NCBI GenBank assembly: GCA_046757165.1
Contig: JBHHXT010000016.1
Span: 1-49,219 of the forward strand
DNA length: 49,219 bases
Source: a bacterium
Lineage (GTDB): Bacteria; Zhuqueibacterota; Zhuqueibacteria; Oceanimicrobiales; Oceanimicrobiaceae
Reading direction: 5' to 3'
This document shows, piece after piece, positions 1 through 49,219 of the stretch. Made by a program: the position numbers and the translations under genes. How positions within the stretch are numbered: position 1 is the first letter of the stretch; each line of letters starts with the position of its first letter. The notes under the pieces were generated by a model. It had not been told where the DNA came from and ran no database searches. It saw only the letters and a list, made by a program, of their open reading frames with translations.

Positions 1-41
1 TCTCCTCCTGGGAGGAGACAGAAAATGAACTTGTTCATTTT
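1..41. repeat. Tandem short hairpins downstream of prmA (REP-like or terminator; cut by the window edge)
   Basis: TCTCCTCC-TG-GGAGGAGA at 1-18, then GAAAATGAAC-TT-GTTCATTTTC at 21-42. Confidence 0.4.
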
Positions 42-72
42 CAGAGGTGGGTTTGGCCGGAGGTGGTTTGGT

Positions 73-1002
73 CTACCGGTTCCGGGACAAAAAAAATCGA
101 AGTGTCGAAGTTGATACGAAGGTTGGCGATTGCCCCTGAGCGCGTTTCACGACCAGAGCCGCCCACTCGCTCATCGTGCGAACGTCTGAGATGGACAGCG
201 CTCCCAGGTCCGCGATCAGGCGCCTGATTTCCGGCATCTCTTCGGCCAGAATGCCCGACATGAGCAACTGGCCTGCCGGCGCCAGGAGACCTTTGAGGTT
301 CTCCAAAAGCGGAAAGAAGGTTCGCTTCGTCAAGTTGGCGAGAATCAAATCCAGGCTGGCCGCAGGCAGCGCCACAGAATCCAGCTCGCCGACGAGCAGC
401 TCGACTTTTGGGGCGCCGAGATTGCGTTTGACGTTTTCCCGCGCCGCCTCGATGGCCACCGGGTCATGGTCCAGGGCAATCACGTGACGCGCGCCGAGTT
501 TCATGGCCGCAATGGCCAGGATTCCTGTGCCGGTCCCCACATCCAGCACCTCTTTGTCACCCATGACCTGGTCCTCGAGCAGGTGGAGCATCAACCGTGT
601 CGTTTCGTGGGTGCCGGTACCAAAGGCCTGCTTCGGGTCGATTTCGATAACAAAGGTGTCGGCCGGTTCGTGCAGCGGCTCCCAGGTCGGCTTGACGATG
701 AATCTCTTAGAAACGCGGCACGGTTTGATCTGCTTTTTCCATTCAGCGTTCCAGTCTTCGCTCGGAGTGAGCGTGAGGGTGTACGTTTGGTCCGGCGTGG
801 TCAAGCCGATCTCCTGGAGCGCCCGCAGGTAGGCCTCTGTTTTTCCGCGCAGCATCGGTTCAGAGAAATCGGGTGAGAAATAGGAGAGGACTTCCTGCTC
901 GAGCTGTTGACAGCCAGCGCACCCCATATCGAACAGAAAGTTCAGGAGTGCCTCACGATTTGCGTCAGTTGCAGGGATGCGAATTTCGAACCAGGGGGCC
1001 AT
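73..1002 (-). CDS. prmA: 50S ribosomal protein L11 methyltransferase
   Basis: EDWNAEWK, IDPKQAFGTGTHETT, SAM motif VLDVGTGTGILAIAA, ILANL, LLMSGIL. ATG at 1002 preferred over GTG at 1008. Confidence 0.95.
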   Translation of the reverse strand: MAPWFEIRIPATDANREALLNFLFDMGCAGCQQLEQEVLSYFSPDFSEPMLRGKTEAYLRALQEIGLTTPDQTYTLTLTPSEDWNAEWKKQIKPCRVSKRFIVKPTWEPLHEPADTFVIEIDPKQAFGTGTHETTRLMLHLLEDQVMGDKEVLDVGTGTGILAIAAMKLGARHVIALDHDPVAIEAARENVKRNLGAPKVELLVGELDSVALPAASLDLILANLTKRTFFPLLENLKGLLAPAGQLLMSGILAEEMPEIRRLIADLGALSISDVRTMSEWAALVVKRAQGQSPTFVSTSTLRFFLSRNR

Positions 1003-1045
1003 GAGCACTTAGTACAGGAATTCGTAATTACTATTAGGTATTTGT

Positions 1046-1121
1046 CTCACGCAAAGACGCCAAGCTCGCAGAGTTTGTTTTTGACCATCATTTCTCTGCG
1101 GACTTTGCGGCTTTGCGTGAG
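1046..1121. repeat. Imperfect 28-bp inverted repeat (CACGCAAAG-type dispersed palindrome)
   Basis: Arm 1046-1073 matches the reverse complement of 1094-1121 at 24/28 positions. An 18-nt exact inverted copy occurs at 40616-40633. Confidence 0.8.
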
Positions 1122-1144
1122 GGGATATGCAATCGAACTAGGAG

Positions 1145-4100
1145 TTAGTTGCCGCGAATGGCAATATTGATGTCGATACCAAACTCCTGAACTTTGGTCG
1201 TACCGGTCTTTTTGAGGGTGGTCTTGCCGATTTCGATGAACGCACCGCCGCGCACCGTGTTGCTGAAGGAGTACTTCACTTCCGGGCGGACCGTCCAGCG
1301 CTCCGTACTGTTGGTGACCACAAAGTCTCCGTTCCCCTGCCTGTTTTTGGTGGTCACTTTGCTGGCCGTGAAAGAGAAAATGAAATTGATCGAGTTCTTC
1401 AGCTCGGCTTTGTTAAAGGGCCAGATGGGGAGCCTGAATCCGGATCGTTTTGAATAGTTGGCCGAAATAGTAAGGTCATCGTTTTCGTTGCGGTTTTCGC
1501 CAAGCTCGATCAGTTGCCCCTCTGAGTTGGTCGAAAAGGTCAGGTTGGAGGTGCGACCGCGATTGACCTGAATGTTGCCGGTAAAGCCGTTCTTGAAGTT
1601 CAACGTCAACTTGCCGAGTGGGCGGAAATTGCTGGAAATGTTTCTTGAATTGAGATTGCTTTCCTGCCCGCGCCAGTTCTCCGTTCTCTGGCCGGAGTAA
1701 CCGTGGCTGAAGGTGACGTTGTTGAACACTTTGTTGAAAAGCGGCAAGCCCTGCAAACCAGAAATTGCGACGGTCCACTCGGGAAAAGGAATATTCAACT
1801 CTTTTTCAGCCAGGTAGCTGATGGTGTTGTTTCCCTGGGCTGTCGTGCCCGTGCTGGTGGTCGAGGTGTTTTCCTGGTCGCTTTGATTGTAGCGCAGCGA
1901 GATATCGATGGCACGCCCCAACGCAATTCCTGAATTGAGCGACATATTCTTGGTCAGGCCGGAGGAAAACAGGTTGCCGCTCACGCCCTCTGCGGTGCCG
2001 ACGCCGGTGGAGTCGCCGCCAAACTGAAAGGCCAGACTCGGTTTCTGGCCGGCGGCAAGACCTGCCTGGGTGTGGTTTTCCCGTTCCGAGTAAGTAAACT
2101 GCACGTCCTTGAAACCAGAGAAGAAACTGCCGACTGCTTTGAGGGGGTTGAACGATTTTCCGGTTTTTTTCTGTTGCAGGAAGCTGAGCTCGTTACGGGG
2201 CTGGTCGCGCTCCCCTCCCGGCCGTCCGCGCGTTGGCCGGCCTCTTCGTCCTCTGCCGCGCGCGCCTTTCGAGCCGCCCCCGAAGACGGAATTGAGCAAC
2301 TGTTTCCACCTGAAGGTGAAGTCTGCCGAGCGGCTGATGTCATTGCTGGCCCTGCGGCCCGTGTCACGGTTCTGCAGAGGGGAGGAAAATCTGTAGTTGA
2401 CATTATATTTGAACGTGTTGGAAAGCCAGCTAAAGACCGTGGGTGAATAAGTGGTTTGGAATTGTTGATTCTGGTCGGTGTCGTTGAAGTCAAGCTGAAA
2501 GAAATCTTTGAACTCCTTGTCTCTTAATTGCGCCTTGTGTGAGCGGCTGTAGGTGACATTGAGGCTTTCGAGGACTTTCATGCTGGCTCGTACGTTGCGG
2601 TCCGAATTAAAGGTCAGGTTTTCATCCGGCTCAGCCAGCTCATTTGTGTTGCGGATGCGGTTTTGTCTCATGGTCTCGATTCTTGTGCCGTTGACACGGG
2701 CGGTGACACTTTGTGGCGTATAGTAGAGCTTGGTCTCTTTGGCTTTGTTGATGAGCGGCAGATTCGGCAGCCAGGCGAAGGGCGAGAAATAGTTGTTGCG
2801 TCCGAAGTCGAGCCGCCATTCCACGTTGCCGGTCCACCGGGTGTTTTTGTTGACGGGCGCGCTCGGCGTCTTGCTGTCTGTGGATGAGCGACCCAGGTTG
2901 ACCGATAGGTTATCGATGAGATTCTTGACAAAGAAGTTTTTCGACTTCGCCGATCTCTTGAAGGAGATGTTGAAGCCGGTCTGCTTGTTGACTTTTTCAA
3001 CCCGGTTACGCAAGTCAGGATCATCGAGGTCACGGGCGATGACTTCCCGGTCCTGACCGGGGAAGTACTTTGGCGTGCTGGTGTTTTCCCTGAAGTTAAG
3101 CGTGAGCGGCATGGAGATTCCGAGTGCTTGCGGCAGCATCTTATCCAGGCTGATATTGGCGTTCAGGCTTTTGCTCAAGCTGTTGTCGCCTGTGCCGAAG
3201 CGGGTGGCGACGTTGTGAAAGTCCGCTTCCTTGCGTTCGATTTCTCCGTTGACCGAGGCAAAATCTGCGATGCGCAAATCGAATCGGCCACGCATGGCCA
3301 TGCCGCGGTCCTGCTCAACCTCAGAAAGACGCAGCTCGTTGAACCAGACGTCGCCGGTAAAGGGCGTTCCGTTTTCATCGACATTTTTGATTCCGAGTGT
3401 CAGGACACGAATATTGGTAAAGGAAGGCGTCCCCTTCACCCTGAGCTCCTTTTCCACACCATCCTGAACAATGCGCTTGCCGACAACCGTACTATCGAAT
3501 TCGAAGAATAGACCCGAAGTATCGCCTAACGATGGGTCAATGGTCGTGAACTCCAAAATGGGTAAATCCATGTGGTTTCTATCATCCCAACCCGGGTAGA
3601 CGCGCGATCGATACTCGTAATAGTTGTTGTTATTGGTGCCAAACCTGACAAAATACTCCAATCCGCTGGTGTCGGTTTCCGTCACCGGCAGATGGGAGCC
3701 GACCGGGTCATCCCCGTACACAAACATCTTGATGCGGTCATAGTGGATATAGTTCTCCCCCTGGAAGAGGCTCTTTTGCGCGATGCCCGCCTCACCGGAG
3801 TTGAGCGTAATCGCTTTCAGCACAAGAGACTGCTCACGCGCCTGAACGCCGGTGACTTTGTCTTCCTCGCCCTGCACGTTGATGGCCTCCAGCGTGCTGG
3901 CGTAAAATGGACTGTCGTGGGTGTTGATCTGGGCGACGGCAAATCTATCGCCAACCTCTTCCGGCGGCGTGAGCTCGCTGCGGTCCTGCAGATCGAATTC
4001 ACTTCTGTTCTTCGCGATGCCAATTTCTTTCCATTCGCTGCCCACCATATTTATTTCGGCGATGCTGATGCGGACGCGCTGGTCCCCCTCGAACTCGAGC

Positions 4101-7100
4101 GAATCAACCCAGATGCGCACATATTCGATCAAGGTGGCGGTTGGGTCTCCCACCCGAAATGAGTCGTTATTGGTGATGAACGGGATGCGGTACAATTTCC
4201 ACGGCCCCCCCCGGCTTTCGGGATTGTTTGGATTGCCGCCCACAATGAGGTCACTATCGGGACTGTCCGGACGCAACGAGAATGAATAGGTGAAGTAGTT
4301 GTTGGAAGGGTCGAGAATGCCGTTGCCGTTGATATCTTCGCTGTCAGGCAGTCGTCCGCCTTCGTCATTTTCACTGCCCTCCGAGCCATTTATCGACCGC
4401 ACCGATCCTTCGAAGAAGATATATTGTCGACCTGAATTGTAGAACCAATCGTCGTAGCTCCATGGTTCGTCGTGATTCTTGATGCCATCCCCATTGATAT
4501 CCCAGAAATCGAAGGGGACGATATCCGCACTGCTGTCGGGACCGGCGAATCCCTGCGGCGCCCCGACCTTGCGCGGGAAATTGGTCACCGGCGGATCGAT
4601 CTTGGCAACCCCGTCGATGCCAATATCTTCGCCGGGATCGAGCGCGCCATTCCTGGGAACGGTCCTGTCTTCGGTATCCAAGTCGTTGTTCTTGATCACG
4701 TCTTCTGAAATGGAGCCCAGGTCGATGTGCACCCGGCCGTTGTCTCCCTGCACCATGATTTCGATGAATTTGGTCTGCGTCTGGTCAAAAAATCCTGCCG
4801 ACAGTGCGCGCATGATTCCGCCCCACCGTTTGGGATTCGGCTGCTCGTCTCCGGGGTTGAAGAACTCCATGGTCAGCACATGGGTGCGGTTTTGCGCCTG
4901 CCCGCCCGTTCTGGACTGGGTGTCACGCTCAGGGAAAATATCCTTGATGTTGACCTGGTCAAACGGGTTGTACCAGATGAAATTGTTGAGCTTGTTCCTG
5001 TAGTTATGGATGCCATCTTCCGGCCCGGAGGCGATGGTCCAATTCCTGCGCAGCACGCCCAGGTTCACCGCTTTCTTGGCCGCCTCAAAATCATCGATAT
5101 AGGCCACCCCGCGGTTGTCGCCGGTTCGGGTATTGTTCAGCGTGTTCGGGGTGGGCAGAACCTGCGCGACCTCGCCTTCCAGATTCAACGTCGTCTGGCC
5201 GTTGGCGCGGATCAAGGGCAAGGCGTTGAACGCCCGACCAATAAAGTTTGGCGTAAGCTTGAGCTTGGAGTTGACATCCCACACGACGTTGCGCATGGGA
5301 CCCCGGCCAACGCGCACTTTCTGGTCCAGCGTGCTCTCGCTGAGATAAAGCAAGGTGCCACCGATAAACGAATCCCGCCCCAGATTGTACTCTGTGCGCA
5401 TGCCGAGGATGGTCTTCTTCTCCAGTTGGAAAAGCTGGTTGCGCTCATAGGTGATATCGAGCTGCGCAGACGGATTGGCCGCGTCGTCATTGAGCATGAT
5501 GAGCTGGCCCGAAAAGTAGTCGATGGTGTAATCCCGATCCTTTTGCAGAGTGCGGCCATTCAGTGTCACGACCTCGGAGCCCTCGATGACATTAAAGCCA
5601 AGGTTATATTCCGTGCCACGGTTCTGGGTCTTGACATTGATTTCGAACTGAGTGGCCAGGCGGATCTTATCCGGGTCTGTTTCCGTATAGATTTCCCTGA
5701 CTCTAAAGGTCGAGTCAGGGCCTTGCAATTCCCGTATGAAACCATTGCCCATGAAATACCCAACCGGATCAAAGGGCCGCAAGTCCCTGAAATGTAATTC
5801 ACCATTTTCCAGGTCGACAATGTTGACATCGATGTCGATGATGCCATCAGCCGCGCCAATGCCATTTTGGTTGTTTCGATCCAGGCCGAACACCTCCAGC
5901 CAGTTTCGTCTGTCGGGTGCCACTTCTTGCGGCACCGAGCCCGGCTCATTGAACAGGATCTTGACCTCGAACCCGTCTTCATTGATCTTGCGGCTGCCAA
6001 GCGAGTAGACATGCTTCCAGGCCAGGTCCCAGGTCAGGTAATCGGGATGGTTTTTGCGATCGCGGACGAGCTTCAGATTGATGATATCATTTGTGACTGT
6101 CGTATCCCGGACGAAGTTGAGATCGCCAAACCGGCGGTCATCTCTCGTCCTGTAGGCCACGGCCAGGATTTCACCATCGGCAAGCGGCGTGTTCAAACGA
6201 ATCCAGCCCTGGTCGTACTGCACAAAATATTCATTGGGTTCCAGGCGAATAAATTGTCCTTGCGCCTTTTCTCCCTCCTTTGGTTGGAATCTCGATATGC
6301 CCACGCCGATGGAGTCGCTGTCAAACCACGCCCGTCCTTCGATGACCTTATCCGGATCGTTGATGTCATTGTTGGGGGCCGCTTTGTAGACATCAATGGA
6401 GTCCGGAACAACTCCGCTGTCCGGAACAGCGATGTGGACGCCGTCAGCCGTGAAAAATCTATATCGGCTGCGGTACTCCATGTCCAGAAAAAAGTATTGG
6501 TCTTTCAAATACCGGTAATCCTGGACTCTGTTGCTTCCGGAGGTCGCGCCGCCGGACAGACTCAGCTTCTGGCTCTCTCCCTTCTCCTGACTGGCAATGG
6601 CGATCAGGTTGAGATTGCCCAGCACCAGCTCGCTCTTCAGGCCGAACAGACCGGAGTTCTTGCCGCTGAAGGTCACATAGCGTGTCCCTGGCAGGGAAAG
6701 CGAAATGTTGCCGGCTTCAAAGCGCCGCAAGATCTCGTCATCGTAGCCCTGGTAGAGCAGGCGGACGTTGTTGTCAAAATCGAACGCACGTTCGCTGTCC
6801 TGGTCCACATTGACCGTGACTTTCTCGCCGATCTTGCCCGTGACGGAGAAACGCTGGGTTTGCTGCATTTTGAAATTGGTGCTGGCGCCACGCGTCAAGG
6901 CGGTCCTGACCTCGCTGCGGTCCTCGCGCCGAATCCCGGCCTGAATCCGGATGTCGCCGCTCACCACCAGACCGACGGTGCCGCTCCCGAAGATCTTCTG
7001 AAAGGTCTTGCTTTTGATCTTGACCGGAATCTCCAGGTTGATGCCACCCGCGCCGCGGCTGCCCGCTTCTTCCTCGTTCAGGCGGCGGGCAGCGTACTCA

Positions 7101-7471
7101 TGCCACGTCTTTCTCATCTGTTGCTCTTGCAGGAAGGTCAGGTACTCATGGAAGGGCATCACCATCGGAGGCTGCACATCATTATCCAGGACGGTTTGGC
7201 GCAAGAAAACCGGCGCCTCGAGGGACTCCAATTCCGCGACCTGGTGGATGTTGGTCGCGTAGCTGGTCAGGGGGCCCGGCACATAGCCCTGAACGGAGAA
7301 AACACTCATCCGTTGCCGGTGCCGGAACGACGCGAGCGAATGATAGGGGGAAGTGACTTTGAAACCCAGGGGACCGGAACGAGAGGCGGGTTGTGCACCC
7401 CCTCCAGAAACAAAGAGGAGGGAGACACAAACAGCGTGTATGAAAAAGGTGACGTATTTACGTACGTTCAT
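1145..7471 (-). CDS. sprA: Cell-surface protein SprA homologue (T9SS translocon-type large outer-membrane beta-barrel protein)
   Basis: 2108 aa with signal peptide. SprA-typical segments: IFGSGTV, VTGKIGEKV, Y-x-G-x-DDEILRRFEAGNISLSLP, GLFGLKS, DYTIDYFSG, AYIDDFE, IDLGSISED, DSEDINGNG, VWFNELRL, and a beta-strand-rich C-terminus. Confidence 0.88.
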   Translation of the reverse strand: MNVRKYVTFFIHAVCVSLLFVSGGGAQPASRSGPLGFKVTSPYHSLASFRHRQRMSVFSVQGYVPGPLTSYATNIHQVAELESLEAPVFLRQTVLDNDVQPPMVMPFHEYLTFLQEQQMRKTWHEYAARRLNEEEAGSRGAGGINLEIPVKIKSKTFQKIFGSGTVGLVVSGDIRIQAGIRREDRSEVRTALTRGASTNFKMQQTQRFSVTGKIGEKVTVNVDQDSERAFDFDNNVRLLYQGYDDEILRRFEAGNISLSLPGTRYVTFSGKNSGLFGLKSELVLGNLNLIAIASQEKGESQKLSLSGGATSGSNRVQDYRYLKDQYFFLDMEYRSRYRFFTADGVHIAVPDSGVVPDSIDVYKAAPNNDINDPDKVIEGRAWFDSDSIGVGISRFQPKEGEKAQGQFIRLEPNEYFVQYDQGWIRLNTPLADGEILAVAYRTRDDRRFGDLNFVRDTTVTNDIINLKLVRDRKNHPDYLTWDLAWKHVYSLGSRKINEDGFEVKILFNEPGSVPQEVAPDRRNWLEVFGLDRNNQNGIGAADGIIDIDVNIVDLENGELHFRDLRPFDPVGYFMGNGFIRELQGPDSTFRVREIYTETDPDKIRLATQFEINVKTQNRGTEYNLGFNVIEGSEVVTLNGRTLQKDRDYTIDYFSGQLIMLNDDAANPSAQLDITYERNQLFQLEKKTILGMRTEYNLGRDSFIGGTLLYLSESTLDQKVRVGRGPMRNVVWDVNSKLKLTPNFIGRAFNALPLIRANGQTTLNLEGEVAQVLPTPNTLNNTRTGDNRGVAYIDDFEAAKKAVNLGVLRRNWTIASGPEDGIHNYRNKLNNFIWYNPFDQVNIKDIFPERDTQSRTGGQAQNRTHVLTMEFFNPGDEQPNPKRWGGIMRALSAGFFDQTQTKFIEIMVQGDNGRVHIDLGSISEDVIKNNDLDTEDRTVPRNGALDPGEDIGIDGVAKIDPPVTNFPRKVGAPQGFAGPDSSADIVPFDFWDINGDGIKNHDEPWSYDDWFYNSGRQYIFFEGSVRSINGSEGSENDEGGRLPDSEDINGNGILDPSNNYFTYSFSLRPDSPDSDLIVGGNPNNPESRGGPWKLYRIPFITNNDSFRVGDPTATLIEYVRIWVDSLEFEGDQRVRISIAEINMVGSEWKEIGIAKNRSEFDLQDRSELTPPEEVGDRFAVAQINTHDSPFYASTLEAINVQGEEDKVTGVQAREQSLVLKAITLNSGEAGIAQKSLFQGENYIHYDRIKMFVYGDDPVGSHLPVTETDTSGLEYFVRFGTNNNNYYEYRSRVYPGWDDRNHMDLPILEFTTIDPSLGDTSGLFFEFDSTVVGKRIVQDGVEKELRVKGTPSFTNIRVLTLGIKNVDENGTPFTGDVWFNELRLSEVEQDRGMAMRGRFDLRIADFASVNGEIERKEADFHNVATRFGTGDNSLSKSLNANISLDKMLPQALGISMPLTLNFRENTSTPKYFPGQDREVIARDLDDPDLRNRVEKVNKQTGFNISFKRSAKSKNFFVKNLIDNLSVNLGRSSTDSKTPSAPVNKNTRWTGNVEWRLDFGRNNYFSPFAWLPNLPLINKAKETKLYYTPQSVTARVNGTRIETMRQNRIRNTNELAEPDENLTFNSDRNVRASMKVLESLNVTYSRSHKAQLRDKEFKDFFQLDFNDTDQNQQFQTTYSPTVFSWLSNTFKYNVNYRFSSPLQNRDTGRRASNDISRSADFTFRWKQLLNSVFGGGSKGARGRGRRGRPTRGRPGGERDQPRNELSFLQQKKTGKSFNPLKAVGSFFSGFKDVQFTYSERENHTQAGLAAGQKPSLAFQFGGDSTGVGTAEGVSGNLFSSGLTKNMSLNSGIALGRAIDISLRYNQSDQENTSTTSTGTTAQGNNTISYLAEKELNIPFPEWTVAISGLQGLPLFNKVFNNVTFSHGYSGQRTENWRGQESNLNSRNISSNFRPLGKLTLNFKNGFTGNIQVNRGRTSNLTFSTNSEGQLIELGENRNENDDLTISANYSKRSGFRLPIWPFNKAELKNSINFIFSFTASKVTTKNRQGNGDFVVTNSTERWTVRPEVKYSFSNTVRGGAFIEIGKTTLKKTGTTKVQEFGIDINIAIRGN

Positions 7472-7643
7472 TTCCTGAGAGTAGAGTAATTTTCAATTCT
7501 ACAAATGGCGTTTTTTACCGCACCCGTGCTCGAGGGTCAAGCCATCTGATCCTGTAAAATCAATAACAAACTACTCGATAGAACCTCCCGGGAAATGTCT
7601 GAGCCAATTCTAAACTTTTAAAAATCACGGTGAAAGGTAGGTG

Positions 7644-7672
7644 AAAATAAAGAATCCAAACCAGAATTGCAA
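7644..7672 (-). promoter_or_regulatory. Putative sigma70 promoter for sprA
   Basis: Minus strand TTGCAA (7672-7667), 17-nt spacer, TATTTT (7649-7644). Confidence 0.45.
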
Positions 7673-7763
7673 GCAAAAATTTGGACAAACTGGCCCGCAA
7701 AAAACACTGCATTAAACGCCTGCCGAACCACAAAGTTTCCCATATGACCGGATAAGAATTGAC

Positions 7764-7792
7764 TTGCGTAAGTCGCTGATCCGGTTTATATT
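7764..7792 (+). promoter_or_regulatory. Putative sigma70 promoter for lptFG
   Basis: TTGCGT (7764-7769), 17-nt spacer, TATATT (7787-7792). Confidence 0.5.
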
Positions 7793-7920
7793 AGGTAGTG
7801 TCTGGCCGAAAACTCCGATTTTTGATGTCCGTTAGATGAGTTTTCGGCCAACCACCAGGTAGAGCAAAAACGGAGCGGCAACTTGAAACAAGACGCTCGA
7901 AAGGAAACCAACCTGGCGAA

Positions 7921-9264
7921 ATGCTGAAAATCCTGCCTAAGTATATCCTGCGAGAGCATATCGGCCCTTTTGTGTTCGCGCTTGCCGTCATCAACTCGGT
8001 GTTCATCTTGAACTTGCTGTTCAAGCAACTGGGCAAGTTTCTTAGCAAAAGCATTCCCCTGCCGGTGATCATGGAGTTTCTCTTCCTGAATCTGGCGTGG
8101 ATGATCGCGCTTTCGGTGCCGATGGCGGTCCTGACAGCCACGATGATGGCCTTCGGCCGTCTTTCGGCGGAACATGAGATCACCGCGGTCAAAGCCAGCG
8201 GCGTTAGCCTGACCCGTATCCTGCTCTTCGTTCTGGCGATGGCGTTCTTGCTCTGCTGCGGCTTGATCTGGTTTAACAACCATGTCTTACCAGACTTCAA
8301 CCACCGGGCCCGGCTACTGGCGGTTGATATCGCCCGCAAGAAACCGATGATCAATCTCGACTCAGGCGTGCTTTACACCGACATCCCCGGCTATAGTATT
8401 TTGGTGCAAAACGTCGTTGAAAAGGGCGGGATCTCCTATGTCGACACCATCATCATCGACGACCAATCCGAACGCAACGTCATCAAAACCATCACGGCCA
8501 GCAAAGGCGAGCTGCTTATGGATGAGAAAACCGGCGTGCTCGAAATCACGCTTTTCGACGGCGAGGTCCATGAAGTGGATATTCACCGGGCAGAGTCGTT
8601 CAAGAAACTCGAATTCCCTAAGCACATTCTGAAGATTCCGATGACCGAATCGCTGCTGCGCCGCACCGCATCCGGCTACAGGGGAGACCGCGAAAAAAGC
8701 GCGGCCGCGCTGATGGAGGGGGTGCTGGAGAACCGCAAGCGGATCGCCGAGCGAAAACGGAAGATCACCGAGATGATGCAGAAAAAGATCGAGCAGTACG
8801 CGCTTCCTGACAAAAAATCCCGTTTGACCCTGCCGCGGCTCATCCGTGACCAGGAGCAGTTGCAGCGACAGGTTCAGTCCGAGTTGAGCATGATCGACAG
8901 CTATGAACGTTCCAGCAATGTCTACCTGGTGGAATACTACAAGAAATACTCCATCCCGGCGGCGTGCGTTGTCTTCATCCTGGTCGGAGCGCCGCTTGGC
9001 ATTTTGACGCGGCAGCGCGGCTGGGCCCTGGCGGCCGTGCTCAGCATCGGTTTTTTCCTTCTCTACTGGGCGTTCTTAATTGCTGGAGAAATCCTGGCCG
9101 ACCGGCAGAAACTTTCGCCTTTTTGGGCCATGTGGAGCCCCAACGCCCTGGTTGGAGGGTGCGGCATCCTTCTGGTGTTTCGCGTTGTCCGTGAAACCAC
9201 CTTCTTCCCCTGGCGTTGGAGGCCGGCGAAAGATAGGTCTGTCCCTGGAGACTCGAGGGCCTGA
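7921..9264 (+). CDS. lptF: LPS export ABC transporter permease LptF (LptF/LptG family)
   Basis: KILPKYILRE...PF, PMAVL...FGRLSAEHEITAVKASGVSL, 3+3 TM topology, KYSIPAAC...GAPLG, AMWSPN. Confidence 0.88.
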   Translation: MLKILPKYILREHIGPFVFALAVINSVFILNLLFKQLGKFLSKSIPLPVIMEFLFLNLAWMIALSVPMAVLTATMMAFGRLSAEHEITAVKASGVSLTRILLFVLAMAFLLCCGLIWFNNHVLPDFNHRARLLAVDIARKKPMINLDSGVLYTDIPGYSILVQNVVEKGGISYVDTIIIDDQSERNVIKTITASKGELLMDEKTGVLEITLFDGEVHEVDIHRAESFKKLEFPKHILKIPMTESLLRRTASGYRGDREKSAAALMEGVLENRKRIAERKRKITEMMQKKIEQYALPDKKSRLTLPRLIRDQEQLQRQVQSELSMIDSYERSSNVYLVEYYKKYSIPAACVVFILVGAPLGILTRQRGWALAAVLSIGFFLLYWAFLIAGEILADRQKLSPFWAMWSPNALVGGCGILLVFRVVRETTFFPWRWRPAKDRSVPGDSRA

Positions 9265-9331
9265 TTCGATCGTCTATCGAGAATCGATGATGGACGATTT
9301 CTTTCGAGCGCCTAACAAGTCGATACCGAGA

Positions 9332-10411
9332 ATGAAAATCTTAGACCGCTACATTATTCGTCGCTTCGTGCTCACGCTGGTCTTCGCACTTGTGAGTTTT
9401 ATCCTGGTTGTCATTTTCGTCGACATGGTGGGCAACCTGGGTAAGTTCATTGACAAGGATGTGCCCAGCCCTATCATCTTCAGATACTATCTTCTCTACG
9501 TCCCGTATATTGTCACGCTTGTGCTCCCCATTGCCATGCTGCTGGCCAGCATGTTCAGCCTGGGCCATATGGCGCGCTACAATGAGCTGACAGCGATTCG
9601 CGGCAGCGGCGTCTCGCTCAACCGCATCCTGTGGCCGCTTTTTGTGCTGAGCTTTTGGGTGAGCCTGCTCAGCCTCGGCTTCGGTGAAACCGTGGCGCCC
9701 GTGGCCAACCAGCAGAAATCGAATATCGAAGAGGAGTACCTCGATCCGTTCAAGCGCCACTCCGGCACAAACATGAAGAATATTTTTTACCGGGATAAAC
9801 TCGAGCGGCGTATTTTCATCGGCCGGTACGATGGAAAGCGCAAAATCGCCCACCGGGTCACCATCCAAACCTACCGCTCCAACTTTATTACCGAACGGTT
9901 GGACGCTGAATCGATGCAGTGGCAGGACGGCGCGTGGGTGCTGAAGGACGGCTACAAGCGCACCTTTAACAGTGGCCGCGAGCACGCCACCCCCTTCGAA
10001 ACCCTCACCGACCTTTACCTTGACTTCAGCCCGGAACAATTGATCGAGCAGCAAGCCAAGCCAGAGGACATGTCATTCCGCGAGCTCAACGATTTCATCT
10101 CCGAGGTGATGAGAAACGGGGGCGACCCCAGGAAATGGCAGGTGGACCTCCACTTCAAGTTCTCCTCACCCTTTGCCAGCTTCATCCTCGTCCTCTTCGG
10201 CGCCCCGCTGGCATCGAACAAGAACCGCAGCAGCGCAATTCTGGGGCTGATCATGAGCCTGGCGATCTACTTGTTTTATTTTGGCGTGACGCGTTTGGTC
10301 AAGACCCTTGGCGAGGTCGGGACGCTTCCCCCGGAAGTGGCCGGGTGGGTCACCAACGGCGTGTTCGTTGCGGTCGGGCTGTGCTTGCTCTTGCGTAATC
10401 GGAGGATGTGA
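9332..10411 (+). CDS. lptG: LPS export ABC transporter permease LptG (LptF/LptG family)
   Basis: MKILDRYIIRRF, LPIAMLLA...NELTAIRGSGVSL, PEDMSFREL, LFGAPL; tandem with lptF. Start set at ATG 9332. Confidence 0.88.
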   Translation: MKILDRYIIRRFVLTLVFALVSFILVVIFVDMVGNLGKFIDKDVPSPIIFRYYLLYVPYIVTLVLPIAMLLASMFSLGHMARYNELTAIRGSGVSLNRILWPLFVLSFWVSLLSLGFGETVAPVANQQKSNIEEEYLDPFKRHSGTNMKNIFYRDKLERRIFIGRYDGKRKIAHRVTIQTYRSNFITERLDAESMQWQDGAWVLKDGYKRTFNSGREHATPFETLTDLYLDFSPEQLIEQQAKPEDMSFRELNDFISEVMRNGGDPRKWQVDLHFKFSSPFASFILVLFGAPLASNKNRSSAILGLIMSLAIYLFYFGVTRLVKTLGEVGTLPPEVAGWVTNGVFVAVGLCLLLRNRRM

Positions 10412-10416
10412 ATGCT

Positions 10417-12798
10417 CTACTCGCTTCGCAGTGCATCGATGGGATCGGCGATGGCAACCCGGTAGAGTTGCGAAGAAACGGTTAGAACCGCCATGATGAG
10501 AAGACAGCCAGCAGACAGCACAAACAGGGAAACGTCCAGCTCGATGCGGTATTCATACCGAAAGTCCAGTACAAAATCCATCATGACAAAACTTAGCGGC
10601 CACGCCAGCACAAAGGCCAGGCCAAGCAAGATAAAGAATTCGCGATTCAGGAGAGCGCTGATATTCAGCATGTTGGCTCCGAGAACCTTGCGAATGCTGA
10701 ACTCTTTCATACGCTTTGTCACATCGAGCATGGTCAGGCCAAACAACCCCATACAAGTGAGCACCAGCGCCACTCCGGCCACAAACACGGAAAGGTCGCT
10801 GCGGGCCTGGTTTTGTCGAAAAAAACCGGCAAAAATCGACTCCTGGAAGAACCCCAGATAGGGCGCATCTGGAATCAACTGTTTCCAGGTCCGTTCAAGA
10901 TACGCCGCGACACTGGCCACTGCGCCGGCTTTTGCTCGTACGGCAACAAACTCGAACTCCTGCCTTCGGCAGAGCTCGAGCACCGCCGGTTGAATCCTGG
11001 TGTCAAAGCTCTCGAAATGAAAGTCCTCGACCAGACCAATGACCGTGTAGCTCTCCCCTTCGCAGATAAGGTGTTTCCCGACCGGATCGGTCAACCCAGC
11101 CTTTCTTGCCAGCGTCTCGTTGACGACAATGGCCTGACTGGCGTCTGTGCTGAGCTCTTTTTGAAAAGTGCGCCCTGACTTCAGTCTCAGTCCCATGGTC
11201 TCGAAGTACTGCAAACCGATTCTGAACCGTCGAACGTCATATTTCTTGCCATCGATCTCGACCATTCCGGAATTGCTCCTGCCTCCGACATGTCCGTGTG
11301 AGCCGGCGACGCTCACAATGTCGGGATGCTGCTCGATTTCATTTCGGAAAACCTCGTAGTGTGTCTCGCCATCGATGGGCACGACGATCACTTGCTCCTG
11401 TTTGTAGCCCCACTCGCGATTCCTCAGGTATTCAGCGTTGCGAGTAAAGGCAAACGTCATGAAGATGGTGATGAAGGAAAAAGCGAATTGTAAGGTTAGA
11501 AGGAAACGCGTGAACAGGTTCTTCCCGGCCAGTTCTTGCTGGCCCCGAAGGATGTTCACCGGCCTGAACGCCGAGATATAAAAGGCAGGATACGCACCCG
11601 CACCGATGCCGATGAGCAAAAGCAAAAGTGCGAGAAACGCCCACATCATGGGATTATCAGCCAGGTTGACTGGAATCGCGACACCGTAATTGCTCACGAT
11701 GGTGTTGAAGGCCGGTAGAAAGACGAGCTCGGCCAACAGAAAGCCCACCACCAGCACGATGAAGCACAGAAGGAGATTTTCGCTCAGAAACTGCCGCACC
11801 AGTTGCAGCCGGGTGCTACCCACTACCTTGCGAATGCCGATTTCTTTCAATCGTCTGGCCGCCGAGCCAATGGCAATATTGACGTAGTTGAAGCACGCCA
11901 GCGCCAGCAGAAACAAGCTCATCACAGCCATGGAAATCGTCCCCGCCGGGTGCGCACCGAGAAAGAGGCTGCCCCGGACATCGTACGAGTCCACCACCGC
12001 CCGTCGCAGCGGCTCGAAGATAAACGACTCAACGTGCCAATCCTCACGTGCGGCATTTTGCCAGGCAACATACTTGTGCATCTGCGCAGCAAGCGTCTCG
12101 ATCTCTGCCCCGTCGATAAGTTGAACAAAGGTGCTTCGAGTAAACGCCCCCCAGTCATCAAAGCGGTCAAAACCAAAGTCGCGCCGTTTCTCATACGGCA
12201 GCAAAATGTTGAACGAAAAACTCGTGGCCGGGCGAAAGGGTTCGGCAACACCGGCCACGAGGAATGTCTCCGTGTGGGTGTTATCATAAGTAATGGTCAG
12301 CGGCTTCCCGACCGGATTCTCATCACCGAAGTACTTCAACGCGATCTGCTCGCTCAGAACCACCGCGTTTCTGTTCCGCAAAGCAGCTTTGCGACCATAC
12401 TTCAGTGGAAAGGCAAACATGTGGAGAAAGTCTTCATCAACAAAAAGAAGATCCTCGTTGAAGATTTTGTCCCCATGTCGCACGGTGGCGACCGGGTGTT
12501 CGTTTTCTACCCTGACTGCGTATTTTACCTGTGGAAACTCCGCCTTCAGAGCGGGCGCAAGCGGTACGGGGGTGAGCGCCCAGGTGCTTTTGTGGCCGTC
12601 CAGGGTAATCGTATTTTCAACCATGAAAATGGTGTTGGCAGGGTCATGGAATGAATCCAGTGTGTAGGTGAAGTGCACGAAGGCAAACGCCACAACGCTG
12701 CAGCCGATGGCGGTCGATAACCCGAAGATATTTATGAAGGAAGACACCTTGTTTTTGATGATGTTGCGAATCGCCAGTTTGAAATGACTTTTGATCAT
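10417..12798 (-). CDS. ABC transporter permease with duplicated MacB periplasmic core and FtsX-like domains
   Basis: KLAIRNIIKNK..SFINIFGL, LACFNYVN...RRLKEIGIRKVVGS...QFLSE, GAYPAFYIS, second copy CMGLFGL...RMKEFSIRKVLGA, DPIDALRSE. No adjacent ATPase gene. Confidence 0.9.
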   Translation of the reverse strand: MIKSHFKLAIRNIIKNKVSSFINIFGLSTAIGCSVVAFAFVHFTYTLDSFHDPANTIFMVENTITLDGHKSTWALTPVPLAPALKAEFPQVKYAVRVENEHPVATVRHGDKIFNEDLLFVDEDFLHMFAFPLKYGRKAALRNRNAVVLSEQIALKYFGDENPVGKPLTITYDNTHTETFLVAGVAEPFRPATSFSFNILLPYEKRRDFGFDRFDDWGAFTRSTFVQLIDGAEIETLAAQMHKYVAWQNAAREDWHVESFIFEPLRRAVVDSYDVRGSLFLGAHPAGTISMAVMSLFLLALACFNYVNIAIGSAARRLKEIGIRKVVGSTRLQLVRQFLSENLLLCFIVLVVGFLLAELVFLPAFNTIVSNYGVAIPVNLADNPMMWAFLALLLLLIGIGAGAYPAFYISAFRPVNILRGQQELAGKNLFTRFLLTLQFAFSFITIFMTFAFTRNAEYLRNREWGYKQEQVIVVPIDGETHYEVFRNEIEQHPDIVSVAGSHGHVGGRSNSGMVEIDGKKYDVRRFRIGLQYFETMGLRLKSGRTFQKELSTDASQAIVVNETLARKAGLTDPVGKHLICEGESYTVIGLVEDFHFESFDTRIQPAVLELCRRQEFEFVAVRAKAGAVASVAAYLERTWKQLIPDAPYLGFFQESIFAGFFRQNQARSDLSVFVAGVALVLTCMGLFGLTMLDVTKRMKEFSIRKVLGANMLNISALLNREFFILLGLAFVLAWPLSFVMMDFVLDFRYEYRIELDVSLFVLSAGCLLIMAVLTVSSQLYRVAIADPIDALRSE

Positions 12799-12952
12799 GA
12801 CACCTCTTCAAAGTTATCACCTCTCGCCCTGGACCCGAATAACACCAGTTGTCTGAGATTTGGGCCGAGGCGTCTTCGCAGTTGCTGGCTTAGTTCGTTT
12901 AGTATAGCTTTTGTTTTCATGACGCTGACCTCCCTGAAGTTGATCTCTAGGG

Positions 12953-12981
12953 AAGCTAATTGAGTTTGCGAAGAAAGTCAA
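12953..12981 (-). promoter_or_regulatory. Putative sigma70 promoter for the ABC permease
   Basis: Minus strand TTGACT (12981-12976), 17-nt spacer, TAGCTT (12958-12953). Confidence 0.5.
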
Positions 12982-13045
12982 GCACAATTAAGACTCCCAC
13001 TTTTGAGCAATACTTTTTGTGCCCAGACTTCTTCGAATTTCCGGT

Positions 13046-13945
13046 TCAGTTCACGATCTTTTTCTCAAAGGTAATTCGGGTGCCGTTTTTGTTGAAGCTG
13101 ACTCTGTCCATGAGGTTGTTGATGAGCATCAGGCCCATCCCGTACGGTTTTGTTTCTCCGTCATCCTCGAGCTTATGGGGCTGGAAGCCGCTGCCTTCGT
13201 CTTCGACCGAGATTTCGATGCTCCCTGAGGTGATTCCTAACTGGATGCTTAGTTTCCGGTCGCCGTACTCAGGCGTTTGCAGGCGCTCTTCCTTGATTCT
13301 TTCGAATAGACTTCCTGCTCTGCCGTTCTCGAACTCTTCTTTCCATTCCGATCTTAGCTCGAGATTGCCGTGCTCATGGGCATTCAAGACACATTCCTCG
13401 AACGCGAGCTCGATATTCAAGAGATCGGTGCTCGAGACGTCACTATAGAGCTGAATGGTTTTCTTGATGAGGTCGCGCAGCTTGGCCAGCGGCAATTCTT
13501 TGGAAGAAAAAACGAACTGCAACTGCACCTGCTTGATCAGCTCCCGGTGGGGCAGAGTTTGCCGCGCTATTTCTCTGCTGCGTTCGATCCGGTTGAGCAG
13601 GAGTGCCAATTCCCTGATTTCAAACGGTTTCAGCAAATAATCTACGGCGCCCAACCGCAGGGCTTCCAAAACCTGGTCGTCTCTGGAGTAGGTGGCCATC
13701 AACACCACCGGGAGATTCGGGCAGATATGCGGACAGGCTTGCAAGACCTCCAGACCAGTCATCTGGTTCATGTGCACGTCGCACAATAGCAGGTCGATGC
13801 CGGGCGTCGTGCTTAGAATCTCCAGAGCTTGTTCGCCGCTCTCGGCCAGATAGACCTTTTGCTCGAGCTGAATCAGCATCTGCTTGATGATGTATCGAAT
13901 GGATCTCTGGTCGTCGACAACAAGAATACTCCTGGGCGCACTCAT
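13046..13945 (-). CDS. Response regulator: N-terminal REC plus C-terminal RsbW/SpoIIAB-like (HATPase_c_2) Ser/Thr kinase domain
   Basis: REC: ILVVDD, LCDVHM, YLLKPF. GHKL boxes: LAFEECVLNAHEHGN, VEDEGSGF, GMGLMLINNLMDRVSFN..GT. Confidence 0.85.
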   Translation of the reverse strand: MSAPRSILVVDDQRSIRYIIKQMLIQLEQKVYLAESGEQALEILSTTPGIDLLLCDVHMNQMTGLEVLQACPHICPNLPVVLMATYSRDDQVLEALRLGAVDYLLKPFEIRELALLLNRIERSREIARQTLPHRELIKQVQLQFVFSSKELPLAKLRDLIKKTIQLYSDVSSTDLLNIELAFEECVLNAHEHGNLELRSEWKEEFENGRAGSLFERIKEERLQTPEYGDRKLSIQLGITSGSIEISVEDEGSGFQPHKLEDDGETKPYGMGLMLINNLMDRVSFNKNGTRITFEKKIVN

Positions 13946-13961
13946 TCTGGCTTGATGCAGA

Positions 13962-14198
13962 CTATTCCATAACTCCTTTTGCGATCAAGAAAGGGATGAC
14001 AATATAAATGATGGTGTCTCGAACCAGGTAGTAGAGCACGATGACAAGCAGAAACCGCCATCCTTTGCGGCGCCAGAGTTCTTTGAAGCCATGATTTCTG
14101 ACGATAACGAGGCTATCGATAATGGTGCGCTTGTACAACCGAAAAAAAGCGTTGTGTTGGAGGCGGTTCCCGCTCAACGTTTTGCTGTTTGTTGCCAT
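13962..14198 (-). CDS. Small basic membrane protein of unknown function (78 aa)
   Basis: Fills the gap between cheR and the REC-kinase gene in the same orientation. AGGGG RBS-like element. Hydrophobic C-terminal half GWRFLLVIVLYYLVRDTIIYIVIPFLI. Confidence 0.65.
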   Translation of the reverse strand: MATNSKTLSGNRLQHNAFFRLYKRTIIDSLVIVRNHGFKELWRRKGWRFLLVIVLYYLVRDTIIYIVIPFLIAKGVME

Positions 14199-14223
14199 AG
14201 TGGATCCCCTGAACAAATGATGG

Positions 14224-15114
14224 TTACTCGGTCCGGACGGTATGCCATGGGTGATGACTGTTGTGTTTGGCGTAAAACGGGGCCCGGCAGATTTTGATCC
14301 CTTCGAATTTGTCGCTCACATTCAGCGCCGTTTCGGAGCCGCCGAGGGCAAGCAGCCCTTCGTTGGTCATGACGCGGTGAATTCTGTCGAGGATGGTGCG
14401 TTTGGTCTCGATATCGAAGTAGATGAGCACATTGCGGCAAAAAATCAGGTCGAAGCGGCCCAGCCCCGTGGCGTCATTTTGCAGCACATGGTGCCGAAAC
14501 GCGACATGCGCCTTCACTTCGGGCTTGATCTTCCATACGTGCCCGATCTGCACAAAGTATTTCATCAGCAATCTCACGGGGAGTCCACGGCTCACCTCGA
14601 GTTGTGAATAGATCCCCTCACGAGCATGGTCCAGTGCGCTGGTTGAAATATCTGTGGCAACCACCCGAACCAGCCAGTCCTTGAAGAGTCCGCTTTCAGC
14701 GATAGTCATGGCAATACTGTAGGGCTCCTGGCCGGTCGAGCAGGCGGCTGACCAGACTTGCAAGACTTTCGACGTCTTCGCCCGAAAAATGGCCGGAAGG
14801 ATGACTTTTTCGAGGGCTTCAAAGGGTTTCGTGTCCCGGAACCAAAGGGTTTCGTTGGTTGTGAGCGCATCGAGCACCAGGGTTTGCAGTTGGGGTGGGT
14901 TGTTTGCCAGTTCCCGGCACACGTCAGAGACCGTCTGCAACCCTGCCATCTTCGCCACTGACCGGAGCCGGTTTTCAATCAAATACCGTTTGCTCTCCCC
15001 GAGCAAGATACCGCTGCGCTGGTAGATGAATTGGGAGATAAACTCTATCTGCTCTTTGGATAACGTGTCCTTGGTCGCGGTTCCTGCGCCGGCTCGAGTC
15101 GACTCTGCCCTCAT
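14224..15114 (-). CDS. cheR: Chemotaxis protein-glutamate O-methyltransferase CheR (cluster 1)
   Basis: TTNETLWFRD, VWSAACSTGQEPYSIAM, ATDIS, FDLIFCRNVLIYFD, LGGSE. Confidence 0.95.
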   Translation of the reverse strand: MRAESTRAGAGTATKDTLSKEQIEFISQFIYQRSGILLGESKRYLIENRLRSVAKMAGLQTVSDVCRELANNPPQLQTLVLDALTTNETLWFRDTKPFEALEKVILPAIFRAKTSKVLQVWSAACSTGQEPYSIAMTIAESGLFKDWLVRVVATDISTSALDHAREGIYSQLEVSRGLPVRLLMKYFVQIGHVWKIKPEVKAHVAFRHHVLQNDATGLGRFDLIFCRNVLIYFDIETKRTILDRIHRVMTNEGLLALGGSETALNVSDKFEGIKICRAPFYAKHNSHHPWHTVRTE

Positions 15115-15122
15115 AACTCATC

Positions 15123-16178
15123 CTAAATGATAAACTGGGTGATGGCATGAAACATCGTGTCCAGAGGCGCGACAGCATCTGCCATATTGTTCTCGACGAT
15201 AAAACGTGGCATGCCCCAGACGACGCTTGACGCCTCATCTTGCGCGATGATCGGCGCGCCTGCCGCTTTCATGACCTTGCTGCCCTCCAATCCATCCTTG
15301 CCCATGCCCGTCATAATCACGCCTACTGCTTTTTTTCCATAATGCTCTGCGACCGAGCGGAAAAGCACATCGACCGCGGGCCGGCAGTAATTCTCTTGTG
15401 GCCCCTGGAACACGTGAATGTGAGGCTGGAAGCTGTGGCTGATGACCTCCATATGGAAATCTCCCGGGGCAATGTAGGCGTTGCCTCCGACAATCGGTTC
15501 CCCGTCTACGGCCTCGTGAGCCGGGACGGTACCAACCCTGGAAAGCTGCTCTGCCAGCTTTCTGGTAAAAATGGCCGGCATGTGCTGTACGATGAGAATG
15601 GGCTGGTGCAGGTTCTTCGGGATTTGTTCAAAAAATGCCATCAGACTGTTGGGTCCACCGGTGCTGATTCCGATCACAATCACCTCCCTGCGCGCGAGGC
15701 GAGTGACCGGCGTTGGCGCCGGAATATCTGTTCTTGCAGGTCTGGCAGCCGCCCGGCTGCGGAGTTCGGCCCGGCTAAACTCAATGACCTTTGGCAGCAA
15801 GCTGCGCCGGATATTTGCCAGGCTTTGTTCCAGACTTCCGCTCGATCTCGGTTTGGTGACAAAGTCGATGGCGCCCAACTCCAGGGCTTGCAAGGTCAAC
15901 TCGGCCCCCTTTTCAGTGAGGTGGCTGAAAACAATTGTCTTGATTTCCGGGTACCGGTTTTTCAGCTCTCTGAGAGTTTGCAGGCCGTCCACTTCTGGCA
16001 TCTCCATGTCGAGCGTAATCAGATCCGGTGGATTCTGCGGGATCTTCTCGAGCGCAATGGCGCCATTGGGTGCGCTTGTAAGCACCTGGATATTGGCGTC
16101 CTCCGACAAAACATCGGTGATCGCTCTGCGATAGAGGGCTGAATCATCAACCACCATGACGCGTACGGGAGTTGCCAT
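15123..16178 (-). CDS. cheB: Chemotaxis methylesterase CheB (cluster 1)
   Basis: REC (VVDDS, TLDMEMP, FVTKP) plus esterase motifs GISTGGP, VQHMP, TGMGKDG, QDEASSVVWGMP. Confidence 0.95.
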   Translation of the reverse strand: MATPVRVMVVDDSALYRRAITDVLSEDANIQVLTSAPNGAIALEKIPQNPPDLITLDMEMPEVDGLQTLRELKNRYPEIKTIVFSHLTEKGAELTLQALELGAIDFVTKPRSSGSLEQSLANIRRSLLPKVIEFSRAELRSRAAARPARTDIPAPTPVTRLARREVIVIGISTGGPNSLMAFFEQIPKNLHQPILIVQHMPAIFTRKLAEQLSRVGTVPAHEAVDGEPIVGGNAYIAPGDFHMEVISHSFQPHIHVFQGPQENYCRPAVDVLFRSVAEHYGKKAVGVIMTGMGKDGLEGSKVMKAAGAPIIAQDEASSVVWGMPRFIVENNMADAVAPLDTMFHAITQFII

Positions 16179-16194
16179 GATACTGACTAACCTT

Positions 16195-16566
16195 TTACTG
16201 GGTTGTGGCTACGGTTGATTGAATCTTTTCAAGCATCACATCTGGCGTAAACGGCTTCATGATATATTCATCCGCGCCGGCATCCATTGCTGATAAGATG
16301 TTGGCCATCCTATTGAGTGCCGTGAGCATGATGATCTTGGTGTTCGGCGCCAGGTTGTTCTGCCGGACTTCTGTCAGGAAACTCAGACCATCCATTTCCG
16401 GCATTTCCCAATCCAGCAGAATGACGTCGAATGAATTCTCCTTTTTGACGGCCTCCAGCGCCTCCGCGCCGTTGGTCGCCTCGTGAATCTCGAATCCTTC
16501 GGGTTGCAGAATGTTGCGCACCATCGCTCGGACGGTGGCGGCGTCATCGACTGTCAATACTTTCAT
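16195..16566 (-). CDS. cheY: CheY-like single-domain response regulator
   Basis: VDDAATVR, LLDWEMPEMDG, MLTA, YIMKPF; lies between the MCP and cheB. Confidence 0.85.
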   Translation of the reverse strand: MKVLTVDDAATVRAMVRNILQPEGFEIHEATNGAEALEAVKKENSFDVILLDWEMPEMDGLSFLTEVRQNNLAPNTKIIMLTALNRMANILSAMDAGADEYIMKPFTPDVMLEKIQSTVATTQ

Positions 16567-16664
16567 TTCTGATCCGTATGTTACTCCAAAGTTGCTGCTG
16601 GCCTTCCCTTTCTGGGTGTAGAAAAGAAACGGAAGGTCAGGCTGCTCGATTCATTATCGCAGCC

Positions 16665-16762
16665 ATGATCCGACACCGTTTGTAACGGTGTCTTTTTGAG
16701 TTCAAGTTAATCAAAATGTAAAGAGCTTAGTCAAAACACGGTCACAGACCGTGTTGGATCAT
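16665..16762. repeat. Inverted pair of short palindromes (REPIN-like doublet)
   Basis: ATGATCCGACACCGTTTGTAACGGTGTC on the plus strand and ATGATCCAACACGGTCTGTGACCGTGTT on the minus strand; each forms its own hairpin. Confidence 0.65.
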
Positions 16763-16789
16763 TTTTGCCGATTGCTCCGTAGCAGTTGC

Positions 16790-19495
16790 TTAGATTTTCA
16801 TCTGGGCAACCAGCTCCTGCATTTCTTTTGCCAGCTCGGTCAGTCCCTCGGAATGCTCTTTGGTTGTGGTCGCTCCGGCCGCCGTGTCGCTGGCGGCTTG
16901 TGAAACCTGGGTAATATTTTCGACGATGGAATCGGCGCTGGTGGCGGCTTCCGTGACACTGAGCGAGATATCGCTGGCTGTTGTCGCTTGTTCTTCAACG
17001 GCCGAGGCAATGGTGCTGGCAATCTCATTGATCTTATTGATAATATCGGCAACCGATTTGATCGATTCTACCGAGTTGCCACTATCGGCCTGAATTTGTT
17101 CGATCTTCTGAGTGATGTCTTCGGTGGCTTTCGCGGTTTCTTTTGCCAGCTCCTTGACTTCATTGGCAACCACTGCGAAGCCCTTGCCAGCTTCACCTGC
17201 CCTGGCCGCTTCGATGGTGGCATTCAGGGCCAGGAGGTTGGTTTGCTCAGCGATGGAGGTGATCACTTTGATGACTTTGCTGATCTCCTGGGAACTTTCC
17301 CCCAGGTTGGAGATGATCTTGTTCGCTTCGCCGGCGAGCTCTACGGCGTTGTCCGCCACCCGGGCCGCCTCCGCAGCTCTGTCAGCGACTTCCTTAATGG
17401 TTGTGTTCATTTCTTCAATAGCGGTCGCGACCCCACTGATATTTCTGCTGACTTCTTCGCTGGCGCTGGAAACGTTGTTCGCCTGGGCCGAGGTCTCTTC
17501 CGCGTTGCCCGCCATCTGGTTGGCAATGGTAACCAGTTCATTTGAAGATTCGTTGAGCCGGTTGGCCGCGTCTTGCGTCGCGTCACGAATGGACACTTTA
17601 TCGGTCACATCTTCCCAGGACAGCGTGTTGCCGAGATAATTCCCGTCAAAGCCCATAATCGCCGTCACCGCCAGGGAAAAGGTCAGGTTGGCAACCTTGA
17701 TCGTGGTTTCATACGGCAAATTTTTGGGATCAGAGAGCAATTTGCGCTGGTGCTCGGGATTCTCGTGGAACATGTCGATGCAGGCGCCCAGCACTTCATC
17801 CGGATTGAAACCGAATACCTGCCGGAAGGTCGCTTCGTGTTCCTTGAACAGAGACTTTGAGGCCGCATTCAAGTAGGTGACGATGAAGTCCCGGTCGATC
17901 AGCATCACAGGCGTCTTGGCTTCGTTTAGAGCCTGTTGCAATCGCGCGGCCACTTTCAGTTGCACCTGGCGTTCCAGGGAAGCGGAAATGAGTCTGGAGA
18001 CATTGCGCAATGTATCGAGTCGTTCTTCAGATAAGGTGATTGTCTGCAAGGCAAAAAAACCCATCGTGCCGAAGACCTCGCCGTTCATGAAGATGGGCAG
18101 GCAGACGGCGGATTTCACCCCGGCGTTCCTGGCGATCGGAGCCAGGACAGAATCTGTCATCGTGCCGATATCTGCAACAAAAAACAGCTCTCGCTTTTTC
18201 CAGGCCCGGCCGCTCAGTCCCACCCCTTCTTTGAAAGTCGCCGTCCTGCTGCCATTGCGAAATTCCTCGCTCACCTGGCCGGAATCCAGAATGAACTTCA
18301 AGACTTTTTCGTCGGGGTCAAGACTCCAATAGGAGCCATAGGCCCATCCGAAGGCCTCGCGCACCTTGTCGACCGCTCGTTGCGTGGTTTCTTCAACCGT
18401 GCTGGCATCGATGAGCGCAGTCAGCACGTTGGTGACGGCCTTCGCGTTTTGAATGTTTTCTTGCAAGGCCTGCTCCTTCTTCAATTGCTCAGTAATGGGG
18501 ATCCAGTTGACGACATTGCCGATATACTCGCCCTTGTCATTGTAGATGGCATTGATGTCGGTCTCCAGGCAGACATCGCCAAAATTGAAGGTCGCATGGT
18601 GTGGCAAGGCCCCCGGGTTGTTCAAGATTTTTTCGACTTTCTCGGGCGCGCGGTGGAAACGGTGAATGGAGCCGTTTAGAATTTCCTTTGCCGAGATGTT
18701 GAATATTCTCTTTATCTCCGGTTCGACAGCTTTGATCGTTTCTTCCGCCTTTCGGTTCATGTAGATGAGCTTGAGGTTTCTATCGCAGATAAACACATTT
18801 GTTTGCAGGGCGTCCAAAGCCGCTTTTGACAGCCCCAGGACGGAGTCGGGCTCCTGAGGCGATGTTTCTGCAACCGGGTCGGTTTTGACGCCCCCTTGTG
18901 CACTGAAGGTCTTGCTAGCCATGCCTTTGCTACCTCCGTTTATGGGTTGTTGTTTGTTTACGGTTTGCCGGGTTTGTTTTGTTGTCCCCGGTTTCTTGAC
19001 GTTTGCGTTCGAATAAGCTGCAAGCATTGTCGAGGCGACTGCTTGCAGCGCCTTTGACCATGCTGCGTTATTTTCGTCGTTCCACTGGGTGCCGGCAAAC
19101 TCCTGCATCACATCGAGCAGGGTTTCGGTAACTGCGCCGTAATGTTCTTTCCTGGCGCCGAGTTTCTGATGTTTCTTGCCGAGAAATTGCAGAGCCGGCA
19201 GCAACTGGTCCGGATTGCGCAGGTTGCGGATAACCAGCTCGAGAGCACCCAGCAGCATCTTCTCCTGCTTTTTCATGTCCGTGCTGGCAAACATCGGTTT
19301 GATGGCTGGATAGCGCTTGAAGAGCTCGTCGTAAAAGCGCGCGGCCAGCTGTAGCCCTTTGGGAGCCACGACTGCAAAAGTGCGCTCGAGCAGTTCGATA
19401 TTTAGTCCGAGATGATTATCTTGCGTTGCCCCATCAGGTGCAACCGCACCTGATGCGTTGGTTTTTTTTCTGCTCCTGGATTTTGCTTGCGCCAT
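16790..19495 (-). CDS. Soluble methyl-accepting chemotaxis protein: globin-PAS-GAF-PAS-MCP signalling domain
   Basis: No TM segments. Globin at aa ~31-161 (Y55, F69, Q77, H109). PAS at ~225-335 and ~520-630. GAF at ~350-510 ([16 protein letters not shown]). MCP core [45 protein letters not shown] upstream. Confidence 0.92.
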
Positions 19496-19529
19496 TTTAT
19501 GTGTCCTCCATGATAGGGGGTTCCGGTGA

Positions 19530-19651
19530 AACCCTTTCAGGCCATACTGAACATCTTACGCCAAAGGCGTTATACAACACAGCCCAGGGTTGCCTGGCAA
19601 CCCTGGAACCCTGGGTAAGAGAGTACAATAGCCCCCAACCCTGAAAGGGTT
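19530..19651. repeat. Multi-hairpin palindromic element (REP/MITE-like) between cheW and the MCP
   Basis: 12-bp terminal IR AACCCTTTCAGG (19530-19541) / CCTGAAAGGGTT (19640-19651). Internal ACGCC-AAA-GGCGT, CCAGGGTTGCC-T-GGCAACCCTGG (19584-19606) and AACCCT-GAA-AGGGTT. Confidence 0.75.
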
Positions 19652-19730
19652 GAACAAGACAGTGCGGTTATCCTGAACTTGCCCTGATCTCAGTTCTTTG
19701 CCATGCATTCGCATACTATCAGACTTGATT

Positions 19731-20210
19731 CTAATTCTTGTCGATGGCCAGGATTTGGTCGACATCGAGAATCAGCAGCAGCTCACCTTCCAACTTGCAC
19801 ACGCCTTTCAGGTACTCGCTTTTGATCGAATGCAGAGTCGGGGGTGGCGGCTCCATCAAGCGCTTTTCAACATCGAGAACGTCACCGATTTCATCGACCA
19901 GCAGGCTGACCACGCCATCGCTGCTATTGACCACGAGATTCATGCTCTTCGGCTTGGCCGGTTCATGGCGTTCGCTGATGCGGACTCCGAGATCGATTGC
20001 TGTCACAATCTGGCCGCGCAGATTGATAAGACCGGAGACGTAGTTTGGGGCCAAAGGAATCGGCGTCATTTCCTGCGCTTTCAGGATCTCTTGTACGTGC
20101 AAGACTTCGACGCCAAAGAACTCTTTGCCCAACCTGAAGGTTGCATACTGCTCCTGCTTTTCTGTGCTGAGCACGTCAGAGTCGAATCGGTCTGTCAGTG
20201 TACGCGCCAT
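19731..20210 (-). CDS. cheW: Chemotaxis coupling protein CheW (cluster 1)
   Basis: YATFRLG..FFGV.V..VQEI, TPIPLAP.YVSGLINLRGQIVTAIDL, LLVDEIGDV, LILDVDQI. ATG at 20210 preferred. Confidence 0.95.
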   Translation of the reverse strand: MARTLTDRFDSDVLSTEKQEQYATFRLGKEFFGVEVLHVQEILKAQEMTPIPLAPNYVSGLINLRGQIVTAIDLGVRISERHEPAKPKSMNLVVNSSDGVVSLLVDEIGDVLDVEKRLMEPPPPTLHSIKSEYLKGVCKLEGELLLILDVDQILAIDKN

Positions 20211-20302
20211 GACAGTTGACACCTTATGTTTCAATTAACAATCTGGCAGATTCCCCCTGCGAGGGCCAAATCGGCCCCCGCAAGGGATGGCCTGCTGGGT
20301 TT

Positions 20303-23008
20303 CTATTTTGCAATTTGGCTTATCACCTTTTCCAGGGAGGCGAGCAAGTCCTCCCGGTTGAGTTTTTTCAAATAGTCGTTGACCCCGGCTTCCAGACCAC
20401 GGGTTTGGTCCTTTTGGCTCCCCAGGCTTGACACCGCCACGATGGGCAGGTCTTTGTAGTGCTGGTTTTTGCGAATGTTTTGCGTCAATTCCAGTCCACC
20501 CATCTTCGGCATTTCAATGTCGGTAATGATGAGATCGATGTTCTCAGAGGTCATACGCTCCAGAGCCTCATCGCCATTGTTGGCCTCGAACACGGTATAT
20601 CCTTCCGGTTCCAGATAGGAGCGTTCGATAGCGCGAATAAAAGGCGAGTCGTCGACAATGAGAATATTGGAAATGACTTTCGCCTGCTCCTGAACCAGTT
20701 GCTGTGATTTTCTCTCGAACCAGTCCGGGAATTCATTCGCGATCAACGCAAAGGCGTCCAGGATCAGGGTGATTTTTTCATTGATGATGATGGAGCCCAA
20801 TACGCCATTCTGCTGCAGGGAGGAGGTGTCGATTTCTTCAGTAGAGTCGACGATGTCTAATATCTCGGAAACGATGAAGCCCACTTCGTTGTTTTCAACG
20901 GCAAACACGATGACCGAAAAGGTCTCCTTGGGCGCAGGCGGCTGGATTTGCAGAACATTTTCGATGCGCAAAAGCGGCAAAATCTTGCCGCGATACTTGA
21001 TCACCTCGCGACTGCCGGCACGCTGAATGCGAGATGTTTCAGTCTTTTCCAGGCGTGACACCAGAGATAGCGGAATGGCAACCTGATCGTCGGCATGAAT
21101 GGAGAAGAGCAGAAAGGTGTGGCTCTGACGATTGCTGAGATGGGCCTGCTCTCTTTTCTCGGCTTGCGCGTGGTTCTCCTCTACCGTGATCTTGGCTGTG
21201 TCGGCCAGCCCGACCACGTCAAGGATTAGGGCGACCTTGCCGTCTCCCATCACGGTGGCACCGGCGAAGGCGTGAATGTCTTTGAGATGCTTGCTCAGTG
21301 GTTTGACGACAATCTCCTCGGTGTCGTGAATCTTGTCGACGATCAACCCAAATTGCGTTTGCCCGGCCGCGAGCACGACGATGCTGAGGCTCTCGAGCTC
21401 TTCTGCCGTGCAGGAGTCTAGTTGCAGGACGTTGTTCAGACGCAAGATCGGGAGCAGCTTGCCGCGCAAGCGATAGATTTCGGCGCCGCCCAGACGTTCG
21501 ATTTGGCTCATCTCATCGCCTTCCAGGCGGACCAGTTCGAGTAGATTGATTTGGGGAATGGCAAACCGTTGTTGCCCTGAGGTGATGATCAGCGCCGGAA
21601 TAATGGCCAGCGTCAGTGGTATCTTGATTCGAATGGTCGTGCCTTTTCCGACGACGCTGGAGATCTCAACGTTGCCGCCAATCTTCTCGATATTGGTCTT
21701 GACGACATCCATGCCAACGCCGCGCCCGGAGATGTTGGTGATTTTCTCTGCGGTCGAAAACCCCGGGCGGAAGATCAAGTTGATGGCGTCGCGGTCCGAA
21801 AGGGTGTCCGCCTGCTGCACAGTCATGATCCCTTTGGCGACCGCCTTTTGTCTGATTTTTTCCGGGTCGATGCCGCTGCCATCATCGATGATCTCGAGGT
21901 TGACCTGGCCGCCTTCATGGTAGGCGCGCAAGATCAGGGTGCCCTGGGGGGCTTTGCCAAGCTGCGTGCGCGTCTCCTCGTCTTCGATGCCGTGGTCGAT
22001 GGCATTGCGCACCAGGTGGGTGAGCGGGTCTCTGATCCCTTCGATGATGGTCTTATCGAGCTCGGTCTCCTCTCCTTCGATCAGCAGGTCGACGCGCTTG
22101 TTGTTGGTGCGGGTGGTATCACGGACGAGCCGCGGGAAGCGACTGAAGACATTGCTGATCGGCTGCATGCGCGTTTTCATGACATTTTCCTGCAGCTCGC
22201 TGGTGCAGAAATCGAGTCTCTGGCTTGCGGCGTGGAAGTTGGCGTTCTCGATCTGTTGTGCGAACTGCATGATCTGGTTGCGGGACAGCACCAGTTCGCC
22301 GACCATGTTCATCAGGCTGTCCAACAACCCGACATCGACGCGAATGGTACTGTCCGCCTTGTTCCAACTCTCGGCGATGTCCGTTTGCCGGCGTGCCGCG
22401 CCCGTGGGTTCGGCGGCGGGTGCAGGCTCTAAACTCTCCTCCTCCCTGTCGACCTCTTGTTGCGGTTCAGACTCTTGTGCCAGCTCCTTGTCAGTTTCGA
22501 GGTTTTGTGTAAATATCCCCCAACTGCCATCATCTGCGATAATTTCGTCTGTGGGTTCCTTTGCCTTCTTTGAGCTTTTGGTTGCGGACCTTTGCTTACC
22601 CGAGGAGGCAGCCTTGCGTTTGCGAGCGCTCTCTTTCTCTATTTGCTGCGGGGCGGGTATCGCCTCGAGGTCGACCGCATCTTCGCCGGTTTGTTCGATC
22701 GCCTCGTGCAGAATCTTCAGTTGGTCCAGCGAATCGAGCAGGAACGTAATCACCTCGGAGGTGATGTCGCGCTTGCCATCTCGAACTTGTGTCAAGACTT
22801 CTTCTGTGATGTGGGCGATTTTTTCAAATCGTTTCATGCCGACGATGCCGGAGTTGCCTTTGAGCGTGTGGAAAGCTCGGAAGATCTCGTCGAGCATGGC
22901 GCGGTTCTCAGGATCGTCTTCAATCTGCACGATTTTTTGGTCCAGCAGTTCGATGTTCTCCCTGCTTTCGGTAATAAAGATGTGAATCAGGTCTTCACGC
23001 TGGCTCAT
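20303..23008 (-). CDS. cheA: Hybrid chemotaxis histidine kinase CheA (Hpt-dimerisation-HATPase-CheW-CheW-REC)
   Basis: IFRAFHTLKG, IRVDV.LLD.LMN.VGELVL.RN, DPLTHLVRNAIDHGIE, DDGSGID, SGRGVGMDVV, two CheW-like domains, C-terminal REC (IVDDS, TDIEMP). Confidence 0.95.
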   Translation of the reverse strand: MSQREDLIHIFITESRENIELLDQKIVQIEDDPENRAMLDEIFRAFHTLKGNSGIVGMKRFEKIAHITEEVLTQVRDGKRDITSEVITFLLDSLDQLKILHEAIEQTGEDAVDLEAIPAPQQIEKESARKRKAASSGKQRSATKSSKKAKEPTDEIIADDGSWGIFTQNLETDKELAQESEPQQEVDREEESLEPAPAAEPTGAARRQTDIAESWNKADSTIRVDVGLLDSLMNMVGELVLSRNQIMQFAQQIENANFHAASQRLDFCTSELQENVMKTRMQPISNVFSRFPRLVRDTTRTNNKRVDLLIEGEETELDKTIIEGIRDPLTHLVRNAIDHGIEDEETRTQLGKAPQGTLILRAYHEGGQVNLEIIDDGSGIDPEKIRQKAVAKGIMTVQQADTLSDRDAINLIFRPGFSTAEKITNISGRGVGMDVVKTNIEKIGGNVEISSVVGKGTTIRIKIPLTLAIIPALIITSGQQRFAIPQINLLELVRLEGDEMSQIERLGGAEIYRLRGKLLPILRLNNVLQLDSCTAEELESLSIVVLAAGQTQFGLIVDKIHDTEEIVVKPLSKHLKDIHAFAGATVMGDGKVALILDVVGLADTAKITVEENHAQAEKREQAHLSNRQSHTFLLFSIHADDQVAIPLSLVSRLEKTETSRIQRAGSREVIKYRGKILPLLRIENVLQIQPPAPKETFSVIVFAVENNEVGFIVSEILDIVDSTEEIDTSSLQQNGVLGSIIINEKITLILDAFALIANEFPDWFERKSQQLVQEQAKVISNILIVDDSPFIRAIERSYLEPEGYTVFEANNGDEALERMTSENIDLIITDIEMPKMGGLELTQNIRKNQHYKDLPIVAVSSLGSQKDQTRGLEAGVNDYLKKLNREDLLASLEKVISQIAK

Positions 23009-23020
23009 AGCGGTGGTCCA

Positions 23021-23398
23021 TCAGTTTGTGAGTTTCCCGATTACGGTCAAGAGCTGCTCCTGCTGAAAAGGCTTGATGAGCCAGCCAGCCGCTCCTGCCT
23101 CTTTTCCTTGCTGTTTGCGCGCCTGCTGAGATTCGGTGGTCAGAATCAACACCGGCGTCGCTCGAAAAGAACTGTTCTTGACATTGCGGGTGAACGTGAT
23201 GCCGTCCATGTTTGGCATATTGACATCGGTGATGATCAGATGCACGCGTTCGCCTGAGCTCGCCAATCCTTTGAGCTTCTTGATGCCGTCCAGGCCGTCT
23301 ATAGCCAAGGCGACGTTATACCCGGCATCCTTTAGAACATATTCAAGCGATGACCGGATGGTGACGGAATCGTCGACGACGAGAATGTATCCTGACAT
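23021..23398 (-). CDS. cheY: CheY response regulator
   Basis: VVDDSVTIR, ITDVNMPNMDG, LTTES, GAAGWLIKPF. Confidence 0.9.
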   Translation of the reverse strand: MSGYILVVDDSVTIRSSLEYVLKDAGYNVALAIDGLDGIKKLKGLASSGERVHLIITDVNMPNMDGITFTRNVKNSSFRATPVLILTTESQQARKQQGKEAGAAGWLIKPFQQEQLLTVIGKLTN

Positions 23399-23425
23399 AG
23401 TTTGCCCTTGTGCTTATGAAAATCC

Positions 23426-23740
23426 CTACTGTTCATTCTTTTGAATCGTCAGCATCTTGTCGAGATTGATTGAAACGAACATGGAGTATAAGTTGTCATG
23501 AATCCCGAAGATGACCAGTTCCTTGTTTTGCTGTCGCAGGCGTTTGTACAGAATGATGATCTTTCCGATCCCGGTACTGGTGATAGTCGGGACCAGACTC
23601 AAATCGAGCTTGACGACGCGGTGAGCTGAGGCTGAAAGCTGCTCAAATGCTCGCTTGATGGCCTCGCTGTCGCTTTCTGTGATCGCGCCTGTGATCTTGG
23701 CCAGAATGTCCTTTTCGGATGGCGATATTGCGATCTCCAT
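23426..23740 (-). CDS. STAS-domain protein (anti-sigma factor antagonist, RsbV/SpoIIAA-like)
   Basis: About 104 aa; KITGAI, VKLDLSLVPTITSTGIGKII (variant of the D-S-S/T-G phosphoacceptor motif), LDKML. AGGA RBS before ATG 23740. Confidence 0.85.
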   Translation of the reverse strand: MEIAISPSEKDILAKITGAITESDSEAIKRAFEQLSASAHRVVKLDLSLVPTITSTGIGKIIILYKRLRQQNKELVIFGIHDNLYSMFVSINLDKMLTIQKNEQ

Positions 23741-23963
23741 GACGGTTCCTATCAAGTTACGTTAGAACAAAACGACATCACTGGAAAGACCCGGCTAGGC
23801 AGTCGCCCCTTCGGTCTGATCTTCGTGGAGATAGACGCAGAAATGGACTGTAAGTGTGTGTCGGCTGCGGCGTTCATTTTCACAATGACCGTGTTTCACG
23901 TTCTTCGGGTGCTTCTTCAGCTGTGGGAGTCAAGGCACTGTCGCTGCTAAGCACCATTACAAA

Positions 23964-23990
23964 CAATCGGCGAGTTTCCTTCCGGCCTTA
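23964..23990 (-). promoter_or_regulatory. Putative sigma28 (FliA) promoter for che cluster 1
   Basis: Minus strand TAAG-N15-GCCGATTG versus consensus TAAA-N15-GCCGATAA. Confidence 0.65.
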
Positions 23991-24092
23991 AAACATTTCT
24001 TGTGCACCTCCAGCCCGCGGCTGCTCCTGGACGCTGGAGAGCCGTTCATCTTTGTTCAGGTCCAAGTGGCAAAAGCTGACGCGGCAAAAAGC

Positions 24093-24119
24093 TAAAGGAA
24101 CTTGGAACCATGACGATGT
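24093..24119 (+). promoter_or_regulatory. Putative sigma28 (FliA) promoter for che cluster 2
   Basis: TAAA(G)-N15-GACGATGT, about 110 nt upstream of the cheA ATG at 24227. Confidence 0.55.
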
Positions 24120-24226
24120 AAAACAAGCCAATACAAGTCACGCCTATCGAGCTCATGCCGGTTAGGGACGACTTGGCACTATTCAGCAACGCACCTACAA
24201 ATGACCATATTAATGAGGGAAGACAT

Positions 24227-26548
24227 ATGGCTGATGCTGAACAACAAGAGCTTCTACTGTCCTTTGTCGAGGAGGGGAACGAGTTACTGGATGAATCTGA
24301 ACCGCTGTTGATCGAGCTTGAAACCAACTCGACGGAATCCGGAGAGGTCGATTCTGAAGTCCTCAATACGATTTTTCGCCTATATCATTCTCTCAAAGGC
24401 GGCGCCGGTTTTCTGGATTTGCGGACGGTCGGCAGTGTGACGCACAGAGCCGAAACTTTGCTGGACCTGTTTCGAAAGGGCAAGGGGACGGTTCACAGCG
24501 AGCACATCGACTTGCTGACGCGAACGTGTGACTTCTTGCGGAAACTGCTGGGCAATATTGAATCAGAATTAACGGATGAGGGCTTTGAAGAGGACGCGCA
24601 GGAACTTATTGGCGCGCTGCAAAAGCAAATTGCCACCATCACCGGCGAAGAGCAGGAGGAGGTTCAAGCTCCGCCGGCGGAAGACCCGGCTGTGTCCGCG
24701 GATGAAGAATGCGAAGAAACGGCGCCATCGGCAGACGACCTGGTAGAATTGAAGTTGTCGATCACACCGGAGATGACGAAGCAGTTCGTGCAGGAATCCG
24801 ATGACCTTCTGGCTGCAACCGAGGAAGCGTTCCTCGTCTTGGAAAAGGAACCCAACAGCGAGGAACACGTCGCCTCTGCGTTTCGAGCCTTGCACAGTTT
24901 CAAAGGGAACGCCGGCTTCTTGAGTTATGTCGATCTGGAGCAATTGAGCCACCAGGCCGAAACCGTTCTCGACAAGATTCGTTACGGTGAAATCAGTGGC
25001 AATGCTGATCTTTTCTCCATGCTGTTGGATGTGCTTGACTTTCTGCGTGACGGCGTGCAGCAGGTGAGTCAGGGAAACGAGCCCTCTATCCCATCCGCTC
25101 CCGGTCTTATCAACCTGCTCAAGGACGCGACCCATAAATTGGAATGCGCCGCCAAGGGCGAGGAAGTGGCGGAGTCCACTTCTGAACAGAAAGAGAAGGT
25201 ACAGAAGCCAGCAAAGGCCGCCACCGAAAAACAGAAGCCGAAAACCGCAACCCCCAAAGCAAAGCCCAAGCCCAAGGCCAAAGCCGGCAGCGGGGACAGC
25301 GGTAAAGTCGAGACCAAATCGCGCCAGACCATCCGCGTGGATGTGGAAAAGCTCGAGGCGTTGCTGGACCTGGTAGGGGAGCTGGTCATCGCCGAGGCCA
25401 TGGTGGCGCAGAATCCCGACCTGCAAGGGTTGGATATCTCGTTGGAGAATTTCGAAAAGTCCTCCCTGCATCTCAACAAGATTACGCGCGATCTCCAGGA
25501 CATCGCCACCTCCATTCGAATGGTGCCGCTCTCAGGCGTCTTCCGCAGAATGATTCGCCTGGTGCGAGACCTGGCCCAAAAAACTGGCAAGAAGGTGGAA
25601 CTCGAGATCATCGGAGAGGAGACCGAGGTCGACAAAACGGTCATCGAGCAGATCACCGACCCCCTGGTGCACATCATCCGGAATTCTATCGACCATGGCA
25701 TCGGCAAACCCGATGAACGGAAAAAATACGGCAAAGGCGAAAGCGGACATCTGACGCTGGAAGCCAGGTATGTCGGTGGAGAGGTCTGGATTACGGTTCG
25801 GGACGACGGCATGGGGTTGAATCGCGTCCGGATTCTCGAGAAGGCCCTTGAAAGGGGTTTGGTAGAAGGCAACGTGGAAGACATGAGGGACCAGGAGGTG
25901 TGGCAGCTCATTTTCCACCCCGGGTTTTCGACCTCGGACAAGATTACCGATGTTTCAGGACGGGGGGTCGGCATGGACGTTGTGCGCAGAAACATAGAAA
26001 ACATTCGCGGCAAAGTTGATATGGCCAGTGTCGTAGGGCAGGGAACAGAAGTTGTCTTGCGCATCCCCTTGACGTTGGCGATCATCGACGGCATGATCAT
26101 CAGGGTAGGCCATAGCCGCTATATCATCCCCATCGTGGGTATCAAGGAAACCATTCGAGCCAGTATGGATGACATTACCCAAACCATGGACGGTCAGGAG
26201 ATCATCAGTATCCGCGACAATCTCTACCCCATCGTTCGGCTGCACGAATTCTACGGCGTCGAGCCGACCTTCACGAAATTGTCCGACGGCATCATCATGA
26301 TGGTTGAGGATGCTGAACGCCGATTCTGTTTGTTTGTCGATGAGCTTATCGGACAGCAGCAAATCGTGATCAAGGGGCTGTCTGAATATATCGGTCAGAT
26401 CCAGGCTATCTCCGGCTGCACCATTCTGGGCGATGGCACGGTCTGCCTCATTATCGACCTGACCAGTCTGGCCAATCTTGCAGAGGCGGGCAGGAACGGG
26501 ACCGCGCCGCAAATCGTGCAGGAGGCGGTCGATGAAGTGTTAGTATGA
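24227..26548 (+). CDS. cheA: Chemotaxis histidine kinase CheA with two tandem Hpt domains (cluster 2)
   Basis: IFRLYHSLKGGAGFL and AFRALHSFKGNAGFL; IRVDVEKL..LLDLVGELVIAE, DPLVHIIRNSIDHGI, SGRGVGMDVV, one CheW domain. ATG 24227 follows GAGGGA. Confidence 0.95.
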   Translation: MADAEQQELLLSFVEEGNELLDESEPLLIELETNSTESGEVDSEVLNTIFRLYHSLKGGAGFLDLRTVGSVTHRAETLLDLFRKGKGTVHSEHIDLLTRTCDFLRKLLGNIESELTDEGFEEDAQELIGALQKQIATITGEEQEEVQAPPAEDPAVSADEECEETAPSADDLVELKLSITPEMTKQFVQESDDLLAATEEAFLVLEKEPNSEEHVASAFRALHSFKGNAGFLSYVDLEQLSHQAETVLDKIRYGEISGNADLFSMLLDVLDFLRDGVQQVSQGNEPSIPSAPGLINLLKDATHKLECAAKGEEVAESTSEQKEKVQKPAKAATEKQKPKTATPKAKPKPKAKAGSGDSGKVETKSRQTIRVDVEKLEALLDLVGELVIAEAMVAQNPDLQGLDISLENFEKSSLHLNKITRDLQDIATSIRMVPLSGVFRRMIRLVRDLAQKTGKKVELEIIGEETEVDKTVIEQITDPLVHIIRNSIDHGIGKPDERKKYGKGESGHLTLEARYVGGEVWITVRDDGMGLNRVRILEKALERGLVEGNVEDMRDQEVWQLIFHPGFSTSDKITDVSGRGVGMDVVRRNIENIRGKVDMASVVGQGTEVVLRIPLTLAIIDGMIIRVGHSRYIIPIVGIKETIRASMDDITQTMDGQEIISIRDNLYPIVRLHEFYGVEPTFTKLSDGIIMMVEDAERRFCLFVDELIGQQQIVIKGLSEYIGQIQAISGCTILGDGTVCLIIDLTSLANLAEAGRNGTAPQIVQEAVDEVLV

Positions 26549-26599
26549 CAGGTCACAGACCAGAGAACAATTATCACTAAATCCAAGTAGGTGAGGCTC

Positions 26600-27109
26600 A
26601 TGGTTGACACGAACGTACATGAACCCGAAGCAGTTGAGGATGTTCAGGAAGATACCCAGGAAGGCAAATTTCTGACGTTTGCTCTCGGAAACGAAGAGTA
26701 TGGCATTGAAATACGCAACGTTACGGAAATCATCGGTATCCAGAAGATTACGGATTTGCCTGACACCCCGCACTTCGTCAAAGGGGTGATCAATTTGCGC
26801 GGCAAGGTGATCCCGGTCATCGATGTCAGACTGCGGTTCGGACTTGAAGAACTCGAGTACAATGACCGCACGTGTATCATTGTTGTCAACATCCGCAACA
26901 TGACCGTGGGGTTGATTGTCGATACGGTCTCGGAAGTCATGGATATTTCTGAAAGAGACGTGGAGGCGCCCCCCAAGGTCAACACCACAGCCGGCGCCCG
27001 ATACATCCAGGGTCTGGGAAAAGTTGGGGATGATGTCAAAATTCTCTTGGACACGCACAAGCTCCTTTTTGGCGAGGAACTGGACCAGCTCGCAGAGTCA
27101 CTCCCGTAG
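26600..27109 (+). CDS. cheW: Chemotaxis coupling protein CheW (cluster 2)
   Basis: KFLTF.LG.EEYGIEI..VTEIIG, KGVINLRGKVIPVIDVR.RF, VGLIVDTVSEV. Confidence 0.95.
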   Translation: MVDTNVHEPEAVEDVQEDTQEGKFLTFALGNEEYGIEIRNVTEIIGIQKITDLPDTPHFVKGVINLRGKVIPVIDVRLRFGLEELEYNDRTCIIVVNIRNMTVGLIVDTVSEVMDISERDVEAPPKVNTTAGARYIQGLGKVGDDVKILLDTHKLLFGEELDQLAESLP

Positions 27110-27161
27110 GCGTAGATCCGTGTGTGGGTAGGGATTCTTTTTATCCAAACTCAGGATATGA

Positions 27162-29057
27162 ATGATTAGCCAACGAAGAGCAATGGAACGATCAAACAGC
27201 CTTAGCATCAAATACAAGTTGGTGCTCGCAATGCTGCTCATCGCGCTGTTTTCTGGTGGGATAGTGACGTGGCAGAGTCGAGATGCCTTGCAAGAGATGT
27301 CTGCGCTGCTTTCCGAAGCGGAGTCAAACGAGACGGTTAACGCAACTCCCGGCCCGACCACGGCTGTCGTATTCTGGCTGAGCGCAGTTCTGCCAGCAGT
27401 CGTGGGGCTGTCCCTGTTGCTGGCCCGTTCGATTACCAGGCCCATCAAGAAAATCTCTGACATCGCGGCTCGGGTTGCCGTCGGAGAGTTCGAGCAATCT
27501 GTCGCCATTCATTCTGACGACGAGATTGGCCATCTGGCTGCCTCTTTTCAACAAGTGATCGCTGCGCTCACGGCCAGGGCCAGCGCTGGCCAGCAGATCG
27601 CAAGAGGCCAGGTGGAGGTCGAGGTGGAGAAAGAGTCGGAGCGGGATGAGCTTGGCCAGGCACTGGTCGAGATGAAGCGGGCGCTCGAGGCCAAGACTAG
27701 CGCTGTCAACCAGATTGCGCAGGGCAACCTCGAGGTTGAAGTCGAGCTTGCTTCGGAGCAAGACGTGCTTGGCCGCGCCATGGTCGAGATGGTGAGCAAT
27801 CTCAAGCAAGAGCGCGAAAAAGTTGCCGCTGAAATGGCGCAACTGGAAACCAACCTTGACCAGGCACGAGCGGCGGTGAATGAAATCAAACGGGTCGCCA
27901 CCAACCTGGGCCAGGGCCGGTTGGATGAGCGTGTCCAGCTCGATGAGGTGGAAGCCATGTTCAGGCACGTGGCCGAAGGGTTCAATGCCGCTATTGACAA
28001 CATCCTTGCGCCTATTCAGAGGGCGGTGGCGGTTCTGCAGGAAATGGCAGCCGGGGATCTGAGCAAGACGATAGATGAGGATTTCACCGGGGGCCACGCC
28101 AAGATCAAGAACTCACTCAATCTCACCTTGACTGGCCTCAATGAGACTTTGGGCCAGATCGCTGCTGCCGTGGACCAGGTTGCCACCGGCGCCAGTGAGG
28201 TCTCCAACGCCAGCCAGAGCCTGTCTACGGGGGCCACCAAGCAAGCCAGCTCTCTGGAAGAGGTCACCGCCTCGATGAACGAAATCGGCTCGCAAACCAA
28301 ACAGAACGCAGAAAACGCCTCTCAGGCGAATCAGCTTGCCACCTCGGCGCGCAAGAGTGCTCAGGAAGGCAACAGTCAGATGCAGCGTATGCTGCAGGCG
28401 ATGAGCGAGATCAATACCGCCTCGGATGAAATCTCAAAAATTATCAAAGCTATCGATGAAATCGCATTCCAGACCAATTTGCTGGCCTTGAATGCAGCCG
28501 TTGAGGCGGCGCGCGCGGGGGTGCATGGCAAAGGCTTTGCAGTGGTAGCGGAAGAAGTGCGCAATCTTGCCCAGCGAAGTGCAAAAGCCGCCAGGGAAAC
28601 AACCGAGCTGATCGAAGACTCGGTCGCAAAAGTGAGCAACGGCACCAAGATCGCCAACCTGACCGCAACCGCTCTCGACGAAATCGTTACGGGCGTGACC
28701 AAGGTGACCGACCTGGTTGCGGAGATCGCCAGCGCTTCAAACGAGCAGGCACAGGGCATCGAGCAGGTCACCGGAGGACTGAACCAGATTGACCAGGTGA
28801 CACAGGCCAACACAGCCAGCGCCGAACAGTGCGCGTCAGCCTCTCAACAGCTTTCGTCACAGGCCGACCATGTTAAACAACTGTTGGCCAAATTCAAGTT
28901 GAAGGATGACGTCTCCAGCGTTTTTGGTGAGCCGCAGGTCACGGTTGTTCACGAAATTCCGCAGCAGGCGGAAGAGACGGCGGCCTGGGGGGAGCCTGAA
29001 GTCCGTAAAGAAAGCGGGTTCATTGCCCTGGATGACGAAGAATTTGGAGAGTTTTGA
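27162..29057 (+). CDS. Membrane MCP with very short periplasmic loop, multiple HAMP domains and C-terminal pentapeptide tether
   Basis: Two TM helices about 30 aa apart; repeated HAMP motifs (DEIG.LA, DELGQAL, DVLGRAM); [24 protein letters not shown]-terminus [11 protein letters not shown]. Confidence 0.92.
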
Positions 29058-29924
29058 GTGCGAGAGATGATTCCGGACTTAGAGAACAAAACTTCAGATG
29101 TGATTGAGCTCAATGATAAAGAGTTCAAGCTGATTCGAGACCTGGTTTATTCAAAGTTCGGGATTAACCTTACTGAGCAGAAAAAGGCCTTGATCGTCGG
29201 AAGATTGCAGAAAGTCCTGCGTGAACACGGCTTTTCTTCCTTCTTCGAATATTATGAGCACGTCACCCGCGACCGCTCCGGCGAAGCACTTGTGACTCTC
29301 GTCAACCGTATCTCAACAAATCATACCTTCTTTTATCGCGAGCACGACCATTTTGAATACCTGACCGATACAGTCTTGCCGGAACTCAAGAAACAGATGA
29401 GCAGCAAAGGGAAGATGCTGCGAGTCTGGTGTGCCGCGTGTTCATCTGGCGAGGAATCCTACATGCTATCGATGCTCATCCATGAATTCTTCAAACATGA
29501 GATAAGCAACTGGGATATTGCCATATTGGCAACAGATATCTCCGAGCGTGTGCTGGAAATTGCCAAAGCCGGCGTGTACAGTGATGAGAATATTTCACGG
29601 ATGCCGGACCACCTGAAGCGTAGCTACTTCAAAGCCACGGGCAGTGGCAAGTGGGCCGTGACCGAAAATGTCAGGAAGCTGGTCCTGTACAGACGATTCA
29701 ACTTGATGCGGCCTCAGTTTCCTTTCAAACGAAAGTTTCATTTTGTCTTTTGTCGCAATGTGATGATTTATTTTGACGAGCCAACAAAAAAAGCGCTTGT
29801 AAAGCGCATCTATGAGTTTCTCGACCCTGGTGGCTATCTCTTTATTGGACATTCTGAGACATTGGGCAAAGGTGATTCCCGTCTACGTTACATCAGGCCG
29901 GCAGTTTACAGAAAGGAGGCTTAA
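29058..29924 (+). CDS. cheR: CheR methyltransferase (cluster 2)
   Basis: ISTNHTFFYRE..HF, RVWCAACSSGEESY, ATDIS, FCRNVMIYFD, LFIGHSETL. Confidence 0.95.
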   Translation: MREMIPDLENKTSDVIELNDKEFKLIRDLVYSKFGINLTEQKKALIVGRLQKVLREHGFSSFFEYYEHVTRDRSGEALVTLVNRISTNHTFFYREHDHFEYLTDTVLPELKKQMSSKGKMLRVWCAACSSGEESYMLSMLIHEFFKHEISNWDIAILATDISERVLEIAKAGVYSDENISRMPDHLKRSYFKATGSGKWAVTENVRKLVLYRRFNLMRPQFPFKRKFHFVFCRNVMIYFDEPTKKALVKRIYEFLDPGGYLFIGHSETLGKGDSRLRYIRPAVYRKEA

Positions 29925-30980
29925 GTGGGCAAAAAGATTCGAGTCCTTATCGTAGATGATTCGGCGGTCGTGCGGCAAATCCTGTCGCAAGGCCTCTCTG
30001 CGGACCCGGAGATCGAAGTGGTTGGCACGGCCTCCGATCCGTACATCGCCCGAGACAAGATTCTGCAGTGCAAGCCGGATGTGTTGACACTCGACGTAGA
30101 GATGCCCCGAATGGATGGTGTGGAGTTTCTACGCCGGTTGATGCCGCAGCATCCGATGCCCGTGTTGATGGTCAGCTCGCTTACGGAAAGAGGAAAGCAA
30201 ATCACGGTTCAGGCCCTGGAAGCCGGAGCCGTCGATTTCGTGACCAAGCCGACCTCGGACGTGCAGCGGGGTCTGAACCAGATGTTAGGAGAGCTGCGCC
30301 AGAAACTGAAAATCGCAGCGACGGCGAATGTCAGCCGCTGGAAGAGGCGCAATTATCAACCCCGCCGGCCAACACCCGCTGCCTCGCATGCTTTGGCGGA
30401 GTCGACCGACAAAGTCATCGCCATCGGCGCCTCCACCGGCGGTACGGAGGCGGTGCGCCAGGTTCTCGGCGAGCTGCCAGGCGATACGCCGGGCATCGTG
30501 GTCGTGCAACACATGCCGGCCGGGTTCACAAGGATGTTCGCGCAACGGCTCAATGAGCACTCTGCCATGGTGGTCAAAGAGGCCAAAACAGGCGACAGAA
30601 TTCTGCAAGGGCGAGTGCTCATTGCCCCTGGCGATTATCATATGAAGGTGTATCGTTCGGGAGGCATGTACTACGTCGAGTGTAAGCAGGCGGACAAGGT
30701 TTGTGGGCACCGGCCTTCGGTCGAAGTCTTGTTCAGGTCCGTGGCCTATTCTGTCGGGGCCAATGCTATTGGTATCATATTGACCGGCATGGGGCATGAT
30801 GGGGCCGACGGGATGGTCGCGATGCGCAAAGCAGGCGCCAAAACCATAGCCCAGGATGAAGCGACTTGTGTCGTTTTCGGTATGCCGAAGGTCGCTTACG
30901 AAAAAGGAGGAACAGACCAGTTGGTCGCGCTTGACAGAATACCTGGCAAACTGCTCTCCATGCTTTCAGTGAAAGGTTGA
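29925..30980 (+). CDS. cheB: CheB methylesterase (cluster 2)
   Basis: IVDDSAVVR, TLDVEMP, IGASTGGTEA, VQHMP, HRPSV, LTGMGHDGA, QDEATCVVFGMP. Confidence 0.95.
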   Translation: MGKKIRVLIVDDSAVVRQILSQGLSADPEIEVVGTASDPYIARDKILQCKPDVLTLDVEMPRMDGVEFLRRLMPQHPMPVLMVSSLTERGKQITVQALEAGAVDFVTKPTSDVQRGLNQMLGELRQKLKIAATANVSRWKRRNYQPRRPTPAASHALAESTDKVIAIGASTGGTEAVRQVLGELPGDTPGIVVVQHMPAGFTRMFAQRLNEHSAMVVKEAKTGDRILQGRVLIAPGDYHMKVYRSGGMYYVECKQADKVCGHRPSVEVLFRSVAYSVGANAIGIILTGMGHDGADGMVAMRKAGAKTIAQDEATCVVFGMPKVAYEKGGTDQLVALDRIPGKLLSMLSVKG

Positions 30981-30985
30981 GCTCA

Positions 30986-31471
30986 ATGAAGAACGTCTAT
31001 GTTGGAGTGGGCGAATATGCCACCTCCAGAACACAGGGTGAGATTGTTAGGACTCTAGCCTTGGGCTCGTGCGTGGCCGTTATCCTGCTGGACCCACAAA
31101 ACAGAGCGGTAGGTCTCCTTCATGTCGCCTTGCCAGACTCCTCGATCAATCAAAAGAGGGCCGTGGAGCGGCCCGGGATGTTTGCGGACACCGGCATCGT
31201 CAAAATATTGCAGGACATGAAGCGACACGGCTACAACGGCAAGAGCCGGCTGACAGTCAAGCTCGCGGGCGGGGCAAGTGTCATGGACCCGAACAACACC
31301 TTCAATATCGGCAAAAGGAATATCCTGGCTGTGCGCAAATGTCTGTGGCGATATCGATTGGGCGCCGTTGCCGAAGATTTGGGGGGGCATATCAGCCGCA
31401 CTGTCTCAATTGATGTCAACACCGGCAAAGTAACGCTCGCTTCCCCAGGAAGGGAGGATTGGTCACTATGA
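30986..31471 (+). CDS. cheD: Chemoreceptor glutamine deamidase CheD
   Basis: VGVGEY, T.ALGSCVAV, GLLHVALP, FADTG, KLAGGA, IGKRNI, AEDLGG...RT. Confidence 0.92.
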   Translation: MKNVYVGVGEYATSRTQGEIVRTLALGSCVAVILLDPQNRAVGLLHVALPDSSINQKRAVERPGMFADTGIVKILQDMKRHGYNGKSRLTVKLAGGASVMDPNNTFNIGKRNILAVRKCLWRYRLGAVAEDLGGHISRTVSIDVNTGKVTLASPGREDWSL

Positions 31472-32334
31472 GTATACCAGAAAAAATAGCCGCCCGGATA
31501 GAGGAGAAGCCAATTCCATCACTTGTGGCGTTCAAACTTCTGCATCTTCTCGACGACGAGGACCATTCGATCAAACAAGTCGTTCAGCTCATCGAGAACG
31601 ACCCTTCTCTGACCACGGAAGTGCTCAAAGTGGCCAATTCGGCAACTTATTTCAGGGGCAAAGAGGTCACAACCATGGGTCGGGCCGTCCTGCTGATGGG
31701 CGAAATGATGGTGGTCGGCATTGCCATTTGCGCCTCCTCATCCATCGTCTTCAACCAGCCGCTTGAAGGGTACCATTGTAAAGAGGGGCAGATGTGGCAG
31801 CATGCCGTGAAGTCTGCCATCGCCTCGCGCGAGCTGGTGGCATTTTTGAAAAAGAAAATTCCTGCCGGCCTTGCCTTTACCGCCGGTCTGCTGCATGACA
31901 TCGGCAAGTCCGTGCTCTCTGAATTCTTGCTGGAGAAAAGAGACGCTCTGCTGGCTTTGTGGAACGGGGAGCAGGTGGAGGATTTCCTGCTCGCCGAAAG
32001 AGAGACGGTCGGGACGGACCATGCGCAGGTCGGCTACGTTCTGTCCGGGCACTGGGGACTTCCCAAAGCGCTCCGGATCGCCATTCGGGACCACCACAAT
32101 CCGTCGGACACGGACACGGAATTCCGCGAGCTGGTTTATACGGTGCATTTGGGCGATCATATTGCCATGATGGCCGGCGCAGAAACAGGCTCGGACAGTT
32201 TCGGCTATCGCGTAGACGCAGAATATGCTGACTACTTCGACATCACGAAAGACCAGTTCGCCTTGCTGTTTTTGACAGTGCAAGAGGAATTTGAACGTAT
32301 CAAAGCGACCATAATGTCTGAAGGAAAGGGTTGA
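31468..32334 (+). CDS. HDOD-domain signalling protein
   Basis: IENDPSLT..VLKVANSA, WQHA, AFTAGLLHDIGK, ER...GTDHAQVG..L..HWGLP..L..AI..HH.P. Confidence 0.9.
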   Translation: MSIPEKIAARIEEKPIPSLVAFKLLHLLDDEDHSIKQVVQLIENDPSLTTEVLKVANSATYFRGKEVTTMGRAVLLMGEMMVVGIAICASSSIVFNQPLEGYHCKEGQMWQHAVKSAIASRELVAFLKKKIPAGLAFTAGLLHDIGKSVLSEFLLEKRDALLALWNGEQVEDFLLAERETVGTDHAQVGYVLSGHWGLPKALRIAIRDHHNPSDTDTEFRELVYTVHLGDHIAMMAGAETGSDSFGYRVDAEYADYFDITKDQFALLFLTVQEEFERIKATIMSEGKG

Positions 32335-32336
32335 AT

Positions 32337-32726
32337 ATGCTAGAAAATATCATCATCGCTGATGACTCTTCGACCGCCCGCATGATCATAAAGCGCTGTC
32401 TTGAAATAGCAGGCGCCGTGGATGCCAACTTTCTGGAGGCGGCCAACGGTGAGGAAGCGCTGCAATTGGCCAAAGAGCACTCGGTGGACCTGATTGTCAC
32501 AGATTTGAACATGCCGATAATGGATGGCCGGGCGCTCATCCGGCACGTTAAAACCAGTCCCAAGTTGACGCACCTGCCGATTTTGGTCATTTCCAGCGCC
32601 GGCAATGACGCGGTACGCCAGGATCTGTTGCGGCAGGGAGCGACTGCTGTCATCGATAAGCCGGTGTCGCCGGCCGCATTGGCTTCGGTGTTTCAGGATA
32701 TTTCGAACGATACAGAGTGGGGTTAG
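32337..32726 (+). CDS. Single-domain response regulator (CheY-like)
   Basis: IADDSSTAR, VTDLNMPIMDG, VISS, IDKP. Confidence 0.88.
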   Translation: MLENIIIADDSSTARMIIKRCLEIAGAVDANFLEAANGEEALQLAKEHSVDLIVTDLNMPIMDGRALIRHVKTSPKLTHLPILVISSAGNDAVRQDLLRQGATAVIDKPVSPAALASVFQDISNDTEWG

Positions 32727-32730
32727 AGCT

Positions 32731-33210
32731 ATGAAAGAAGTACAGGAACTCAAGGCTTCTTTGTCGAAGGCGGTCTTCGACACCATGGAGAATATGACCT
32801 TTGAGGAGGTCGAAATCATTGACAACGAAGAGGAAGTGGTGATGAGCACTGAGAATCTCATCTGGAGCGTGCTGCCGCTCAACAAACCGTACGCTGGGGA
32901 ACTGGTGGTGCGGGTGAGCAAAGATTATGGCAAAGCCCTCGCTGAAGAGGTGTTAGGGCTCATGGCGGGGGAAGTCTCAGATGAGACTGTCACTGATATC
33001 CTGGCTGAAATTGCGAATACATTGGCGGGCCGTTTTATGGACAACCTGGTGCCTTCCGATGAGGAATTCCAGCTTGGCTTGCCGCGTGCCGCAAGCGGGC
33101 ACCCGGCCGAAGGTCAGCAAGAGGTGGTCTCGATTCCTGTCAAGGTCGGCGAGCACGCGATGATTGTTTCAGTCTCTGGTAAAGACTTTGTTGAGCTGGT
33201 CAAGAACTGA
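32731..33210 (+). CDS. CheX-like phosphatase-family protein
   Basis: AVFDTMENM.F, DILAEIANTLAG (E-x-x-N motif), FQLGLP; sits between two response regulators. Confidence 0.7.
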   Translation: MKEVQELKASLSKAVFDTMENMTFEEVEIIDNEEEVVMSTENLIWSVLPLNKPYAGELVVRVSKDYGKALAEEVLGLMAGEVSDETVTDILAEIANTLAGRFMDNLVPSDEEFQLGLPRAASGHPAEGQQEVVSIPVKVGEHAMIVSVSGKDFVELVKN

Positions 33211-33236
33211 GAAAGTCCAATAGAGGAGTAACCACC

Positions 33237-33584
33237 ATGAAAATATTGGTTGTAGACGATTCGGCGGTCATGCGCAAGATTGTCATGAAGGCACTTGGCG
33301 AAGGTGGACATACCGACATTGTTGAAGCTGGTAACGGCAAAGAGGCCCTGGAGAAAGCCTCGGATGTAGACGTGGTATTTACCGATTGGAATATGCCTGT
33401 CATGGACGGCCTGACCTTTGTCAAAGAACTCAGGAAAACATCCAAGGTGCCGATCGTTATGGTAACCACCGAAGGCGGCCAAAAGGAAGTGCTGGAGGCG
33501 ATGAAGTCTGGGGTAAATGACTATATTGTAAAACCCTTCAAACCCACCGTTCTGCTGACCAAGATAAAAACTCTGGTCAAATAG
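33237..33584 (+). CDS. cheY: CheY response regulator
   Basis: MKILVVDDSAVMRKI, TDWNMPVMDG, MVTTEG, YIVKPF; GAGGAG RBS. Confidence 0.92.
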   Translation: MKILVVDDSAVMRKIVMKALGEGGHTDIVEAGNGKEALEKASDVDVVFTDWNMPVMDGLTFVKELRKTSKVPIVMVTTEGGQKEVLEAMKSGVNDYIVKPFKPTVLLTKIKTLVK

Positions 33585-33628
33585 CAAACGGGCCGTTTTA
33601 CAGATAATAAGTTAGGAGATCTCGAGAA

Positions 33629-34135
33629 ATGAGCGAAGATATTTTGCAGAAAGAAGATCTATTGCAAGACTTTGTCGACTCTACCATCGATGTCCTGACC
33701 ACGATGTCAGGGCTGGACGTGACCTACGACGGGATGCGAAAGATCGATGGCGTCGTGGATGGTCTCGGTATCACGGCCTGCATGGATATTACCGGCGTGC
33801 TTGGCTTTTCTGGCGGACGAAGAGGGTCTGTTTTGATTACCTTTTCAGATGCGATTGCTTTGAAAGCCATCGGCGGGATGCTTGGCATGGAGTTCACGGA
33901 AGTCGATGCCGACGTACGAGACGGCGTTGGCGAGCTGGTTAACATGATAGCGGGAGGGGCCAAGACCAAACTGCAAAACAAGGGCATAGACTTCGAGCTT
34001 TCGATTCCCAATACTGTGATTGGCTCGAACCATAAGATTACTGCGCCAGCCGCTACCACGAGAACTCGACTCGACTTCGGGACTCCGCATGGTAAGTTTT
34101 TTATCGAAGTATATTTGAAAAGGGACGATAGTTAG
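33629..34135 (+). CDS. cheX: CheY-P phosphatase CheX
   Basis: DITGVLGFSG...GS..ITF, DGVGELVNMIAGGAK, ELSIP.TVIG. Confidence 0.9.
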   Translation: MSEDILQKEDLLQDFVDSTIDVLTTMSGLDVTYDGMRKIDGVVDGLGITACMDITGVLGFSGGRRGSVLITFSDAIALKAIGGMLGMEFTEVDADVRDGVGELVNMIAGGAKTKLQNKGIDFELSIPNTVIGSNHKITAPAATTRTRLDFGTPHGKFFIEVYLKRDDS

Positions 34136-34167
34136 TTAGTGAGCATCTGCCTAGGGATTCATGTCTA

Positions 34168-34545
34168 ATGGCCAATCAGAAAAAAAGGGTGCTCATCGTA
34201 GATGATGAGTACTCATCCAGGCGGCTGCTGGAAAAAATCCTGCGCAGCTACCTGAACTGTGATGTTTTGCAAGCTGAAGAAGGATCGGTTGCGTTGCAGA
34301 TCATGGTCAAGGAGAATCCCGATCTCGTGATTCTCGACCTGGTCATGCCGTTTATGAATGGCGTAGAAGTCTTAAAAACAATGCGCAAAACAGCGAATCT
34401 TCGAGACATCCAGGTGGTCGTCTGTACCTCTATTGATGATCAAACACTCGTCAAGAAAGTCATTGAATTCGGGGTCAAAAAGTATCTGGTCAAACCCCTA
34501 AGTAAAGAGAAAGTTGTTGACGTGATCTCAGAACTCTTGGTCTAA
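34168..34545 (+). CDS. Single-domain response regulator
   Basis: IVDDE, ILDLVMPFMNG, VCTS, YLVKP. Confidence 0.88.
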   Translation: MANQKKRVLIVDDEYSSRRLLEKILRSYLNCDVLQAEEGSVALQIMVKENPDLVILDLVMPFMNGVEVLKTMRKTANLRDIQVVVCTSIDDQTLVKKVIEFGVKKYLVKPLSKEKVVDVISELLV

Positions 34546-34557
34546 CTGCGGAAGCCC

Positions 34558-35553
34558 ATGGCGACTGAAGCCCTCTCTCAAAACGAAATAGACGCCCTCC
34601 TGTCGCAGTCACAGGGCGTCGAAATTGGCGACGAAGAAGGCTCGGAGAAAAAAGAGAAAGCCGTCTTCACGTACAATTTCCGCAAGCAGAAGAAATTCAA
34701 CAAGGGTGACTTCGTCCTTCTCGAAAGCATCCACAAAAAGTTCCTGCGCAATGTCGAAGTGACGCTCACCAATGTCCTGAGTACGCCCATCATGGCCTCG
34801 TTGGCAGCCGCGACGGAATTGTCCTACAGCGATTGCATGGATTCCTTCTCCTCTCCGACGTGTATCTACATTTTGAACGTCAACCAGAGCCTCGGGAAAT
34901 TCATTATGGAGATCGATCCCAACTTTGCTTTTTTTGTCATCGACAAAATCCTGGGCGGAAATTCAAAAGATGTCCACACGATGGAGCGCGAGCTCAGCCT
35001 GATCGAAGAAAAGATCATGCACCGCGTCGTCAATTTCATGAACCAGGACTTGATGGACGCCTGGGAAAGGGTTGAAAAACTTCACATCGAAGTTGACGCT
35101 TTCTATGCCCAGCCGGACTATGTTCAAGTGCTCAGCAATACGGAAACAGTCATCCTCGTTTCCATGGATGTCCGAAGTTCCGACAAAACATTGGGATATG
35201 TCAACCTGTGTCTGCCGAGTAACATTCTGGAGGCATTAGTGCTGCAATATGACAAAACCGCAGAGAGAGCGCAGCGCTCTGTTGAGCATACTTCGACCGA
35301 CCGCATGAGTATCGAGTACCACGTAAGACGGTCAATCCTACCCCTACGCGTCATACTCGGTGAAACTAAGATGAAGGTCAATGACCTGCTCAATCTCGAT
35401 GCCGGAGATGTTATCTACCTCCACTCTGAAGTCAACAAACCGATCGATGTCTACGTTGGCGATTTGAAATTATATAGAGCGCTCCCCGTCAAGAAGGAAA
35501 ACTCTGTGGCTATCAAAATCTCTGACATCGTGCGAGTAGAACGACTGGATTAG
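34558..35553 (+). CDS. fliM: Flagellar motor switch protein FliM
   Basis: N-terminal CheY-binding LSQNEIDALL, YNFRK, IDKILGG, RELSLIE, NLCLP, C-terminal SpoA domain (LLNLDAGDVI). Confidence 0.92.
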   Translation: MATEALSQNEIDALLSQSQGVEIGDEEGSEKKEKAVFTYNFRKQKKFNKGDFVLLESIHKKFLRNVEVTLTNVLSTPIMASLAAATELSYSDCMDSFSSPTCIYILNVNQSLGKFIMEIDPNFAFFVIDKILGGNSKDVHTMERELSLIEEKIMHRVVNFMNQDLMDAWERVEKLHIEVDAFYAQPDYVQVLSNTETVILVSMDVRSSDKTLGYVNLCLPSNILEALVLQYDKTAERAQRSVEHTSTDRMSIEYHVRRSILPLRVILGETKMKVNDLLNLDAGDVIYLHSEVNKPIDVYVGDLKLYRALPVKKENSVAIKISDIVRVERLD

Positions 35554-35672
35554 CCAGCTTCGACCCTTCGCCCGGACCGTTCTATGGGTGCGTCGAACGC
35601 GGGTGACGCACACCGTTTTTTCCCATGCAATTTGACTTATTTCCCGACCCCAAGTCCAAAATCATGTAAAGC

Positions 35673-35712
35673 TTGACTTATGCAGGGCAATTGTTTATAT
35701 TGTTCTAAACAA
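35673..35712 (+). promoter_or_regulatory. sigma70 promoter with overlapping inverted-repeat operator
   Basis: TTGACT (35673-35678), 17-nt spacer, TATATT (35696-35701). Palindrome TTGTTTA-N8-TAAACAA (35691-35712) covers the -10 box. Confidence 0.7.
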
Positions 35713-35724
35713 ACTTAACGAGTA

Positions 35725-36240
35725 ATGCAGATGGGGAGTCATCAGCTAGAAGCGCGTAAAAACCAGCTTGCCGAGTCTGTCGGGGAGTTTATCAAATACT
35801 GGGGCTTCAAGGAAATTCACGGCAAGATTTGGGTTCAGATCTATCTGTCGCGACAGCCGATCACGGCCAAGCAGCTCACAGCGCGGCTGGGCGTAACCAA
35901 GGGTTTGGTCAGCACGGCACTTTCCGAGCTCATCGCCTATCAAGTGATCGAGAAGGTCAATCTCGGTGACGCCCGCTCGCCAGGCTACCAATCCAACACC
36001 GATTTGGTGCAGGTCATTTACAACGTCCTCCGGAATCGAGAGTTGAAGTTGACCACGAAGATTCAGGAAAACATTGCGGCTCTGGCGCAGGAAATGGAAT
36101 CAGAAGACCCTGAAATGCTGGAGAAGGTGAACAAATTGCAGGAAATGACCGGTTTCGCTGTCGACACGCTCAAGAAACTACTCGACAACAAAACGATTTC
36201 AACGGATAGATTCAAGCTGATCATGCGGCTGATCAGGTGA
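35725..36240 (+). CDS. GbsR/MarR-family winged-helix transcriptional regulator
   Basis: GEFIKYWGFKEIHGKIW..IYLS..P.T...L...LGVTKG.VS..L.EL pattern typical of GbsR-type regulators. Confidence 0.8.
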   Translation: MQMGSHQLEARKNQLAESVGEFIKYWGFKEIHGKIWVQIYLSRQPITAKQLTARLGVTKGLVSTALSELIAYQVIEKVNLGDARSPGYQSNTDLVQVIYNVLRNRELKLTTKIQENIAALAQEMESEDPEMLEKVNKLQEMTGFAVDTLKKLLDNKTISTDRFKLIMRLIR

Positions 36241-36430
36241 GCTCAGAGCCAGCAATCACGGCAAAAGAAAAGCCATCGGCCAGGTGACCCTTTCTTTAGT
36301 ATTTTTCTTTGCGCTCTTGGCGTAAACTTTGCGAACTCTTAGTTTTTGTGGTCTTGTTCCGCTTGTTAGATCCCGCGTTTCTTGCGGGGCTGGTCCGGGT
36401 TAGGATAATAATGGAGAGGTGGATAGGTTC

Positions 36431-37816
36431 ATGTTGCATGACTATGAGCTGATTCTTCAGAACGAGACAGTTTTGTCGCAGTCTTATCACACGGCCATTC
36501 TTCACGGCTTTCCGGTGGCCCTCTGGCGCTTTCCGCGCACATCTCAGTGTCACGCAATGGTCGACCTTTCAGGGGGCTCGCAGCGGGCGCCGGCCCGGTT
36601 CAGCCACCTGGCGACCGGGTTCATCATGGCTCCGTTTCACAACCGGACGGAGACCGCTTCCTACTTCATCCAGGCGCATCTCTACTTACAAGGTGACACC
36701 TGTTATTTTGGCCCCGCGTCTTCAGAAAAGAAAACGCGTGTTCGAGAAAACCGGAGGCGGTTTGAAAAAACACTGTACAAACTTTGTGCAGGAAATCCTC
36801 CGGTGGTCACGCCGGAACCCTACTGGTTCAGAGGGACGTCCTACAACCCCGGCGGGACGATAATGACAAAAGCCGCCTACTGCCGCCTGGTCGAACGCGC
36901 GTTGGAAGAGATCACCGCTGAGAAGTTGAAGAAGGTGGTGCTGTCGCGCGCCCTGGAAGTGACGTTGGCCCAGGGGTTCTCGCCACAAAACTTGTTCGAC
37001 CACCTTTGCGCCGCTTATCCCAATGCGTTTGTCTCGCTGGTGGCGCTGCCCGGCGTTGGCACGTGGATTGGCGCAACGCCGGAGCTGCTGTTGAGCCAGC
37101 AGAATGATGAATTGACGACCGTGGCCCTGGCCGGGACACGTCCGGTTTCACCTGGAAACGTGACTGGCCTTCCCGCTTCGCACGTCGGTCTGGAGCCTGG
37201 CTCTGAGCGATTCCGGAGTGGGAATCAGGCGTGGGAGCCGGGCGATAACGGAACGTTCAGTCATTCTGAGTGGGCGCAAAAATGGAGCGAAAAGGAGATC
37301 GATGAACAAGCTATCGTGAGCGAGTTTATCCGGCAGGCATTTGCTCACCACAAGATCGATGATTATACGGAGCAGCGCACCGAGTCCGTGCGGATTGGTG
37401 ATCTGCTGCATTTGCAGACAAAGTTCAAGTTGGAGAGCCTCGCCAGCCGTGGCGTCAACGTTGTCGACACCTTGCTGCACTCGCTGCATCCGACGCCAGC
37501 CGTCTGCGGTGTGCCGCAAAGCAAAGCCCTGACCTTTATCGAACGACATGAGTCGCACGCCCGCGAGTTCTACGCCGGTTATCTTGGCCCGGTTAACCTG
37601 GGTGAGCAATCGCATCTGTATGTCAACCTGCGGTGCCTGCAATTGTTGCAGAATTCCGCCTTGCTGTATGCCGGCGGCGGCATCACGATTGATTCCATTC
37701 CTGTGCAGGAGTGGCTGGAAACGGAGCTCAAGCTGGACGCACTGCTGAAGGTGCTCAACGGCGACATCCGGCCTGTGCACGCGGTAAGGCATGGCGAGGT
37801 CTCCTGTTATGAATGA
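36431..37816 (+). CDS. menF: Isochorismate synthase
   Basis: KKVVLSR, YPNAFVSL, WIGATPELLL, ALAGT, KEIDEQ, LHPTPAVCG.P, REFYAGYLG, VNLRC, YAGGGIT.DS....EW.ET..K; first gene of the men cluster. Confidence 0.9.
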   Translation: MLHDYELILQNETVLSQSYHTAILHGFPVALWRFPRTSQCHAMVDLSGGSQRAPARFSHLATGFIMAPFHNRTETASYFIQAHLYLQGDTCYFGPASSEKKTRVRENRRRFEKTLYKLCAGNPPVVTPEPYWFRGTSYNPGGTIMTKAAYCRLVERALEEITAEKLKKVVLSRALEVTLAQGFSPQNLFDHLCAAYPNAFVSLVALPGVGTWIGATPELLLSQQNDELTTVALAGTRPVSPGNVTGLPASHVGLEPGSERFRSGNQAWEPGDNGTFSHSEWAQKWSEKEIDEQAIVSEFIRQAFAHHKIDDYTEQRTESVRIGDLLHLQTKFKLESLASRGVNVVDTLLHSLHPTPAVCGVPQSKALTFIERHESHAREFYAGYLGPVNLGEQSHLYVNLRCLQLLQNSALLYAGGGITIDSIPVQEWLETELKLDALLKVLNGDIRPVHAVRHGEVSCYE

Positions 37817-39518
37817 GTTCAAGCAACGCATTGTCAACATTGCCGAACTTTGTTCACAGAAGCGTATTCGCCACGTGGTTATTTCACCTGGATCCCGTTC
37901 TGCTCCCTTGACCCTCGCGTTCTCGAGACACCCGAAAATGCGGTGCGAAACCGTCGTCGATGAGCGTTCTGCTGCGTTTGTCGCCCTGGGCATCGCTCAG
38001 CAAAGCGACACGCCGGTGGTTTTGATCTGTACCTCGGGTACAGCCGCGCTGAACTATGGTCCGGCCGTGGCAGAAGCTACTTACCAGCACATTCCTTTGC
38101 TGGTTCTGACCGCTGACCGGCCGCCGGAGTGGATTGACCAGAATGACGGCCAAACGATCGTTCAGCATCAGTTGTACGCCCCTCACTGCCGTGCTTTTTT
38201 TGAACTGCCCGTAGATGACCACGATCCGTCGGCGAAGTGGCACACAGAGCGGATACTATGCGAAGCGATCAATCGTTGCCTCTGGCCCATCCCGGGACCG
38301 GTGCATGTCAATGTGCCGCTGCGAGAGCCGCTTTATCCCGTAGATGAATTGACATATGACAAAAATCCGAAAATAATTTCCCAGGCACAACCTGAGATGG
38401 CACTGCCGGGCAAGGCCTGGAGTGAGCTGTTGTCCGGCTGGCGGCAGGCGCGCAAAAAGCTGATCGTGGCGGGGCTGCAAAAACCGGTGCCCGGGTTGTG
38501 TGAGCAATTGCATGCGCTACAGCAAGACCCGGGTGTCGTTTTCCTCTCGGACGTCACAGGCAACTGTCAGGCCGCGCAAACCGTGGCGCACTCGGATATG
38601 ATTCTGAGCACAGACTCTGACGATTTGCTGGCTGAGCTGCAGCCAGACCTGCTGATCACCTTCGGCGGCCCGGTGGTGTCGAAGAGCCTGAAGCTGTTTC
38701 TGCGCAGATTCCGGCCGCGGGCGCACTGGCAATTACAGCGCGGGCCAAATGCGGTCGACACGTTTCAGTCTTTGACGCAAATTCTGCCCGTCGAGCCGCC
38801 TTATTTTGTCCAGGAACTTCTGGCGCGAACAGGTGCGCCACAAACCTCCTCCGGACCCACTTATCGCGCGGTCTGGCAGCAGAAGGAGACCACGGCTCAA
38901 GACCATCTGGCAAGATTCCTGCGGCCGGCGCTCTTTTCTGAACTCTCTGCCATGCGGTCGGTTCTGCGACATCTGCCACCGGAGAGCCACCTGCAGTTGG
39001 GCAACAGCTCCATCGTGCGATTGGCCAACTTCATTTCGCTTGTGGACAAACCAGGCGTTCGCGTCAACTCGAACCGTGGCACCAGTGGTATCGACGGCAC
39101 GGTCAGCACAGCGGTGGGCGCAGCCCTGGCCACGCACATGATCACCACGCTCATCACCGGAGACCTGGCGTTTTTTTATGACCGCAACGGGTTGTGGTGC
39201 AAGACGTTGCCAGCCAATCTGCGCATCATCATCTTCAACAATGGCGGTGGCGGCATTTTCCGCATTCTGGACGGCAGCAGAACCCTGCCCGAGCTGACAG
39301 ACCATTTCGAAGTTGCGCACAATCTCACCGCCAGAAACACGGCGGCTGACCACAATCTGGACTATTTTTGGTGTGATTCCAAGGCCTCTCTGCAACAGCA
39401 TTTGTCGGCCTTTTTTGCGGACAGTGAGCGACCGGCCATTCTCGAAGTCGCTTTCAACAAGATGGTCAATTCCGAGATGTTTTTGAGGTTCAAAAAAATC
39501 ATGAGGGAAATTAGATGA
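37809..39518 (+). CDS. menD: SEPHCHC synthase MenD
   Basis: [77 protein letters not shown]. Confidence 0.96.
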
Positions 39519-40342
39519 GTCAAAATGCAGTTGAATGGCAAACGATAAAGGAATTCGAGGATATTCTCTTCCTTTTTCACCAGGGCATTGCCAAGATCAG
39601 CTTCAACCGCCCGCAGGTTCACAACGCGTTCCGGCCCAAAACCGTCTTCGAGTTGTCGGAAGCGTTCGAAAGCGCACGTCAGAATCCCGACATTGGGGTG
39701 GTTATCCTCACAGGTGAGGGCGGCAATGCGTTTTGCAGCGGCGGTGACCAGAACGTGCGCGACGTCGGCGGGTATGTGGGCAGTGACGGCGTGCCCCGGC
39801 TCAACATCCTCGACGTTCAGAAGCAAATCCGTTCTATGCCGAAGCCCGTCATCGCGATGGTTGCGGGCTGGGCCATTGGGGGCGGCCACGTGCTGCATGT
39901 GGTCTGCGACCTGACCATCGCCGCGGACAACGCACGCTTCGGTCAAACCGGCCCGAAGGTTGGCAGTTTTGATGGCGGCTTTGGGGCCTCCTATTTGGCG
40001 CGCTGCGTCGGTCAGAAGAAGGCGCGGGAAATCTGGTACCTGTGTGACCAGTACGATGCCGGAGAAGCCTTGCAAATGGGACTCGTCAACAAGGTCGTGC
40101 CCCTTGCGCAACTGGAAAGCACGACCATCGACTGGTGCAACAAGATCTTGAACAAGAGTCCGATGGCGATCCGCTTACTCAAATCCTCGTTCAATGCCGA
40201 GCTGGACGGCCAGGCCGGCTTACAGGAGCTGGCCGGAAACTCAACCCTGCTCTACTACTTGACCGAGGAAGCCAATGAGGGCCGCAAAGCGTACGTCGAA
40301 AAACGAAAACCGGATTTTTCGAAGTTCCAGCGGTATCCGTAG
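39515..40342 (+). CDS. menB: 1,4-dihydroxy-2-naphthoyl-CoA synthase
   Basis: [69 protein letters not shown]. Confidence 0.97.
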
Positions 40343-40368
40343 GGCAACCGAGACGGCTGCACGCCTGC

Positions 40369-40398
40369 TTGACTTCGTTGAAGAACTTGGCGTATGAT
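40369..40398 (+). promoter_or_regulatory. Possible internal sigma70 promoter upstream of menA
   Basis: TTGACT, 18-nt spacer, TATGAT. Confidence 0.4.
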
Positions 40399-40450
40399 GA
40401 TCAAGCACCGATCATACACGGCTGGGGCTGGCTAAAAAGGCCCCTGTGCC

Positions 40451-40568
40451 TGTCATTTCGAGCGAATGCGAGAAATCTTTTCGGGCAAGGGACTGCGGTG
40501 GAAACAATTGTTTTCCAAAACCCGACGATTGGTGCACAGTGAGATTCCTCCCTTCGGGCGGAATGACA
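40451..40568. repeat. Palindromic MITE-like element (TGTCATT...AATGACA type)
   Basis: Ends TGTCATTTCG...AGAAATCT and AGATTCCT...CGGAATGACA (terminal IR 9/10); central GGAAACAATTGTTTTCC hairpin. Confidence 0.75.
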
Positions 40569-40615
40569 TTTCGGGGCTTTGGGACACCCCACCATGACGC
40601 TTGCAAAGTTTTTGA

Positions 40616-40698
40616 TCACGCAAAGCCGCAAAGGACACAACGAAGAAACAAGATAGCTTCTATTTGAAAGCTTCGTGCTCTTCGCGTCTTTGTGTGAG
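40616..40698. repeat. Second copy of the CACGCAAAG-type dispersed inverted repeat
   Basis: TCACGCAAAGCCGCAAAG (40616-40633) is the reverse complement of 1103-1120; partner arm CTTCGCGTCTTTGTGTGAG near 40680-40698. Confidence 0.75.
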
Positions 40699-40752
40699 AC
40701 TTTTTTGTGCTCGATGTTTGCAGGAAGTATTCTATGTTACGTTGAGGGGTAG

Positions 40753-41628
40753 ATGCCGAAATTCAAAACCTGGCTTTCCGCCTTCCGACTCCGCACCTTG
40801 CCTCTGGCGACCGCGGGCATTGTGCTCGGCAGTTTACTGGCCGCAGCAGAGCACGCCCTCCGTTGGCGGGTCGCTGCGCTCTGCCTGGTGACGGCGGTCG
40901 TGTTGCAGATTTTATCCAATCTGGCGAACGATTACGGCGACAGTGTGCACGGCGCAGACAGCGAGAACCGTGTCGGGCCACGGCGCGCCACGCAGGCCGG
41001 CCACATCTCTGTTGCTGCCATGCGCAGGGCCGTACTTGTGTTTGCTGGATTGGGTCTGGCAGCCGGCTATGTCTTGATTCGGGACGAAAGCCTCGTCTTT
41101 CATGCCGCCGGGTTGGCGGCTATCGCCGCGGCGGTGACCTACACTCTCGGACCGAGGCCGTATGGTTACGCAGGTCTGGGGGATATTTTTGTCTTGGTGT
41201 TTTTTGGCGTGGTCGCAGTGTTCGGGACGTACTACTTGCACACGCACAATCTCAATTATCACGTTCTATGGCCCGCCTGCTCCTGTGGGTTGTTCTCTGT
41301 GGCGGTGCTCAATATCAACAACATTCGGGACAGGCGGTCGGACAAGATCGCCGGCAAGATCACGATTCCTGTCCGGATTGGAGAAAGGAAGGCGCGGCTT
41401 TATCATTGGACTTTGCTGATCACGGGGGCAGGATGCGCGGTGGTATTTGTCCTGCTCGAGTTTCGCACTTACTGGCAGTTTTTGTTTTTTCTCAGTTTGC
41501 CTTTGATTCTGAAAAACGGCCTGTTTGTCGCGAGAACACAAGCTGCACAGCTCGACCCTTGCCTGAAACAGATGGCCATCGCGACTTTGGTGTTTGCTTT
41601 TAGTTTTGGTCTCGGGGGGCTGTTCTGA
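40753..41628 (+). CDS. menA: 1,4-dihydroxy-2-naphthoate polyprenyltransferase
   Basis: WLSAFRLRTLPL, LQILSNLANDYGD..HGAD...RVGP.R, YT.GP.PYGY.GLGD, VLNINNIRD...D...GK.T.PV. Confidence 0.96.
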   Translation: MPKFKTWLSAFRLRTLPLATAGIVLGSLLAAAEHALRWRVAALCLVTAVVLQILSNLANDYGDSVHGADSENRVGPRRATQAGHISVAAMRRAVLVFAGLGLAAGYVLIRDESLVFHAAGLAAIAAAVTYTLGPRPYGYAGLGDIFVLVFFGVVAVFGTYYLHTHNLNYHVLWPACSCGLFSVAVLNINNIRDRRSDKIAGKITIPVRIGERKARLYHWTLLITGAGCAVVFVLLEFRTYWQFLFFLSLPLILKNGLFVARTQAAQLDPCLKQMAIATLVFAFSFGLGGLF

Positions 41629-41653
41629 TACCGGTTGACGATCTGACACTTCT

Positions 41654-41793
41654 GTAACGCGACATTTATGTCGCCGAGCTCGAGGTTTAACGGGTTCCCA
41701 CGTTCCGCGTGGAAATCAGTTTTTGACGCCGCGCGTCGAGTAAAGGGACGCAGAGCGTCAAACCCGGGTGCCAACGCAGAGCGTTGGCACCAG
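41654..41793. repeat. Cluster of REP-like hairpins between menA and menC
   Basis: GCGACAT-TT-ATGTCGC; TTCCCACG-TTCCG-CGTGGAAA; GACGC-CGC-GCGTC; GACGC-AGA-GCGTC; GGTGCCAACGC-AGA-GCGTTGGCACC. Confidence 0.75.
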
Positions 41794-41852
41794 ACAACAT
41801 TCTGATACCTTTTAGACAGCCCCTTATGTTTCATGCAGTTACGTGAATACAT

Positions 41853-42914
41853 ATGGAAGCAAAATTCAAAAGATTTACTTTGAAATTCATCGAACCAATG
41901 GGGACCTCGCGTGGCATCCTGCGGGAGCGCGAGACTCATATTCTTGGCCTCGAGAACGCTGCCGGCACCCTGGGGCTGGGCGAGTGTGCCCCTCTGACAG
42001 GGCTAAGCATAGATGACCGCCCGCACTTGGCCCAAAAACTTCAGGCTGTCTGTGACCAGTTGAACGACGGCAAAAGCGCTGACGAGCTGGACCTGTCGGA
42101 CTGGCCGGCGATCCAATTCGGCGTCGAGACGGCTCTGCTGGACTTGCGCGCCGGGGGCACACAGCTCCTGTTTGACACCAGTTTCACCCGCGGGACCCGG
42201 CTCATTGCCACCAACGGCCTGATTGTCATGGGCCAGGCCGACCACATGCTGCGCCAGGTGGTGGACAAGGTCGCTGCCGGGTTCAGATGTATCAAAATAA
42301 AGGTCGGCGCGTTGAAGTTCGACGATGAATGCCGTTTGCTCACGGAAGTTCGAAAGCAGTTTCCACCCCGGCAAATCGAGCTGCGGTTGGATGCCAACGG
42401 GGCGTTTGACGAAGATGAGGCTCTGGAAAAGCTCAAACGGCTTTCTGAGTTCACTGTCCATTCCCTGGAGCAGCCCATCAAAGCGGGCCGCTGGCAGGCG
42501 ATGGCTCGTTTGTGCTGCGAAAGCCCCATCGCCATCGCGCTGGACGAAGAATTGATCGGGATTGAGACGCTGGCTGAACGTCGGGAGCTGCTGCAAACCA
42601 TCCGGCCACAGTTCATCATCCTGAAGCCAACGCTGTTGGGCGGATTCGAGTCTGCACAGGTCTGGATCGATCTGGCGGAGACCTGCGACATCGGCACCTG
42701 GGTGACCTCGGCGTTGGAGTCCAATGTCGGGCTGAACAGCATCAGTCAGTGGACCAGCACGCGGGTCTGCAATCGGGTGCAGGGGTTGGGAACCGGTCGT
42801 CTCTATCAGACGAACTTTGCCTCGGCCCTGAGCCTCCGGGAGGGGGCATTGCACTATGACCCGCGTCGGGCACCGTCACCGCCGGCGGACCTTTCTCAAT
42901 TGCAGCTGCAATGA
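41853..42914 (+). CDS. menC: o-succinylbenzoate synthase
   Basis: GTSRG.L, GECAPL.GLS.D, KIKVG, LRLDANGAF, SLEQPI, PIALDEELIG, IILKPTLLGG, TSALESNVGL, QGLGTG.LY. Confidence 0.94.
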   Translation: MEAKFKRFTLKFIEPMGTSRGILRERETHILGLENAAGTLGLGECAPLTGLSIDDRPHLAQKLQAVCDQLNDGKSADELDLSDWPAIQFGVETALLDLRAGGTQLLFDTSFTRGTRLIATNGLIVMGQADHMLRQVVDKVAAGFRCIKIKVGALKFDDECRLLTEVRKQFPPRQIELRLDANGAFDEDEALEKLKRLSEFTVHSLEQPIKAGRWQAMARLCCESPIAIALDEELIGIETLAERRELLQTIRPQFIILKPTLLGGFESAQVWIDLAETCDIGTWVTSALESNVGLNSISQWTSTRVCNRVQGLGTGRLYQTNFASALSLREGALHYDPRRAPSPPADLSQLQLQ

Positions 42915-42920
42915 GGGCGC

Positions 42921-44060
42921 ATGCCTTTTGAAATTCTCAAACTAAGGGGACAAATTCTTACCCGGGAGTGGATTCTGGCGCATTTCGACGCGCTCGACCC
43001 CAATCGTTTTGGCGGGGTGGAAGCAAAAGCGCTGAGGTTTTGTGGACAATGGCTAGCTGGCACCGAGGAATTCCAGGTGCAAACCTCGGGCTCGACCGGA
43101 AAGCCGAAAACGATTTCTTTGAACCGGAGGCAGATGGCGCTGAGCGCCCGCCTGACCGGTCAGGCGCTCGACCTCAAAGATGGGGATCAGGCGCTCGTTT
43201 GTCTTTCCCCCTTTCATATCGGCGGCGTGATGATGCTGGTGCGCGGTCTCGAGCTGGGTCTCGAGATGACCTTTGTGCCCCCCTGTGCCAATCCCCTTGC
43301 CTGTTCTGACTTGAGTCCTTCTGCTCACTTCGACTTCACCGCGATGGTGCCCTTGCAGCTGCAGACGATTCTGCATGGTGGCCGCCGGCATGAGGCCATG
43401 TTATCGCGGATGAAAGCCATTCTCGTCGGCGGCGCCCCTGTTTCTGAGGCTCTGGTACGACTGTTGCGGAGAATCCGATCCCCTGTCTACCAGACCTTTG
43501 GCATGACCGAAACCGTCAGCCACATCGCGCTGCGAAGGCTAAATGGCCCGTCCAGCTCGCCAGAGTACAAAGTCCTGCCCGGCGTGCAGATCGGACAGGA
43601 CGCGCGCGGCTGCCTGACCATTCGCTCGCCGCTAACCAACGGCCAGGTACTGGTCAGCAACGATCTGGTTGAATTGAAATCAGACAGCCGGTTCGTGTGG
43701 CTGGGCCGGCTGGACAACGTCATCAATAGCGGCGGTGTGAAGGTGAGGGCAGAAAAAGTGGAACAGGCCATCGCCGAAGTCCTGGAGGACAGCGTGGGTC
43801 GGGTTGACTCGAATATCGCGTTTTTGGTAGCCGGAGTGCCGGACACCAGGCTGGGTGAGAAAGTCGTGGCCGTCTTCGAGGCGCCGGAATTTACAAGCCC
43901 GGATCAGGGGGAAATGCTAACACGTCTGTCGCACAAACTTGCCAAATATGAGCTACCGAAAGCGCTCCTGTTCGTGCCAGCTCTCGTCCGCGCGGCCAAC
44001 GGCAAGATCGACCGGCGGGCGACTTTGAAGCGGCTTCTCCCCTCAAAGTCGCATTCGTGA
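42921..44060 (+). CDS. menE: O-succinylbenzoate-CoA ligase (short Bacteroidota-like form)
   Basis: TSGSTGKPK, HIGG.MMLVR, AMVPLQ, LVGGAP, TFGMTETVSHIA, GRLDNVINSGGVK, NGKIDR. Confidence 0.9.
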   Translation: MPFEILKLRGQILTREWILAHFDALDPNRFGGVEAKALRFCGQWLAGTEEFQVQTSGSTGKPKTISLNRRQMALSARLTGQALDLKDGDQALVCLSPFHIGGVMMLVRGLELGLEMTFVPPCANPLACSDLSPSAHFDFTAMVPLQLQTILHGGRRHEAMLSRMKAILVGGAPVSEALVRLLRRIRSPVYQTFGMTETVSHIALRRLNGPSSSPEYKVLPGVQIGQDARGCLTIRSPLTNGQVLVSNDLVELKSDSRFVWLGRLDNVINSGGVKVRAEKVEQAIAEVLEDSVGRVDSNIAFLVAGVPDTRLGEKVVAVFEAPEFTSPDQGEMLTRLSHKLAKYELPKALLFVPALVRAANGKIDRRATLKRLLPSKSHS

Positions 44061-44089
44061 ACCGCGGCGTACAGCGAAATGCTGCTTGC

Positions 44090-45532
44090 TCAAAATTTTC
44101 GCATCGTGCCAAAGATATCGAATTTGGCGTCGCCGTTATCACTGGTCACACTGATCGACACAGTGGTATCGGTGCCCTCGATCTCTGCGGGTTTGGAGTT
44201 CGTTACTTTGATCCTGAACAACGTGGCGGCCCGGCTGCGGGTGTCATCCAGTCGGATGTCAATGTCTCCTGTGACCGAGCCGTTATTGGTCTCTACTTTT
44301 ATTTCCGTTCCTTTCACGAGCGGATTCTTGTTGCCATCGCTGACTCTAAAGGTAAAGTCTATGGATTCGTCCGGGCCAAGGTCAAAGGTGGATGGGCTGA
44401 CGTCTGCAATCACCGTCGTACCTGAAAACAGGACGATGTTCTCAGCGTAGATGAACTCGTGGTTCTCATCCAGAGTTTGCCCGGTGATGAGTGCGTAGCC
44501 GGTTTCACTAAAGTAAGCTGGCAGGCTGGCCGGGTCGAGTATCCTGAGTTCGCTGAAATTCAACCCGGGCGGCACGGGCAGTCCGGAGATCAGGAGAACC
44601 TGGCAGGCGCCAAGCGAATCTGTCACACTGCTGCCCTCGATGATTCCGCCACTACTGAAAAACTGTACCGCAGTGCCGGGGGGCACCGGGTTGGAGAATT
44701 TGTCCCCCACGTGCGCCGTGATGGCGTTGGTCAGTCCAAAGAACCGGATACCGGCAAAGTTCACCTTTGTGACCGCAACGCTGAAGTGGGCCTGATCCGG
44801 CAGCCAGCCGTTGATGGCAATGGGCACCGGCTCCGACTGAATCGTTGTGTCGACCACTTCAGCAATGATCTGAACGGTGCCGGCCAGGGTGCCACTGTTG
44901 ACGGTCGTGACCACCCGGCCACTGTTGCTGGTCAAAGCAGAATCCGGTGACACGAATTCGCCGCCGCCGGGCCCGCTGACAATTTGAAAGCAGACTTTGA
45001 CCTGGTGGTCACTGTCTACCGGGATCCCGTTGGCATCCCGAACTTCGAACGTCAGGTTACTGGTTTCGTTGGCCCCCGAGTGCTTGACAAATATGCGGCT
45101 GTGCTGCACCGCGATCATGACGACGTTGGCTGCGTCGCCGCTGCTTCCGGTCACCGGCCCCGTAAGCTGGGTCATGACCGCATCCGGGATGGTGGATCTG
45201 TCCCCATTCTTCACCGCGACGTTGATGCTGGTCTCCTCAAACCCTTCTTTGGTAAAAGAGAGAATGATCAACACGGTGGCTGAGTCGTCGAGCTGCACCT
45301 CCAAACGATACTCGCCGTTTTCGTCTGTGGCAGCGGTTTCCGCAAAACCTGTCGAGCGCACCAGCACGCCCTGCAAGGGCCGCAGCGTGCCTTCCTGAAC
45401 GACCCGGCCTTGCAGGACGGCCGTGTCGCCCGGGGTGATGGGATTATCCGTGCAGCTCTGTTGTGCGATAAATAGAAAGATGAAAACAAGGGGCCCGGCG
45501 GACCACTTTGTCGAAGAGAACTTTTTTTCCAT
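44090..45532 (-). CDS. Putative lipoprotein with carboxypeptidase-regulatory-like and Ig-like (invasin/Big-1-like) domains
   Basis: Signal peptide ending in QQSC; LQGRVV...PLQGVLV...TDENGEY; FEVRDANGIPV, T.NSGRV, GDKFSNPVPPGTAVQF, VSDGNKNPLV.GT. Confidence 0.7.
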   Translation of the reverse strand: MEKKFSSTKWSAGPLVFIFLFIAQQSCTDNPITPGDTAVLQGRVVQEGTLRPLQGVLVRSTGFAETAATDENGEYRLEVQLDDSATVLIILSFTKEGFEETSINVAVKNGDRSTIPDAVMTQLTGPVTGSSGDAANVVMIAVQHSRIFVKHSGANETSNLTFEVRDANGIPVDSDHQVKVCFQIVSGPGGGEFVSPDSALTSNSGRVVTTVNSGTLAGTVQIIAEVVDTTIQSEPVPIAINGWLPDQAHFSVAVTKVNFAGIRFFGLTNAITAHVGDKFSNPVPPGTAVQFFSSGGIIEGSSVTDSLGACQVLLISGLPVPPGLNFSELRILDPASLPAYFSETGYALITGQTLDENHEFIYAENIVLFSGTTVIADVSPSTFDLGPDESIDFTFRVSDGNKNPLVKGTEIKVETNNGSVTGDIDIRLDDTRSRAATLFRIKVTNSKPAEIEGTDTTVSISVTSDNGDAKFDIFGTMRKF

Positions 45533-45641
45533 GACACCTTCTTTGTCCTGTTGCTACAGCAAGCATAAAACTAACGACCCTATAAGTACCCGCTAAGCGA
45601 GGGTTTCGCAGAACACTCCACAACAGGAGCTTGCTAGCCCA

Positions 45642-45674
45642 AACCTTGCGAAGGTTCGAAACCTTCGCAAGGTT
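45642..45674. repeat. Perfect 15-bp inverted repeat (REP-like)
   Basis: AACCTTGCGAAGGTT-CGA-AACCTTCGCAAGGTT. Confidence 0.8.
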
Positions 45675-45703
45675 GAGCCTGCCAGCGAGTACATCACAAA
45701 AAT

Positions 45704-45803
45704 TCCGGCTTGAAACAGGAGTGCAATGCTTCAGCATTGCGACACTTGAAGTTCGCAAGAACCTGAAAAGCTGAAGCTTTTCACTCCGGCTTGACACAGG
45801 AGT
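45704..45803. repeat. GGAG-footed REP doublet (REPIN-like) overlapped by 19-bp direct repeats
   Basis: GGAGTGCAATGCTTCAGCATTGC (45718-45740, plus) and GGAGTGAAAAGCTTCAGCTTTTC (45787-45765, minus); TCCGGCTTGA(A/C)ACAGGAGT at 45704-45722 and 45785-45803. Confidence 0.7.
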
Positions 45804-45895
45804 TTCGAGGCGTGCATCCTGGCAACAAGCGGTTGGCAAGAATTCTTTGAAGCAGAAACGTCTGGGTATTTAGACGCTGTGTGGATGAATTCGGG

Positions 45896-47032
45896 TTAGT
45901 CTGGTTCCCGGACAGAATAGAGAATCTCTGCATAAACGCCGAAGTGGTCGCTGGCGTGGACGCCGTCGATGACCTCGTCGAGCACCACCCGGCTGTCGCT
46001 GACAGAAATCCCTGGCGATTGCCTGACAAAAACATAATCGATGCGCTTCGGCGTCGCCTCATGCATGCGCTTCAGCACAGTGTACAGGTCTAATGTCTGA
46101 GATTCCTGCGCTTCGTGCCGGCTCAGGTAGTGAGTCTGGTAATTTCGGTTCCGGTCCGGGTCCCAGGTAAAGCCCGGCGCTTGTGGGTGCACCTTTTGAA
46201 AGGTGTCGAGCAGGCCAAATTCCACAAGGTTCTTTATCTCCCGGGCCTCGTCGGTCGCGTTGAAGTCCCCCATCAAAATAGAAGGATGAGGACCGGCGGT
46301 TTTTTGAATAAAGGCCAGGGTCTTTTCGGCTTCTGACAACCGCCAGGCTTGTCCTGCTTTAATTTGTTCGAGGACCTGGCGGCGGTTTTCCGGGGTCGCG
46401 AGCCCGCGAGAGGTCAAGTCCTCTGCTTTCTGCTTGATTTGCGCTGTTGCGAGCATCGACGCATGCCAGTGTGTGACGAAGACGTAGAGCGGGGTGCCTT
46501 TGTTGATGACCTTGACTGCGATCACCTGGGTGGCATCTGAAAAGTGGAAGGTGAAGAAATTGCCGACGTGGCCGCCGGAGAGCTGTTGACGACCGGCAAA
46601 CTCTGCCCGCAGGTCCTTGCGCGTTAGAATCGCGTCGCCTTCGCGCAGATTCCACGGCAGCCCGACCGGTCCCAGCCGGACACCGCCGATACCGACATGA
46701 AAGAATACGTCGTAGCCCAGGTCGCCGGCCAGACGGTCGGCGTAACCGGGCAGTTTGTTCGCTTCCTGCACACCGATGATATCCGGGCTCATGGCCTTGA
46801 TTTGATGAACAAGCGCCTGGTACCGCTTTTCGCGCACGGTTTTGGTTTCATACTCGCCCATCCAGACATTGCCCTGGTAGTCGAGGCCAGACCAGACGTT
46901 GATATCGAGAATCCTGAGGGTGTCAAGAGCGGCCGGGGGAGCCCGCGTGGTTCTATCCGCTTCGGTCTGGCAGGCAAGACAGAGCACCAGAAGCGGAACA
47001 CAGGAAAGGGCAGGCAGCGAAAATGACTTCAA
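45896..47032 (-). CDS. Endonuclease/exonuclease/phosphatase (EEP) family lipoprotein
   Basis: Lipobox LCLAC; LDINVW, IGVQE, VTH, MGDFN, RIDYVF, ASDHFGV. The TTG start overlaps the upstream stop (TTGA). Confidence 0.88.
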   Translation of the reverse strand: MKSFSLPALSCVPLLVLCLACQTEADRTTRAPPAALDTLRILDINVWSGLDYQGNVWMGEYETKTVREKRYQALVHQIKAMSPDIIGVQEANKLPGYADRLAGDLGYDVFFHVGIGGVRLGPVGLPWNLREGDAILTRKDLRAEFAGRQQLSGGHVGNFFTFHFSDATQVIAVKVINKGTPLYVFVTHWHASMLATAQIKQKAEDLTSRGLATPENRRQVLEQIKAGQAWRLSEAEKTLAFIQKTAGPHPSILMGDFNATDEAREIKNLVEFGLLDTFQKVHPQAPGFTWDPDRNRNYQTHYLSRHEAQESQTLDLYTVLKRMHEATPKRIDYVFVRQSPGISVSDSRVVLDEVIDGVHASDHFGVYAEILYSVREPD

Positions 47033-47505
47033 GCTTCTTCTTCCACCAACTTGTATTCGGTTGTAATAACGATGGCTTTGTGCAGGGAGCGATAGACCGG
47101 GCAGTACCCGGCGTGGAGGTTGTGCACGCGGTCAATAGTTTCCTTCAACTCAGGTGGCGCCGCCAGCGAATAAGCGACATGGATTCGGCGAATGACGAGC
47201 ACTTTGTCTTCAAGCTCGACCTCACCGGTGACCTCGGCCGTCAGCTTTTGATTGCTCGCGTCGATCTTGCGCGCTTCCAGCGCGCCGCCAAAGGTGCCGG
47301 TCAGTCAGCCCCCGGCCGCCGCGATGACGTAATCCAGGGTCGTGGCATGGGGCTCAGACACTTCAGGACGCACGCCGTAGTGTTCAGCGATAGCGCCGTG
47401 CACCCCGAAGCGGACGGCTTCTTTCTCTGCCGGCAGATACGCTTCACGCAACGGCCCTTCCCTGCGTTCGATACGGACTTTCGAGACATAAACGACTTCA
47501 GACAT
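47029..47505 (-). CDS. OsmC-family selenoprotein (158 aa; in-frame UGA at codon 67 read as Sec)
   Basis: AAGGAG RBS and ATG at 47505. ...LDYVIAAAGG-UGA(47307-47305)-LTGTFGGALEARKID... continues open for 91 codons through H.GYCPVYRSL to the stop at 47031-47029. The UGA occupies the first OsmC catalytic Cys position and C135 (CPV) is the second. Confidence 0.85.
47266..47304 (-). promoter_or_regulatory. Bacterial SECIS-like hairpin
   Basis: GCGCGCU-GGA-AGCGCGC stem-loop (47285-47269); G-first apical loop starts 27 nt 3' of the UGA; CUU/AAG can form a lower stem. Confidence 0.7.
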
Positions 47506-47608
47506 GATCTCTCCTTTTTTGTGGGTTGCCCAGCAAATAGAATCCACCTGAGTTGGGATTCGATTCATCACCCCCGGAAAACCAGATTGTCCTATGGTTG
47601 GCCTGTGA

Positions 47609-47661
47609 CCAATTCAACAATTCAACAATGAAACAATAGAACAATAGAACAATAAAACAAT
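47609..47661. repeat. 8-bp tandem repeat (ACAATNNA) x about 6.5
   Basis: CCAATTCA ACAATTCA ACAATGAA ACAATAGA ACAATAGA ACAATAAA ACAAT, immediately after the gabD stop. Confidence 0.85.
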
Positions 47662-49136
47662 TACCCCTCAATCCCCCCCAAACACATGAACTTTACCTCC
47701 AGATACTCTTCAATGCCATACTTCGACCCTTCCCGCCCCAGGCCGGACTGTTTGACGCCGCCGAAGGGCGCGACCGCCGTGGAAATCATTCCCGTATTGA
47801 TGCCCACCATGCCGTATTCCAGCGCTTCTGCGACCCGCCAGATGCGCCCGGCGTCCTGGGTATAGAAATAGGCCGCGAGACCGTACGGCGTGTTGTTTGC
47901 CCGCGCAATGGCCTCTTCCTCGGTCTTGAAGCGGCTGATGGGCGCCACCGGGCCGAAGATTTCATCCCGCGTGCAGGCCATTTCATCGGTGACGTTGGTG
48001 AGCACGGTCGCTTCGTAGAAGGAGTGCCCCAGCTCGTGGCGCTTGCCGCCGGTGAGCACGGAAGCGCCTTTTGCCCGCGCATCTGCAACGATGCTTTCCA
48101 CCTTCTCGAGCGCAGCTTCATTGATCAGTGGGCCGATGGCCACCCCCTCGTCCAGACCGGGCCCAACCTGGAGCCGTTGCACGGCAGCCGCAAGCTGCTC
48201 TGAAAAGGGTTCATAGACGCCTTCCTGGACGAAGATACGGTTGGCACAAACGCAGGTCTGGCCGGCATTGCGGTATTTACTGGCGATGGCCCCGGCCACG
48301 GCCGCATCCAGGTCGGCATCGTCGAAGACGAGGAAGGGGGCGTTCCCCCCCAGCTCGAGTGACACTTTCTTGATCGTGTCCGCACACTGCCGCATCAGGA
48401 TCTTGCCCACTTCTGTTGACCCGGTAAACGAAAATTTGCGCACCGTCGGGTTCGCGGTCAGCTCGCCACCGATGACCGAGGCGCGCCGCGAAGTGACGAC
48501 ATTGAAAACGCCGGCCGGAACCCCGGCGCGATGCGCCAATTCGGCCATCGCCAGGCCGGAAAGGGGCGTTTCGGACGCCGGCTTCCAAACCACGGGACAG
48601 CCCGCCGCGATGGCCGCGGAGGCTTTCTTGGCCATCATGGCGGTGGGGAAATTCCACGGCGTGATCATGCCCACAACCCCGATGGGCTGTTTGATGACGA
48701 TGTTGCGCACATTGCGGGCATGACTGGGAATCACATCCCCGTAGATGCGCTTCGCTTCCTCTGCATACCACTGATAAAAGGCTGCCGCGTAGTGAATCTC
48801 GCCGCGCGCTTCGGCCACGGGCTTGCCTTGCTCCGAGGTCATCAGCACCGCGAGATCGTCGACATGTTCCACCATCAGGTCGTGCCAGCGATGGAGAATC
48901 GCGGCGCGCTCGCCGGCAGTCGTGGAGCGCCAGGCCGGCCACGCTGAGCTGGCCGCGTCGATGGCGCAACGCGTTTCGTCAACGCCCATATCGGGCACCG
49001 CAGTGATGACGTTGCCGGTTGCCGGATTGGTGACGTCGAAAGTCTTGCCGCTATCCGCACCGACCCACTGGCCGTCGATGTAGGCGCGGGTGCGCAGCAG
49101 ATTTGTATCTGTAAGCTTGATCATGGTTTGCTCCAT
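47661..49136 (-). CDS. gabD: NAD(P)-dependent succinate-semialdehyde dehydrogenase
   Basis: MTSEQGKP..EA.GE, ITPWNFP, KPASETP, FTGSTEVG, LELGGNAP, RNAGQTCVCANR, EIFGPV, PFGGVKQSGLGREGSKYGIEEYLE.K. Confidence 0.93.
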   Translation of the reverse strand: MEQTMIKLTDTNLLRTRAYIDGQWVGADSGKTFDVTNPATGNVITAVPDMGVDETRCAIDAASSAWPAWRSTTAGERAAILHRWHDLMVEHVDDLAVLMTSEQGKPVAEARGEIHYAAAFYQWYAEEAKRIYGDVIPSHARNVRNIVIKQPIGVVGMITPWNFPTAMMAKKASAAIAAGCPVVWKPASETPLSGLAMAELAHRAGVPAGVFNVVTSRRASVIGGELTANPTVRKFSFTGSTEVGKILMRQCADTIKKVSLELGGNAPFLVFDDADLDAAVAGAIASKYRNAGQTCVCANRIFVQEGVYEPFSEQLAAAVQRLQVGPGLDEGVAIGPLINEAALEKVESIVADARAKGASVLTGGKRHELGHSFYEATVLTNVTDEMACTRDEIFGPVAPISRFKTEEEAIARANNTPYGLAAYFYTQDAGRIWRVAEALEYGMVGINTGMISTAVAPFGGVKQSGLGREGSKYGIEEYLEVKFMCLGGIEG

Positions 49137-49219
49137 TGGAAATGGCTAATTCAAGTGCTTTCTTGTACAAATTCTTGCCTATTCTGATTTTATTAGCGAT
49201 CAATTTGTCCAAGCAGGAT

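Follow-up and report, generated by a model that had tools for sequence, protein, structure and literature searches.

An OsmC-fold gene divided by an in-frame UGA very likely encodes a selenoprotein of a widespread branch with its own conserved hairpin

Selenocysteine (Sec)-containing proteins of the OsmC type are known. An OsmC-like selenoprotein family with the motif UxxT (COG1765/PF02566) was predicted from Sargasso Sea sequences by Zhang, Fomenko and Gladyshev in 2005 (PMC1088965), and later sources show it recurring in GOS (PMC2398784), in review tables (PMC9312934, PMC13188914) and in deep-Sep (PMC12013277); in the Olavius set (PMC1976440), OsmC-like was not detected as a selenoprotein. 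The Ohr/OsmC superfamily is described as having two Cys about 60 residues apart (PMC5384416). To these, the definition of Ohr and OsmC adds an Arg and a Glu, a pair that is absent from the YhfA/Ohr-like group (PMC5384416, PMC8945050). An Ohr-like enzyme without the catalytic Glu/Arg is reported to have had no peroxidase activity in the authors' assays (PMC5384416), and YhfA-type proteins are termed uncharacterised (PMC8945050).

We analysed a stretch of bacterial DNA of 49,219 nt (contig JBHHXT010000016.1 of assembly GCA_046757165.1), referred to here as the window. The features discussed below are listed in the direction of transcription.

47661–49136, minus strand: succinate-semialdehyde dehydrogenase gene (gabD type), upstream (TIGR01780, 700 bits, above cut-off).
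47511–47516, minus strand: Shine–Dalgarno-like AAGGAG, 5 nt 5' of the ATG (sequence).
47029–47505, minus strand: OsmC-fold gene, 158 codons with UGA67 taken as Sec (frame translation, Pfam PF02566, structure model).
47305–47307, minus strand: in-frame TGA, codon 67, predicted selenocysteine in the column of the first (peroxidatic) Cys (homologue DNA and Cys proteins; alignment with YhfA 1ml8, with 2onf and with 2opl).
47269–47285, minus strand: putative SECIS hairpin GCGCGCU-GGA-AGCGCGC, loop 47278–47276 at +27 (codon entropy and compensatory change).
47101–47103, minus strand: Cys135 (TGC), putative resolving cysteine (Cys in 174/174 TGA loci and 32/32 Cys-form proteins).
45896–47032, minus strand: endonuclease/exonuclease/phosphatase family gene with a lipoprotein-like N-terminus (lipobox by eye), downstream (PF03372, 58.8 bits).

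The OsmC-fold frame starts with an ATG at 47505 and runs for 66 codons to the TGA at 47307–47305, after which 91 sense codons lead to the final stop, TGA 47031–47029. Our re-translation reproduced the product proposed in the first-pass annotation, with U67 and C135. The split annotation that it foresaw was also found: the downstream half of the window gene has its own 91-aa protein entry (P0067), and in a KSB1 relative the annotation gives two products, a hypothetical protein of 66 aa and an OsmC of 90 aa. Sequencing error at the UGA was checked in contigs of four runs, all from one hydrothermal-vent study and three of them possibly the source of this DNA; in 4/4, no other letter occurred at any position in 46800–47800. 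The gene that databases cut in two is very likely one intact gene with an active-site selenocysteine.

The identity of codon 67 was assessed in 174 full-length DNA homologues, consisting of the best 80 of at least 507 genome-contig matches, the best 80 of at least 472 metagenome matches and 14 matches found among 167 genomes of the window's own phylum. Duplicates and the gene of the window itself are counted in this set, which comprises 164 distinct sequences and, being picked by likeness to the query, is biased to close relatives. Nine weak in-phylum matches were left out; these are YhfA-like genes, six with Cys at column 67 and three unaligned there. Judged by record titles, the genome-contig matches came from Acidobacteria, Myxococcota, Binatia and others. 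Column 67 was TGA in 174/174 loci, with TAA, TAG and TGG in none, and Cys135 was present in every locus. Residue 67 of the best 120 database proteins was Trp in 81, Cys in 32, and another residue or a gap in seven. Cys forms included proteins of Tenacibaculum, Flavobacterium and Pontimicrobium and a large unnamed group. The first-pass annotation had proposed a Sec67/Cys135 couple and a check for Cys or Sec at column 67 in homologues; both columns proved invariant, with TGA pairing with Cys across homologues. In a tree of 35 rows, the TGA and Cys forms, intermixed with each other, were together set off from the remaining rows by a branch with support 97/91. A divergent TGA sub-branch (40–43% identity; L112–L116) was found in the window's own order and carries a compensatory U-A pair together with Ala75Val.

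When this branch was compared with the 2005 family (NF041052, OsmC_like_Se; representative MCS5647933.1), both were found to have the OsmC fold with Sec in the column of the first Cys, to retain the second Cys, to carry an in-frame SECIS directly downstream of the UGA, and to have Cys homologues. The motif of the 2005 family, GF-U-LLT (GIGF-U-LLT in every sequence examined), contrasts with GG-U-LTG in the window branch, from which UxxT is absent: the order is U-L-T-G-T, with Gly at +3 in 174/174 loci and Thr at +4. The second Cys lies at +71 (counted by eye) in the 2005 family versus +68 here, and the SECIS loop at about +21, coded in an RY motif, versus +27, coded in GALEAR; for the 2005 family, these positions are those of the sequences examined. 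Against a cut-off of 95, the NF041052 model scored 13.5 bits for two orthologues and 11.9–21.7 bits for three Cys forms, and the window gene gave no match at E 1; genes of the true type (L212, L217) scored 165 and 136 bits. The best BLAST matches of the window branch to true members of the 2005 family had E values of 0.28 and 5.5. A careful tree separated the two groups; a quick tree of 43 rows joined them as sisters (support 80). The statement in the first-pass annotation that Sec-containing OsmC-like proteins are known therefore holds insofar as such a family has been published, but the window gene belongs to a different branch (UxxG, 12–22 bits against 95, another SECIS). This widespread branch is missing from the catalogues checked. 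Our literature search found no description of it, which does not by itself establish its absence from print. Separately, a protein of 436 aa encoded in the window's genome (G000:C60:15326-16408; L213, L218) contains two OsmC-like domains. The second scores 105 bits with NF041052, above the cut-off, and has Cys, and in the first the catalytic column is occupied by Asp.

The best sequence and structure matches of the branch were to the YhfA/Ohr-like subfamily (E. coli YhfA, 1ml8; Ta0195, 2onf), with 28–30% identity to YhfA-like genes across some 100 aa. Both have two redox positions, the first of them preceded by GG, as well as an acidic residue at -9, and neither shows the Ohr/OsmC Glu-Arg pair. 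Grouping of the window branch with YhfA-like rows was not rejected (p-AU 0.71). Unlike YhfA, the branch has Sec in place of Cys and a longer beta3-alpha1 linker containing a short helix with invariant His36 and Tyr43, and it scored 13–14 bits versus 138 with the PRK10738 model. It likewise differs from the Ohr/OsmC lipoyl-dependent peroxidases (TIGR03561, TIGR03562), whose catalytic Glu is absent from the window protein and whose catalytic Arg appears to be. With TIGR03562 it scored 17.3 bits against a cut-off of 85.8, and TIGR03561 (cut-off 88.85) gave no match at E 1e-5 in the window's genome.

The fold itself was well recognised: the window protein scored 54.4 bits with Pfam OsmC PF02566 (cut-off 27.5), and an AlphaFold2 monomer model, built from a 29-row alignment with Cys at position 67, had a pLDDT of 92.4 and the order three strands, helix, three strands, helix. 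Residue 67 sits in the long helix 56–78 of this model; its counterpart in 2onf, 2opl and 1ml8 is the first Cys of those proteins. The top structure matches (Foldseek, VIA) were Ta0195 2onf, YhfA 1ml8, the Mycoplasma OsmC-like protein 1lql, and E. coli and Thermus OsmC, with Ohr proteins 1–3 Z units from these. The two redox positions, U67 and C135, are 68 residues apart and invariant. With ungapped anchoring on the Cys rather than superposition of side chains, position -10 was Glu in 3/3 OsmC loci above the TIGR03562 cut-off versus Leu, Ile or Val in 174/174 loci here, and position -9 was an invariant Asp58 where YhfA-like genes have Glu. No conserved Arg was found inside the beta1-beta2 loop (the Ohr site) or the beta3-alpha1 loop (the OsmC site); Arg20, just past the first loop, is invariant in the 174 TGA loci but is Asn in 21/32 Cys forms. 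Residues invariant in both Sec and Cys forms were H36, Y43, T56, D58, Y59, T71, R79 and C135. By its sequence, the window protein has the 2-Cys OsmC layout and falls outside the Ohr and OsmC subfamilies. His36, Tyr43, Thr56, Asp58, Tyr59, Thr71 and Arg79 are, speculatively, candidates for a different active-site set.

The hairpin noted in the first-pass annotation, with a G-first loop 27 nt past the UGA, was recovered as described. It spans +20 to +36 with the loop starting at +27, and its 7 bp stem has an energy of -11.2 kcal/mol. The bSECIS consensus, as given in PMC13188914, is a loop of 3–9 nt with G in the first two loop positions, located 16–37 nt from the UGA, on a stem of 4–16 bp with an MFE of at most -7.5; the hairpin agrees with these values, with its GGA loop at +27, 7 bp and -11.2 kcal/mol. 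Fold z-scores were +0.4 (46 nt) and +0.6 (68 nt), reaching -2.9 only for an 88-nt piece. A loose home-made bSECIS rule, applied as a background test behind ordinary stops of the window's genome, was positive behind 74/1047 TGA stops and 90/1282 TAA/TAG stops, and no positive combined a GGA triloop with a stem of at least 7 pairs. The hairpin alone is thus unexceptional by chance, and it is conservation rather than energy that takes it beyond chance.

This conservation was evident at the codon level. Among 69 conserved multi-codon positions, the lowest codon entropies were those of codons 75, 76, 78, 74 and 79, which are exactly the stem: Ala75 was GCG in 159/159, Leu76 CTG in 164/164 and Ala78 GCG in 157/164, and the codons of Gly74 and Arg79 varied almost only between C and U, with pairing to G kept. 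In the 164 distinct sequences, pair +23/+33 was C-G in 157, U-A in five and broken in two. The U-A change is compensatory and, being confined to one divergent clade of five sequences, counts as a single event. The GGA loop was conserved in 163/164. The peptide coded by the hairpin, GALEAR, was present in 75/81 of the database proteins with W (=TGA) at position 67 versus 5/32 Cys proteins, as expected if the constraint on the RNA lapses with the UGA. Selection on the hairpin at the RNA level across phyla is therefore shown. The SECIS reading that the first-pass annotation gave it is well supported by the low-entropy stem codons, the compensatory change and the loss of GALEAR in Cys forms. We also observed contigs that differ in a few letters and appear to stem from other organisms of the same metagenomes; they match only the UGA-plus-hairpin stretch (window 47266–47318) at 90% or more and look like a DNA-level echo of SECIS conservation.

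The Sec machinery was searched for in the window's genome (6.09 Mb, 531 contigs, 99.98% complete). The organism had been taken to be Sec-utilising, and selA, selB, selD and selC (tRNA-Sec) were indeed all present. SelA scored 484 bits and SelB 359 bits. The tRNA-Sec (Rfam, 69.7 bits) has the anticodon UCA, a long variable arm and a G discriminator. Two SelD were found, one of them a Sec form encoded directly after selB on C43 with its own in-frame TGA, followed at +21 by a hairpin with a GGA triloop as in the OsmC gene. The second is a Cys-form SelD behind a cysteine-desulfurase/Sec-lyase-like domain (N-terminal domain by eye) in a 757-aa frame (G000:C171:~600-2900, minus strand; L009). Two further observations concern the same genome: an HdrA-like gene (G000:C290:2367, plus strand) has an in-frame TGA (DCSI-TGA-ILGP) with a GGUC-loop hairpin at +28 and is a further likely selenoprotein, and a 68-nt inverted repeat (G000:C42:12913-12980) is called tRNA-SeC by ARAGORN and is absent among the Rfam tRNA-Sec matches listed.

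Across carriers, SelA was above cut-off in 45 of the 49 genomes behind 50 of the best 80 genome-contig loci. As for the remaining four, selA is split over contig ends in G185, selB and tRNA-Sec are present in G183, selD is present in G213, and G195 had no match to selA, selB, tRNA-Sec or selD. Within the window's own phylum, selA was found in 11/14 carriers, which is no better than the base rate of 129/167 genomes, so the test does not discriminate there. Of the three carriers without it, G146 has selB and tRNA-Sec; G066 (76% complete) had no match to selA, selB, tRNA-Sec or selD; and G008 (98% complete) had none to selA, selB or tRNA-Sec and has selD in the TGA form only. The OsmC-fold locus of G008 (L107, on C77) is a TGA form with Gly74Ser; either the assembly has a gap or the Sec system is being lost there.

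Readings of UGA67 other than Sec were weighed against these data. Trp at position 67 in 81 of the best 120 database proteins, an outcome named beforehand as one that would speak against Sec, could suggest that UGA stands for Trp (code 4) or some other ordinary residue. Wherever traced, however, these proteins were table-4 mistranslations of TGA: eight of the 81 were traced, and their 60-residue core was identical to TGA loci translated under table 4. Many W proteins extend beyond their own TGA stop, and a W protein used as query returned 80 TGA loci and no TGG (scan, best 80). As far as traced, the W-67 proteins thus appear to be gene-caller artefacts. TGG is also missing from the 174 loci, and in the window's genome TGA is an ordinary stop, ending 1047 long ORFs as well as the OsmC-fold gene itself, with one tRNA-Trp(CCA); a Trp reading is hardly credible. 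The two-piece annotation could instead reflect a pseudogene or a truly split gene, with a stop at the UGA and a restart at the next codon giving chains of 66 and 91 aa, and codon 68 is indeed ATG in 51/174 homologues, although it is CTG in the window gene. Against this, none of the 174 loci has TAA or TAG in place of the TGA, the Leu68 codon is CTC or CTT, unusual starts, in 52/114, and the halves either side of the UGA are both 60–78% conserved among the best 80 genome loci, which span several phyla. Such a break would moreover remove exactly the catalytic residue that homologues keep as Cys, and would leave the hairpin constraint unexplained, making a split gene or pseudogene very improbable. 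Special UCA tRNAs that read UGA as Cys have been described for a few lineages, and partial or complete decoding as Cys would agree with the tolerance of homologues for Cys at 67 and with the few carriers lacking a selA match. It is nevertheless highly implausible here, as the sole credible UCA tRNA is the standard tRNA-Sec and SelA and SelD are intact. Taken together, Sec is very likely the residue inserted at UGA67.

We consider it probable that the gene encodes an OsmC-fold protein whose Sec67, specified by the conserved hairpin, works with Cys135 in a redox enzyme, most probably one that reduces hydroperoxides. Following established bacterial Sec biology, SelB-GTP-Sec-tRNA would bind the GGA hairpin and decode UGA67, and translation would end at a 66-residue fragment when selenium is lacking. 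The chain is predicted to adopt the OsmC/Ohr fold and, as in that family, to form a homodimer (the model being a monomer). The Sec67 selenolate would then attack the oxidant and form a selenylsulfide with Cys135, to be re-reduced by a dithiol donor, perhaps a UxxC redoxin or, if Ohr/OsmC are a guide, dihydrolipoyl proteins. A Sec/Cys redox cycle of this kind is likely; a hydroperoxide as the substrate is favoured only slightly. The earlier assignment to the OsmC/Ohr peroxidases stands for the fold and the two redox positions, but 'peroxidase' is not established because the catalytic Glu of Ohr/OsmC is absent and the Arg apparently so. The main rival, less probable, is a selenoprotein that is no peroxidase, with Sec67/Cys135 exchanging disulfides or persulfides, sensing redox state or binding a metal or metalloid. 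The missing Glu and apparently missing Arg, the 17 bits against 85.8 with TIGR03562, the invariant His36, Tyr43, Asp58 and Tyr59, and the nearest structures (2onf and 1ml8) being structural-genomics proteins all agree with such a role, as do the separate canonical OsmC genes in 3/4 other carrier genomes tested. On the other hand, Sec requires less activation than Cys, and its low pKa may, speculatively, offset the missing Glu/Arg pair. The window's genome has no match to a canonical Ohr or OsmC, so that role is free here. The redox positions are also invariant and have the family spacing (68 residues, compared with about 60 in PMC5384416).

The genomic neighbourhood was assessed in 94 loci. 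The TTG start (47032) of the phosphatase-family gene overlaps the OsmC stop (TTGA), as had been reported; the accompanying argument, that the two are coupled only if the UGA is read through, did not hold, since the downstream half translated alone ends at the same stop. The overlap is weak support also because just one other genome has the phosphatase-family gene behind the homologue; there its frame likewise reaches back to the OsmC stop, and a signal-like stretch begins about 30 codons later. Nor is gabD a conserved partner, being beside no other homologue except for one distant aldehyde dehydrogenase. Between gabD and the OsmC gene, at 47606–47662, lies an intergenic 8-mer array (AACAATAG/AACAATAA/AACAATGA) with 32 BLAST matches on about 20 contigs of the window's genome, i.e., a dispersed short repeat, and with 10–20-fold summed contig depth in the four runs. 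Elsewhere in the window, an ORF run at 37791–44060 (plus strand) resembles, by eye, the menaquinone genes menD, menB, menA, menC and menE.

The commonest neighbour was a redoxin with W-TGA-P-[FY]-C, found near the OsmC gene in 24/94 loci. The motif was seen in 19/21 same-strand redoxin rows, 12 of which end 60 nt or less from the OsmC start; these loci are nearly all from Acidobacteria and, as kin, are not independent. The upstream redoxin (L079:4123-4944 and about 20 other Acidobacteria loci) is AhpC/TSA-like with a C-terminal part that looks DsbD-like by eye, and its part 3' of the UGA scores under all NCBIfam cut-offs. In the window's genome, a UxxC redoxin is unlinked (G000:C152:8688-9470, minus strand) and has an in-frame TGA with a GUC-loop hairpin at +22. 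A bolder and rather unlikely reading is that the branch would be a second OsmC-fold selenoprotein that evolved independently, has a SECIS of its own, builds a non-Ohr active site from His36/Tyr43/Asp58/Tyr59/Arg79 around Sec67, and is recycled by the W-U-P-[FY]-C redoxin selenoprotein rather than by lipoyl proteins. If true, the result would be a redox relay made up entirely of selenoproteins, common among bacteria of soils and sediments and overlooked by annotation.

These findings leave the principles of Sec decoding as they are. What they add is a large, routinely mis-annotated selenoprotein branch, represented in at least 507 genome-contig and at least 472 metagenome stretches. Database entries in two fragments or with a false Trp hide the catalytic residue and undercount the selenoproteomes of Acidobacteria and uncultured phyla. 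The SECIS of this branch shows with unusual clarity how RNA can be under selection within a coding region, the Cys forms serving as natural controls, and is useful for SECIS models and for following how a protein relaxes after the hairpin is lost. Finally, the branch gives experiments a way into the uncharacterised YhfA/Ohr-like group.
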